Source of the DNA: Gracilinanus agilis
Taxonomy: Eukaryota
NCBI RefSeq assembly: GCF_016433145.1
Contig: NC_058130.1
Span: 255,413,771-255,477,770, forward strand
Direction of reading: 5' to 3'
Length of the DNA stretch: 64,000 bases
The position numbers were made by a program, and so were the translations under genes. The notes under the pieces were generated by a model. The model searched no databases. It saw only the letters and a list, made by a program, of their open reading frames with translations, and was not told the origin of the DNA. Of this stretch, positions 1 to 64,000 are shown piece after piece (position 1 is the first letter of the stretch; each line of letters opens with the position of its first letter).

Positions 1-110
1 CCCCTCCCCCCCCTTTCTCCCGCCCCCCCCAACCGGACACAGCCCCCGCCCTGCTGCTACCCCTCAGCCAGCCAGCCCGGCACCCCAGCCATGGAGGACC
101 TGGGTGAGTG
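1..110 (+). promoter_or_regulatory. TGFB1I1: GC-rich 5' UTR / first exon of TGFB1I1
   Basis: C-rich, CpG-containing sequence with GC-box-like cccgcccccc. Good Kozak context (cagccATGG) at 91 and GTGAGT donor at 104. Confidence 0.6.
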
Positions 111-3100
111 GGGCTAGAAGCCCCGGGACCACAAGCCCTTCCCTTCCATCCCCCGATGCCTCCATCTGCCTCTCTCAACCACATCCCATCGTCTCCTCTC
201 CTCTGCTTCCCTACACCGCACCCCTTTCTCTCGTCTCTCTATCCATCCTTGCCTTTTCTTCTCCATTAAGGGCTCTCTTCCTCTCATCTCTCCATTTATG
301 CCTCAGTTCTGTCTGAGCCACTCCCCGCCTCTCCTTGCCTCTCTCCCCTTTCCTCTTGCTTCTCTTTCTCCTCCCTCCACCCCCCTTCCTCTTGCTTAGC
401 TCCACGTCTCCCTTCCTGCCTCTCCCTTCCTGCTTTTTTCTCCTGTCCTTTCCCCCTTCTCTCCCGAGGTACTGGGGTCCACTGATGGAAAAACCTAGAG
501 GGACCGGGAAGTGGGGTGGAGGGACCAGATACCTGGGTTCTGAGAGGGGAGCGGAAAGGAAGCGTTAGGTTGGTGGCAGGGAGGATTTCTGGGTGTGGGT
601 CTGTAGGAGAAAGCTCCGAGCTGCAGGGCAAATGCCTGTATCGTAGGAGAAAGGCGGGAGTCCTGGAGGGGGAGAGGAAAGATTGGGAAGGGGAGTCAGG
701 CCACCTGGGGGTACACTTCTCTCCAGGTGACTATCTCTCCCCTACCAGGTGACTCCGCCTCCCCCTTATCCCCTCTTGGATCACATATTGTGGCCTTTGG
801 TAGGTAACCCAATCCAGAGGTCCTAGTTGGGGGAAAACAGCCAATCAGAAGAGTGGGGGAGTCTTGCAGATTGCTAAATGAGGGCTGAAATGAAGGTTGG
901 GGGGCCCTCTTGAAGATGTTTGGGAGAAGAGGCTGGGGAATAGATCATCTAATTGGAAAATGAGGCCAGAAGTATAAATAGTTAAAAATGTGAGAAAGGC
1001 CAATTTGAGTTGGAGAAGAGAGGATGACAACAATCCAAAAGAGCCAATGAAGTATCCAAGAAAGCATATCATCTCCTAGTGTCAGGTTTAGGGCCAGATA
1101 GGACTTTGTTGTTCATTCTAGTTTGAGTGCAACTCTTCATGACCCCATTTGAAGTTTTCTTGGCAAAGATACCAGAGTGGTTTACCATTCCTTCTCCAGT
1201 TCAGATGAGGAAACTGAGGCAAAGAGGACTAAGCGAAATTGCCCAAGGTCATATAACTAGTAAGGGTCCAATTTGGTCAAATTTGAACTCAGATCTTTCT
1301 GATTTCAGGCTCAGTACTCTATCCACCGCACCACCTAGTTGCTCCAGAAGGGACTTTAGAGGCTCTTTTATTTTAACAGATGAGGAAACTGAGAACCAGA
1401 AGAGGTTAAGTGAATTTCTGAGGTGGAATTTGAACCTAACTCTTCTGAATTCCCAGTCTAGTAACCTACCCACCACATAAAGTTGCCTTTCTTCTTTCTA
1501 CTTGTTTCTTTTTGGATAATTAGACCCTAGAGTTGGAAGGCATCTCTGTCTGAGACTGTTTAGTTCAACCCCTCCATTTTACAGATAAGGAAACTGAGGT
1601 TTAGGCATATAAAATGACTTGTCAAAGGTCACATAGCCAGTAAGTGGCAGAGGTGGGATTAAACCCAAATCTGACTTCAGAGCCCATGTTCTTTCTTCTG
1701 TACTATGAGGCTTAGGGCAAGTCAGTTAGGTGGACTTGAGTTTCTTCAACTGTAGGAGGCTATGATGGTGTGGTGGTGTTCTGGGGAAAGAAATTACAGT
1801 CAAAGGACCCGACCTGGAATCTCATCTCTTGCTACCTGTTTGACTGTTAGCAAAACCTCCAGCCCTCTCAGTTTCTTTCCTTTTTTTTTTTTTTAAACTC
1901 TTACTTTCTGTCCTAGTAACAACTCTAAGACAGAAGGGCAAGGGCTAGACAAACAGTTAAGTGCCTTGCCCAGGGTCACACAACTAGGAGGTGTCTGAGG
2001 TCAGATTTGACCCAGATCCTCCTAACTCCAAGTCTGGTGCTCTATCCATTGTGTTACCCTACCTGGCCCCAGCCCTCTCTGTTTTTTCCATCTGTTAGAT
2101 GGCAGTAATTTCATCACAGGCTTGTTATGAAGTCTAGATAACTGGAAAATCTTTTGTAAATCTTAAGATGCATATATATGAATGTCAGATATCTTAACTT
2201 TTTCTGGGCCTTAGTTTTCTTTCTTTTTTTTTTTTTTTTTTTTTTTTTTTCTTTAACCCTTGTACTTCGGTGTATTGTCTCATAGGTGGAAGAGTGGTAA
2301 GGGTGGGCAATGGGGGTCAAGTGACTTGCCCAGGGTCACACAGCTGGGAAGTGGCTGAGGCCGGGTTTGAACCTAGGACCTCCTGTCTCTAGGCCTGACT
2401 CTCACTCCACTGAGCTACCCAGCTGCCCCCTCTGGGCCTTAGTTTTCTATTTTGTAAAATGAGCAAGTTGGAGTGAGTAACAAAAAGATTAAACATGATG
2501 ATCTATAATGTTCCTTACAATTTATAATCCTATGACCTCATAGAAGCTGTCTTAAGGATAAGATGACACAACTGCTATACAAATAGAAGGGCTTTCATGA
2601 CCAGAAGTTGAACACCCAACCTGGCATGGCTCCCAGGATTGGCCAAGGATAAAACAGTTTGGCCATATTGTGTTGCTTCCAGCTCCACTCTTGTGTGGTT
2701 TCCTGAAGCCTTTGTCCCTGTGGTTGTCTAACTTTTGGTTTCTGACCCTAACTCTTACTTCAAATCCCTTTCAAACATTTACCTCCTCGAATCTGGACCA
2801 ACCCAGCCCCTTAACCTCCAACTTACCCCCCCACACACACACACCACTCATTCAGAGTCCTCTCACAGATGCTCTTTTGTCTGACCTGGAGTCTACAACA
2901 TCCCACATTCCCCGGGCTGGGGCTCTTAGGGACCAGCCCCAAGAAGCCACCACGGCTCCTCCTCCCTATACCCAGCAACAACAGGTAAGAAAAGCAGCAC
3001 TAAGAGGGTGGGCTTCTTGGATTGGGGAGGGAAGATCCTCTCTGGACTCAGTTGCATTGCTTCTCTCTGCAGAAGGTGGCCAGGGAAACTTCTGGGGCCT

Positions 3101-6100
3101 CAGGAGACAAAGACCATCTATACAGGTGAAGGGAGTGGGAATGTCCCATAGACAGTGGGATTTGCCCCTTTCCAAGTCTAAGGGGCTTGCTCCATACACA
3201 CCCCCACCCATGACATTGGTCTGTCTTTTCTATTGCTGAGTTCCCCCATCTCCACTCCCTTTTACCTCTGCTCCAGCACCGTGTGTAAGCCTCGGTCCCC
3301 AAAGCCTGCAGCACCCCCATTCTCGTCCAGTGGTGTCCTTGGTGCTGGGCTCTGTGAGCTGGACCGCCTACTACAAGAGCTCAATGCCACCCAATTCAAT
3401 ATCACAGGTAAGAGGTAATGAGGTAATGAGAATAAGGCAAGGGGGAAGAGACAAGTAATAGCTAGACTGACAACCCCTCCTTCCAACCAGATGAAATCAT
3501 GTCCCAGTTCCCATCCAGCAAGGCCACTGATGGGGAACGAAAGGAAGAGCAATCTGAGGAAAAGAAAAGGCCCACCACGTAAGGCTCTTGGAGATAAAAT
3601 GGGAAGGGCAACAGCCTGGTAGCTGGAACCCCAGTTCTGGGGTAAAAATTGAAAGCATGGAGACTGCAGATACAGATACCTGTATTCTTTGGGTTTAAGG
3701 GGCTGGTAAGAGGGAGGATTGAGATAGGGTTCCTGGATCTGAGACCTAAGGGAAAGCTGTTCACCTAAATATCTCCCTGCAGCCCCCCTAGCCCGACGCC
3801 TTCACTGCCAAAACCTTCAGCCACCTCAGCTACCTTGGAACTGGACAAGCTGATGGCGTCTCTTTCTGATTTCCGTGTCCAGAACCATGTGAGCAGAATG
3901 GAAGGGCTGAAGGTCCCCAGGGAGGGTACTGGCCCTGGTTAGCCCCAGCCACTGTGATCCCTGCACCCACCAAACCATCAGAGGTCAACTCAACCTTTTC
4001 CCTGTCCCAAGACCACCCCCTTCAGCTCAGTAAAGCAGACTGGGTCCAAATAGCAAATGCCTCAATTTTTATACCCTAATAGCTTCCTGCCTCTGGGTCT
4101 ACCCCAAAACCAGAACTGAGCTCAGTGAGTGATACCACACCACCAACCACCACCTCAGGGCCCACCACTGAGGGCAGTCTGGACACCATGCTGGGGCTGC
4201 TGCAGTCAGACCTCAGTCGACAGGGAGTCCCCACCCAGGCCAAGGGCCTTTGTGGTTCCTGCAATAAACCCATTGCTGGGCAGGTGAGTAGAAAAGGAGA
4301 GGAGGGAAGAAAAGCAGATTCATAGATAGGAGATACACCAGCAACAACTAGGTTATGGATTCCTATTGGAGAGTTACAAAAGTGTTCCATTTCCTAATTG
4401 TAGACCCGTTGCACGACTTCAGCTATGGCCTCGCCACTGCTTAACGGATCTTTTATGTGTTGTTATCACTCACTCTAGACCTTCTCTTCTTCTAAGAACA
4501 CACAGCCTTCAACACTCCCACCTCTCCACACTCTCAGCAGATGATCTCACCTCCTGTTTCACTGAGTTCAGGTCATCCTCACCTTAAAACCTTTAGAGGC
4601 AGGATGGTATGTTGGCCAGTGCTGTACTTAGGAGCCAGGAAGTTTTGGGTTCTAGTCTAACCTCAGACACTTCCTATCTGTGTAAGCCTGAGCAAATCAC
4701 TTAACCTATCTGAACCTGAGTTTTCTCATCTATAAAGTGGAGCACTTCCCTCTTGGAGTTGTATAGATAAAAATGAGATCATTTATATGTATGTGCATAT
4801 ACATACATGTATGTATATATGGTATATGTAAAAATAAAGCATTTTTCAAAGCATAATAAATAAATATACATATTTTATATGTATTTATTTTATTTATATT
4901 ATATATAAAATGTACATACTATAAAAATAAATTATAAATATATAAAATGAATAATAATGAATAAATACTATATAAATATTACTTTCTGCAATTAGAGGGC
5001 AGATTGGAACTATTCTTTTTTTTAACCCTTATCTTCTGTCTTAGAATCAATATTGTGTATTGGTTCCAAGGCAGAAGAGTGTTATAGGCTAGGCAGAAGG
5101 AGTTAAGTGACTTGCCCAGGGTCACACAGATAGGAAGTGTCTGAGGTCAGATTTGAACCCAGGATCTCCAGTCTCTAGTCCTGGCTCTCAATCCACTGAG
5201 TCATCTAGCTGCCCCCAGGAGCTATTCTTCTAAGATTAACCTCTGTGGCAGCTAGGTGACATATATGTGTGTATGTCTGTGTGTGTGTGTATTTTTTAAG
5301 CATATGTGTATATACTATACATACAAGTTTTTGTTTTTTTTTTTTTTAACCCTTGTACTTCGGTGTATTGTCTCATAGGTGGAAGATTGGTAAGGGTGGG
5401 CAATGGGGGTCAAGTGACCTGCCCAGGGTCACACAGCTGGGAAGTGGCTGAGGCGGGGTTTGAACCTAGGACCTCCTGTCTCTAGGCCTGACTCTCACTC
5501 CACTGAGCTACCCAGCTGCCCCTATACATACAAGTTTTAAGCATATGCAGATATGCTTAAAATTTCATTGAAATATTTGGGACACCCTATATATGCTCAT
5601 ATCTTCCCAATAATTTAGAAAAAATTCCCCTAACTCTGTCCCCTTAATCTGTCTTCCATCTCACTCACTACATTGCCAAAAAGTAAACAATCTACATTCT
5701 TTTCCTTCGCTTCCTCATCCCCCACTAAGCTTTCAGTTCCTTACATTTTGACTCCCGTTCCCAACATTCTACTGAAAACTTCTCTCAAAGGTCACAAGTG
5801 ACCACTTTTTTTTGCCAAATCTAATGGCCTTCATTCAGTTTCCCTCTTCTCTGACATCTCTATGGGATTGTGGGATTGTGATCTGCAGGACCCTTAGAAA
5901 GACCAAGATCTCAGACCCATTGAAGTATTACTACTATAGGCAAAGAACATTGGAGAAGGAGCAGCCAGGTGGATCAATGGTTTGAGAGCCAGGCCTGGGG
6001 TAGGGGGGTGGGTTGTGGGGGGATGGGGGTGTCTGGGGTTCAATTCTGGTCTTAGACATTTCGTAGCTGTGTGGCTCTGGGGATGTCACTTAACCCCCAT

Positions 6101-8159
6101 CACTTCACTCTTACCACTCTTTTGTCTTGGAACCAATACATAATATTGATTCTAAGACAAGGTGAGGGTTTAAAAAAACAACAACAAAAAACCACTGGGG
6201 GAAATTCCATGTTTAGATAAGACATGCTTTTTGCCCTCATAGAGCTTATAGACTAGTAAGGGGGACATGACACATAACTTTAATCTAAAACTATATCTAA
6301 ATTTATGAGATTTTTTTCAAAGTACAAGGAAAAGGGTATTATCCTAGGGGAGTGGAAAGGAAATAAAGGAGTGCATGACCAAATCTTTGGGCAGAAAAGA
6401 ATCTTTGGGCATGGTGAAGAATGGATTGAGGTGGGAGAGAAAGGGTTGGTTATTGTGAAGTCCAGAAGGACCAAGGCAACAGTAAATGATTGGTGGCAGG
6501 GCCTCTACCAGAGTAGGAGTAGGAATATGCAGGAGGGGTCTGCTACCAGAAATGTGGAAAGGTGGTATTCAGAGGTATTGACGACTGACTGTATGTGAGA
6601 GCTGAAGTTGAGAGGGGAGAGTCAAAGATTACCCCTTAACCTGGAAACCATGGCAGACTCAGGGAATGGCACTGCCACACAAAACAGTGTGGAGTGAGGA
6701 GGAATGTATTTAGGGAGGAATGTATTTAGGGAGAAAGATTAACCTTGAAGTAACTGTTTCCTTGTCTATAAAATGAACTAGATCGATTACAGATACATTT
6801 TAGTGTAATCCTGGGTTGTTCTAGAAATTCAGTGGGGGCACGTTGAGTTCATAGGGACCCAAGAAGCCCCAGCTTGGCCCTAATGTGACCATTTGACCCA
6901 CGTTTTCCCTGCAGGTAGTGACAGCTCTTGGCCGGACTTGGCACCCAGAGCACTTTTTATGCGGAGGGTGCTCCGTGGCTCTGGGAGGCAGCAGCTTCTT
7001 TGAAAAGGACGGGGCCCCTTACTGCCCTGAATGCTACTTCGAGCGCTTCTCCCCGCGCTGTGGTCTCTGCAATCAGCCCATTCGCCACGTGAGCCCAGTT
7101 GCTTAGAAGCTCCCTTCCATATCCCTGGCCCTTGCTCCATCTCTCGGGTTCCCCGCCCCTGCCCTCCCCCCATCCTCACCTCCTCCCCGAAATCTTTTAA
7201 CTCTAGGGAGTCCTACACTTCTAACCACCTGGGTCCCCACCTGCCCTTCCTTTCTGATTGACATACGTAAAGCTTTTTGCAGACCTTAAAATGATACCGA
7301 ATGTACACTGTTGTTATTATTATTACTATTATTATTACTATTATTATTATTATTATTATTATTATAGAAGATGGTCACCGCCTTAGACACCCATTGGCAC
7401 CCTGAACATTTCTGCTGCGTCAGCTGCGGGGAACCCTTTGGGGAAGAGGGTGAGAAAAGGGGCTTTGGGGTACCCAGCACCTGTCTGTTTCCCTACGCCC
7501 CTAGGATCACCCCTCGGACATTTCTCCTCACCCTCCCTGTCCCCCCCCCCGTTATGATTTCACCCTTTAGACTCGTCCCCCCTGCCGTCTTTCCTCTGAT
7601 TCCATCACCCTTTGCCCGGATCCGCAGGGTTCCACGAGCGGGAGGGTCGCCCGTATTGCCGCCGGGATTTTCTGCAGCTGTTCGCCCCCCGCTGCCAAGG
7701 TTGCCAGGGTCCGATCCTGGAGAACTACATCTCGGCTCTGAGTGCGCTCTGGCACCCGGACTGCTTCGTCTGCAGGGTGAGGAGGGGTAGAGAAGGGCCG
7801 CGGCGAGCCGGGGAGGTAGTGAGGGACGAGCCGGGGCCCACCAGCTTGCCCTGACCCTGCTCTGGCGTGTTGGTTCGCGTCCCCACCTTTAGGAGTGCTT
7901 TACGCCCTTCTCGGGAGGCAGCTTCTTTGAGCACGAGGGGCGCCCGCTCTGCGAAAGCCACTTCCATGCCCGGCGCGGATCCCTCTGCGCCACCTGCGGC
8001 CTCCCGGTCACCGGCCGTTGCGTTTCGGCGCTGGGACGCCGCTTCCACCCGGACCACTTCACCTGCACCTTCTGTCTGCGCCCGCTCACCAAGGGCTCCT
8101 TCCAGGAGCGCGCGGACAAGCCCTACTGCCAGTCCTGCTTCTTCAAGCTCTTCGGTTGA
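91..8159 (+). CDS. TGFB1I1: Transforming growth factor beta-1-induced transcript 1 (Hic-5), paxillin-family LD-motif and 4-LIM adaptor, about 459 aa
   Basis: Coding exons with GT-AG ends and consistent phase: 91-103, 2869-2984, 3073-3125, 3277-3407, 3491-3578, 3783-3888, 4083-4283, 6915-7088, 7368-7449, 7628-7776, 7893-8159 (1380 nt, ends TGA). LD motifs present: [39 protein letters not shown]. Four LIM domains, ending [10 protein letters not shown]. Confidence 0.98.
1888..2070 (-). mobile_element. Older marsupial CORE-SINE copy (representative)
   Basis: Shared core gtgacttgcccagggtcacacagctaggaagtgtctgagg. Similar copies at about 5015-5218, 5968-6180, 20218-20398, 42400-42590, 45630-45975, 56578-56767 and 57735-57930. 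Confidence 0.75.
2221..2430 (-). mobile_element. Young CORE-type SINE (SINE1_Mdo-like) with 18-bp target-site duplication (TSD)
   Basis: tRNA-derived head gggggcagctgggtagctcagtgg on minus, long polyA. Perfect TSD tctgggccttagttttct at 2203-2220 and 2431-2448. Confidence 0.9.
5332..5521 (-). mobile_element. Young SINE1_Mdo-like element with 17-bp TSD
   Basis: Nearly identical to the 2221-2430 copy. TSD ctatacatacaagtttt at 5315-5331 and 5522-5538. Confidence 0.9.
6330..6700 (-). mobile_element. Ancient L2/MIR-type fragments (representative)
   Basis: Purine-rich antisense L2-like text. Further L2/MIR pieces at about 1100-1720, 14230-15130, 39510-39720, 40240-40660, 46000-46250 and 46900-47250. 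Confidence 0.5.
7312..7365 (+). repeat. (TAT)n microsatellite abutting the TGFB1I1 exon 9 acceptor
   Basis: About 18 imperfect TAT units ending ...tattatAG at 7367. Confidence 0.95.
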
Positions 8160-8300
8160 GCCCCCACCCACTCTCCCACGAGGAGGTCCCACCGCAAGGA
8201 TAGAACCCTACCAAGAAAGGCCTTCTTACCCATTCCGAGGAGAGGCTGCACACCGAAGGAAGGCCCGCCCTCCCCCCTCAAAAGCTGGTTCCAGATTAGA
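7370..8300 (+). other. Intragenic CpG-rich island over TGFB1I1 exons 9-11
   Basis: High CpG density in exons and in the short introns, against a CpG-depleted background. Confidence 0.65.
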
Positions 8301-9217
8301 CTACGTTCCCAGTGAAGCCTGGCTGGGGAACTAGATCCCTGTCCAAAGTGAGGTCCTTTCCCTCCCCTAGGCTGGCTCAAAAATAGAGCACATTCCCAGA
8401 GCACTTTGCCTTTTAATTAGAACCCAAGACCAGCAGACTCCCATCCCTTAAGACTCCAGTCCAAAGGGAGGTCGGGTTTAAGAATGGACCAAGGCTCCAG
8501 GTGCCCATTAAATAGAACCCAGGCCCAGGAGGTCCACACCTATCACATAAGGACCACCTCGAGGGAGGTGTTCTCCCTCCTACAGGAAACAAGGCTTCCT
8601 GGGAAGTGGCCCTTCTCAGAAGCGGCCCAACTCTTCCCTGAAGCTCCATCCCTCGGGAGAATGTGAATGGAGAGACAAAGGAGTGTGTAGTGAATCCCCT
8701 TCTGGGGAAGGGAGTGGGAGGGGGAGGGAAAAGGGGGAAGTGAAGTCAGCCTTACACTGGTTGACTCAAGCCACTCCACAGGAATAGACTTTCAGGGTAT
8801 ACTTAACTTGGTTGAGGGCTCTTGTCTAGGGTTCCCCAGTTGTGGGTAATAGGATCCCTCTCTAGGTTTTAAAGCACTTGCATCTTACTAAGAAAGGAAA
8901 GCGCTTAAGGGAATGGGACCAGGTCCTAGAAAACTGAGGATCCAAATTCTGCCTCAGAGTACTTTCTGAGCATCCTGAGTGTCCCTCACTGCTGTCCTCA
9001 CCTATCTCTATATAAATACACATCTCACCAACTGGCTTCCTGTGTTTATGATTTAGCTAGGGAAGTCTCGTGCCCGACCACCCAGCCTTTGCCAATTCTT
9101 ATTCTTTTCCTTCTGAAGCACTTAATCTGAACCCAGAAACATAAGCTATGGAATCTCCTTCCCTCCCCCCCCCCCCCAATCAGACAATTTGAGCTAGAAA
9201 ATTCATTAGACTATCCT

Positions 9218-9404
9218 GGGGGGCAGCTGGGTAGTTCAGTGGATTGAGAGTCAGGCCTAGAGTAGGTCTTAGGTTCAAAGCTTGCCTCAGACACTTCCCA
9301 GCTGTGTGACCCTGGGCAAGTCACTCAACCCCCATTGCCCACCCTTACCACTCTTCCACCTAGGAGCCATTACACAGAAGTTAAGGGTTTAAAAAAAAAA
9401 AAAA
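9218..9404 (+). mobile_element. SINE1_Mdo-like element
   Basis: Head gggggcagctgggtagttcagtgg, polyA tail, TSD agactatcc at 9208-9216 and 9404-9412. Confidence 0.88.
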
Positions 9405-11405
9405 GACTATCCAGTCTCTTTTTAAAGGGGAAAAAAGCACATGCAGAAAAGGGGTAGGATTATTTACCCTAAGCCACACTGAGTTGGTGTCAGAGCTGGA
9501 AATAGAACCCAGTTCTCTATCTCCTGGCTTTCTGCCTATCCATTCATTAATTCAATACATTTCTGAGCACTCTCTATATACTAGTAGGCTATAGCTTCTT
9601 AGCCATTGTCCAATTAGGTCTTTTGTGGTGGAAGAGGGAAAGAGAAGGATTGGTTACTGAAGAATGCACAAACTAATTATAAATGTAGAGGGCTGTGGGT
9701 ATGTGATGCAGGCTGTTAGTATACCTCAGGTGGTCTTAGGAAGAAATAAAACAACCTCCCCTGCCCCTCAATCAGGCTTGTTTCCTTACTAATTCTCACT
9801 CATCAGGTTCAAAGGCAGTCTAGTGGGTATGTTCTGAATTATTTTATTACCAGAATTGCAGAAATTCTATCTTTAAATGGTTTATACCCTGCCCCCACCC
9901 CAGAATTAGACCATAGAAATCTCTTCTCCCATGAGTTAGCTTTCCTTCTTTCAAACCACAAATTTATAGGCTCAGAAAAAAAATCACTATTAATGGGCCT
10001 GTAATTTATTACCAGTATCAAATAATAAACACCCACACCTAAAACAAGGCTGCAGTAGAAATCAAAGCCAATCATTTCTGTGCTCTGGGGAAAAAAAAGG
10101 AGAAAAAAGAAGTATCAAGTAGAATTGCTGGCTTGACATAATTTCAATGCCAGTTCATTCCTCTGCTACATATCTGTCTTCTTTTTTTCTGGTTTGCTGG
10201 TCTGCACACTCATTTACTTGCATCTTGCTCTCATGCCTCCACTTCTTTGAAAAGTGTCCCCCCAATTTAGCAACAAATCAGTGCTCCTAGAACCCAAAAC
10301 AAACAGCTTACAACAGAATGCCTATTTAACCCAAGGATTTTCTATTCTTCTGGAGAAGTTCCCCGAAGTCTCTGTGATCCCATTGAAAGGTACAGCCTAA
10401 GTACCCAAGGTCTTTGATCCTAGATCTCTGTAACCCCTAAGTGCAATCCATAGCCTAGCTCCTCAAGAGATTCTGAGGGGTTCATATATACTGAGTTTAT
10501 ATCTCTGATATCTGATCCCCAAAATGTTCAGTTTCTCTCTGGTTCATTGCTTCCACCTAGAGATGATCTTCAAAAAAAGTTTTAAGTATAGCTCTGTGCA
10601 GGTTACCTTAGATGTGGGTGTCATCCCTAATACACACTCAGTGTACAATTAGTGTATGTTGACAGCCTTTATTTCACCTCATAGAAGATGTGTAAGTTGT
10701 GAAGATCTCTTAAGAGCTTATAAACAAATACAGCAACCACAAAGCACCCAAATAGCTCATTAGCTCTCCCTACAAGGGAACTGAACTTGGGGTCACTGTC
10801 AGGATAATCTTTCAATGTCTCTTTCCCACAGAATCCTATAGTTTCCTGTGCCATCCTGGTGGCTTAGATTCTCCCCTGTCTCACCTCATCCCCACCTCTG
10901 CCCATGGTGTGCAAGTAAACATTCTCAGGTATTTTCTGAACAGCTCTTGGCCTGGGTCTGAAGAGTCGACTTCATATGGCAGGTGTCATCTAAACTCCCA
11001 TTCCCAGAACATCTTTCTTTAGATCTAATCAGGTCTCACAAATCTGTATCTTCATCATTATCCTCCTTAAAGAATTAGAGATCTTCAACTCTTAAGTTGT
11101 CTCCCTTAAGATGTATTGACCAGAAAAGTACAAGGAATTCACTGGTGCAACATCTGCTTTGTCTTTAACTCTCCTTCCACTGATGGCTAGGATGGGGGTA
11201 GGAGTGCTTTTTTGACCAAGGCAGCATTTTTTTTTGCTATCTTGAGGCTGACAATAAGTCCAGAAATCTTAATGGACAGCTCTGAATCCAACATCTTTCA
11301 CTCTCCCCATGGACCAAGAAGCTCACTCAGAAGCTTAAAGGCTGGCAGCAAAGATTTTCATAGCTGGGGAAAAGACAGATTGAAGACCCTTGAGAAGTGT
11401 TAGAT

Positions 11406-11599
11406 CAGTGATTCCCAAAGTGGTCACCACCACCCCCTGGTGGGTGCTACAGCGATCCAGGAGAGCAGTGATGGCCACAGGTGCATTTATCTTTCCTATT
11501 AATTGCTATTAAAATTTTAAAAAATTTAATTTCCAGGGGCTCTAAGTAATATTTTTTCTGGAAAGGGGGCGGTAGGCCAAAAAAGTTTGGGAACCACTG
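11406..11599. mobile_element. Non-autonomous hAT (Charlie-type) DNA transposon / MITE
   Basis: Terminal inverted repeats CAGTGATTCCCAAA ... TTTGGGAACCACTG, about 194 bp. Closely similar to the copy at 45696. Confidence 0.85.
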
Positions 11600-13595
11600 T
11601 AACTGTTAGATAGTTTTAAGTATCACCTGATCTGGGACTAGGTAATTTTCTTTTGTATACACTTCTAGTTACCTTTTCCCAGTTATTGTGAGTATGTATA
11701 TTCTCTTTTCTCTAGTATATTCTCTTTTTCTCCAAATTCTAAAAAATGAACTCTCGTGGCTTGGAGTATATGGCAGACAAGAACAAAAAAAGAAAAAGGG
11801 GGAAAAAAAGGAAGAAATAGAAAGGAAATGGAGACAAATATAGCAGATCTCTAAGGGAACAAGGAATCCAAGAAGTTTAGTATCTAAGATTAAGATTAAA
11901 CCAATTAAGGTTTGGAAAGTATCAGAAGAAGAAAACACTAGAGTCAAAAGCAATTTAGGTACTTATGGCAGAGCCATAACTAAGACAAGGTTTTTTAGGG
12001 CTTTGAATTTAAACATAAACCCAAACTTGTGTGGAAATTTGTTATTACATGTAACTGATAAAAAAAATTTAAAAATACTAAAAAATTATAAAATTTAAAA
12101 ATCAAAGAATTGATTAATGACTCCAACTGACTCAATTCCAAGAAAACAAGCTTTATTTATTTTAAGAAAACTCTATTATAAGAGAATATAGTAACAGAGT
12201 AGCTAGTATAATAAGTAAGTATTTAAGAAAAGGCAAGGAAGTAAGAAGTAAGCAAAGGTAGAGATGGAGATAGAGCAAAGAGTGAAAGGAAAGGTAAGAC
12301 TAAAAGGGTAAAAAGATAAGAGAGGGGGTGTTGAGGTTCTCAGGAATGCTTTTTATCTTGCTTAATTACTAAGGAAGCGGTTGTTTATTTGGGCAGTTGT
12401 TGCCTTGTGTCTCTAGGGAACTTGACGTCGATTTACCCATGGTCCACTCTGCCCACTCAGAGCAAACCACAGTGTAAATGGGATGCTAATGATACATTAA
12501 ATACCCCAGGGAACTTTAGGTCAAATTTCGCTCTTTTCTACACCCACTCTAAGGAAAGCAGTGAGGATAAAAATTGAGCATTATTTGAACCTAGTCCTAT
12601 GTGACTAGAAAATTGAAGTACCTGTACTTGCTGTCCAGAAACCCTCATCCAAGGGTCTAGGTTATGTCTGAAAACTGATGTGAATCTTTTTTTAAAATTT
12701 TATTTAATTAATTGATTTAGAATATTTTCCCATGGTTACATAATTCATGTTCTTTCCCTCCCCCTCTCCCCCACCATAGCCAATGAATAATTCCACTGGG
12801 TTTTACATGTCATTGATCAAAACCTACTTCTATATTATTAATATTTGCATAGGGTGATCACTTAGTCTACATTCCCAATCCTATCCCCATCAACCCATGT
12901 GATCAAGCAGTTGTTTTTCTTCTGTGTTTCTACTCCCACAGTTCTTTCTCTGGATCGTAATTGTGAATCTAAGCATCCATATGTCTTATCTGAAGGGTAG
13001 CCCCTTTCTATCAACTAGTTATTGTTTCTGTGTTCTTTTGATTGTGTACAGCTACTTGGCAGGGTTTGTGGGACATTTCAGCCCATATCAGCATTGCTAC
13101 ACTATCACAACCATGCCCTTCTCTATTAGTAACACTGACATCAACTTCCAGGCCTTATCACCACCTGCATGGAATGTTTCAGTAACTTCCTTTTAATGGA
13201 TACCTTTTACTTTATAATTTACATTTGTTTCTGAGCATATCATTTTCCTCTCCTACCCAGAGAGTTATTCTTTGTAACAAAGATTTTTTTCCCCTCTAGT
13301 AGTATTTATTGTATTTCCCCCCCCAAGTTACAAGTAGAAACAATTGTTAACATTTGTTTTCTGACACTTTGCCATCCAAATTCTCTACCCCTTCCTCTCC
13401 CTCCTTTCTCATATCGGTTAATATAGGTTTTACCTGTGCCTATGTTATATACAGGTTATACATGTGTAATGTTGGGAAAGAAGATATGTATGACATGTAA
13501 AAGAAAAATTTCACAAGGAAAATAAAGTGAAAAATGGTATGCTTCGATCTACTTTCAGACTCCATTGGTTCTTTATCTGGTGATCAATAGCATTT

Positions 13596-13791
13596 TTTTT
13601 TAAACCCTTACCTTCCATCTTGGAGTCAATACTGTGTATTGGCTCCAAGGCAGAAGAGTGGTAAAGGTAGGCAATGGGGGTCAAGTGACTTGCCCAGGGT
13701 CACACAGCTAGGAAGTGGCTGAGGCCAGATTTGAACCTAGGACCTCCTGTCTCTAGGCCTGACTCAATCCACTGAGCTTCCCAGCTGCCCC
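13596..13791 (-). mobile_element. SINE1_Mdo-related element
   Basis: Full head and tail on minus, flanked by atagcattttt direct repeats. Confidence 0.85.
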
Positions 13792-15445
13792 CTCGATAGC
13801 ATTTTTCATCACAAGTCTTTTGGAGTTGTCTAAACAATGACTTTTTTTATAAAAAAGAAAAAAACCAACTCAATAAAACTAAACATCAGACTGCATCTGA
13901 TAATATATACAATATTCCATAGGCATAGTCCCCCACCCCACCCCACTGCACCCCATTCCCATACCTGTCCTACAGTAAAGGGACAGAAGTGTGTTTTCTC
14001 CACTCTTTTCTGAAGTCAAGCTTGGATTACATAGTATGAGGGGTTTTGTTGTTATTCTTGAGGGAATACTCATTTGCTCAGCAAAATAGAAGGCAAGGTC
14101 ATGGCAAAGCCAGCATTTTAATTGTCTTCTGACTGAATTTATTGCTGCCTCTCTCAGCCAAGGGGGGGCAGGGTGCAAACCCAGGAACAAAGGCAGCCCA
14201 AACAAAGTTATGGCAACTTACTAGTGTAAGATGTATTTGGGGCACAGTAAGGGGAACAGTTTTTATGTGATGTGGGGTATTTGTAGGTGAGATATGTGGA
14301 AATATTAGTTAAAGGTCAAACTATGGAAGGCCTTGGAAGTTAACTTGATGCCACATCTTGTGGCACAGGTGCTATCTTTACCATTTCCATTTTACATAAG
14401 AGAAAACTAAGGATGTGAGAGGTTAAGTGATTTGCGTAGGGTTCACAAAATTAGTGTCTAGGAAGAATTTGAACCCAAATCTTCCTAATTCCAAGTCCAA
14501 TCCTCTGAGCATTATATTTTATCACTTAACTGCCCACTGAAGAGAAAGCCATTGACATTTCCTGAGCAACTGGGAAGACCTAATCAGAGATATGTGTTAG
14601 AAAGATTAATGTGGCAGTGGGTATAAGATTAAGGAAGAGACTGGAAGAAGGAAAATCAGGTAGGAAGCTATTTTTTGTTGTTGGTAAGTCAGGTCTAACT
14701 CTCCATGACCCCATTCTTATGGGGTTTTCTTGGTAAAGATATTAGAGTGGTTTGCCTTCTTCAGGGGCCCCATTCTACAGTTGAGGAAACTGAGACAAAC
14801 AGAGATGAAGTGACTTGTCTAGGGTTACATAGCTAGGAACTGTCTGAGGCTAGATTTAAACTCAGGTCCTCTTGTTTTCAGTCCCAATGCCCTATCCACT
14901 GAGCCACCTGGCTGCCCCTAGGAAACTGTTAGAATAGTTCAAGTAGTTATAATGAGAACTTGGATTAGGCTATTTTATACATGGGAATAGAAAGGAAGAG
15001 ACAATGCGAGAGATATCAGTGGTGTAAAATTAACAACATTGAGGGACTAAATGTATGTTGGATTGAGGAAGAGGAAAAATACAATGATAATCTGAGACTT
15101 CAAGACTTTGGTGTACCCAACAGGGATAAGGGAGTTGGGAGGTCTTTAACCACAAATTTGACACGTTTTGTTTTTATATCACATTCATTTCGAGAGAGTC
15201 TATCCCCTTTGCACTTTAGTGAAACTTCTCTTTTAACAAAAATTAATAAAGCAAAACCAGCTAATACATCAACTCATGAGAGTGTTTATAAGTGGCACAA
15301 ATAGGTCTTGGAATCGGGAGGGCCTAAGTTCAAATCTAACTTCAGACACTTCATAGTTGTTATATCCTGGGCAAGTCACTTAACCCCCGTTGCCTAGCCC
15401 TTACCCTTTTGTCTTAGAGTTGTTACTAAGATAAAAAGTAAGTGG

Positions 15446-15608
15446 GGGGGGGGGGCAGCTGGGTAGCTCAGTGGATTGAGAGCCAGGCCTAGAGACAGGA
15501 GGTCTTAGGTTCAAATCCGGCCTCAGACACTTCCCAGCTGTGTGGCCCTGGGCAGGTCACTTGACCCCCATTGCCTACCCTTACCAATCTTCCACCTATA
15601 AGTCAATA
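15446..15608 (+). mobile_element. SINE1_Mdo-like element running into an assembly gap
   Basis: Typical head and core. Sequence ends at the N run. Confidence 0.85.
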
Positions 15609-15741
15609 NNNNNNNNNNNNNNNNNNNNNNNNNNNNNNNNNNNNNNNNNNNNNNNNNNNNNNNNNNNNNNNNNNNNNNNNNNNNNNNNNNNNNNNNNNNN
15701 NNNNNNNNNNNNNNNNNNNNNNNNNNNNNNNNNNNNNNNNN
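15609..15741. other. Assembly gap
   Basis: N run. Confidence 1.
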
Positions 15742-16481
15742 CCATACTTGCTCTCAACCTCCCTAGTGAAAGGAGGGAGGTGCATTTCCTTTGGGATCAA
15801 TCATTTCATAACAGACTTGTTGGGAAGAACTGCACCTCTTAAGAAAGAACAAGGAACAGAAGCTTATCTGAGAAGCATATCCATACATTTGAATATTTAA
15901 TTGACTTTTCTATTTCAATATGGGTCTAATTTATTTATGGTTTTGTTGATTTTTTTCCTAAATAAATTTTCCCCTGCTGTGCATGGAAATAAAATTTCCA
16001 ATGTTAAAAAAAAAATCTCAGAGACTGAGATTAGTCATTATAATTATGTATTATTCTTTTCATCTATATCATATATAGATATGTATATATATTTTGTATA
16101 TCCTTTTCCTGGTTCTGCTTCCTTTACTCTGCAGCAATTTATATGTCTACCCATGTTTCTCTAAGTTCCTTATATTTGTTGCTTCTTAAGGTATATCAGA
16201 ATTCCGTTATACTTAAATACCACAATTTATTTAGCCATTCCCCAATCAATGGACACTCACTTATTTGTCAGCTTTTTTTATGACTCAATCTTCTTTGTGG
16301 AGCTGGTTTATACTTATCTGATTATCTCCTCTCCAGAATCAGTCATCAACATAAATCCCACCCCACAATATCTTCACCCTTGTTTACTACTGAGCATGAG
16401 GCTCTCTCGCCAAAGATGAGGGTAGGGGTACCAGATATCTGGGAATGCCAAATGGGGACTTCTCGGCTCAGTGCCCCCCAG

Positions 16482-16494
16482 GGTAACCATTAAA
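16482..16494 (+). promoter_or_regulatory. HNF1-type binding site in the SLC5A2 proximal promoter
   Basis: GGTAACCATTAAA resembles the HNF1 consensus GTTAATNATTAAC and lies about 85 nt upstream of the ATG. HNF1A is an established SGLT2 regulator. Confidence 0.7.
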
Positions 16495-16576
16495 CTTTTG
16501 GAGGTGGAGTCAATCCTTTCCTGCAGTTAGGGGGAGGCCAGTGCCCAGACAGGATTCGAGGCAGAGCTGAGGCATC

Positions 16577-23301
<6,725 letters not shown>

Positions 23302-23545
23302 CACTTTGGTAGCAGAGCATGGTTAGGGAACAGGGAAGTTGAGTGACTTCAACACTGACACTGCTAAACTCTAGGACTAACATTTTGGGAGGAAAAATGG
23401 ATCCCAACATGCAGACTCTGGCTCATTTCTATCTATGTCGGCTTCATCACTCGTCAACTATATACCATCATTATACTTAATGAATATATCCATCATTTAT
23501 ATTATTGTGTCAGCTTAAAATGTGGCTACTCTGGGGTTGACTAAA

Positions 23546-23551
23546 AATAAA
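23546..23551 (+). terminator. Probable SLC5A2 polyadenylation signal
   Basis: First AATAAA after the SLC5A2 stop codon, about 245 nt downstream. Confidence 0.65.
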
Positions 23552-23767
23552 ACTCATCACAGATCTGGAGAGTCCAATGTAATTTAAAAAATGGTAGCAC
23601 AGATAAAGTACTCCCGCCTAAAGAAAACAGAAAAGTTGATGACATGAGAGGTTCTTTTGTTGACAGTGGCTCAGTTTCTCTAGAAACCTCCTTATTCCCT
23701 TGATCCATCTCCAGAGCATTCCTGGTCCCCATCTGGCCTCATTTATATCCAGGTGACAGCAGGGCAT

Positions 23768-26700
23768 TCACAAAGTCTTCTTCTGCAAGGGCCACGTGGC
23801 TCGCCACTCATCCACCTCCAACAGATGACGCTCTGTCTCCCAGCCTACGGCCTGTAGATCTGGTGGGAAAAGGTTCCTCATAACCCACTGAAGGACTCTT
23901 AAATCTATTACCTAGGCTCTCAACCCCTCCCCACTTTAAAGCCAAGGAAGCAAGTTCAGAAAAAGGAAGTGATTTGCCAAGGTCATACAATGAGTAAGTG
24001 GAAGAGCCCAGATGATTAGAATCCAGCACCCTCAAATTTTCAGTTCAGGATAGAATGGTTAAAGGAAGGAGTGTGGATCATATTACCTTTCAAGAACTTG
24101 GGGTAGAGTCTATCAAGGATTTGGTAAGTTTCCTTGACAATGGTCCAACTGTCTCCTTTAGGGGCTATGGAGCAGAAACAATAACCAGGGTGAGCTCCTC
24201 CTCTGAACTAGCCCTTCTCTCTTCCTGCTATGCCCTATATAAAACCCTTAACTCTCACCTGCCCTGATTTGACCCCTCAGGGTTTCCAGCTCTTCCATAA
24301 GGGGCACATCCTCCAACAGAGTTGCCAGCAAAAGTCCATGTGTCGCTGCCCTCAGAATGACCCCAGCATTTACTTCCTGGCCCAAAGTCACCTGTATCTG
24401 ACCTGGAGAGATAGAGGTACAAGGTATGGTCTGGCACATTAGTCTCTAGGGCACACCTTAGGCATTCCTCTACGTCTTTGCTCCTAGAGTGCCTTCCCTT
24501 CTTCCCTGCTCATCCCTCAAGGCTTTACTCAAATGCTACCTCCACATGGAGCCTTCCCCAATGGCCTTAGTTCACACTCTATTCTTTCCTCTTTGAACTC
24601 CATTTATTGTCACATTTGACTATTCCACTAGTGGCCTTTAGCTTACATTTTTGGGTTCATTAGGTTTGTTTTTATGTGCACATATCTCCCCAAATTCATT
24701 TGTAAGATCCTTGAGGACAGGGATATGGTTTACACTTAATTGCTTTATACAAGTGCTTAATAAATTAACTGCCTGCCTGATAACCAGACTGGAAAATATC
24801 TTTGGAAGAACAATTACAAAGATCTTGTGGAGAAAGAAAGAGAAGTGAGTAGTGACTGCTATATGAGGGGAGATAGAACAATTGGGTTTCTTCTGATTGG
24901 AAAGATGAAGACTGAGACAGAGATATGATGAAAGCATATAAAGTCATATGGAAAAGGCAGATTTCTTTCCCAAATCTTTGATTATAACAGAGAAGAGTCC
25001 TACTGGGAGCTATGAAGTCTACTAAAAAGAAAACATATAATCATTTGGATGGGAGTAAATTCGCAGAATTTGAAACCCGAAAAAGTCATATAGCCAAGAA
25101 AAATGTGCATTTACACATACACACTTCTTTCTAAGCTGTAGCTTAGGAATTTACAGCTCCATACTCATAGCTGGAAAGGCCTTTAAAAGTCAATGAGTTC
25201 ATGATCCAGCCATTCTGGCTGGCAATTTGGAATCATGCTCAAAGGGCTATAAAAGAATGCCTTCCCTTTGATCCAGCCATACCATTGCTGGGTTTGTACC
25301 CCAAAGAGATCATAGATAAACAGACTTGTACGAAAATATTCATAGCTGCGCTTTTTGTGGTGGCAACAAATTGGAAAAGGAGGGNNNNNNNNNNNNNNNN
25401 NNNNNNNNNNNNNNNNNNNNNNNNNNNNNNNNNNNNNNNNNNNNNNNNNNNNNNNNNNNNNNNNNNNNNNNNNNNNNNNNNNNNNNNNNNNNNNNNNNNN
25501 NNNNNNNNNNNNNNNNNNNNNNNNNNNNNNNNNNNNNNNNNNNNNNNNNNNNNNNNNNNNNNNNNNNNNNNNNNNNNNNNNNNNNNNNNNNNNNNNNNNN
25601 NNNNNNNNNNNNNNNNNNNNNNNNNNNNNNNNNNNNNNNNNNNNNNNNGGGGAAAGGTGGAGCATGAATCATGTAACCATGTTAAAAACGAATATTAATA
25701 AATGTTAAAAAAAAAATTAAAAAAAAAAAGAAAAAAAAGTCAATGAGTTCATATATCATGAGCTCACAATGGCTGGCACATTCATTTCATACTTGTAGTC
25801 AACTAAAATCAAGTCTTTTTCACACAAACCACTGTCAAGTGAGGTCTCCCTAATCTTGTAATAATGCAATTTAGGCCTTTATATCTATTCTTGATCACTT
25901 TCTTCTGTTAGTTTTAGTCTGTCTTACGGCCCTGGGTTACAGAACACTAATGGTCTTTAAAATAATAAAATTTCATATTACTCAGAGAGCAAGAAACATA
26001 GAGGAGCAGGCTACATCTTCCAATCTTCCTGAAATCTATTCTACATACCTGATGGTTCAGACTCTACCTAAACACTAAAAACAGTGACAGGGAATTCAAT
26101 TACTCCTGAAGCAAATTGTTCCACTGCTGGACAGCTTCATACATTAGAAAATTCTTCCTCACTGATGAATGACCACAGACTGAAGCATTACTTTTTTTAC
26201 TTTATTATTCTTGGATTTTGTTTTGGGATTTTGTGTGTGTGTGTGTCTTTTTTTGCAACATGGCTAATATGGAAATGCTTTGCATGACTTCACATTTATA
26301 ATCGATATAATTTTGCTTGCCTTCTCAAAGGGTGAGGGAGAGAACTTGGAACTCAACATTTTTTACAAATTGTTAAAAAATTTCAAATTGTAATTGGGAA
26401 ATATTTAATGAAATAAAAATTTAAAAATATGTACACACACATATATATGAAAAATTCTTCTCTATGATAATTTGAAATCTGCCTTTTTGGAGCTTTTACT
26501 CTTAATAATCTTAGTAATGCCCATAGGAGCAACACAAAACAAGTCTCTCCCCTCCTCTTCCCCCCACCCATGAAAGTCCTTGAGATGCAAGGCACCCCAA
26601 AAGCCTTATTAAAACTTAAAACTATAACAAATGCTTTTGAGATACCCTAAACACCATTGTAGCCCTTTAGGTCTCTCTCTTCCAGGATAGTCTATTCTTA

Positions 26701-29700
26701 TATCCTTCAAATATTTTCCTGATGACATGATTTTTAGATCCTTACAATCTTGACTACATTCCTCTAGATCAGAGGTTCAAACTGATCCACCATTGACATA
26801 ATTTTCATGGGGACTGTAAGTTTGGATGGAGAAAGAATTATATCTTTTTTTTCACTAACCTCTATGTGGAATTTAGTATTTCCTTCAATTATTTAAAAAT
26901 GTCATTCTGAGAAGGGGTCCATAGGTTTCATTAGACAACCAAAGGGGATCATGGCCACCCCAAAATCAAGAACTCATTTTCTAAATAGACTTTTACAATG
27001 TTATGCTACTTTATTTTTTTAATTATAAATTGAAATTTAATTTAAAAAACTTGCTGACTAGCAAAGATTTCAGGAGGACTCATTGCCATAGCACTTATTC
27101 CTTAATTTAGTAGTTTTGTAGCTTTAAGTATATAATTAGTGCTCAATAGCCTTGTTAATTTAAGGAACCAATCTCGAATTCTTGATACTATAGACAGATA
27201 CAAAATAATATCCTCCCCCCTCCCCCCAAACTGGAAAGACTTGGAGTCCCACTTATCAATGGACTTTATAACTTTTAACCAAGGAGTAGCCTGCTAAATT
27301 TATTTTATTTTTTTTCTTTTGTTATGCTACTTTAAAACAAAATTTGAAAAACCAATGTGATGCTCAGAGCTGGGCATAATACTGCCAATTTGAGTCTGAT
27401 CAGGTCAGAGGACAGTGAAGTCATCATTCTCTTGTTGTGGACACTGTGCTTTTATTCATCTATCATGAGCTCACAATGGTTGACACACTCATGTTAAACT
27501 TGTGGTCAACTAAAACCTTCAGATCTTTTCCACACAAACTATTATCATGTAAGGTCTCCCTAATCTTATACACATGTAATTTAGGCCTTTACATAGAATT
27601 TTGATCATTTTCTTCTAATAGTTTGTTAATTCTATGGTTCAGAGTCCCAAAGTACTAAGTCTTTGAAATAATAAAATATGATATCACTTGGAGGGCATCA
27701 GAGACACAGTGAGAAAGAACAAACTCTAAAACACATAGAAAATTTAGAAACTCTGAAGAATTGGACAAAGCATGTCATCAGAAGAATGTGTGATTGAAAA
27801 AAGATGGGCTGATCTCCTGGGTGTTCTACCAGCATACTACTGAAATAGGGAGAAAGCATGGAAGGTCACTAGCACATTGGAGCTTCCTGTAACAATCTTA
27901 AAGAAGGACACAGCAAAGAGCAGCTCAGGATGGACAAGCAAAGAGACTGCTATCTACACTGTGGGAGGGAACATTTAAATTGATGTCACAAAGTCATTTG
28001 AGAATTATTGTTTCAGTCCCTTTTAAAATCACACAAAAATGGTCATCTTTTGAATTCTGTTTGTCATTCAAAAAAGCTATCTTTCTTAGCTTGACAACAT
28101 TGCCTGATGTGTGATATGCCCTGCTGTATACTTCTTCACCCAAGTTGAAGACAAAAATGTTGATTGATTAGAAAGTCCTAGGGCACTAGAGGCCTCCATA
28201 CAGGCTAACAGTGATCTTAATATTCTCTGAGGTCAGTTGTTGAACCAGACCTACCTAACTATATCATATAGTCAACATTCCTATTTTCTGACCAAGCTAT
28301 TATTAAGTGGAGTTAAAAGGGATTTTTATGTTCTTATATAAACTATCTAAAAGGAAAAGGGAATGAAATGAGTTATTCATAAATCATTCCATTACCTTTC
28401 CCCTTCTGCCCCTAGTCTATCTGGCTTTCTACTCCTCTCACCTCGGCATCGGTCCCAGCGTAGGAGATAGGGCTGTTGGTGTCCTTCACTCACCTGCTGT
28501 AGTTCAAAGGCGCTAGGGAAAGAAAGAAACACAATGTGCTGGTATATGGGAGAGGTGAAGGTGGCAATGGTAGGGTGTCTATGGGTGAGAGGGATATGGC
28601 TGGGCAGGAAGTCCAAAGGAAAAGGATTGGGGAAAGGGCCTTTTAGTGGTAAGAAAGTCCAATGTCTTCGTGTGGGGTAACAAATGCCCAGAGAATGCAT
28701 GAGGGAAAGAGGCACGAAGAGAGAAGGATATCACTCACCTTGAGACCAGGCTGTGCAGGGGAACACCCAGGGACAGGGACAGGGCAGGGCGGCAACCTGT
28801 GGGGAGCTGAAGTCAGGATGTTCTTTGGGGGCTGGATTAGGGTTTATGGGAGACTGAGGAGGGGCATTGTCACCTGTCCACAGTGGTTCCATATGATTGG
28901 CTGAGGGGGGTGTTAGGACCTTTCCCCATTGAACGAAGTGCTTTAGGACAAGGTAAAGTCGTGCTTCATTGAATGTTTCCATAATGACAGCCCGAACAGC
29001 TCGGAAGTTGGCATACAGATGAAGGATTGTAAAAAGGAAGAAGGCAGCAAGACTGAGACTAAGGAAAAGAGATTGAGATTAGAGGTCAAAGACAAAGTAG
29101 ACAAAGCCCTTCCTTCGTGACTTCCCCTAAAATCTCACCTTGGCCGATTAGAAACCAGAGGAAGAAGTAAAAGACTGACCAGCAATCCTGCCAAGTTCAC
29201 TAGAGTCTCCTAGATTGGGATAGAAGTTGGGGAAAAAGTCAGGCCAGTAGTTCTATCATGGTGCCAATGCCAGATTAATCTTTCTAAAGCAGAGCTTTCA
29301 CCATGTTATTCCCCAGTTTAAGAAGTTTCCAATGGTTCTCCATTTCCTACAGAATGTAGGCCAAATTTCTTAAACCTCAGTTCAAGGATCTTTAAAAATC
29401 TGGCCATAACTTGCCTTTCCAGATCTATCACCCATTTAAATATGCTTCTTGAAGATCCCTTCCAGATCTAAATTTATGAGAAAATGCTTCAATCAAACTG
29501 ATCAATTCCTTAGGATGTAGCTTTGAAGAGATGATAATCTAAGCAGGGAGATGATAAATTTTTCAAAAAATCATAAGATAACTCAAACAAAAAACAAAAA
29601 AAAAAAAAAAGGTTTATAGGAGTTTGTTTGGAGCCTAAAGTTCACTTGTCCTCAGGAACAAGACACTAAGAGTATTGTTTGGTGCAGCTTTGAACAAGGA

Positions 29701-32700
29701 TGGGTTCTCAATTTATCCCCAAACTCCATCAACACACTAACCCTCCACTACTACTGAAGAGAGGTTTAGTCCTGACATGTTCTATTTCTGTCCTCTACAG
29801 CTTTTCTCACACTGGAAAAACATTGGGAAGGACAAGCTATTTATCAGCTTGTGGTTCCTCTTGTTCAGAGAAAGAAACTATCACATTTGGCTATGTCTAG
29901 ATTAGCTTATCAGACCTACTCACAGACATTGTGGTATCTACTTAAATTCTGCTCCTCCTAAAAGAAGGGTTAGGGTTAGAATATCTTCCCACAGATCCCT
30001 AACTCAGTGCCTTTGCTGTTCTGGCTAAAATCCAGTCCTACCCTAAGCCCTGAGTCCACATCTCTTCTCAGGTCTCTCACCTGGCTCCCATCTTTGGCTG
30101 AAACATCAGCCATATTGTCTCTTCTGGCCTGGTGCATGGTAAGTGCTGCCCGTGTGGCTCCTCCTGCTACTCCCACAATGCACTAAAAGTGAAATATGAT
30201 AGGAAAGAAGCTCAGTGCCAATATAGCAACGTCATAGTCTTAGGACTAGTTCTTATACATTTAGATTATATAGCCCTTATTTTGAGGACAATGAAAAAAA
30301 TTTTCAATCCTTTCCTAAATTACTGAGAGAAAACAGGACTAAGACGCTGAAAGAACTCAGCATAGTACCAACAGTTTAGTACAAAAACCAAACCTATTGC
30401 TATGGTTCCAGATAGTAAAAGAATGTAAGTTCCTTGTGGGCACAGAATATTTTTGTATTTGTATCCCCAAAACTTAGCATAGTATTTTACAGGATTACAG
30501 CTTGAGAGATGAGACCTTAGAAATCATCAAGTCCTTCTCTTTTCATTTTATAGATGAAGAGATTGAAACTCAGAAGTGACTTATCCTGGGTCAAACACCT
30601 ATTTAAGTGGGGTAACTCACATTTTCCTGACTATAAGCCTAACCTTCACTACTATGCCAACAGTGCCCCTGTACTTAATAGATGACTGATAAATGTTTAT
30701 TAAAAATATACTGCCCCCACCAATCAGTGCCCTCCAAGTGTCTTTCAAGAGTACCAACTTCAGGAATCTGAGGCACTTTCTTTTCAAAACAAAGGAATGA
30801 AATAATCATTTCCCTCCTCTATCAGATACAGTGGGTCCTTTCTACTTCTGGATCTAGCACCTTTGGCCCTAATTCTCTCCCTTCCCAGAACCTCGAGGGT
30901 CTATGACTCTTTTCCCCAAAGCAGAAGCCCTAAGCATCATACTAATATTCTATATTCTTTCTATTTATCCCTCCTGAATCACCCTACCCACCTACCCAAA
31001 TTAGCACCAGTTAAAATTTCCTGACTACATCATGTGCTTTCTAGACTTCACAATCTCTAAGGAGCTCTTCTCTACCTAGCTAAACACCACCCCCTAGCCT
31101 TCAAAGCTAAAATCAAATTCTACGTCCTACATGAAGTCATCCCTGACCATTCTGGTCATGTTAGATCATTACGGAATACTAGAATTTTGGAGCTTAAGGA
31201 TCAGAGATTATCTAGTCCAATCCCTTCATTATATGGATAAAGCCCAAGTGCTATTATTGCCCAGTCATATAGCTAGTCAGTGGCAGGGTTTCCTGACTCC
31301 CAGTCCATGACAATTCAAATACACTGTGCTGTCTCAGTGCTGAATTCTGACAATTCTTATGAATCATATTTTTATACTTCAAGATTCAGTGGTATGGGCA
31401 TTACTTCCACCAAGGCAGACTGTATCTCCACCACATTTCAGTTTGTGGTTTCATAAACTAAGCCCCAAATCATTCTTTGTTCTCCAACCTCTTGCTGGTG
31501 AGCCTTTCTGTATATACTTAAACTAGTCCTTAGACAACTCCTAATCATCAAGCCTTTATTGAAGCCAATGTAGCAGAACCTGCCAAGAGTATCTCCTTGG
31601 AGCAATACCATGAAATTTACCATGGGAAAAATACCATGAAGAACAATATCATGGAAAATTCTGAGTCACCTTGACACCACAATGAGGCATCAGATTATAC
31701 TACTCATATTATCATACAATGTCATTGTTATTTAAACTTTCAAGTGCCTGTGTTTTATTGATCCTATTGGACTCCTCCAGGGAACATGTCTTATGCATCT
31801 CTTAATCTTCTAAGGAACACAGGACTGCCCACAATAAGTTATGAGCAAATGATTATTAACTGATTTGCACCCTCCTTCCCCAATCTTTTCAAGATGAGTA
31901 CCTTGGCTAAGCTGCTGACACAAACAATGAGGGTAAAGCAGGATGGGAATCCTGGGGCCACAATCTCTAGAAACATGGCTGCATCATTGAGAACATCAGC
32001 GAAGAGCCTGAGGTCAGAGGTTAGAGGTCAGGGGTCCTAAATTTCCATAACCAAAAACTTACTTTCTACTTTCCAACTTCAACCAACTCTGAAGCCTCCC
32101 CAATGCACGTTCATTACCTCCATTTCTTGGCCTCACAATCCAGTCTGCTCCTGTAGGGGAGAGATTACTTTGCATTGGAACCAAGAAAAAAGCATTGACT
32201 GTGTAGTCAACTTTACATAAAGGCAGAGTAAACAGTTACCTATGATATGAATTGGAAGGTCCTAGGAAAACCCTCCCTTCCCCAAAATATCTCTCATCTA
32301 ATCCATTACTGATCCCTAAAGCCAGATCGTTAGAGTCACTCCTGTTAAAAGCAATTTTTCTCTAGCCTCTTTCTTTTGAAAACCAAGCAGCACAAGGAAT
32401 ACATTTGGTCCCTAACAAATACATGTCCCTAACACCTCAATGTATTTGAAATTATCATATCTTTTCTTCCCTGACAAGAGAGATGGAACAACATAAGGCA
32501 ACATTGTATAGTGGAGAGTCATGGATGGAGTCTGTCATTAGCTATGACTTTTGGAAAGTCTGACCACAGTTTTTCTTCTGCTAAGGTTCTTCATCTCTAG
32601 ATTCTAATATTCTAAAAAACTGAGTAGCTTTAGAAAAGGGGGAAAGAAAAAAGGAAGTTGAAAAAGGGATAATGATATTGAAATAGATGTCAAAGAATGG

Positions 32701-35203
32701 TTGGTGTTTGTTAGCCTTTGTACACGAAGAGGATTAAAATGGCATCACTGATGCCTTTTGATTTGCACATAAATTGGATTTAAGTGAGGCAGTTGTGCAG
32801 TCATCAGGCTCACTCTCTATACCAGAGCCAGTGAAGTGGCAAGACAAAGGTCAAGATGAGTGGCAACAGCTGAGGGTGCAGTGGATGACTTTGGCATCTT
32901 TGATGTCTAAACAAGCACTAAACATTCCACAGCACCCACTTCTGCCACTTTTCAGTGGAAGTCTTCTAATGCCTGGGATAGACACTAAGTCATTGATGGG
33001 CTAGGCCTATAGGCCTAGATGGTTTACCAGAGTGTGGCCACTGTGCATGCTACAGCTTCTTGGAGCCACAGCTGAGAGCTGGGTAACAGGTAAACACAAA
33101 AGGAGAAAAGCAGCTCTAAAAAGATCCAGCAAGTCTTCACTTACATGAACACCCTGTATACTCCTATCAAGAAATATTGATTCACTGATTGAAAAGAAGT
33201 TGGGGGAAATGGGAAGCTACCAATATCAAACTATAATCTGGGTGAGGGCCAGCCCTGTTATGTTAGGTTATTGTTGGCTATGCAGAGTTAAAAGACATAG
33301 TGACTGCCCTGTGAAAGTTCATGATTTAAAATAAGCTTGCTGCCAACACCAAATCAGATCTGATCCAGGAGAAAGATAAACTCGCTTACCCCATCAACCA
33401 GGCAAAACCAATTCGCCCCAGCATGCCAGTTCCATCTGTGGTAGAATAAAGGGTCACTGAGTTCTATGTTTGTTCATTCATTCATTCAGCAAATAACAAT
33501 TTCTCATCTACTCTGTGTAAACTGAAGGGGAAGATACAGAGAAGATGCAAAAATATCACAGCTCTCCTCATACAGTCTAACAGGAAGATAAGCAATTCAC
33601 AAATAACTTATAAAAAATAAAAAGTGATAAATGCCTAACAGCAGAAAGAAACATGATCAGCATTTGGGACAGGAAGGAGAAAAGGACTACAAAGGCTGAA
33701 AACAGACAGGCCATTTGGGGCAAGCATAGAGACCATAGCTCACCTTTTAAAAGCCAAGTGATGGTGGCAGCTGAGACAGAAGCAGCTGCATCTCCCACCC
33801 CAACCCCCTGAAGGACAGCTTGGGTTGCCAAGGAGCCTGTGAGGCTGGAGGCAAAAGCCTGAATGATGAAAGATTATCTGGTGAGAGAAATGTCATGGGT
33901 CTCCAAGCTTTGAATTTGTCATAACCTAGTTTAAAGGGACCTTAGAGATCATTTAGTCAAACCCCCTCTCTTTACAGAGGCCCAAAGTGCAAGAATAATC
34001 AGGGCAAGCCTAGAATTAGAACAGGTCTTATGACTTACAGCCCAGGGCTTGCTCCACTACACCAAGCTGCCAGTCCTGTCAAAACTCCCAAAAGTAAAGA
34101 ATGGAAAGAACACTGGGAAAAAGAAAGAGAGACCTGGATTCAAGCAGACCAATTTGGGCCTCAAATTCCTCCTCTGTAAAAAGAGAAGGCTGACCTAGAT
34201 GACCTCCATAGTTCCTCTGTTATATCCTCTCCGTTTTCCTCCCTCCCCTTTAGGGGGCTAGATAATAACCTGCACCGTGTCCCACAGCTGGTAAGGCAGG
34301 TAGTCTGGGCTGACACTGTCAGGGAAGCCATGGGGCAGGAACACAGCCTGAGAGGAGTGAAGAGAGAAGGGAAGTGAGCTTGAGGGTACCCTGGATACCA
34401 GGGCTTCACTTCTCTCCCCACAACTTCCCTTATTGGGGTTATGTGTAGGATTACCTCTTCCAGGGGATGAAGAGGAGTAGGGATTATCTCTAGTCAACTT
34501 ACTAGTATCTTTAAGTCTCTGTTCTACCCCACCTTTACAGGAGGAGGGGCCTCTTTGCTTTACTATCTTCTCTAGAGATCTACCATGATCCATTATGTAG
34601 CTGATCTCTATATGTCCCCTTCCTGGGAGACTTTCTGCACTTCTAGCCTGAAAGGAGGGGATCTTCTTACCCCACCGTCCTCCCCAACCACCGGGAGTGG
34701 CTTCACACTCTCCTTGACAGAGGAGAGGGTGAGGTGCAGTTTCTCTGAATCCCTCCTTGGAAGGAGTGTCTCCACATTCTCCCTCTCCCTAGGGTGAGGT
34801 GGTCTCTCCGAATTCTTCCCCTCTCTTGGGGGTAGCCCTCCACACTCTCCTTTTCCTTGAGGCAGAGGTCAGTGTGTGTGTGGTTCTCTGTTCCCCTCCT
34901 TGGAAGAGGGGGGTCTCCACACTCTACCCTCCCTTGTGGGTAACTTCCACACTCTGCTAGAAGCAAGGGGTAAGGGGTTTTCTATATCCCTTCTTGGAGG
35001 AAGGGGTGTATCCACACTTCCCCCTCGAGGAGGTCTCCCCCCACTCCATCCGTCACCGTGAGAGCGGCTCTCAGGCCTTGCCCGGGCCCGCCGCCAGCCT
35101 CCCAGCTCAGGCTCCCATCGGGAGCTATGGTGCAGCTGCGAGGGTTCCTGGAGCCGAAGCGCTCCCAGCACTTGACGGCCACTGGCTCCTCACCGCCCGA
35201 CAT
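23768..35203 (-). CDS. RUSF1: RUS family member 1 (C16orf58, DUF647), about 441 aa
   Basis: Minus-strand exons: 35203-35057 (donor position tentative), 34347-34270, 33858-33744, 33435-33390, 32150-32118, 32007-31902, 30182-30081, 29209-29139, 29058-28874, 28796-28739, 28512-28442, 24402-24259, 24164-24087, 23859-23768. Phases are consistent. Peptides include AVFLPHGFPDSVSPDYLPYQLWDTVQ, GATRAALTMHQARRDNMADVSAKDGSQ and LLEVDEWRATW. Confidence 0.95.
25203..25734 (+). mobile_element. 5'-truncated L1 (ORF2 end, 3' UTR, polyA) spanning a gap
   Basis: Encodes PFDPAIPLLGLYPKEII...CTKIFIAALFVVA.NWK, the L1 ORF2 C-terminus. PolyA tail. 18-bp TSD aaaagtcaatgagttcat at 25185-25202 and 25735-25752. Confidence 0.92.
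25385..25648. other. Assembly gap
   Basis: N run inside the L1. Confidence 1.
26769..26985. mobile_element. Old MER5-like hAT fragment
   Basis: cagaggttcaaact ... ggggtccataggtttcattagac ... resembles the MER5A group. Related fragments at about 19690-19810 and 49600-49760. Confidence 0.5.
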
Positions 35204-35560
35204 CTCGGTCACCAAGTGTCTCCGTTTAAACTCCCGCCCGAAGCAGCGGCAGAAAACAGTTGGTTCCGGAGAAGCGGTTGGGTCCGATGACCTCTAACCC
35301 CACACATCCGCCTGCCCTGCAGGCGTGGTTCCGGCGGCCTGGCCCCTCTGAGTCGGAGAGTTGCTCGGCTTTGAAACTACGGAGACTCTGAAAGGACATA
35401 ACGTATACTAAGGCGAAGCACTAGGCTCACTATCCTGTGGGACTTGGGCCTAATCTTCTCCCTCCTCCCTGCAGCTCCAGTTTTCCAATCAGAGCCCTGC
35501 CCCCGCCCCTTCCCCACCCCGCTGGCTCCTGCGAACCGTACTTAAAAGTTAGGAGTAATT
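35040..35560 (-). promoter_or_regulatory. CpG-island promoter / exon 1 of RUSF1
   Basis: CpG-dense. CCAAT and GC-box (ccccgcccc) near 35485-35510, directly upstream of the minus-strand ATG at 35203. Confidence 0.75.
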
Positions 35561-35999
35561 CGATGTGGTCGTAGATGGAGGTTGGGTCCTCTAATAGGGA
35601 AAACTGGAATTTTAATCCGACTTGAGGAGACTCTGTGAGCTTTTGGCGGGCCGTAGTTTCCCCTTATTTGTAAAACAGGGATAATAGCAGCAGCCACTCC
35701 CCAGGGTTCTAATGAGGATCAAAAGATGAATGCAAAGCGCTTTGCTTATATCCGACCTAGCTATGGTTACTTTGTGCAACTCGTCCTCATTTAAATCAAA
35801 TTCACTGATAAGTCGAGATTTCACCTTTCGAAGGACCAACGACAAGCTATTGATAATGCCTAGGATCAGAGACACAAAGACCTAAGTTCAAATCCTGCAT
35901 AGAACAAACACTTCTTAGCTATATCACCCTGGGCAAATCACTTAGCCTTCTGGGCTTCCTATCACTTTTCATCCTTACCACCTTACCTATCTTTTAGAT

Positions 36000-37020
36000 G
36001 TAGTTTTTAAATATAAATTTTATTGATATCTTTTGTTTTACATTATCTAAATTTTCCCCTTTCTCCCTCCTCCTCCCATTCCCTATAACAAAGAATATTT
36101 TTAAAGAAAAAAGGAAGAAAAGAAAAGGCAATCAGTAAAACCAATTAATATATTAAATAAAGTCTGAAAAAATGTACCTCTCACTTTTGTAATAGAGTGG
36201 TAAGTGATCTCTCATATTTCTTCTTTGGGTCATGCTTTTCTTTGTAACTTTGTAACACTCACTTTTGATTGTTTTGTGGTTCTTTCCATTTACATTGTTA
36301 TAGTTAGGTATATTATTTTCTTGGTTCTATGTTTTTCACTCAGTATCAGTTCATGGACTTCTTTGCCTGTTTCTCTGTATTCGTCATATTCATTATTAGT
36401 TGCCGCATGGTACTTAAATATTCAGGTTAGCCATTTTCCAATTGATGGGACATTTACTTTTTCTAATTATTTGCTAGCCCCAAAAGTGCTACTATAAATA
36501 TTATTTTTATCAATGGCATATGTGCCTGGAAATGAAATGTCTGGGTCAAACGAAAGAATATGGACATCTTAGTCATTTTATTTGCATAGTTCCAAATTGT
36601 TTTCCAAAATGGTAGCACGCATTTAAATCACAGCTCCATCAACAATGCAGGAGTATGAATATCATCCCACCACAAATCATTCCCATCTTTTGTCAACTTT
36701 GCCAATTTTCTGAGTATGAGGTTAAATGATTTGCATTTCCCTTACAATTAGTGATTTGGAGCATTCTTTCACATGGTTGTTAATATTTTGTTATTCTTTT
36801 GAAAAATGTTTATTCAAAACTATTTTATATATCTATACACATACATGTACACATATATATTTATATCTTGGCTACCAACCCCTTATGTGATAAGTTTAAT
36901 ACAAAGGTTTTTCCTCCTATTCAACTTCTTTTCTGTATAGATTGTGCTGAATTTTTCAAATTTCATGTATTCAAAATTATCAAAATTTTATCTTTTGAAA
37001 TTTCCTCTATCCCTGGTTTG
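36000..37020 (-). mobile_element. Older L1 fragment
   Basis: T-rich L1 3' and ORF2-like sequence (ttgcatttcccttacaattagtgatttggagcat...). Other L1 pieces at about 12690-12960, 15950-16270, 39725-40240 and 47930-48095. Confidence 0.7.
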
Positions 37021-37029
37021 GCTAAAGTG

Positions 37030-39510
37030 GACCCAGTTTTAAGGAAAGTCTCTGTGATGGCACTAGGGTTCCCCTATTTCTCAACAACAAGGATTAGTTT
37101 TCTCTAAAAGTAAACCAACTGTTTCAGAAGTTGAAACAGAAGTCTGATGAGTCACTAGAGGGATGGCTCCTGAGGGTTTGTTCTAATGGAGCCAAACAGA
37201 GTTCCATAGGTTTAGGAGACTTACTTTTATGTAGTCAGCTAAATTTATTAGGGCATCAGATGCAGATTGCCCTTTGTCCCTTTTTAAGTGGCTGAAGTGG
37301 AGAGTTATTTGCACCTGGTCCTATAAATATTAATCTTGGGCACAGCCAATTCCACATGAGAATCTGCTAGGGAAGGGATAAAGTTCCTAAAGGAAATTAG
37401 TTTGATAGATTGTATTTATTCATGTTCCTTTCTTGACCCCCTTCTTCCTTGGCTGCCACACCCTATGACTGGCCCTCCTCTGGAGAAATTAGATTCTGAC
37501 TTCTGGGTAGAGGCTCACCAGAATGTATTCAGACTTTAGCTTTGGGTCTCTAATCACAGTTACACAGGTGCAAGCTGATCAACTATTAAAATTTTAAAAG
37601 GATATTGGCGCAATTATGATTTTGCAAATACAGCTGTTAATGCAGATAGGCACTCTAGGAATGTAGGGAGGAGTCACAGAGCCCACTAACCAACAGGTGG
37701 ACAGAGGGCAAAGATATTCTCCCAAAAGGCTCTTTGGGTGTGGTTCCTAAAATATGATAAGAAAAGCATTTGATGGCCTGCCCATCATGGTTCTTATAAA
37801 ATTTATGAGGAAATTCAGCAGACACTAAGGACTCTTCAGTTAACACCCAAGCCTACAGTATACTCTAAAGCCCCTGGTCCATTTGGATCATTCAGGGAAG
37901 GTTACAGAGGACCAACCATGTAAGAAAAGGGTATCATGGACTCTTGGGAATCAGTATTTGTACAGTTCCTTTATCAGTCTCTACATATGCTACTGTAGGT
38001 AGGGCTAAATGGAAAGAAACCCTTTACCTAAACTATCCCATATAGCTAACACCAACCAATATCAAATTCTCAGGAGGGGTAAAAGATATTTCTTCCCTAA
38101 TGATGGAGATGAAGCAAGCCAGAGTACTTCATTATAGAAATTCTCCTTATAACAACTCTATCCCTAGAGGAAGGCAAATGGCACCTATAGCTTATGGTGG
38201 ACTACATAGAGTTAAACAAAGTCACCATGACCATCACTACAGCTGATCCTAACCTCATCAATTTTGTAAAAAAAGTAACCCAGGCCTATGGTGAGAGATG
38301 TGGGATTATTGATCTCATCATTAATGCTTGATTATTTCTTCCTGTGACTAAGATGAGACAGGAACAGTCTGTTTGTTTTTAATTTTTATTTATTTTTAAA
38401 AAATATTTTCCATGTTTACATGATTCATTTTCTTTCCCTTCCTGCTCCTGGAGCTGACAAGCAATTCCACTGGGTTGTATAAATGTTATCATTTGTATCT
38501 ATTTCCATATTATTCATTTTTTGCTATAGAGCAATCTTTTAAAGCCAAAACCCCAAATCATATACCCATGTATACAAGTGGTAAGTGATAAGTCATATAC
38601 TTTTCTTTTGTGTTTCTACTCCCATAGTTCTTTCTCTCAATGTGGATAGCATTCTTTCTCATAAGTCCTTCAGGAGTATCCTGGATTATTACATTGCTAC
38701 TAGTAGTAAAGTCCATTACAAATTGGATAGTTCCACAATGTTTTACTTTCTGTGTATAATGTTCTCTTGGTTCTTCTCCTTTCACTCTGCATCAGGTCAT
38801 TGAGGTTCTTCCAGTTCATATAGAAATCCTCCAGTTCATCATTCTTTACAGCACAATATTCCATCACCACCATATACCACAATTTGTTCAGCCATTCCCT
38901 AATTAAGGGACATACCTTCAATTTCCAGTTCTTTGCTACTACATAAAGATTACAGCTATGAATATATTTGTACAAATATTTTTCATTGTTATCTCTTTGG
39001 AGTACAAATCCAATAGTGGTATGGCTGGGTCAAAGGGCATACAATCTTTTAAAGCCCTTTAGGTATAATTCCAGATTGCCTTTCAGAATGGTTGGATTAA
39101 TTCACAACTCCACCAGCAATGCATTAGTGTCCCAATTTTGCCGCACCCCATCCAACATTTATTATTTTCTGTTACTGTCATATTGGCCAATCTGTTAGGT
39201 GTGAGGAGAAGTCTGTTTTCACCTGAGAAGCAGTCCAGTATACCTTCATCATCCTTCTCCATACAGGTCTACCTGAAATCTTCCTCATATTTCCACATTA
39301 TGGTGAGCAGAAACTTGAAAGAGGCCTCCTTTCCTGAAGGTATTGATTTACCCTACTACATTGATGACATAATGCTGACTGGGCCAGATGAAACTATGTT
39401 GGCTAGAGGTCCTTGATCAATCGGTGACTTATATGAGGGAGAAAGGGTGGAAATCAACCCGAAGAAAATCCTGGCTCCAGCCTACTTAGTCAAGTTTTAA
39501 GGAATAGTGT
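37030..39510 (+). mobile_element. Decayed class III (ERV-L-like) endogenous retrovirus internal region, gag-pol
   Basis: Gag-like QKSDESLEGWLLRVCSNGAKQ at about 37130. Pol-like VGRAKWK...MVDY.ELNKV...IIDL at 37990-38360. After the L1, RT motif YYIDDIMLTGPDE and a GWEINP-like stretch at 39340-39490. Multiple frameshifts and stops. Confidence 0.8.
38375..39209 (-). mobile_element. L1 3' fragment interrupting the ERV-L pol gene
   Basis: L1 ORF2 C-terminal peptides (VVAKNWKLKVCPLIREWLNKLWYM) on minus. TSD agtctgttt at 38366-38374 and 39210-39218. Confidence 0.88.
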
Positions 39511-40674
39511 AGAAGAGAGTAAAGTATAAATAGACTGAGAAGGGAAGAAGGAGCCAAGTTGTAAAGAGATTCAAATGGCAGAGGATTTTATATTTGATTC
39601 AGAAGGTAATAGGGAACCACTAAAGTTTATTGAGTGGTGGGCATGTGTGTTTGTGACATGATAAAAAATGTGCTTTAGGAAAATCATTTTGGCAGCTAAG
39701 TGGAAGATAAATTGTAGCATGGAGAATTATTTTATTTTATTTTTTATTGTCATGCAAAACATATTTCCTTACTGGTCATTGTTGTAAGAGCAAAGTCATA
39801 AATAAACAAAACCCCCAAATAAAACAAAAAATACACTGATGTGAAAGACGACTCCAATATTTCTTTCTCTGGAGGTGGATTGTCCCAGATCATTGCATTG
39901 CTGAGAGTAGCCAAGTTTTCACAGATCATTGTAGGATTTTGCTTATTTCACTTTGCATCAGTTCCCACAGATCTTTCCAACTTTTTTTGAAATCATTTTG
40001 CTCATCATTTATTATAGCACAATAGTATTACATTTCCAACATATATCACAATTGTTCAGCCATTCCCCAGTTGATAGACAATTCCTCAATTTCTACTTCT
40101 TTGCCACTACAAAAAGAGCTACTATAAATATTTTTGTACAAGTAGGTCTTTTCCCCTTTTTTATTATCTCTTTGGGATACAGACACAGTAGTGTCAGATC
40201 AAAGATTATGCACAGTTTTATAGCCCTTTGGGTATAGTTCCAAATGGAGCATGGAGAAACTTAAGGCAAGGAGACTTATTAGAAATCCTTTCTGATGGTT
40301 GGTGAACACTTGAACTTGGGTGGTGTCTATGTGAATGAAGAAAAGGAGACATATATGAGAGATGTTAATGTAGAAGCTACAAAATTTGAAAACAGATTGG
40401 ATGCATAGAAAAAGAAAGAATAAAGAGTTAAGACACCAAAATGTTTAATCTGAACAACTGGATGGATATTAGTACTCTCAAAATCATTTATTTTACATTT
40501 TCCAATCAAAATCATTCATTTTACATTTTGTAATATTCTAATGTTAGTATTCTCTATAGTAACAGAAAAGTTTGGAAGAAAGAAGATTTTGAAGAAAGGG
40601 ATGAAAGGAAGAATGAAGAATAGAGTTAGGGTTTAGAAGGCATAGGGAAAGATAGAAAGATAAATATCTCCAAT

Positions 40675-40678
<4 letters not shown>

Positions 40679-40722
<44 letters not shown>
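40679..40722 (+). repeat. (AC)n microsatellite
   Basis: Directly visible AC dinucleotide run. Confidence 0.95.
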
Positions 40723-40726
<4 letters not shown>

Positions 40727-42356
40727 CCTCTTGCTTCTGCTCACTCTGTTGCTCTGCTTTCTGTCCACCAGAACATGCTATGGTGATTCTTATCCTAAAT
40801 CAGCTATTTAGAGCTGGAAGGGCCATTAGTGATTGACTAATCCAACCCCTTCATTTTATGAGTGAAGAAAATTTAGGTTTTAGAGAAGTGAGGTGACTGA
40901 CCCCAGGTTACCCAGATAAAAAGGTTGCAGAGCCAGGAATTTAGCCTACATCCTCTGACTTAAAGATATAGCACTTACTGTACTTTGTTTCCCTTGCCTA
41001 CCCAGGATGTAATACTTTGCTTTTTTCTTTCTATTCTTTAAACTCTACGCACCTCCAAACACAACTCAAGACTTCTCAGCAAGAAGACCAACGTAGGTCC
41101 ATTAGTGATCCCTCTTTGTTCTTAATTTCTATAGAGTTTACCATTTGAATAATGAAAAAAGTGCCCATGAAAAAGCACTGGTTTTGGTGTTAGAGGCCGA
41201 AAATTTAAATCCTTCCTCTGTTCTTTGCTACCTAGGTTATCTTGGCTAAATTATTTCACTTGTCTAGGCCTTAGCTTCTTCATCTGTAAAATGAGGATAT
41301 TGGATTAAATGTCTTCTAAGTCCTCTTCCTTTACTAGTCATGTGACAGTGCACAAGTAATTTAATCCTGTTTGCCTCACTTTTCTCAACTAGAAAATGAA
41401 CTAGAGAAGGAAATGGCAAACCACTCCATTATCTCTGCCAAAAAAAACTGCAAATGGGGTCACAAAGAGTCAGACATCACTGAAATGACCAAACAACAAG
41501 TCCCTTTCAGTTCTAAAGCTAAGATCCTATGACACTGATTTTCCAAGTAGATTAATACTATAGGATTTTAGAGTAAGAAAGAACCTAAGTGAGCAGAGGA
41601 CCCTTGAGGCAGGGACTTACACCTCTTTGTTAACCTGGTTCTAGCCCATTACCAAAGACCCTCAATGTCTATCTATTGTCATTGAGGATAACACTATGTC
41701 TGCACAGAATCTAAGAGTTTGCCATCTCAACATAACACAATTTACTGATAAGCAACAAGAATATGCTTGTAACATACAGATCTCAACCACAGTAGACTCA
41801 TGGTAACCACTGAGAGATGTTTGCAACAAGGTACCATAGAAAGACAACATTTAAATGATCTGAGTTTTAATTATATGTAGTTACTCTTTCCTCTCATGAT
41901 GAATTATTATTCAGCATTATGCTTGGCTGTTCATCTGTTCTTCCCAGGACTTTTGGTCCCGGTCTTAATGGTGAAAATTAAATAAAATGCTATTAATAAC
42001 TGTGTAGAATACCAAGATGTTGCTAATTCTGAAGAGATCTAATACAGTAGGAGATAATAAAACTTGATCCTCTCTCTTTGTTTTTCTTCCTTTCATTTGC
42101 TCCTGTCTCATCTCCTTACTTTCTCCATGTTGTGTAGTACAGAAAGTTCTAGATTTGGAATGTAAGGATTTAAGTTCAAATTCTAACCGTGCCATTTAAA
42201 ACCTGTCGGAGCGAATCACTTAACTTCTCTACGCTCAGTTTCCTCAGCTGTCAAGTGAGATGATTGTTAGACTAGATAACCACTAAGGTCTCTTATATTT
42301 CTGAATTTAGAATCCTATGATCCTATTTGTAACTCAAGGCATCTTTGTCTTTTACC

Positions 42357-42402
<46 letters not shown>
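42357..42402 (+). repeat. (TTTC)n microsatellite at a SINE tail
   Basis: Directly visible tetranucleotide run. Confidence 0.9.
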
Positions 42403-42403
<1 letters not shown>

Positions 42404-42929
42404 ACCCTTACTGTCCATCTTGGAATCAATACTGTGTATTGGTTCCAAGGGAGAAAAGTGGTAAGGGCAAGGCAATGGGGGTTAAGTGACTTGCCCAGGG
42501 TCACACAACTAGGAAGTGTCTGAGGCCAAATTTGAACCTAGGACCTCCCATCTTTAGGTCTGGTTCTCACTGAGCCTCTTAGCTGCTCCCTTTTTACTGC
42601 TTTAGTCACATGACCAGACTAGAACTAGAACTGGAATACAGTTCTGGAATACAGAAAGGTTCTCTAGAATCTTCCATTAGTTACCAAGAGGCTAGAAGGA
42701 GAGCTAGGGACCAGGACCTTGGAGAGATTATATAAAAATCTGGGAAATAAACCCTTCAGCTTTGGGAAAGTCCAGATGCTCAAATTCTTGGAGGAGTGTC
42801 ATCACTGAAGGAGAGAAAGCAAAGATCATAGGGGAAAAGACAGCTGAAAATGAAGAAAATGGTAGGGGGCTATGCCAGTTTTACTCTGTTACTTTGTCTT
42901 GTTCATTAAGTTGTCTCTGTACAACCCTC

Positions 42930-43154
42930 AATTTATCTCTCCTAACTCAGAAGAGACCCTCCTTTAGCCCTCCTCCCTCTTCCTTCACTTATCATTATGG
43001 TTCAGGAATAAATTCAGGGTGCCACCCACCTTAGGATATCTCCTCCCTTCTAATTCTTTCTTTATCCTTGACTAGTTTTGCTCAGTCACACAAACTGACC
43101 CAAGAAAGCAAGGTGAAACATCTAGAAGAGAGCTAAAGGCTATAGTTGGTAAGT
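42930..43154 (+). promoter_or_regulatory. AHSP: Probable erythroid AHSP promoter and non-coding exon 1
   Basis: Reverse-strand WGATAR sites at 42933-42938 and 42989-42994. AT-rich AATAAA at 43007. CCACCC (KLF1-type) at 43022. Perfect donor TTG|GTAAGT at 43149, upstream of the coding-exon acceptor at about 43518-43521. Confidence 0.6.
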
Positions 43155-43525
43155 GGCTAATCTTAAGAGAGAATCAGGGAAAGAGGTGAAGGGAAATGAA
43201 CACGAGCTGAAGGAGACCAAGTACTGAAGATGTTGGGGTGGGTACAAAGGTCTAGGGCCATGTTAGCGAAGACATGGCATGTATGCCCCATCAAGCTGGA
43301 GAGGACTCCTCTGTTCCCCCTCTCCACGGAGGACAATTTTCACATGCCCTGTTCCTCTGTCCAACAGCCCAACGTGAGCACTTCCTCCCTCCACTCTCTG
43401 GAGTAATGTGAGGGGCTTATGGGCAGCTTGAGGGTGCAGTTTGGTCATGCAATCTCTAGAAGGTTTGCCAAAACTGGTTTAGGGGAAAGGTTACCTGAAT
43501 TTGCCCTCTTTCTTTAAGCAGGGAG

Positions 43526-43996
43526 ATGGCTCTTCTTCAGTCAAATCAGGATGTCATTTCCTCAGCAATGCAGGAGTTTAGCAAATTGCTGAATCAGCAG
43601 GTGAGAGGGGTCCTTTCCTAAGCACCAGGAGATATAGAATATCTTGGCTTTTGGAAATAAGGTGGGAGTTTGATGGAAAAACTGGGGGATAGGAAATGTA
43701 GCTTCTGGGAGATGTGTAGTGACTAATGGGAAGTTTGAGTGCCTGGAGATCAGCACATCTGAACAGCAACCTCCTCTCTCTCCTTTTGCCAGGATTACAC
43801 ATACCCTATAATCTCTGAGAAAGACATGGTTACCATTGTAGATGACTGGATGAACTACTACCTTTCATACTTCTCGAAAAAGATGACAGGGGATCAACAA
43901 GAACAGGAGAGAGCCATGCAAAAACTTCAAGTGGAACTTCAATCTTCTGCCAACCCTTTCCTGGAGAAGTACAGAGCCTTTCTAAAATCCCTTTGA
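43526..43996 (+). CDS. AHSP: Alpha-hemoglobin-stabilizing protein, 92 aa
   Basis: Exon 43526-43600 encodes MALLQSNQDVISSAMQEFSKLLNQQ. Exon 43793-43996 encodes DYTYPIISEKDMVTIVDDWMNYYLSYFSKKMTGDQQEQERAMQKLQVELQSSANPFLEKYRAFLKSL*. Colinear with human AHSP, same 75-nt first coding exon, syntenic after RUSF1. Absent from the ORF track because it is spliced. Confidence 0.96.
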
Positions 43997-44139
43997 GTCT
44001 TCCCATGTCTCCCATCCCTGTCCTAGGTCTTCATTTCTAAGATATGCCCAAAGCTGAACCCCCTAATAATCTTTTCCTCTCCCCTGAAACCTTGTTGTAT
44101 CTCAATTTCCTCTGACTCTAAAAGGTATGTATATACCTC

Positions 44140-44145
44140 AATAAA
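44140..44145 (+). terminator. AHSP polyadenylation signal
   Basis: AATAAA 144 nt after the AHSP stop codon. Confidence 0.7.
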
Positions 44146-45695
44146 TACACACATGGGAATATCTGACCCTAGCATTCTTCTTTCAACATGTACCTCCCCT
44201 TTTTTTCAGGGTTCATAGCATAGACCCATGGATGGAACTTAGAGGCACAGAGTAGTGCAGGGAATAGTCTCATTACGATGTCTTTTGGGAAGTCTAATGG
44301 ACTTCCAAGGATTCATCTTCCACAAAAGGGAACAAGTTTTTAGTACTTTCCAGCCTTCCCTCTTTTCCAATTGCTCCCCACACTTAGGCCTCTTTGTAAC
44401 AGCGTCTAGAGGTCCATCCTTTCTCTTTCTCTTCCTTGGTTAATATCTTGGAGTTTTCTTCTCCTGGTATCTACCAAGACCAGTCATTCATATTCCATGA
44501 CCTTAATATCAGGTTTTAGGCAAACAGGAGTTGGAAGAACAATGAAGAATAAGGGTGATCAGAAGGGAGAGAGGGAAAAAAGGGAGAGAGATGTCTGGGG
44601 TTGGTAGGTAGGAGTAGGAGACATGGTGACTTGTGCAGGTAGGAAGCATACCACCCCAACTGGCCTTGAACTTCCTCCATTTGCTTATCTTCTGTAAAGT
44701 GGAGCCAACAGAATTCATTTTGCAACTGGCAGAATTCTACTCATTCTGACTGAAGACATGCTCTCTTCTGCCAATGCCAGTGCTACCCCAAGGGGTCCCT
44801 TGTTCTCTCAGCCTTTTACCTAGGTGCTCAAGTCATAGGTCATAGAATGTCAGAGTTGGAAGACAGCTTAGAGATCATCTGTTCGGAAGCTAAATCTCAG
44901 AGAGGAGTGATTAACTTGCTCAGAGATATAATTGGGGAAGGGAGCAATGATTAACAGGGAGGTGGATTGTTTTCCCCAAAATATATTTATGACCGTGAGT
45001 GAAAGGAATGAAAGGCCTTCCACAAGGTTGTTATTGGGTAATCTTAGAAACCTAGGGTGACTGGAATTGGGCCTTACCCTCCCTCACTTCAGCCCCTATT
45101 CCCCTCTCCCCTTTTTAATCTGCATCAGACATATGGAATCTAGCATTTACTATATGAAATTGCAGATACTTTCAAGACTTGTGCCATAGTGGAAAACTGG
45201 GGTGTTAGGAAAGCTGGAGTCCAGTCCAGAATCTGCCACTAGATGAAGTATGACCTTGGACAAATTACTTCCCCCTCACTCTGGCCTCCTCACCCAGGCC
45301 TGCCCTCCCCTGCTGCCCACTATTCTTCCTCATAATAATATTCCATATGCATATAGCTGGTAATTTTGCTCCTCTGATGAAAATTCTCTAATGCCTACAT
45401 ATTACTTAGTAAGTAAAATTCAAACTTTTTTGCTTGGTATTCAAAGCCTATCACAGACTGGCTCTAAGCATATGTTTTACCTTTCTATCCTTATTTAATA
45501 CTCTTCTCCTTGAAATACTTCATATTCCTATCAAAATGGAGTTCTCTGTCCCATCAGCTACTTCCCTATCTTGAGTGTTTCCTCTATTTGCTTAGAGTAG
45601 GAATACCCTCCCACCAATTCTTTTTAAAGCTTTATTTTGTCTTAGAATTGATACTAAATATCAATTCTAAGGCAGAAGAGTGGTAAGGACTAGGC

Positions 45696-45883
45696 CAGTG
45701 ATTCCCAAAGTGGGCACTACACCCTGGTGGGTGCTGCAGCGATCCAGGAGGGCAGTGATGGCCACAAGTGCATTTATCTTTCCTATTAATTGCTATTAAA
45801 ATTTTAAAAATTAATTTCCAGGGGGCTAAGTAATATTTTTTTTGGAAAGGGGACGGTAGGCCAAAAAAGTTTGGGAACCACTG
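45696..45883. mobile_element. hAT MITE inserted into a SINE, with 8-bp TSD
   Basis: Same inverted repeats. TSD gactaggc / ggctaggc. The SINE tail sequence continues on both sides. Confidence 0.88.
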
Positions 45884-48800
45884 GGCTAGGCAATGGGGGT
45901 TAAGTGACTTCCCCCACATCACACAAATAGAAAGTGTCTGAGGTCATATTTGAACCCAGGCCCTCCCATCTCTAAGGCCATTTCAAGTGCTTCCTCCCTT
46001 GTGATCTTCAGGTCTATAAAGACCTTCCTTCTTGGATCAATGACCAGCTCCTTGAGAGCAGGGACCATGTTTTTTGGCTATTTTAATAAATATTTCCAGT
46101 GTTTATCATAGTGCCTGAGACATAGTAGGCACTTAATAAATGCTTGTTGATTGCCTCTCCAATGTATTTGATATTTAAAGCCCTCCACAATATGATAGCT
46201 GCCTACCTTCCCAGATACTTCATATCACTCTCTTCTATGTACACAATAGTGATGGGGGGAGCAAGGAGAGAGGGATGGGGGGTGGGGTGGGAAATGACAG
46301 GCTAAGGGCAAAGGCCAGAAGAGGATCATTTCCATTTAGACATTGTGGAAAGGAGCACCAAGAGATTGAAATGGCAAGTAATAGAGGAGAAAAAGATTAA
46401 CTTGGAAAAGAAATGTTCAAAAAGGACTTTGATCATAGAAATGGAAAAGATGGAATGAAGTCAGAAGGGAGGAAATAGGTAAAGTCTCCTAATATCAGAG
46501 GGTGTCATATTCCATACAACCACCAGATGGTGAAGCAAGACTATGGTTGAAGTCTCAGAAAGCTAATCCTGGGGGGCAGGAAAATCATGAAATTTAGGAT
46601 ATTAGTGCTAACAAGAAATTTAAAGATTTTCTAGTCCAATATTCTCATTTTATAAGGTTAGAATACTGAGGCCTTTGACTTGCCCAAGATCATACATCCA
46701 ATTAGTAACAGAGATTATCTACACTTTGTTTTCTCTTTAAAATGATGACTAAGGAAGAGACTAGAAGAGACAATATAGTATAATACAATGAGCACTAGAT
46801 TTGGAGCCAGAAGTCCAGAACCTGAGTTTGAGTGAGTGTGTGTGTGTGTGTTCCTCCCTCAATTTCCTCATATGTAAAATGAATTCATTGTGCTAAGTGG
46901 TTTCAGATGTCTCTTCCAGCAACTAGGGACTTATAAAATGAACAAACAAAATAATACACAGAAGACTGTGATAAGGGAAAAGAAGTGATCCATACAAAAT
47001 GCCATAAGACAACTTTGGAAGGTCACAGCACTATAGCTAGTTTTACAGGGAAAGTATCATGGAAGGGGTAACACCGGAGGTGCATTTTGAAGGACAAGAA
47101 GGATTTTTGACAGGTCACAAAGGATAGATTGGGTAGACATACAGAAATACCAAAATGTAGGACAAGGTCAAGGATTAACCAGTAGCCCAGTGAGACTGGA
47201 ATGTAGAGTGTATGAAGGAGAGTAGTGTTAAATAAGGCCAGAGAGGTAGGTTAAAGATTATCTAGTCCAATATTCTCATTTTATAAGGTTAGAACACTGA
47301 GGCCCTTGACTTGCTCGAGATCATACATCCAATTAGTAACAGAGATTATCTAGGTTGGAGTATCATTCTCACAGTTTCTCTTAGCCTCCTTTGCCTCAGC
47401 CATCGATAAATGGCAATCAGAGATGCAACTAGGGGGAGTAGGGATGAGGAAAAGGATGACTCCTTAGCTGCACTGAAGATAATACAACTCGGGGTGAATT
47501 CACATTGGTAGAAGAAAAGGCTCAGATACTAGAGAGTCTTGCCACCAAGAGTTTGTTGAAGGAGATAGAAGGCAAATCTCATGATGATGAAAGGAGCCTG
47601 GGAGTGGCAGCCAGGGGCCAGGTGAAGTAGTAGGGTCATGAGATTTAGTGCAATCTTGTTGTAGATATCAAGGCACAGGAACAGTGGTCTACAGACCATC
47701 ATCAAGAGGAAACATCCCTCCACAGGAGAAAGTGTGTTCCCCTATGTGTCAGCACCATGAGGAAAAGTTCTAAGTACCTCACCTTAGTTTCAGCTCTACT
47801 CTCAGATTTAGAATTTCCACTGAATGACTGTGGAATACCTCATAATATCGGGACAGAAGTTAAGTCTAGGGCACTAAAGAAAAACGTTGTCAGTAGGATT
47901 CCCAAAGTAATTGCCCCAATAAAACAATTTTTTTATTTAAAATTTTCATTTTATTTTTGAAAAATATTTTTCCATCTTCCCTCCACACTTCCAGAGCCGA
48001 CAAGCAATTGCACTAGGTTGTACAAATGTTTTCATTTGATACCTATTTCCACATTATCCATTTTTACCATAGAACAATCTAACAAAACAAATTTTGAGTG
48101 AAGTCTTCAGCTCTGAAATCTCAGTCCAAGGATCTTCCCAGACTTCCAGTAACCATACAAAAGGAAAGAAGTCTTCTGCTTCCAAGAGACTGTGGTTCCA
48201 TCTAAAGCGTATTTTACCTCATCTTATGATGACATAATATCAGACTGCATTAACTGGGAAGCCGGGACTTCAGAGTGTGTGACCTGCTGAGGGGGTAGGA
48301 TCCTAACCTAGTGACAATTGGTTTCCATATGTAATTGGCATGACAATATGAGGCAGGGTTGGTATCTTCATCCTACTATTCACCCTGCATGACAACACTT
48401 TGACATGTTGCAAAGGAAGTTTTCCAGAATTTTTTAGGTTATAGGGTCTACGAATAAGGGAGAAAATGGGGAAAGCAGGGTACCTGGGTTTTGGAGAATC
48501 CTACCTTATATCACTTTGTCCAAGCCTCATAACCCAAAATACCTTGAATATACTTTGTCTTTGCCAGCCTTCAAGTCTCCTGTGTTCCATCCCTTTCTTG
48601 TTCATAACTGGTCTCTAAGTACTTTGAGTTGCCCTCAAGGGTTTGTATCCCAACTTACCTTTGTATTTACAAAGCCTAGCACATTACTTATACATAATAG
48701 GTGCTTAATAAATGTTGTATTAAATTGGTCATCAACTTTCTTTGGCTACTTATTTATCTCTATTCTTGATGGTTCTGTTGATATATTGGGTCTTCCTGAA

Positions 48801-50246
48801 TTAAATTCAATTAACAATTAACTTAGATAAAAATTTATTGAGCTCTTACTATATGGTAGGTACTACACTAGGTCCTGGGGATATGTGTGTATGTGGCAGG
48901 GTGGGGATGGGGAGCAGAAGGGGGAGAGGGGGAGAGACAGAGACAGAGACAGAAAGACAGAGAGAGAGAGACAGAGATGATCCCTGCTCTCAGGGATGAA
49001 TGAAAAGTTGCTCTGGTGTTCAGATAGTAAGTCAATTCTCTGTAATGAGATAGTGATATCAGCTGAGATAAAGTAACATACATTTGTAGTGGACTTAGCC
49101 AGTTGGAGGAGGAAATAACAAACCATTCCAGTATCTTTGCCAAGAAAACCCCAAATGGGATCATGTAGGGTTGGATACAATTAAAATGACTAAACAACAA
49201 CAGTCAGCATGGTTTTGTAATTTTCTCCCACTTTTTTTCAGTAGCATGTTATTAGAAGCAAAGGCACTCATAGAAGCGAGGCTAAGGCTTGGCAGGTTAA
49301 GATCAATGATGGGATACAAATGGAAAGAGACTTGAGAGAAGAGGATAGTGGAGTATTAAACTGGTTCATCAAGGGGTCAAGATGGGAATGGGAGGAAAAT
49401 ATAGCCAGTGCCTGAGCGATGGCCCAGGAAAAAGAAATGAGAGCGTGAAGGGTCAGAGGTCATGGTGAGAATGAAGACAAAGCTTGGGATTAAAATGCAG
49501 AAGAAGTAGAATGGCAACAGATTGTGTTCAGATAAGAGAATTTCTGAGTTCACAAACATGGAAGTGGATTCAAAATATAGATTTCTAGAGCTCAATAAGC
49601 TTAGATAAGAAAATTTTACATTTCAATTTTCATTAATCTCTAACTGAAATTTAAGCATTTCCTTCTATTATACATTTTTAAAAAATATGCTGAGAAAAGG
49701 TCCTTAGCTTCACCAGATTGCCAAAGCAGTTCATGACACAAAAAAGTAAAAGAACCCCCTGCTTTAGGATCTGGAGACTGGTTCAGGAGATTTGAGTTAA
49801 ATCAGAAACTCAGATCATGAATGAAATTAGCACCTTTGTTCACCCCATGGGCTCATGATTACCTGTGCAGAGAAGAGTTTCTCATCTAATTAAGGTCATG
49901 CAGGTCAAGGTTAACAGAACTGAAGTCAAACACAGGAGTGAGTCACTTCACCTGCCTCTCTGGGGTAAGCTGGGGCAGAGCACAAGGCATGGGGTCTCTG
50001 CTGGGAGCGTGGCACCCATTCTTTGTGGGGGGCAGGTTCACCATCACTTTTCTGGTAGGTGTTATGTTGGAATACTATTCTCTAAAAACATATTTGTCAT
50101 CAAGTCCTAGCCCAAAGTCATAAGATGCCCCAGGCACATGATCTCCTCTATGTATGTGCCTGCTCTCTCCTATGGACACTCTTTGCATTGGTATCAGCTA
50201 GGTTTATGTGTGGGCTATTATATTTGGATAATTCTTGCTCTTGATT

Positions 50247-50252
50247 TTTATT
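50247..50252 (-). terminator. Candidate polyadenylation signal of the RNF112-like gene
   Basis: TTTATT on the plus strand (AATAAA on minus), about 530 nt after the stop codon. Confidence 0.4.
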
Positions 50253-50771
50253 GAGTAAATTATATTATTATTATTATTATTATTTTTGCTTCCTCATTTA
50301 GTAAATATTTCATGTTTAAGAATCAATGGTATTATTAAGACTGATTTTATACAAATGAAAAGAACACTTTTTTGGGCTAAGGAACTATAGTGGTGGTTTT
50401 CACCCTACATCAAAATTACTCCTAGTCTCCTGTCCCTGATAATGAGTATATCAGTGTAGTGGAAGACATGGCTAGCCCTCCCATTCTGGGAAAATGAAAA
50501 CAAAAAACTACACAGATTTGCCTGTTTAAGTTAATGTTGGGATGAGTGAGCCAGGACAGAAAGTGTGAAAGCCTCTGCACTAACAACCTAAAGAAATAGC
50601 ATTAATTCACTGACTCTTTTTAGACTATAGCCTGTTTCAATAAATGCAAAGCTTCCCTGATTTAATGTTTATAATCCTGAGACTTAGCACAATATTTTGC
50701 ACATAGAGTTGACTAAATTTTGAAATTTAATCATTCATTTCTATCATGGACATCTGAATCAATGTGTAGGG

Positions 50772-50834
50772 TTTTTTAAAACCCTAATCCTCTGTCTCAG
50801 AATCAGTATTATGTGTTGGTTCCAAGGCAGAAAG
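50772..50834 (-). mobile_element. SINE 3'-tail fragment supplying the last codons and stop of the RNF112-like gene
   Basis: Minus strand reads ttctgccttggaaccaacacataatactgattctgagacagaggattagggttttaaaaaa. This matches the tails of SINE copies in this window, e.g. about 20339-20395 and about 56709-56767. Confidence 0.85.
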
Positions 50835-53800
50835 AATTCCCACTATACCACCAGCTAACGCCAGGATGCCAACTCCCACAAGTCCACCTAGGGCAGAAGT
50901 ATGGCCACAGAAACGCATTTTGTAGGAATCCTGGAAGTCCTTAGCTTTTTTCTGAATCTCTTTCTCAAAACTGTCCATAAGTTGGCTCTTCCCTGGGCCC
51001 TTCAAAGTCATTCTGAGATTATTCAAGACAAGATCTTTCTTAGTTGAGAGGCGTTTCCACATGTCTTTAGGAAGAATCCTCACAGCACCAAACATGACCT
51101 TTGTGGAAGAATCCTGAAAGTATGGAAGAAAAAGCTGTGGTTGCTGACTGAGCACCTTGGCATTCTCACCCTGAGCCCAAGTCTTTGCTATTCAGATTGC
51201 TTTTATTTTGAGAATTCAGGTATCCTTCATTTCAGTTCTCTTTCCCTGTCTAGATGAACTCAATTAATTTTTTCTTTCTCTAAAAAAAAAAAGTTTTAAT
51301 GTTGCCTTTTATTTTTTTATATCTCATTCCTTTTTTACAAAGGTATGCCCTTCCTCTGGCACCCAACTTACCAATTTCATCTGATAGTATATGCAGCATT
51401 CTATACCCATACTTTCCCATGCCTTCAGTGAAAGGTAGAAGCCATGTTTGATCATTACCATTATGGACAGAATTCAGGATGGTTGAGTGGAGACCAATGA
51501 TTTTATTTCCTTTGCCTGCCTTTGCTTCTGACTCAAATTCATTTGTAGCTAAGCCAGAGAGGATATTGGAAGTTTGTTAAATTGTCCAGACCCTAGATAA
51601 TGATCTATAATAGAAAGCTTAGGATCCTAGGCCAGTCATAGGGTCAAAAAATAAAGACCTATCTTTTAAAATCTTAGCTTGAACAGTCTTCATAGATTTT
51701 GTCTGGGTGTAGTAGCTAGTCAACAAGCATGACTAAAGAATTATCAGTCAGTCCTTATCAGACAGAAGTTTTAACCACTATTCCCTAGCAGAATTAATTT
51801 GAAGTGGCTAAGTTGGCTCTGAAGAGATTTTAGTTACCAAGGGAGACAGGAAATCTAGTGGAGGAGCACCCATAGAGAGGAATTCTGGCCTAGTAAACCC
51901 AGTAGATTCACCAGAGGACATCAGAGATCACTTTAGAATATAGAGGAACAACTAACTGCCTCTGATGCTTTAAGATCCCTGATGTGCCCTGGTGAATTCA
52001 TGTGTAATAATAATAGCTGTGCATGATCACTCAGGTCATATGGATATTTGTATGATAAAATACCCTACATTCATGGAAGGAATATTTTATTAGTCTTCTA
52101 ACTCTGCTATTTCATTTAGCACCTTTGCTATGAACTAACTATATCCTCTGGATGACTAGGGAAAAAGTAGAAATATCAATGGGAATTTATGAGTTGTTGT
52201 GAGTATCTTGAATCTGGAGCAGATTCTTCTGGGAAGCCCATATGTAAGAAGGACAATTAAAATTCTGAAGGCTTACCTGTTCCTTTATGAAGTCCTCCAA
52301 ATCTTTTGTAGCATCTTTAATCCTCTTCACATTGTGGAGGTCAGTAGCCATCTGTTCAATGAAAAGAAAGCCCTCATGCATGTTGCCTTTCATTCTCTCC
52401 ATTTTGGAATTCTGTTCCAAGTCCCTCACCTACCTTTATTTCCTACTTAAACCTACTCCAACCCCATGTTCTCTTGAAGACAGATACTGACTCCTTAGAC
52501 CTGTTTCTCTTTCTAGAATTAAAATCCTTCCCAGAACTAATAGGCAAGACTCTACCGAATCAAGTGAGGAAGAGAATCCAAATTCTTTCTTCTTTACCAG
52601 GTCAGAGAGTGTCTGCAGATAAATTCAAAGGGACAATTAGAAGTTACAGAAGAAGGGACAGGTAGGTATAAGATTCATGGAAGTTGGAGAAGTTGCCCAT
52701 ACCGAGATCTTCTCAGCTAATTCTCTACCAGTGAGAAAATTCTCAAATGACCATTCTGCCACATTCTGGATAGCTGAACTGCAAACATCTGTGATGTAGG
52801 CATGTAGATGCTCATAGAAATCTGGGTCCATGTCTAAGAAAGAGAATATTTGTGATCCTGGGAAATTCCAGTAGCTAGGAGTAAGGTGGCTGGTGTTTAG
52901 AAGGGAATCAGAATGTTGGTGAGGGGAGATCAATTACACTTTGGGAAGAAGTTACAGGGACTTCTGGATAAAGAGGAAGTTACCTTCTGGATTTGCATTG
53001 CCATTGCATGCCACTTTTTTCCCAGGAAATGGCAAGAGGTAGCAGTGGATTTGTTTACTCCTAAATGCCTTCTGAATCCTGGGGTATTTGTCAGAGATTT
53101 TCTAAAGAAAAAGCAAGACCTCAAGAAGGTTTCAACCAGGCTTCAGGTGGTAGCTTCATTCCTATGCCCTCTCCCTTTCTGAATGTTCCATTACTACTTT
53201 TTTTTCCTCCCTGAACCCAGGCTTGATGTCCTTCTTTCCTGCCACCCTCCAAACAGCTGACAAATTGATATGCTTAAAGCACAGGTTCTATAAATTAATC
53301 TCTATGGCTTTCTTTTGACTCTGGAATTAAATACAAACTAGTTTGTTTGGTATTTACAACCCCTCACAGCCCACCTTTCTAAGTCCTTTATATTTACTGC
53401 TCTATATATACTCTATGACCTAGCCAAACAGGTTGCTCTTCCTTGAATTTGCCATGTCTCTCCCTCCTTACAACCATCTCAAATGACTCCTCCTAAAGGA
53501 GGCCTTTCTGATTCAACCCAATTGTTAGCATAGATTCTGTATATACTTATATGTGTACCTATTGTCTCTACTACCACCACCATGAAAATTTAAGTTCTTT
53601 AAGGGCAAATTTTTTGCTTTAAATTCAGCCTTCCCTAGGGTACAGGTCCTGCTCAATAGTAGGCATTTAATTCATGCTTATTGAATGAATCAACCAATGA
53701 ATCAGTTGACAAATGTTTGCACTTGCCTGGATCACATCATTCATGTGTGCTTGGCCTGCTTCCTCTCCAAACGTTGCTGGATAAAACCAGTCCCGAACTA

Positions 53801-54017
53801 AGAGATCCAGATGCTGAAAAAGAAGAAAAGGTAAGACAGTTTGACAAGTGGATTCTAGAGGGGGTTGAAGTCTCAGGACAAATGAACTGGACAAACAGTG
53901 CCTCACCTGTATTGGTTTCATCTCAAAATATTCTCCTATTTCTTCAGCAATGTGGAGGAACATCTAGTAAGCAGATACAAGTTAGGGCACTTCTTGTCAC
54001 AGAACCAAGGTATCCTT

Positions 54018-54061
<44 letters not shown>

Positions 54062-56467
54062 AGTCTCTTTGACTCCACAAGAGAAACTACTGGTTCTCAA
54101 AGTCACACTCTGAAACCAGGCATTTTATATCCCTGACTTAGTTCTTTAGCTCATACCATTTCTTCTCTTCCCCTTGTTCTGCTGGAAGTTCAAATGTATG
54201 CTCACCTCCAGATGTTCCAAATCTGTTTCCTTCAGCATCCGAGAGACATTGAGAATCTAGGGAACAAGGAAGACAGGGAAACAGGGAGGAAAGCCAAAGG
54301 TAGGAGAGGTGATCACCTGATTCCTGAGAGTTTCAGAAAGCAGGAACTCTAATTTTTAGAACAGACACATTCTCAGAGTGGGATTATTACATCTTATGAG
54401 AGAAGAGGTCTTTTTTCCTAAGGCAACATCAAGAACCTTTTAGCGAAATGGTCCTCTTCCCTCTCTTGGCCTCTGTGAAGAGATCAAACCTTTTCTAGTA
54501 GAGTTAGGGGATACTTTTAAAATATTGCCTTAAGGACTCTTTAGAGCTAGGACTTATTAAATAAAATCATAGAAGTTAGAAGAATTAAGCAATCTTTTTC
54601 ACCAAATACACTGTGGCTGATTCAAATTCAATCTCTCTGATCTAGAAGTCTCATTAATTTTTTTACTTATACAACATATACATCAATTATATAATGATTA
54701 AAAAATGCGAATCATATCCACTTTTATGGATTTTAACTAACCATTCATTCCCAGTTACAACAATATAGATACCAATCCTATCCCATTAAGGCAGTACACT
54801 GGAATAGCTTTTGTAATTTTCTTTTAGAATCTAGATAATGAAAGTATTTTCACCATTCCTGTTTTGTTCAGTGCCCGAGTAACAATTCAAATCTGGCCTA
54901 AAAATCCTAGTAGGTCAGAAATGAGCTAGAAGGGGAACTGTCTGAGAGAGAAGAACCCACAGGCTAAGGAACAAAATGCCTGGGTCCTAGGCTTTCACCT
55001 GAAAGGAGCTGAGCAGCATGGTGAGAGCAATGAGTTTGGCATTTGTTTCCTTGTCTGTTTCTAGACTTATGGTCCCTTCTGTGTCCACAAGAAATACAGC
55101 CACCTAAAGGATAGAGGGGAGAACCAGGGCATGAGGTCAAAGTTTCCCTGTGGCCCTCTCATCTTTCTGCCCTTCTTCCCTCAGAACTTTCTCAATTCTT
55201 CTAACCTTCACCTACCTGTCTTCCCTCAGTTTCTCTCCTCTCTTTCCTCTCTTATTTTCCCCACCCCTACACCCACCTTCCTTCCTCTTTTCCATCATCC
55301 ACCTCTTACCTCATTCTGGTTTTTGCCTTCCACTTTACAACCTCCCCAGTTCTGTCCTTTTACCTCTTTCCCCTTCTTCTTCAGAATAAATGGCTGGCTC
55401 CATATCCACAGGCCCTTGGTGACACTTTGGGCTCCTGGTTCACACTGGAACCCCTGAAGAGCTCTTCCTTCTTTTATCCTCTGGGGATCCTTGGACTTTT
55501 GAAGAGAAAGAATGAATCATTTCTCCCCATGACTCAAATATCATATATACAAAATTCCTCCTTTAGAACCCATTTTGCTCTCTTTTCAAAAACCAGGTCT
55601 GGATCTCTTAACCTTGAGCTTCTTTCAGAGACTTTCTGCCTCAACTCATTTCCCTTCTTCCCATGTTCCTGTCCTCTCCTCTCCTCCACTGTCTAGGCCA
55701 CAGAACCCCAGTCCCAGATCTTACCAGACTCTGCAATTCTTGGATTAGATAGTTGAGAAGGAAAGACTTTCCTGTTCTTTGCTCCCCCACGACAGAGATG
55801 ACACAGATTTTAGTATTCCTGACTTGAGGGTGATTCAGACACTGAGACAGAACATCTAGATTGAGGGTGAAATCCTTTGTGGAGTTAACTTGAACCAACT
55901 GCAGAGGTTTTGCCTCTACATTGGAAACATCATAGGGGTTCTGAGGAGAAGAAGGAAAATTCTTTAAACTTCTTAATCTTCTTGGACTTGACCATATAAT
56001 GAAGGAGTTCCCCTCCTGTCATCCTAACCCGTCTAGAAAGAACCCAAAGTTCACTTATCCCGAATTAGGCAAAAAGCAATTGGTAAGTGTTTGCTTTGTG
56101 GGAGACACTCTGCTAATCAGTCCCAGAAACTCATGAGACTATAAAGCCTCAATCTCTGACCTGGTTTGGGTTTGTCCTCTGTTGAAGGGAGTTCATTTTC
56201 TCCAACAGACTCCGGAGTCGAGTGTCTGGAACTAGCTGACTCCTGTCACACCTTCTACGGCACTCAGGGCAGTGAGGTGGTTGGGAACCTGGAACACCCG
56301 AGTCCCAATGACAGGTGATACACTGAGCACAGAAGTTGTGGCCACATTCAATGGAGACAGGATCCCGGAACAACTCCAAACAGATGGAGCACGTGAGGTC
56401 AGACTTCAATAAATCCAATGGGTCAGTTAAAGTGCTCAGTGAGGGGTTTCTCACAAGGAAGCTGGAT
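50784..56467 (-). CDS. RNF112-like RING finger plus atlastin/GBP-family large GTPase (divergent paralogue; 5' exon(s) not resolved; at least 554 aa)
   Basis: Exons: 56467-56161 (C3HC4 RING, CSICLELFRDPVSIECGHNFCAQC...CPEC), 55940-55725 (P-loop GEQRTGKS), 55495-55364 (VTKGLWIWSQPF), 55103-54999 (VAVFLVDTEG), 54256-54206, 53963-53907, 53813-53727 (HLDLLVRDW, GC donor), 53101-52984, 52833-52703, 52612-52556, 52351-52277, 51113-50784 (DSYKMRFCGH plus hydrophobic segment). No frameshift or internal stop. Exon pattern parallels human RNF112 as I recall it. Confidence 0.9.
54021..54058 (+). repeat. (CT)n microsatellite in an RNF112-like intron
   Basis: Directly visible. Confidence 0.95.
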
Positions 56468-57558
56468 CTAAAGATGCAGAAAGCAGTGTTGGAGAGGAGA
56501 ATGTCTAGATGTAGGAAGGGCAGTAGGAGATAATGTGGGAGCTGGGATCGTGGCTAGAATTTTAAGAGGGAAGGGTAGGGGGCATCTAGGTGGCTCATAA
56601 ATTGAGGGCCAGGCCTAGAGATGGGAGGTCCAAATCTGACCTCAGACACTTCCTGGCTCACCTACCCTGGACAGTAACTTAACCTTCATTGCCTAGTCCT
56701 TATGGTTCTTCTGCCTTAGAACCAATACACAGTATGAATTCTAAGAGAGAAGGAAAGGGTTTCAAAAGATGGAGAGAGAGAAAAGTGAGTGGGAACAAAT
56801 TAAAGTAGATTATTTTGATATATAATTTCTCTTTTTAATCCTTCTTCATAAATCTCTTTCTTTGTGGATTGCTGTGGCAAGGAGAGATTATTAAAGAAGT
56901 AGAGAAGAAGAATTCCTATTCTTCTTGATCTCAGATGAATTTGTTTATTATAGAATATTAGAAATAAAAGGAATATCATAGGTCTTCAGTCTGACTTGTC
57001 ACCTAATGCAGGAATACCTTCTTATAGCACTATCTTCTGTTTGAATATTTCCAGTGATAAAGAATTCCCTACAGATCAAAGTAGACTATTTTCTTGTTGG
57101 ATAGCACTAATTTTTACAAAATTCCTTTTTATATAGAGTTGAAATTTCACTGACTGGTAGTAATTTTGCCTTCTGTAAGAGGCCACAAAGGAGAAGATTC
57201 TTTCTTTTCCATAACTATCCTTTCAGATATTAGAATACAACTATCATGTTTCCCCTAAGTCATGACTTGTTCAGTCTGAACAACCCAAATCTCCTTCAAT
57301 CTGGACTCATGATTGAACATTAACTATCACTTCTACTTACAAATGGTCATTTCCTTTTTCCATCAAGAAGGATTTTTATGTCTTTGAGAAGATGAAATAG
57401 AAAAGTGACAGAGACACAAGATAAAATAGTTAGTGCTGAACCTTGGCATCCCACAACTCCCTCCTTCTGTCCCCCTCTCCTTTCTCCTCCTCCCTCCCTC
57501 TTTTTTCTTCCTCCCTTTCATCTCTTTCTTTCTTTCTTTCTTCCTTTCTTCCTTTGTT

Positions 57559-57727
57559 NNNNNNNNNNNNNNNNNNNNNNNNNNNNNNNNNNNNNNNNNN
57601 NNNNNNNNNNNNNNNNNNNNNNNNNNNNNNNNNNNNNNNNNNNNNNNNNNNNNNNNNNNNNNNNNNNNNNNNNNNNNNNNNNNNNNNNNNNNNNNNNNNN
57701 NNNNNNNNNNNNNNNNNNNNNNNNNNN
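57559..57727. other. Assembly gap
   Basis: N run inside a pyrimidine-rich SINE tail. Confidence 1.
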
Positions 57728-58432
57728 TCTTTCTCCCTTTTTAAAAAAACTCTTCACCTTCTGTCTTAGAATCAATACTAAGTTTCTGTTCCAAAACAGA
57801 AGGGTTAGGCAATTGGAGTTAATTGCCTTGCTCAGGATCATACAACTAGGAAGTATCTGAGGCCAGATTTGACCCAAGGTCCTCCCATCTCCAGACCTGG
57901 CTTTCTATCTACTGAGTCACTTAGCTACACCTCTCTATTCCTTTCTATATCCTGGTGTTGCACCTGCTCAGCCCCAGGCCCCCTAGCCTTCCTATAGTCT
58001 TCACTTTAGAGCTAGAGTCCTTCTATACCAGTGATGGTGAACATTTTAGAGATGGAGTGCTATGTTTGTGTCCCTTGCCCCCCAGTATTACCCAAGGAGG
58101 GGAGGAAGGATGCTCTCCCATTGGCTACTGGGCAGAGGGTAGGGGATGGGAAGTGAGGAATGTCCTTAGGTACATGGAAAGGGAGAGGGGAACAGCCCTG
58201 CCCAGAGTCCCTCTGGCTTTCTAGTAAGGAACTCTGCTGGGCAACTGCAGGCATGCCCATAGGGAGGGCTCTGCTTCCCCTTTTAGACACATGTGCCATA
58301 GGTTTGCCATCACAGTTCTATACTATCAGCTTCCTTTCAAATCCATTCCCCTCCCATTCCACTGTCATCAACCTGTCCTAATTCTACTATCCTCCCACCA
58401 GATCCATTCCTCTCCCTTTGAGCTCAAGATCT

Positions 58433-58668
58433 TGGTGGCTAGGTGGCACAAAGCACTGGTTGTGGAGTCTAGGAGACCTGAGACCAAATCAGACCTCAGA
58501 ACTTGCTAGCTTTGTAACCCTGGACAAGTTAGTTCACTCTGTTTGCCTCAGTTTTCTCATCTGTACAATGATCCTGAGAAGAAAATAGCAAACTACTCAA
58601 GGATGTTTGTCAAGAAAACCCCGAATGGGGTCACAAGGAATCTGAAAGTACTGAACAAGAACAACAAT
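58433..58668 (+). mobile_element. Mar1-type SINE (CORE plus RTE-like tail)
   Basis: Head ggtggctaggtggcac... and RTE tail gaaaatagcaaactactcaaggatgtttgtcaagaaaaccccgaatggggtcac...acaacaa. Similar tails at about 14690-14880, 41380-41500 and 49090-49200. Confidence 0.7.
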
Positions 58669-59402
58669 TTACCTGTCTGTTCAACCAAACACAAAATAAA
58701 TCCAGTAAACAGGTTCTGTTCTTGAAAGTGACCAGATGAGGGAAATTAAGAGTGTGGAGGAGGCCAGGGAAGATAGAGGGGTCCTGGGAGAAAGGGAAGC
58801 CAGTGATTATGGAAATATACTTCCCTGCCTTAAATGTAGTTTACTGGCACTTAAATGCCAGTACATGCACTGGGAAAGGGGGCAACTGAGGTTCTCAGTT
58901 CAGGCTTCAGTCAGATTCCCCTCTCATCCTATTATCCTCCTATCAACCCCATTCCTCTCCCATTCCATTGTTCTTACCCCAATTCCATCCCCAGTATCTT
59001 CCCACCCCCCCCACCCCCACCCCAGACCTATTCCTCTTCTATTAAACTCAAAGTCTGGTCAGTCTGGTTAGCCAAACATGTGGAATAAACAGGGTAATCA
59101 AGTTCTGTTCTTGAAAATGACTAGATGGAGGAAAGTTTTGAGGGTGGGGATAAGGTCAGGGAAGAGACAGAGATGCAGGGAAAGAGGAAATCAGAGACTA
59201 AAAGAATATACTTCCCTGCCTTAATAAAAACTGTACCTGCACTGGGAAAGGGAAGGGCACAGGTTCCCTCTTCAGTCTTTAGCCAGCATCTGTCCAAGGA
59301 GGAAAATGAATCTACTGTAGGCTGTTTTGGAGGAGGAGGAGTCTGACCAGGAAATGGAAAGAGGGAGTAACAAGCTCAAAGTCCAGAGAATAGACTGTGA
59401 TG

Positions 59403-60563
59403 TGTAAGAATTTAAAATTTAGGTTTTATGATCAATATGAAAGTTCCAAATTAATATTGTGGTCACTGATTTAAAAATATTATAGCTTAAGTCGTTTAGC
59501 AGCTTTATTTACAAAGAGATGGAAAGCATGAAAGTGAAAAAAATGTAAGAAGAAGGTAGAGAATTGTCTAGCCTACCACCGTAAGTGCAGTTTGGTGTCA
59601 GGCTCAGCTACAGTAGGGCTCAATAATCTTCAGCCAGAGGACCTGGTGGTGTCTTTGGCAAGGGTTCTACCAATGCAGCCTCCTCCAGGAAAGGAAGGCC
59701 TCTCTGGAACCAATCTTTCCAGAAGCCAGGAAAGGAAGGCCAGCTACTCACCCAGCTCACTGATTCAGAGTCTCTGAAGGTGAAGTCTCCAGGAGAAGTC
59801 CTCCAAAGAAGAAATCCACAGGAGAAGATCCTTGGAAAGGAAATTCAGGACTTTTTATAGTCCTTTTTCTGTCACTTCCTATCCCTTCTTCCACTTTACA
59901 AGAACCAATGGCATTATTTTAATTTGCCCAACACTGCCCAAGGCAGAGTGGCAATAGTCTTTGGAGGTGTGAGCTTACTCTAGGAAGTGACTCCTGAATT
60001 TTCTTACTTAGTATTAAGTAGGGGTGCTTAAGTTTTTGATTGATTAATTTAAAAGTTACTGATTGATAAACAAAGAAAGTTTGATTTGCTCTTCACAGAA
60101 GGCAGGAGATGAATTCAGGATTGAAGACAAGGAGCCTTGGACAAGAAAAGAGAAAGTGGAAAGGGAGCATTTTGATATTATTTGATCAGGTGTATTGATT
60201 GGCCAATAGAATTTCAGTTGGTATAGATTAGGTGGTATAATTATCACTGACAGAGAGCTTCAGTTGATGGCAGGTGATGGAACTAGCAGGGGTCAGACTA
60301 TCACAAAACCTATTTATTTAGACTATGAGAAGGAGCAGGGACAGGAAAAGGAAATGAAATTAATTTATGAGATATCTTACCCCAAATTATGGTTTCTAAC
60401 TAAAACCCAGAAAATATCTCCCTCAGGGGATTGCTTCTTGCCTGATGGACTCAGGCCTAGCCTGACTTCCTTACTGTCTATTAAATATATATTTTATCTG
60501 ACTTACTAACCTAATCTAATAATAATTATCCTTAGGTTCCTTTCTTGATATAAGATATTCACA
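59403..60563. mobile_element. Probable solo LTR
   Basis: TG...CA-bounded block with LTR-like composition. Boundaries and TSD not confirmed. Confidence 0.4.
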
Positions 60564-61908
60564 GCTTGGATGTAACTTTGTGCCTCCAACTTCAGGGATA
60601 CAGATTGCCTGTCAGCTCTTCACTGACACTTCTCTCTGATGCCCCCTTTGGTGTTCCAGGGAACAGCCCAGCCACTCTCCTATCAGTCGAATCTCTCTCC
60701 CACTGTTCCCCAATATAAAGATGTTATTAAAAGCTAGTTATTACCAAAATCTTCAAAGATTGAAAGAGCCAACTCCCAGAGAGGAAGCTCCAGAGAGTGC
60801 CCAGTTCTTCCCAACTGTTTCTCCTAGGGGTTTCCTGGGAATTCTTTACCCATGACCTCCTGAAAATTATTCTCTTTGCTTAAAGGAGCTAAGGTAACAT
60901 TTTAAAACTCTTTCTATTTGTCTACTCCTTACTTCTATCTAGAGTCTGCTCTTAATTAAGCTAGTTACTTAATTAATCTTTACACTCTCCCCTGTGCTTC
61001 ATTGAAAAGACCACTTTCTCAAATGAAGCAAATGTACCTATCTAAACTATTCTAAAACTAAACTAGATGATTCTAAAATTCTGTGCTACAACCAGAGAGT
61101 TACAGAAAGAAGAATAAGAGAAAGTAAGGAAAATTCTTGCAAACTGCAAGTCACATTACAGTTACAGATAATTCAATTATATACATTTAAAATTTTATAA
61201 TGACATACTTCTAACTAAACTTTTACAACAATACAACTACCCAAAGATAATGCTTTAAAATTTACCTTACAAATACTATAGAAGGAAAAAATAAACTTTA
61301 ACTGTTCTATTATAGAAAAAAATCTACCTAAAGATTCAAAATTATCTTACAACACTATAGGAAAGCAAGCAAACTTGCAAGAAAATTATTATGTAAAATA
61401 TACATATTTACATTCCCCCATGAGGTGGGTAAAATAAACCTCCTCTGAGGTTTTCTTTAATGAGGATATAAATTCTCTTCTGAAGTTACCTGTTAGGAAG
61501 ATATAAAATCCTCCCTGAAGTGAGAATTTACTTTAATATTAAATTTTATATATTTTTAATAATTTTAATATATTTTAATTAACTTCTATTTATTTGTATT
61601 TTTATGATTTTTAATTAATGAGTTATTTAGTTTTTAAATTGTTATATTTACTTATTTTTATCATTGTAGTTTTTTAGTTATTAAGAAGTTTTAATTTATT
61701 TATATTAATATTTAATTCATTTCAATATTAATAATCATTTTAAAACTAAAAAATCTAACATACCTCATATACTTGCCATTGACCTTCTCATACAAGCCTC
61801 TATTGCACAAAATTACCCTTTCACTTAAATTCAAAATTCAGTGTTTATACAATCCAGTCTTCCGTCTTCATCGTAATCTTTCTTGTAATTCTTTACACAT
61901 AGTCTTTT

Positions 61909-62282
61909 TTTTTTAAACCCTTACCTTCCATCTTGGAATCAATACTGAGTATTGGTTCCAAGGCAATGGGGGTCAAGTGACTTGCCCAGGGTCATACAGC
62001 TAGGAAGTGTCTGAGGCCAGATTTGAACCCAAGACCTCCCATCTCTGGGCCTGCCTCTCAATCCACTGAGCCACCCAGCTTCCCCCTATACATAGTCTTT
62101 TTTTTTTTTTTTTTAAATTTTAAACCCTTAACTTCTGTGTATTGACTTATAGGTGGAAGATTGGTAAGGGTAGGCAATGGGGGTCAAGTGACTTGCCCAG
62201 GGTCACACAGCTGGGAAGTGTCTGAGGCCGGATTTGAACCTAGGACCTGGCTCTCAATCCACTGAGCTACCCAGCTGCCCCC
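61909..62282 (-). mobile_element. Two adjacent SINEs inserted at the same target site
   Basis: Copies at about 61909-62086 and 62102-62282. Three copies of the target ta(c/t)acatagtctttt at 61894, 62087 and 62283. Confidence 0.85.
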
Positions 62283-64000
62283 TACACATAGTCTTTTGAT
62301 AGTAGTTTCAGTGTTCATGCAAAAAGTCTCAAGTTGTAGAGTCAAGGTCAGAGTTAACAGAACTGAAGTCAAACACACGAATGAGACAGACTTTCTTCCC
62401 CTTTCCTTTTCTTCCTTCTTTGCTACTTAATCAAATTATAATATTCAAAGGCAATACATAGAACTAGAAACAGAAGTAACATGAAATGATTTGCTTCCCC
62501 ACCAAACACTGCTTTAGTACCCTAGAAATCAAGAAGAAATGCCCAACTAACATCAGAGATAGGAACATATCTATATAAAAGGATCCTTTTCTGTATAATA
62601 AAATGGGAAAGTTAGAAAGCCACCTTTGTGAAATGCAACTCTCACTTCTACTCCCTCTTGTGCTGGACACAAACTTGAACATTGTAGAATCCCTATCTCT
62701 AGGCCTCCTGAGGCCTAAAGTTGAATGTAAAATAATAATCTTGGGTGAAATTAATAGACTGAACTAGATGGCTTCTTGGGTCCCTTCCAAATCTAGATTC
62801 ATGATTTCATTTCAGTAGATAGGTTTTGTGTGCCAGATCTCTTTGTTCTTTTCCAGAAACATTAATTTGGAAAGGTATTTGCCTCCAAATATGGGAATTT
62901 AAATGAAGAGAGCTTATCTTCTCTTTCTTTTAGGAATAGTATCCCTCCTGAAGGAACTAGACAGAGTTGGGATCAGACATGAGCATTTGGTTTTGGCTTA
63001 CTTCTGGGTTCAAGTTGGCTTTGGGAAACATAAAGAAGGTCAGTGACAACTTTGAGGATGATGGAGAATGCAGTGATGAAAATGAGCACAGTATTCCATT
63101 TGGCATCCTTTCTTATACTGAACTCTTCTATAGTGGTTTGAGCTATTATAGGCCAATGGTCACTCCTCAATGACAGGGGAGCCAAGGAGCCCTAAAAACT
63201 GGGGAGAGATAGTCCAGGACCTTCTAACATCTCTAAAATGTAAAATTGGAATTTGTCAGACCAATTTGGAATTTTCACTTCCTCCCCCCACCCCCACACA
63301 CATACACACATACTCCAGGCTTCCCAATCTTGTTAGGAGTTCAGTCCCCAATTAGTTACTTCATCTACTCTCTATCTTCACTCACCCCTTCCCTAGGGGA
63401 TGGGACAAAATAGAAACCACTCATTTTGTTTCTTTTCCCAACAAACTCCTTTGCTGAGAGGAGTCCTTCCTCCCAAATAGAAATGTTATCTCTTCAAGTG
63501 GCATTGTTTAACCTTTTTTTTTTTCAATGTACATGTTTTTCTTTTCAGTGTACATGAGATGTAAGGAAGGTACACCAATCAGACTTCAGCAAAAACCAGA
63601 GTGTCTACCAAGGCTAAAGGACAGACTTGGAAAAGTTAAGAGGAAAGCTTTCAGATACAAAATAAGTATCTTCCACCCAAGAAAGCATCTGAGAGGTCAG
63701 CAAGAAAATGCCTTTAGAGGTTGGCAAACTATGATCAAGAGTCAATTAGACTTAATACCTATTTTTTGTGCATCCCATGAGTTTAAAATCCTTTTTTACA
63801 TTTTTAAATACAACATGATTTTACTTTAAAATTAAAAAAATTCTTAGCTTGAGTGCCCGGAAAAAAACAGGCATCAGGAAAGATGGACCATAGACCACAT
63901 GGTTTACTGACCTTTGTACTAGGGGAATAGATATATTCATACTTTTGTCTCTTATCACTCAGAAATTATACACCTAAGAAGTCTAGGAGGTAAAAATGAC

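Follow-up and report, generated by a model that had tools for sequence, protein, structure and literature searches.

A stretch of 64,000 nucleotides from the genome of the marsupial Gracilinanus agilis (hereafter the window) carries, next to the gene for AHSP, a multi-exon gene encoding a RING finger followed by a dynamin-superfamily GTPase. The family it resembles, RNF112, is marked by brain-enriched expression and by GTPase and E3 activity. An initial annotation of the window read the gene as an old duplicate distinct from RNF112, possibly with a role in innate immunity, and the question is whether the locus is such a paralogue, RNF112 itself, or something else. Here we argue with good confidence that it is one member (copy B) of a tandem RNF112 pair, that the marsupial RNF112 to which the pair belongs is orthologous to the eutherian gene, and that copy B is probably decaying.

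Gene structure and domain content

The 12 exons proposed initially were confirmed by a check of splice sites and reading frame: they span exactly 50784-56467 on the minus strand and are in frame throughout, with AG at every acceptor and, among their donors, ten GT and a single GC (GCAAGT). The joined frame holds one stop, at its end. The description of the gene as intact and multi-exon holds, but its true start had been missed and its C-terminus is not normal for the family. What was taken as the first exon (56467-56161) begins in mid-codon and contains no ATG, and a 13th exon of 23 nt at 57363-57341 supplies the start (MEKGNDH then TT, donor GTAAGT), giving a product of 562 aa. This ATG exon matches the Tasmanian devil gene in place and context, and that gene has the same 13 coding exons, including an exon 1 of about eight codons and the GC-AG intron. 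An assembly gap (57559-57727), about 200 bp upstream of this ATG exon, separates copy B from the place where the other member of the pair (copy A) is annotated.

All exons are on the minus strand. Exon 2 (56161-56467), delimited by its splice sites, encodes a C3HC4 RING finger (Pfam zf-C3HC4_4, E 4.3e-10; zf-C3HC4 also matched) with all eight zinc ligands, in alignment columns conserved across vertebrates. A GBP-type GTPase (PF02263) follows on exons 3-5, starting in exon 3 (55725-55940; E 6.5e-8) with the G1 P-loop GEQRTGKS and its arginine finger, continuing in exon 4 (55364-55495) with switch I and the G2 threonine (TKG), and reaching the G3 motif DTEG in exon 5 (54999-55103); the RefSeq model takes a NAGNAG alternative acceptor at 55498 for exon 4. 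The G4 motif LVRD is in exon 8 (53727-53813), directly before the GC-AG intron. Exons 6 (54206-54256), 7 (53907-53963), 9 (52984-53101) and 11 (52556-52612) were defined by splice sites and frame, and exon 10 (52703-52833) differs from copy A by three codons (EWS), with a 9-base gap at 52748. Exon 12 (52277-52351; 75 nt, beginning ATGGCT, phase 0 at both ends) encodes helix 1 of a last three-helix bundle, and the family-homologous part of exon 13 (50835-51113) encodes helices 2 and 3 and a first hydrophobic segment; the end of the open reading frame with its stop (50784-50834) is derived from the tail of a SINE. An AlphaFold2 model of the corresponding segment of copy A (XP_044513478.1:416-521), to which copy B is nearly identical, predicts three helices with pLDDT 92, and in a structure search the modelled bundle matches RNF112 crystal structures.

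The RING finger with its full set of ligands, the complete GTPase and the helical region described initially are borne out by Pfam, motif alignment and the bundle model, and the claim of a hydrophobic C-terminal segment stands for one segment, the first, with the conserved ~60 residues beyond it absent. Copy B thus has the RING, GTPase, arginine finger, gene structure and clade membership of RNF112/neurolastin together with a predicted three-helix bundle, and it lacks the complete C-terminal hydrophobic region and charged/amphipathic tail of the family.

A recent tandem pair with one truncated member

Copy B corresponds to the RefSeq 'RNF112-like' model XP_044535562.1, with 100% identity in the exons common to both; its identity to copy A ('RNF112', XP_044513478.1) is 97.6%. 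Copy A is annotated 7.4 kb upstream, with copy B starting 7,388 bp downstream of it on the same chromosome record; the comparison of the two draws on proteins, read-contig differences and RefSeq coordinates across the assembly gap. In a maximum-likelihood tree the copies form a clade supported at 100/99, with a terminal branch of 0.028 for B versus 0.012 for A, and the first exons differ, reading MEKGNDHL in copy B versus MENRNDHL in copy A and in other marsupials. Copy B arose as a tandem duplicate later than the split from Monodelphis, and this very recent event, within Gracilinanus, is the sole duplication found.

The clearest difference between the copies is at the 3' end. Homology of copy B to its relatives stops near 50835; the stop and the 12-17 codons before it are SINE tail, 50780-50832 being 88-91% identical to other SINE copies within the window. 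Of the hydrophobic C-terminus only the first segment is left in copy B; a second, Gly/Ala-rich stretch and a charged tail are gone. Conservation of this missing part extends from coelacanth to mammals, and copy A and all other marsupials have it; the conserved C-terminal ~60 residues were found nowhere in the 64,000-nt window. A deletion probably removed the end of the last exon and joined the remainder to the tail of a SINE lying downstream. The junction at 50835 is supported by a DNA run (X1) possibly made from the same sample as the assembly. The RefSeq model of copy B ends in an alternative 3' exon (47532-47741, minus strand) encoding 70 aa unrelated to the family.

The initial annotation had suggested estimating dN/dS and checking expression. 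Against the Tasmanian devil, dN/dS is 0.445 with dS 0.40 (546 codons), which shows purifying selection in the marsupial RNF112 lineage. Spliced RNA was seen of copy A only: a spliced contig in which exons 12 and 13 meet at the predicted junction (51112/52276) is of copy-A type, and the RNA contigs X2/X3 carry exactly the residues of copy A and run on into its C-terminus at 50835. No RNA covered 50700-50834 and no B-type RNA was seen in two small RNA runs, assembled into contigs that drop rare variants, and copy B may be expressed after all. Since B-type RNA was not seen there and the terminal branch of copy B is the faster one, copy B is most likely redundant and in the first stages of decay; an intact frame says little in a copy of this age.

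It seems unlikely, by comparison, that copy B functions as a gene with a new specialisation, which with a single hydrophobic anchor or the alternative RefSeq C-terminus could serve another membrane or regulate copy A through GTPase-domain heterodimers. In favour of such a role, RNF112 works as a GTPase-domain dimer, and experimental exchange of its anchor relocates the protein (PMC12012479); the full open frame of copy B, valid sites at all 12 introns, the retained catalytic and zinc-binding residues and the 3' exon of the predicted RefSeq transcript, which could give a functional variant, point the same way. A copy this young, however, would be expected to have an intact frame even if selection were absent, and the segment that was lost is the deeply conserved one. 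Copy A was present at depth 8-12 in the same two runs that yielded no B-type RNA, and the branch of copy B is about twice as long as that of copy A.

Less probable again is an assembly artefact, in which a second haplotype of a single RNF112 locus, a truncated allele, was placed in tandem across the gap of Ns. The divergence of the copies outside the 3' end is low enough to resemble heterozygosity, the gap comes 200 bp before exon 1 of copy B, and in run X1 the contig graph forks at about 50938-50967, its B-type path having depth 31 versus about 48 in the gene body. However, SINEs are the only sequence shared by the A-B spacer and the 3' flank of copy B, so that the copies are very unlikely to be haplotypes of a single locus. 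The 6.3 kb from the gap to the end of the window, where the 3' flank of copy A is expected, contains no AHSP copy, whereas the flank of copy B carries AHSP at a wallaby-like distance. The differing first exons and the 11 of 72 bases that differ beside the breakpoint likewise argue for two loci.

Orthology and genomic neighbourhood

With copy B as one member of a tandem pair, the relationship of the pair to eutherian RNF112 can be read from a maximum-likelihood gene tree of 45 proteins (LG+C20), which mirrors the species tree. The marsupial clade is sister to eutherian RNF112 within the mammalian clade, with support of 100/100 for mammals, 100/100 for marsupials and 86/44 for marsupials plus eutherians, a weak therian node. 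Among the best 120 of 367 matches there is one lineage per marsupial, often named plainly 'RNF112' in RefSeq. The phylogeny thus identifies marsupial RNF112 as the orthologue of eutherian RNF112 (neurolastin). The initial annotation had set its reading against a 1:1 orthologue that is the only RNF112 in the genome; the tree bears out the orthology, and the status as sole lineage comes from those best 120 of 367 matches only. Its argument that similarity is too low for a marsupial orthologue does not hold, as the marsupial protein is 43-45% identical to eutherian RNF112 and equally distant from the proteins of echidna (45%) and snake (42%). Long branches account for this low identity, and within the therian pair the eutherian branch is the longer (0.60 versus 0.33).

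The location beside AHSP is real and is common to the wallaby. Copy B adjoins AHSP tail to tail at a distance of 6.8 kb, and the wallaby order is RUSF1, AHSP and, 7.1 kb on, an RNF112-like gene, so the position is old within marsupials. Marsupial RNF112 has AHSP/RUSF1 as its 3' neighbour and a 5' side empty of annotation within 10 kb; in the squamate Rhineura, MFAP4 lies 3.6 kb from RNF112. Human RNF112 lies in a 17p11.2-type neighbourhood, that of MFAP4, and is not known to adjoin AHSP/RUSF1.

An old DNA-level paralogue, specific to marsupials or lost in eutherians and with a function of its own such as GBP-like innate immunity, would fit the identity of only 43%, the neighbourhood that is unlike the eutherian one and conserved across marsupials, and the 'RNF112-like' of some RefSeq names, but it is highly improbable because the marsupial genes group as the sister of eutherian RNF112 in a mammalian clade with 100% support, and because the best 120 of 367 matches include no second marsupial lineage, echidna and reptile identities are just as low, the exon structure is shared with the Tasmanian devil gene, and GBP-specific features are absent, the sole match being the shared GTPase-domain profile.

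Catalytic features and relatives in the superfamily

Like eutherian RNF112, the marsupial protein has the order RING, GBP/atlastin-type GTPase, helical middle domain and hydrophobic C-terminus, and the two share a pre-anchor motif Y-x-x-R-F-C-G-H; copy B differs in being without the last ~60 residues. They diverge in the active site. The P-loop arginine at the position of Xenopus R195 occurs in all marsupials, echidna, reptiles, newt and coelacanth in our alignment, whereas primates and rodents have histidine at the finger together with DTGD; the marsupial protein has kept the arginine finger, the switch-I threonine and DTEG. In Xenopus RNF112, R195 is essential for GTP hydrolysis; human and mouse RNF112 are weak GTPases because canonical G2/G3 residues are missing, and the histidine finger and DTGD have been tied to this weak activity (PMC12012479). 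Since marsupial RNF112 keeps the canonical residues lost in human and mouse, it is likely to be a better GTPase than the human and mouse enzymes.

The closest structural reference is Xenopus laevis RNF112 (PDB 9jju-9jjx; PMC12012479), which is matched by the GTPase exon and by the last helical bundle. The two proteins have canonical G1-G4 motifs and an arginine finger in common, from which the same catalytic logic would be expected, and the predicted marsupial bundle superposes on the crystal structures, although the sequences are distant (~21-23% in the bundle). By analogy with the frog protein, the GTPase domains would dimerise in the transition state and a swing of the middle domain would be coupled to membrane remodelling, with RING-mediated ubiquitination possibly proceeding alongside.

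The P-loop exon finds its best PDB sequence matches in atlastin (E 2e-7) and RNF112 (2e-6). Atlastins (ATL1-3, Sey1) also share C-terminal membrane anchoring, and the ATL1 three-helix bundle is matched in Foldseek; they are, in contrast, without a RING and have two clear transmembrane helices. Membership of the atlastins was rejected, as a RING is present, the full-length relatives are all RNF112 proteins and the likeness is limited to GTPase and bundle, RNF112 being a family of its own. With GBP1-7 the protein shares the PF02263 match, GxxxxGKS, the arginine finger and RD motifs, but the PDB matches are far weaker (E 0.14-1). GBP membership was likewise rejected: Pfam gave no GBP_C match, and the closest GTPase kinship is with atlastin and RNF112. 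The suggested GBP-like immune role finds no support in a protein on the RNF112/atlastin side of the superfamily.

Probable kinship of AHSP and RNF112

An unexpected result concerns the neighbouring gene. AHSP is encoded on the plus strand by coding exons at 43526-43600 (75 nt, beginning ATGGCT and ending CAG|GT, with an acceptor 4 nt upstream) and 43793-43996 (beginning GAT, 67 codons plus stop), and the encoded protein shows 100% identity to G. agilis AHSP. It is a free-standing erythroid chaperone without RING, GTPase or anchor and is only ~21% identical to the RNF112 bundle, yet the whole 92-aa protein aligns to that last three-helix bundle. An hhalign comparison of 33 AHSPs with 73 RNF112 segments gave a probability of 94.5% (P 8e-8) over 92 columns, end to end, with a score of 45.6 versus at most 16 in reversed and 30 column-shuffled controls and an identical register in every taxon subset. 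AHSP was also the Pfam family most frequently matched by the RNF112 segments (23 of 73; next family 11), and its chains were the top PDB matches of the RNF112 bundle after RNF112 itself, at a marginal E of 0.014-0.05.

Gene structure and fold agree with the profile alignment. In both genes a 75-nt exon running from ATGGCT to CAG|GT (phase 0) is followed by a last exon starting GAT, and the exon boundaries coincide in the alignment, RNF112 exon 12 being the counterpart of AHSP coding exon 1. The RNF112 segment model superposes on crystal and NMR structures of AHSP with a TM-score (by target) of 0.71-0.77 and an rmsd of 2.1-2.9 Å over 87-88 residues; Foldseek gave a probability of 0.95-0.98 for the same comparison, with E ~1, as is usual for small helical bundles.

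RNF112 can be traced back to coelacanth, and AHSP is therian in all 120 matches listed, with 65 more beyond these. No AHSP was found within 10 kb of RNF112 in echidna, turtle or squamate; in opossum and wallaby the two genes are neighbours in opposite orientation. AHSP probably arose by inverted duplication of part of RNF112, its last two exons, and in marsupials still stands beside its parent.

Results

RNF112 is a young tandem pair in Gracilinanus agilis

The RNF112-like gene beside the alpha-haemoglobin stabilising protein gene (AHSP), here called copy B, lies on the minus strand, and translation of 50500-56800 with anchored exon ends yielded 12 exons whose outer coordinates (50784-56467) match those of the initial annotation exactly. 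All acceptors are AG, the donors comprise 10 GT and one GC (GCAAGT, after 53727), and the joined reading frame has its sole stop at its end. In Pfam searches, exon 2 of copy B is a C3HC4 RING finger and exons 3-5 form a GBP-type GTPase domain, and a PDB sequence search placed the P-loop exon nearest to atlastin and Xenopus RNF112. The multi-exon gene with RING and GTPase domain described by the initial annotation was borne out, together with its outer coordinates; its start was not, and its C-terminus proved abnormal and derived from a SINE. The first of the 12 exons begins mid-codon and has no ATG, and a 23-nt start exon on the minus strand (57363-57341, encoding MEKGNDH plus two bases, donor GTAAGT) had been missed, bringing the complete model to 13 coding exons and 562 amino acids. 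The GCAAGT donor after exon 53813-53727 (window 53726-53725) opens a GC-AG intron common to Gracilinanus and the Tasmanian devil (position 13875 of the devil locus, L002). A (CT)n microsatellite at 54019-54060 in intron 6, where contigs from one read run (X1) break, is irrelevant to the gene.

A phmmer search with the last exon of copy B as query returned only 14 proteins, headed by a Monodelphis 'RNF112-like' protein. The spliced copy B is 97.6% identical to G. agilis RNF112 (P0015, XP_044513478.1; here copy A), 82.6% to Monodelphis, 65-71% to Australian marsupials, 45% to echidna, 43-45% to eutherian RNF112 and 42% to a boa. Clustered with P0015 at 90% is another G. agilis protein, P0133 (XP_044535562.1, 'RNF112-like'), which matches the window gene at 100% across shared exons and departs from the present model at three points only: a 5' extension by read-through, a NAGNAG acceptor and another 3' exon (47741-47532). 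No placement was found in the window for its first 32 residues. The tandem acceptor, at 55495-55498, gives the RefSeq model of copy B one extra Lys that is absent from both the copy A model and ours. According to the chromosome record, the P0133 gene begins 7,388 bp downstream of P0015, and the AHSP encoded in the window matches that of G. agilis at 100% identity. Copy B is thus one of a tandem RNF112 pair, a young copy of the marsupial RNF112 orthologue already predicted by RefSeq, with copy A just past the window end; a search of the window found no further RNF112 copy inside it.

That the pair is an assembly artefact, a second haplotype set in tandem, is improbable. An assembly gap at 57559-57727, and a comparison of the two copies that covered proteins, read contigs and RefSeq coordinates, leave a little room for such an error, but the 6.3 kb from the gap to the window end, expected to be the 3' flank of copy A, shares SINEs alone with the 3' flank of copy B and holds no AHSP. 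In the copy B flank, AHSP lies 6.8 kb away, a spacing like that in wallaby. The echidna also has two near-alike RNF112-like genes on one chromosome (L004, P0008/P0026; terminal branches 0.044 and 0.043), which are a separate recent duplication.

Copy B has lost its C-terminus

Aligned with copy A and other marsupials, copy B loses homology at about 50835, after which a dozen unrelated residues lead to a stop. The roughly 60 conserved residues that follow this point are present in every other family member compared, from coelacanth to mammals, and a search of the whole window for this missing coding part found it absent. The stretch that takes their place, 50780-50832, shares 88-91% identity with the 3' ends of other SINE copies in the window. 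Because what remains of the element is only its last ~55 bp, in sense orientation, an insertion seems less likely than a deletion that fused the exon to a SINE lying downstream. The last 72 bp before the junction contain 11 differences from copy A, 7 of them non-synonymous, against well under 1% in the remainder of the gene as judged from read contigs, which suggests either that gene conversion has acted across the gene body or that the end of copy B was rearranged in a complex way.

The region is present in three public G. agilis runs (X1, X2 and X3). Depth in X1 is even across introns, as for genomic DNA, and this run contains the B-type junction; the other two, X2 and X3, are small with patchy coverage. 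A spliced contig in X3 joins the last two exons (51112/52276), and its differences from the window translate to exactly the copy A residues and extend into the intact C-terminus of A. Neither X2 nor X3 covers the 3' end of copy B, so in these small runs spliced RNA was seen for this type of gene, through copy A, and none for copy B in particular. Copy B is probably on its way to decay.

The marsupial gene is the orthologue of eutherian RNF112

A maximum-likelihood tree (LG+C20+F+G4, 45 proteins, 629 columns) gave the topology coelacanth, newt, (squamates, turtles), (echidna, (eutherians, marsupials)), with support of 100/100 each for mammals, eutherians and marsupials and of 86/44 for therians. 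Branching among marsupials agrees with their phylogeny, and copies A and B are sisters at 100/99. This placement of the marsupial clade as sister to eutherian RNF112 lends no support to the initial annotation, which had read the gene as probably an old paralogue in view of its low identity to human RNF112; there is only one marsupial lineage among the matches listed, no second one appearing among the best 120 of 367. Stem branches measure 0.65 for echidna, 0.60 for eutherians and 0.33 for marsupials, so that the eutherian stem is about twice the marsupial one and the low identity to human reflects fast evolution, mostly on the eutherian side. Among the matches listed, the gene is plain 'RNF112' in RefSeq for most marsupials. 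The best 120 of 367 relatives include squamates, turtles, newt and coelacanth and no bird, crocodilian or teleost, and archosaurs may be without RNF112.

The devil gene shares all 13 exons with copy B, as well as the donor of the first exon and the GC donor. Compared with it by the Nei-Gojobori method, dN/dS is 0.445 (dS 0.40, 546 codons), with regional values of 0.37 (RING), 0.42 (GTPase) and 0.58 (helical part). Marsupial RNF112 is constrained yet fast-evolving, the ratio describing the whole marsupial lineage and not copy B itself.

In Xenopus RNF112, the P-loop arginine finger R195 is essential for hydrolysis, the GTPase domains dimerise in the transition state and the middle domain swings; membrane remodelling has been demonstrated in ER-targeted anchor chimeras, and the weak GTPase activity of the human and mouse proteins is explained by their lack of canonical G2/G3 residues (PMC12012479). 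The finger Arg, switch-I Thr, DTEG and RD are kept in all aligned marsupials, echidna, reptiles, newt and coelacanth. Where marsupial RNF112 has the finger Arg and DTEG, primate and rodent RNF112 carry His and DTGD; across the eutherian sequences P0042, P0053 and P0035, the finger Arg is replaced by His in primate and rodent, DTEG by DTGD or DTGG, and the switch-I Thr is variable. In these alignments, marsupials and echidna retain the ancestral GTPase residue set, and eutherian RNF112 is the one that has lost canonical residues. As the finger Arg, switch-I Thr, DTEG and RD are all kept, catalytic competence is predicted for marsupial RNF112, copy B included.

The position beside AHSP is old

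AHSP (43526-43996, plus strand) and copy B (minus strand) stand tail to tail. The wallaby has RUSF1 (UVB_sens_prot), AHSP, 7.1 kb and then an RNF112-like gene, oriented as in the window, so the location next to AHSP first remarked on is both real and old; several further marsupials carry AHSP and RNF112 on one chromosome. Searches of the window with AHSP (tblastn) and with 10-kb devil, echidna and turtle flanks (tblastx) gave transposon matches only.

In the amphisbaenian Rhineura (L005 41772-48198, 1-4843), MFAP4 lies 3.6 kb downstream of RNF112 (E 4e-48 to human MFAP4) and a trypsin-family gene precedes it. MFAP4 also adjoins RNF112 at human 17p11.2, so their linkage looks ancestral to amniotes. 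On the 5' side of marsupial RNF112, the nearest 10 kb hold no annotated gene; if marsupials keep MFAP4 on that side, a simple break between AHSP and RNF112 in eutherians would be implied. The turtle Pelodiscus has a prostasin-like protease as the downstream neighbour of RNF112 (L006 25051-26978). Its best match, prostasin, scores barely above enteropeptidase, too weak to establish a 16p11.2-type neighbourhood. The Rhineura and Pelodiscus neighbours hint that 16p11.2-type and 17p11.2-type genes were once together around RNF112.

AHSP resembles the helical bundle of RNF112

In an RNF112-like protein of a turtle (P0058), a match to the Pfam AHSP model passed the gathering threshold. A gene-model fusion betraying turtle synteny was considered and rejected: the matches fall on RNF112's own repeats, in the last helical region, so the synteny argument was dropped and a lead to homology gained. 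In turtle RNF112-like genes (Pangshura tecta L001 ~18037-25052; proteins P0058, P0028, P0073, P0085), the helical segment of the last exon occurs as 2-4 tandem repeats, and a turtle genome holds several such genes; the segment that seems to be the source of AHSP is duplication-prone in turtles.

Profiles were built from 9 and then 33 therian AHSP sequences, and from 22 full-length RNF112 sequences and then 73 excised segments. Their comparison aligns AHSP residues 1-90 to the 95 RNF112 residues before the hydrophobic anchor, with a probability of 91-95% and P of 1e-6 to 8e-8. In window coordinates, AHSP at 43526-43996 (plus strand) corresponds to 52351-50835 of copy B (minus strand). Reversed templates and 30 column shuffles never scored above 16, against 45.6 for the real pair, and the same register was obtained with marsupial-only and eutherian-only AHSP profiles and with each RNF112 taxon subset. 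Run against 177,635 PDB sequences, RNF112-only profiles placed Xenopus RNF112 on top; with 21 sequences the next six matches were all AHSP chains, at marginal E values of 0.014-0.03, and with 73 sequences two unrelated chains interleaved with them. Among 24,736 Pfam families, AHSP is matched by the most RNF112 segments (23 of 73; runner-up, 11). Across ~230 kb from seven loci in six frames, the AHSP profile recovered AHSP and the last exons of RNF112, and otherwise two very weak matches at E 3.5 and 7.1.

Gene structure and fold agree with this register. Coding exon 1 of AHSP and exon 12 of RNF112 are each 75 nt long, start with ATGGCT and end on CAG/GT in phase 0; the last exon after each starts with GAT, and the boundary coincides in the alignment. 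In an AF2 model (pLDDT 92), the RNF112 segment folds into a three-helix bundle that matches RNF112 crystal structures and the atlastin-1 bundle, and it superposes on AHSP structures with TM 0.71-0.77 by target and rmsd 2.1-2.9 A. On this evidence, we consider it probable that AHSP is homologous to the RNF112 bundle.

Discussion

The most interesting outcome is that the birth of AHSP from RNF112 seems to be recorded at this locus. The direction of derivation is probably from RNF112 to AHSP, since RNF112 is ancient and 120 of the 120 AHSP matches listed are therian. An attempt to date AHSP by its closest RNF112 subgroup was uninformative, the eutherian, squamate and turtle subsets scoring alike. 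We propose that AHSP arose by an inverted duplication confined to the last two exons of RNF112, and that the tail-to-tail arrangement of marsupials is ancestral. The duplicated part would be the atlastin-type three-helix bundle of the RNF112 middle domain, and the event would have occurred in a mammalian ancestor; copying the 3' end of the gene in inverted orientation would give exactly the marsupial layout. Marsupials would have kept the arrangement of birth (RUSF1, then AHSP and RNF112 converging), and eutherians would have moved the parent RNF112 and the daughter AHSP to different chromosomes, so that the position initially called non-syntenic would be the ancestral therian one. We regard this full scenario as reasonably likely, with less confidence than the homology itself. 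In the literature searched, no paper linked AHSP with RNF112 or RNF112 with marsupials, and none proposed any origin for AHSP; the sole paper naming both AHSP and atlastin is irrelevant to the question.

For copy B itself the stakes are modest, the reading of a new E3-GTPase family member being corrected to an RNF112 orthologue and its young, shortened copy. Marsupial and monotreme RNF112, with the canonical catalytic residues missing from the human and mouse proteins, offer natural material for asking what purpose the GTPase activity of neurolastin serves. If the proposed origin is true, AHSP, the medically relevant erythroid chaperone of free alpha-globin, would be no orphan three-helix protein; a domain would have been cut from a dynamin-superfamily membrane remodeller by partial duplication and re-used as a soluble chaperone. 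It would also give the reason for the adjacency of RNF112 and AHSP in marsupials, and provide a clean case of a new gene springing from the 3' end of the gene beside it.

Follow-up and report, generated by a model that had tools for sequence, protein, structure and literature searches.

The locus described here is a tandem duplicate of marsupial RNF112 in Gracilinanus agilis, in which RNF112 homology breaks off within the last exon and an intact open reading frame (ORF) runs on into the 3′ tail of a SINE, ending at a stop codon inside it. An intact, full-length RNF112 paralogue lies ~7.4 kb upstream on the same scaffold. We infer that a deletion or rearrangement created the junction and that the gene may use the SINE-derived ending. 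In our judgement there is about an even chance that the joint reading is correct, namely that SINE sequence fused on by a deletion forms the ending of the gene and that a 562-aa RNF112 variant would be made, provided that the copy is transcribed and its last exon read through. Positions refer to the window, the whole 64-kb stretch of DNA that was analysed, and the features are collected in Table 1.

RNF112/ZNF179 (brain finger protein) belongs to the dynamin superfamily and combines a RING E3 with an atlastin-like GTPase (PMC12012479). The window copy resembles RNF112 in having a C3HC4 RING at the N-terminus (exon 56161-56467 matches PF15227, PF13445 and PF00097 in Pfam, E ~1e-9 to 1e-10), a GTPase domain of the GBP/atlastin type whose P-loop reads GEQRTGKS (the P-loop exon matches PF02263 (GBP), E 3.9e-8), a helical middle region and the first part of the hydrophobic region at the C-terminus. 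It differs in lacking ~60 C-terminal residues, which make up the remainder of the hydrophobic region plus the acidic tail, and in being one of at least two tandem copies. The closest solved structures to the gene copy are those of atlastin (3x1d) and Xenopus RNF112 (9jju), and the search of solved structures with the last exon gave no match. The full 562-aa ORF is 82% identical to Monodelphis RNF112-like. Marsupial RNF112 combines a RING E3 domain with an atlastin/GBP-like GTPase domain and a helical middle domain, and carries a hydrophobic anchor at the C-terminus.

In the read-through model that we built, introns are GT-AG throughout save one GC-AG, the 1.69 kb of coding sequence is free of frameshifts and stops, and all 24 splice sites are unbroken. 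The frame is restored when the first coding exon is joined to the acceptor at 56468/56467; this exon is unused in the NCBI model XP_044535562.1. In the tree, the window copy is sister to its G. agilis neighbour XP_044513478.1 (P0020) with support of 100/99, nested in the didelphids and then in the marsupials, and the mammalian clade that also contains eutherian RNF112 and echidna RNF112-like is supported at 100/100, with the order of the three mammalian groups not settled by the tree. The RNF112 tree tracks the species tree, with lineage-specific duplications, and so lends no support to the view that the window copy is an ancient paralogue distinct from RNF112. AHSP adjoins the window copy, a setting that differs from that of human RNF112.

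Table 1. Positions, within the window, of the RNF112 copy, its coding exons and the elements around its 3′ end
Feature	Position	Strand	Remarks
RNF112 tandem paralogue	50784..57363	minus	13 coding exons; canonical read-through model built here; 562-aa uninterrupted ORF
Coding exons 1-4	57363-57341, 56467-56161, 55940-55725, 55495-55364	minus	read-through model
Coding exons 5-9	55103-54999, 54256-54206, 53963-53907, 53813-53727, 53101-52984	minus	read-through model
Coding exons 10-13	52833-52703, 52612-52556, 52351-52277, 51113-50784	minus	read-through model
First coding exon, MEKGNDHL	57341..57363	minus	followed by donor TT|GTAAGT; 6/8 residues equal to MENRNDHL of the paralogue
RNF112-homologous part of last exon (DSSTKV...GGIVGI)	50835..51113	minus	includes first ~22 residues of the hydrophobic region
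Candidate internal donor ATA|GTGGGA	50838..50846	minus	exon would end at 50844; used by XP_044535562.1
16 codons past the break (LSALEPTHNTDSETED)	50787..50834	minus	all except the first two bases within the aligned SINE tail
3′ tail fragment of marsupial tRNA/CORE-SINE	50772..50832	minus	last 61 nt including A-run; sense to the gene
TAG stop	50784..50786	minus	copy-specific A-to-T change in the SINE tail
ATTAAA polyadenylation-signal-like hexamer	50726..50731	minus	52 nt past TAG; sequence match only
Second ATTAAA hexamer	50666-50661	minus	117 nt past TAG; sequence match only
Terminal exon of NCBI model (GNTLSPVEG...GGKTL + stop)	47529..47741	minus	100% over 70 aa; coding 47741-47532

The earlier note had the last exon end at a TAG at 50786-50784 within SINE sequence, and the minus-strand ORF 50784..51155, which ends ...GILALAGGIVGILSALEPTHNTDSETED, bears this out. 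The RNF112-homologous part of the exon is 88/94 identical to the neighbouring paralogue and 78% identical to Monodelphis P0001 (tblastn). This homology stops at the codon ATT (50837-50835), and the SINE tail lies beyond it. The SINE origin proposed for the C-terminus also held: the codons past GGIVGI sit in the aligned SINE tail, and a local alignment of 50832 to 50772 with positions 148-208 of a consensus of about 208 positions, built from the window's own copies, scored 67, far above the 18.0±2.3 (maximum 27) of 300 shuffles. Identity to this consensus is 49/61 in the local alignment and 50/61 (82%) in MAFFT columns. Furthermore, the 17-mer TTGGTTCCAAGGCAGAA, which is the plus-strand reading of the tail, occurs seven times in the window at up to two mismatches (0.05 expected), with an exact copy at 50816-50832, and at least seven other tRNA-headed SINE copies in the window have 3′ tails that align with the segment. 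The segment is the most diverged of the eight copies (JC 0.21 against the window consensus). The stop codon is specific to this copy, the sequence reading GAT TAG GGT where the consensus has GGT AAG GGT and its frame stays open; the change that makes the TAG is found in none of the seven other SINE copies of the window.

The SINE copies of the window resemble the Mar1 family/SINE1_Mdo, with a tRNA-like head (GGGGCAGCTGGGTAGCTCAGTGG...), a MIR-like CORE (…CTAGCTGTGTGACCCTGGGCAAGTCACTTAACC…), a tail of ~60 nt and an A-run. We take Mar1/SINE1_Mdo as a candidate family name for them. Mar1 and SINE1_Mdo are marsupial tRNA/CORE-SINEs (PMC3403934). The segment in the last exon shares the tail and the A-run with such elements; the tRNA head and the CORE are absent at the locus, as is a target-site duplication, and the flank beyond the SINE is not repeated within the window. 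We also considered whether the hydrophobic part of the exon might itself derive from a SINE and rejected this, because similarity to the SINE is absent from the exon upstream of 50837 (score 16 versus 17±2.3 for shuffles).

Over the 546 residues up to GGIVGI, 12 substitutions and a 3-residue indel separate the window copy from its neighbour. Past the aligned GGIVG, the neighbour and 13 other homologues from marsupials, monotremes and eutherians continue for ~50-65 more residues, made up of a hydrophobic stretch rich in Gly and Ala and then an acidic tail, with the Gly/Ala positions nearly invariant. The continuation of the hydrophobic region before the acidic tail, which the earlier note had expected, is thus seen in all of these proteins, other marsupials included. 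The window copy keeps only the first ~22 hydrophobic residues, and the other 60 residues of the neighbour are unmatched in the window. A sensitive tblastn search with five homologue tails over the 64 kb returned scattered low-complexity matches only (best E 0.004) and no match near the 3′ end of the gene, in agreement with the earlier observation that no remainder of the lost region follows the SINE piece.

A deletion or rearrangement fits the junction better than a fresh SINE insertion, because there is no target-site duplication (by inspection, no repeat of the 5′ flank past the A-run) and the SINE piece is diverged from its consensus. Insertion of a 5′-truncated SINE into the exon was rejected on these grounds, JC 0.21 included, and on the lack of any exon remainder past the A-run. 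The earlier claim that part of the membrane anchor had been replaced by a SINE-derived tail stands as to its outcome, since the distal hydrophobic part and the acidic tail are gone and the SINE tail is in place; the route to it was probably not a simple SINE insertion. In the mechanism that we favour, a genomic deletion or rearrangement would have brought codon 546 (...GGIVGI) up against the terminal ~61 nt of a SINE that was old, already diverged and in the same orientation, removing ~60 codons that encode the second Gly/Ala-rich hydrophobic stretch and the acidic tail. The open frame extends for 16 codons through the SINE tail, up to the TAG produced by the copy-specific point change, and ATTAAA hexamers are present 52 and 117 nt beyond it.

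If transcribed and read through, the gene would encode an RNF112 variant with the layout of a tail-anchored protein instead of the long double hydrophobic region. Tail-anchored proteins have a single transmembrane segment near the C-terminus and are inserted post-translationally. The hypothetical C-terminus contains one hydrophobic segment of ~24 residues (Kyte-Doolittle 19-residue maximum 2.31), followed by 12 polar or acidic residues, and the net charge over the last 16 residues is -5. The product would resemble tail-anchored proteins in that a single hydrophobic segment lies within about 30-40 residues of the C-terminus, ending 12 residues before it, and would differ in that its segment is rich in Gly and of no more than moderate hydrophobicity, a comparison drawn from the hydropathy profile alone. 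The topology or the location of a read-through product may be changed as a result. That the truncated copy is expressed and selected as a new RNF112 variant with a rerouted or re-oriented anchor seems to us rather unlikely. If this were true, a SINE-completed single-pass anchor (hydrophobic LSAL followed by an acidic end) would give the RING-GTPase a different membrane or topology from that of its neighbour, and the locus would amount to a naturally occurring domain swap in the membrane anchor of a dynamin-like fusion protein.

The copy could instead be a silent, redundant or decaying duplicate, disabled by the truncation and with no role for the SINE ending, with an ORF still open only because too little time has passed since the event or the most recent gene conversion; we regard this as possible, if doubtful. 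With a full-length paralogue nearby, the window copy could be redundant and unexpressed, and the lost segment is conserved across mammals, so that its loss would probably do damage. At least five near-identical RNF112 copies are present in Monodelphis; the family thus undergoes turnover by tandem duplication. A search for short protein fragments, such as transcriptome contigs, that contain the last exon with or without the SINE ending found none. The RNA-seq published for G. agilis (PRJNA565840) comes from three tissues only, kidney, muscle and liver (PMC8390783); in eutherians, RNF112 has been called brain-specific (PMC12012479). Against decay, the coding sequence and splice sites carry no lesion. 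With Monodelphis and Australian marsupials as the reference, polarising the 12 substitutions and the indel by eye splits the derived changes about equally between the two copies, which argues that the truncated copy shows no excess decay relative to the intact one. Furthermore, the residues HT before the anchor of the window copy are of the ancestral type (the intact copy has QA, as does Monodelphis), a hint from two sites only that its 3′ end is not very young. With an intact tandem paralogue adjoining, the loss may be tolerated or may mark the start of decay.

XP_044535562.1 (P0137), the only public model at the locus, ends differently from the read-through model. Were it correct, the exon would be spliced at ATA|GTGGGA (50844) to 47741-47529, the protein would end in an unrelated 70-residue hydrophobic C-terminus and the SINE tail would be intronic, an outcome that we consider improbable. 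Splicing at this site had been named in the earlier note as what would speak against the SINE ending, and the public model does make exactly this splice, to 47741-47532; its exons are 100% identical to the window save one extra Lys at the exon 2/3 junction, the new junction falls in phase 0, and the downstream exon is preceded by an AG acceptor. However, the donor is weak, scoring -1.18 bits on a crude frequency matrix that serves as a rough guide only; 97/461 GT sites of the gene span (21%) score at least as high, and 10/12 other donors of the gene score 0.75-8.7. The acceptor, cacatag|G, has the lowest pyrimidine fraction in the gene (0.60), and within 6 kb downstream a further 33 AG sites open 40 codons or more in that phase. 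Neither RNF112 homology nor a Pfam match is seen for the 70-residue peptide, and its exon is not a repeat within the window. The donor also lies 7 nt before the SINE piece, where a gene predictor that skirts masked repeats may have had to leave the exon.

At its 5′ end, XP_044535562.1 passes over the conserved first exon and instead reads the pyrimidine tract and AG of the exon-2 acceptor as coding sequence, which makes its ends unreliable. The extra Lys is not supplied by the canonical splice sites of the window and would need an AA acceptor, which, together with the translated acceptor region, suggests that both ends are ab initio or protein-guided rather than backed by transcripts. Both ends of XP_044535562.1 are probably wrong, the canonical first exon having been missed, and its terminal exon is likely spurious. 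As a prediction with both ends of ab initio appearance, the model does not refute the SINE ending.

It is very improbable that the junction is an assembly or gap-closing artefact among near-identical tandem copies and that the true gene has a normal C-terminus: the assembly was made from short and linked reads (contig N50 56.9 kb, 8.25% gaps; PMC8390783), the window has three N runs, and short reads could drop the missing GC-rich, repetitive Gly/Ala-coding stretch, but the nearest N run is 6.7 kb from the junction, the expected exon continuation and the SINE have no long word in common, making a repeat-mediated false join unlikely, and six copy-specific differences in the last 32 codons before the break argue that the window copy is not a collapsed neighbour.

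We favour the deletion-fused SINE ending, which bears on RNF112 and on transposable elements (TEs) as a source of coding sequence. The C-terminus of Xenopus laevis RNF112 is described as a predicted transmembrane helix with a C-terminal amphipathic helix, and the RNF112 anchor has been swapped for atlastin or Sac1p anchors to test membrane remodelling (PMC12012479). Since this anchor is poorly understood, neighbouring copies with and without its distal part could be informative. The locus also exposes a public gene model with two ends that are probably wrong.

Truncated isoforms and divergence between paralogues are known to arise from TE fragments that bring in a new stop and C-terminus, and the locus would add one example in a little-studied marsupial gene family. 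In the genome, as read from the window DNA, TE sequence is in frame with host codons, and the copy is a TE-capped truncated paralogue, an event of a known kind whose function is putative. Known systems include a transposon-derived IFNAR2 isoform (PMC10515820), an Alu-derived short TAF8 isoform (PMC12871804) and the Alu-like exon 6B of SMN (PMC4969610). As in these cases, the SINE at the RNF112 locus gives in-frame codons and a stop, the normal C-terminus is replaced and a C-terminal functional module is lost. The IFNAR2, TAF8 and SMN elements are intronic and act via alternative splicing, the normal isoform is kept, and there is transcript or functional evidence, whereas in the window copy the SINE is fused at the DNA level to the truncated terminal exon of a duplicate whose normal ending is deleted.

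The last exon of the minus-strand RNF112 copy in the window lies in an open reading frame that terminates ...GILALAGGIVGILSALEPTHNTDSETED at a TAG, and the proposal of the earlier note that this end is a SINE 3' tail is borne out both by direct reading and by alignment. The plus-strand 17-mer TTGGTTCCAAGGCAGAA matches at 7 places in the window, this site included (0.05 expected), and in a repeat finder and a multiple alignment the segment lines up with the 3' tails of a SINE present there in many copies. Local alignment to a consensus built from seven window copies recovers the final 61 nt of the element, A-run included, with the SINE reading in the same direction as the gene (score 67 versus 18.0±2.3, max 27, for shuffles), so that the segment, whose failure to align to a SINE consensus would have told against the proposal, does align. 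The exon upstream of the SINE piece has no similarity to the same consensus (score 16 versus 17±2.3). Judging from its tRNA-like head, MIR-like CORE and ~60-nt tail, the window SINE is a marsupial CORE-SINE of the Mar1/SINE1_Mdo kind (PMC3403934), an assignment at the level of kind. The stop is copy-specific, reading GAT TAG GGT here and GGT AAG GGT in the consensus; the consensus frame is open at this position, and had the change not occurred, this frame would continue for another ~50 nt, to a TAA.

In an alignment of 15 C-termini, all homologues extend about 50-65 residues past GGIVG, with a second Gly/Ala-rich hydrophobic segment carrying several nearly invariant Gly/Ala positions and then a charged, mostly acidic tail, in agreement with the longer hydrophobic region and acidic tail given for RNF112 in the earlier note. 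The RNF112 C-terminus has been described as a predicted transmembrane helix and a C-terminal amphipathic helix, named the C-terminal hydrophobic region (PMC12012479). The window copy retains only the first ~22 hydrophobic residues, and tblastn searches with the tails of five homologues gave no credible match in the 64-kb window, consistent with the remainder being gone. Whichever gene model is right, the distal anchor is lost. Reading on into the SINE needs no splicing and would lengthen the protein by 16 residues; the TAG is followed by ATTAAA hexamers at distances of 52 and 117 nt. The predicted product would have a single hydrophobic segment (…ALGGLVGVGILALAGGIVGILSAL; Kyte-Doolittle maximum 2.31) and, after it, 12 polar/acidic residues, and the net charge of its final 16 residues, -5, coincidentally equals that of the ancestral tail. 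The simplest reading of the sequence, to which we give about an even chance, is that the SINE tail would be the real C-terminus of this copy. Of the suggestion that part of the anchor was replaced by a SINE-derived acidic tail, the loss stands and the replacement is putative.

Used as query in an exhaustive phmmer search, the last exon retrieves RNF112 and RNF112-like proteins, the top match being a Monodelphis "RNF112-like" protein (78% identity) that extends 50 residues past the aligned part. Pfam detects a C3HC4 RING and the beginning of a GBP-type GTPase domain in the window copy, and the nearest solved structures are atlastin and Xenopus RNF112. In word-indexed searches the G. agilis matches are XP_044513478.1 (P0020, 603 aa) and, in the same cluster, XP_044535562.1 (P0137, 650 aa). 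The exons of P0137 are 100% identical to the window except for one extra Lys at the exon 2/3 junction; the window is therefore G. agilis DNA and the window gene is the P0137 locus. P0020 is the product of a full-length copy on this 801-Mb scaffold, ~7.4 kb upstream. A maximum-likelihood tree of 29 proteins agrees with the species tree, with P0020 as sister of the window protein (support 100/99) and the two nested within didelphids, then marsupials, then a mammalian clade that includes eutherian RNF112 and echidna RNF112-like (100/100). On this placement the window gene is a marsupial RNF112 with lineage-specific tandem copies, and a separate ancient gene is rejected, since the protein falls inside RNF112. 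Monodelphis has at least five near-identical copies.

Features of the RNF112 copy and its surroundings (window positions)
Feature	Position	Strand	Remarks
First coding exon	57341-57363	-	MEKGNDHL; donor TT|GTAAGT; counterpart of paralogue's MENRNDHL
Start codon ATG	57363	-	
Exon-2 acceptor	56468-56502	-	pyrimidine tract and AG translated in P0137
RING exon	56161-56467	-	
Extra Lys of P0137	55495-55500	-	LQSLKSKDPQ
GC donor, intron after exon 8	53726-53727	-	CAG|GCAAGT
Last exon, start	51113	-	good acceptor ttcag|GAT
Terminal ORF	50784..51155	-	
Difference cluster with HT/QA	50886-50903	-	HT in window copy
P0137 exon end	50844	-	ATA|GTGGGA
SINE piece	50832->50772	-	consensus 148-208 of about 208
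17-mer	50816-50832	+	
Stop codon TAG	50786-50784	-	
P0137 terminal exon	47741-47529	-	70 residues
AHSP exon	43826-43996	+	PF09236, E 5.5e-27
Direct copies	11428-11523, 45715-45810	+	96 nt, 95% identity
N runs	15609-15741, 25385-25648, 57559-57727		133, 264 and 169 nt

Assembled from canonical splice sites, the window copy has 13 coding exons, which together form a 562-aa ORF free of interruptions. One intron has a GC donor and the remaining introns are all GT-AG. The third N run, ~200 nt 5' of the first coding exon, probably falls within the promoter or 5' UTR. That this copy is instead a silent or decaying duplicate is possible, though clearly less probable than the SINE-derived C-terminus. 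A search for protein fragments carrying the last exon found none; the G. agilis RNA-seq tissues are kidney, muscle and liver (PMC8390783), and the literature describes eutherian RNF112 as specific to the brain (PMC12012479). Over the 546 residues that end in GGIVGI, 12 substitutions and a single 3-residue indel separate the window protein from P0020. When polarised by eye against Monodelphis and Australian marsupials, derived changes are about equally numerous in both, and the truncated copy therefore shows no obvious extra decay. Six of the 12 substitutions are concentrated in the final 32 residues before the break. Here the window copy has HT, as in Australian marsupials, and QA is found in the intact G. 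agilis copy and in every Monodelphis copy. Gene conversion that had homogenised old paralogues everywhere but at the 3' end would account for this pattern.

We consider it improbable that the NCBI model P0137 gives the real ending. The model leaves the last exon at ATA|GTGGGA, a splice that the earlier note had named as fatal to its reading, and joins a terminal exon encoding unrelated residues. The site is indeed used in this prediction, but its signals are weak: a rough matrix gives the donor -1.18 bits, a value equalled or bettered by 97 of 461 GT sites in the gene span, no other acceptor of the gene has as poor a pyrimidine tract as that of the terminal exon, an open frame of 40 codons or more in the same phase follows 33 further AG sites within 6 kb, and no Pfam family matches the terminal peptide. 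The donor lies 7 nt ahead of the SINE repeat, and a gene predictor avoiding masked repeats would have to exit just before it. The 5' end of P0137 is also non-canonical. The conserved first coding exon is present in the window but unused, the exon-2 acceptor is translated, and the N-terminus of the model, which is probably wrong, has no counterpart in the window. Given these weak splice signals and the 5' end, both ends are regarded as ab initio completions. The extra Lys would require a non-canonical AA acceptor (ttcaa|AAGTCC), whereas the canonical AG gives LQSL-SKDPQ, like the paralogue; the Lys is present in Monodelphis copies, and the site looks like the lost upstream site of a tandem acceptor.

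Least probable of all is an assembly artefact, which an assembly from linked and short reads (contig N50 56.9 kb, 8.25% gaps; PMC8390783) and near-identical tandem copies at the locus would favour, but the nearest N run is 6.7 kb from the junction and copy-specific differences argue against a collapsed copy.

As to how exon and SINE came together, a fresh 5'-truncated insertion is unlikely, because the 5' flank is not repeated after the A-run, the exon remainder is not present 3' of the SINE, the piece is limited to the last 61 nt of the element, and its divergence (82% to consensus, JC 0.21) exceeds that of the other seven copies compared. At the rate quoted for WSINE1, 0.0045 per site per Myr (PMC3403934), this divergence would amount to tens of millions of years; the error is wide for a piece of 61 nt. 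The junction would be better explained by a deletion, rearrangement or duplication breakpoint through which the exon became joined to an older SINE downstream.

An exon of AHSP (alpha-haemoglobin stabilising protein) lies ~6.8 kb from the stop of the RNF112 copy, in convergent orientation to it. The 'RNF112-like' model of the turtle Pangshura tecta (P0102, 893 aa) carries an AHSP fragment at 755-789 (PF09236, E 1.8e-6), after its RNF112 part, which suggests that the two genes are neighbours in turtles too; the linkage may therefore be ancestral and not a marsupial relocation. The window also contains two direct copies of one segment 34 kb apart.

The significance of the SINE-derived end is modest, since an intact paralogue adjoins the copy and transposon-derived stops and C-termini are already known (PMC10515820, PMC12871804, PMC4969610).
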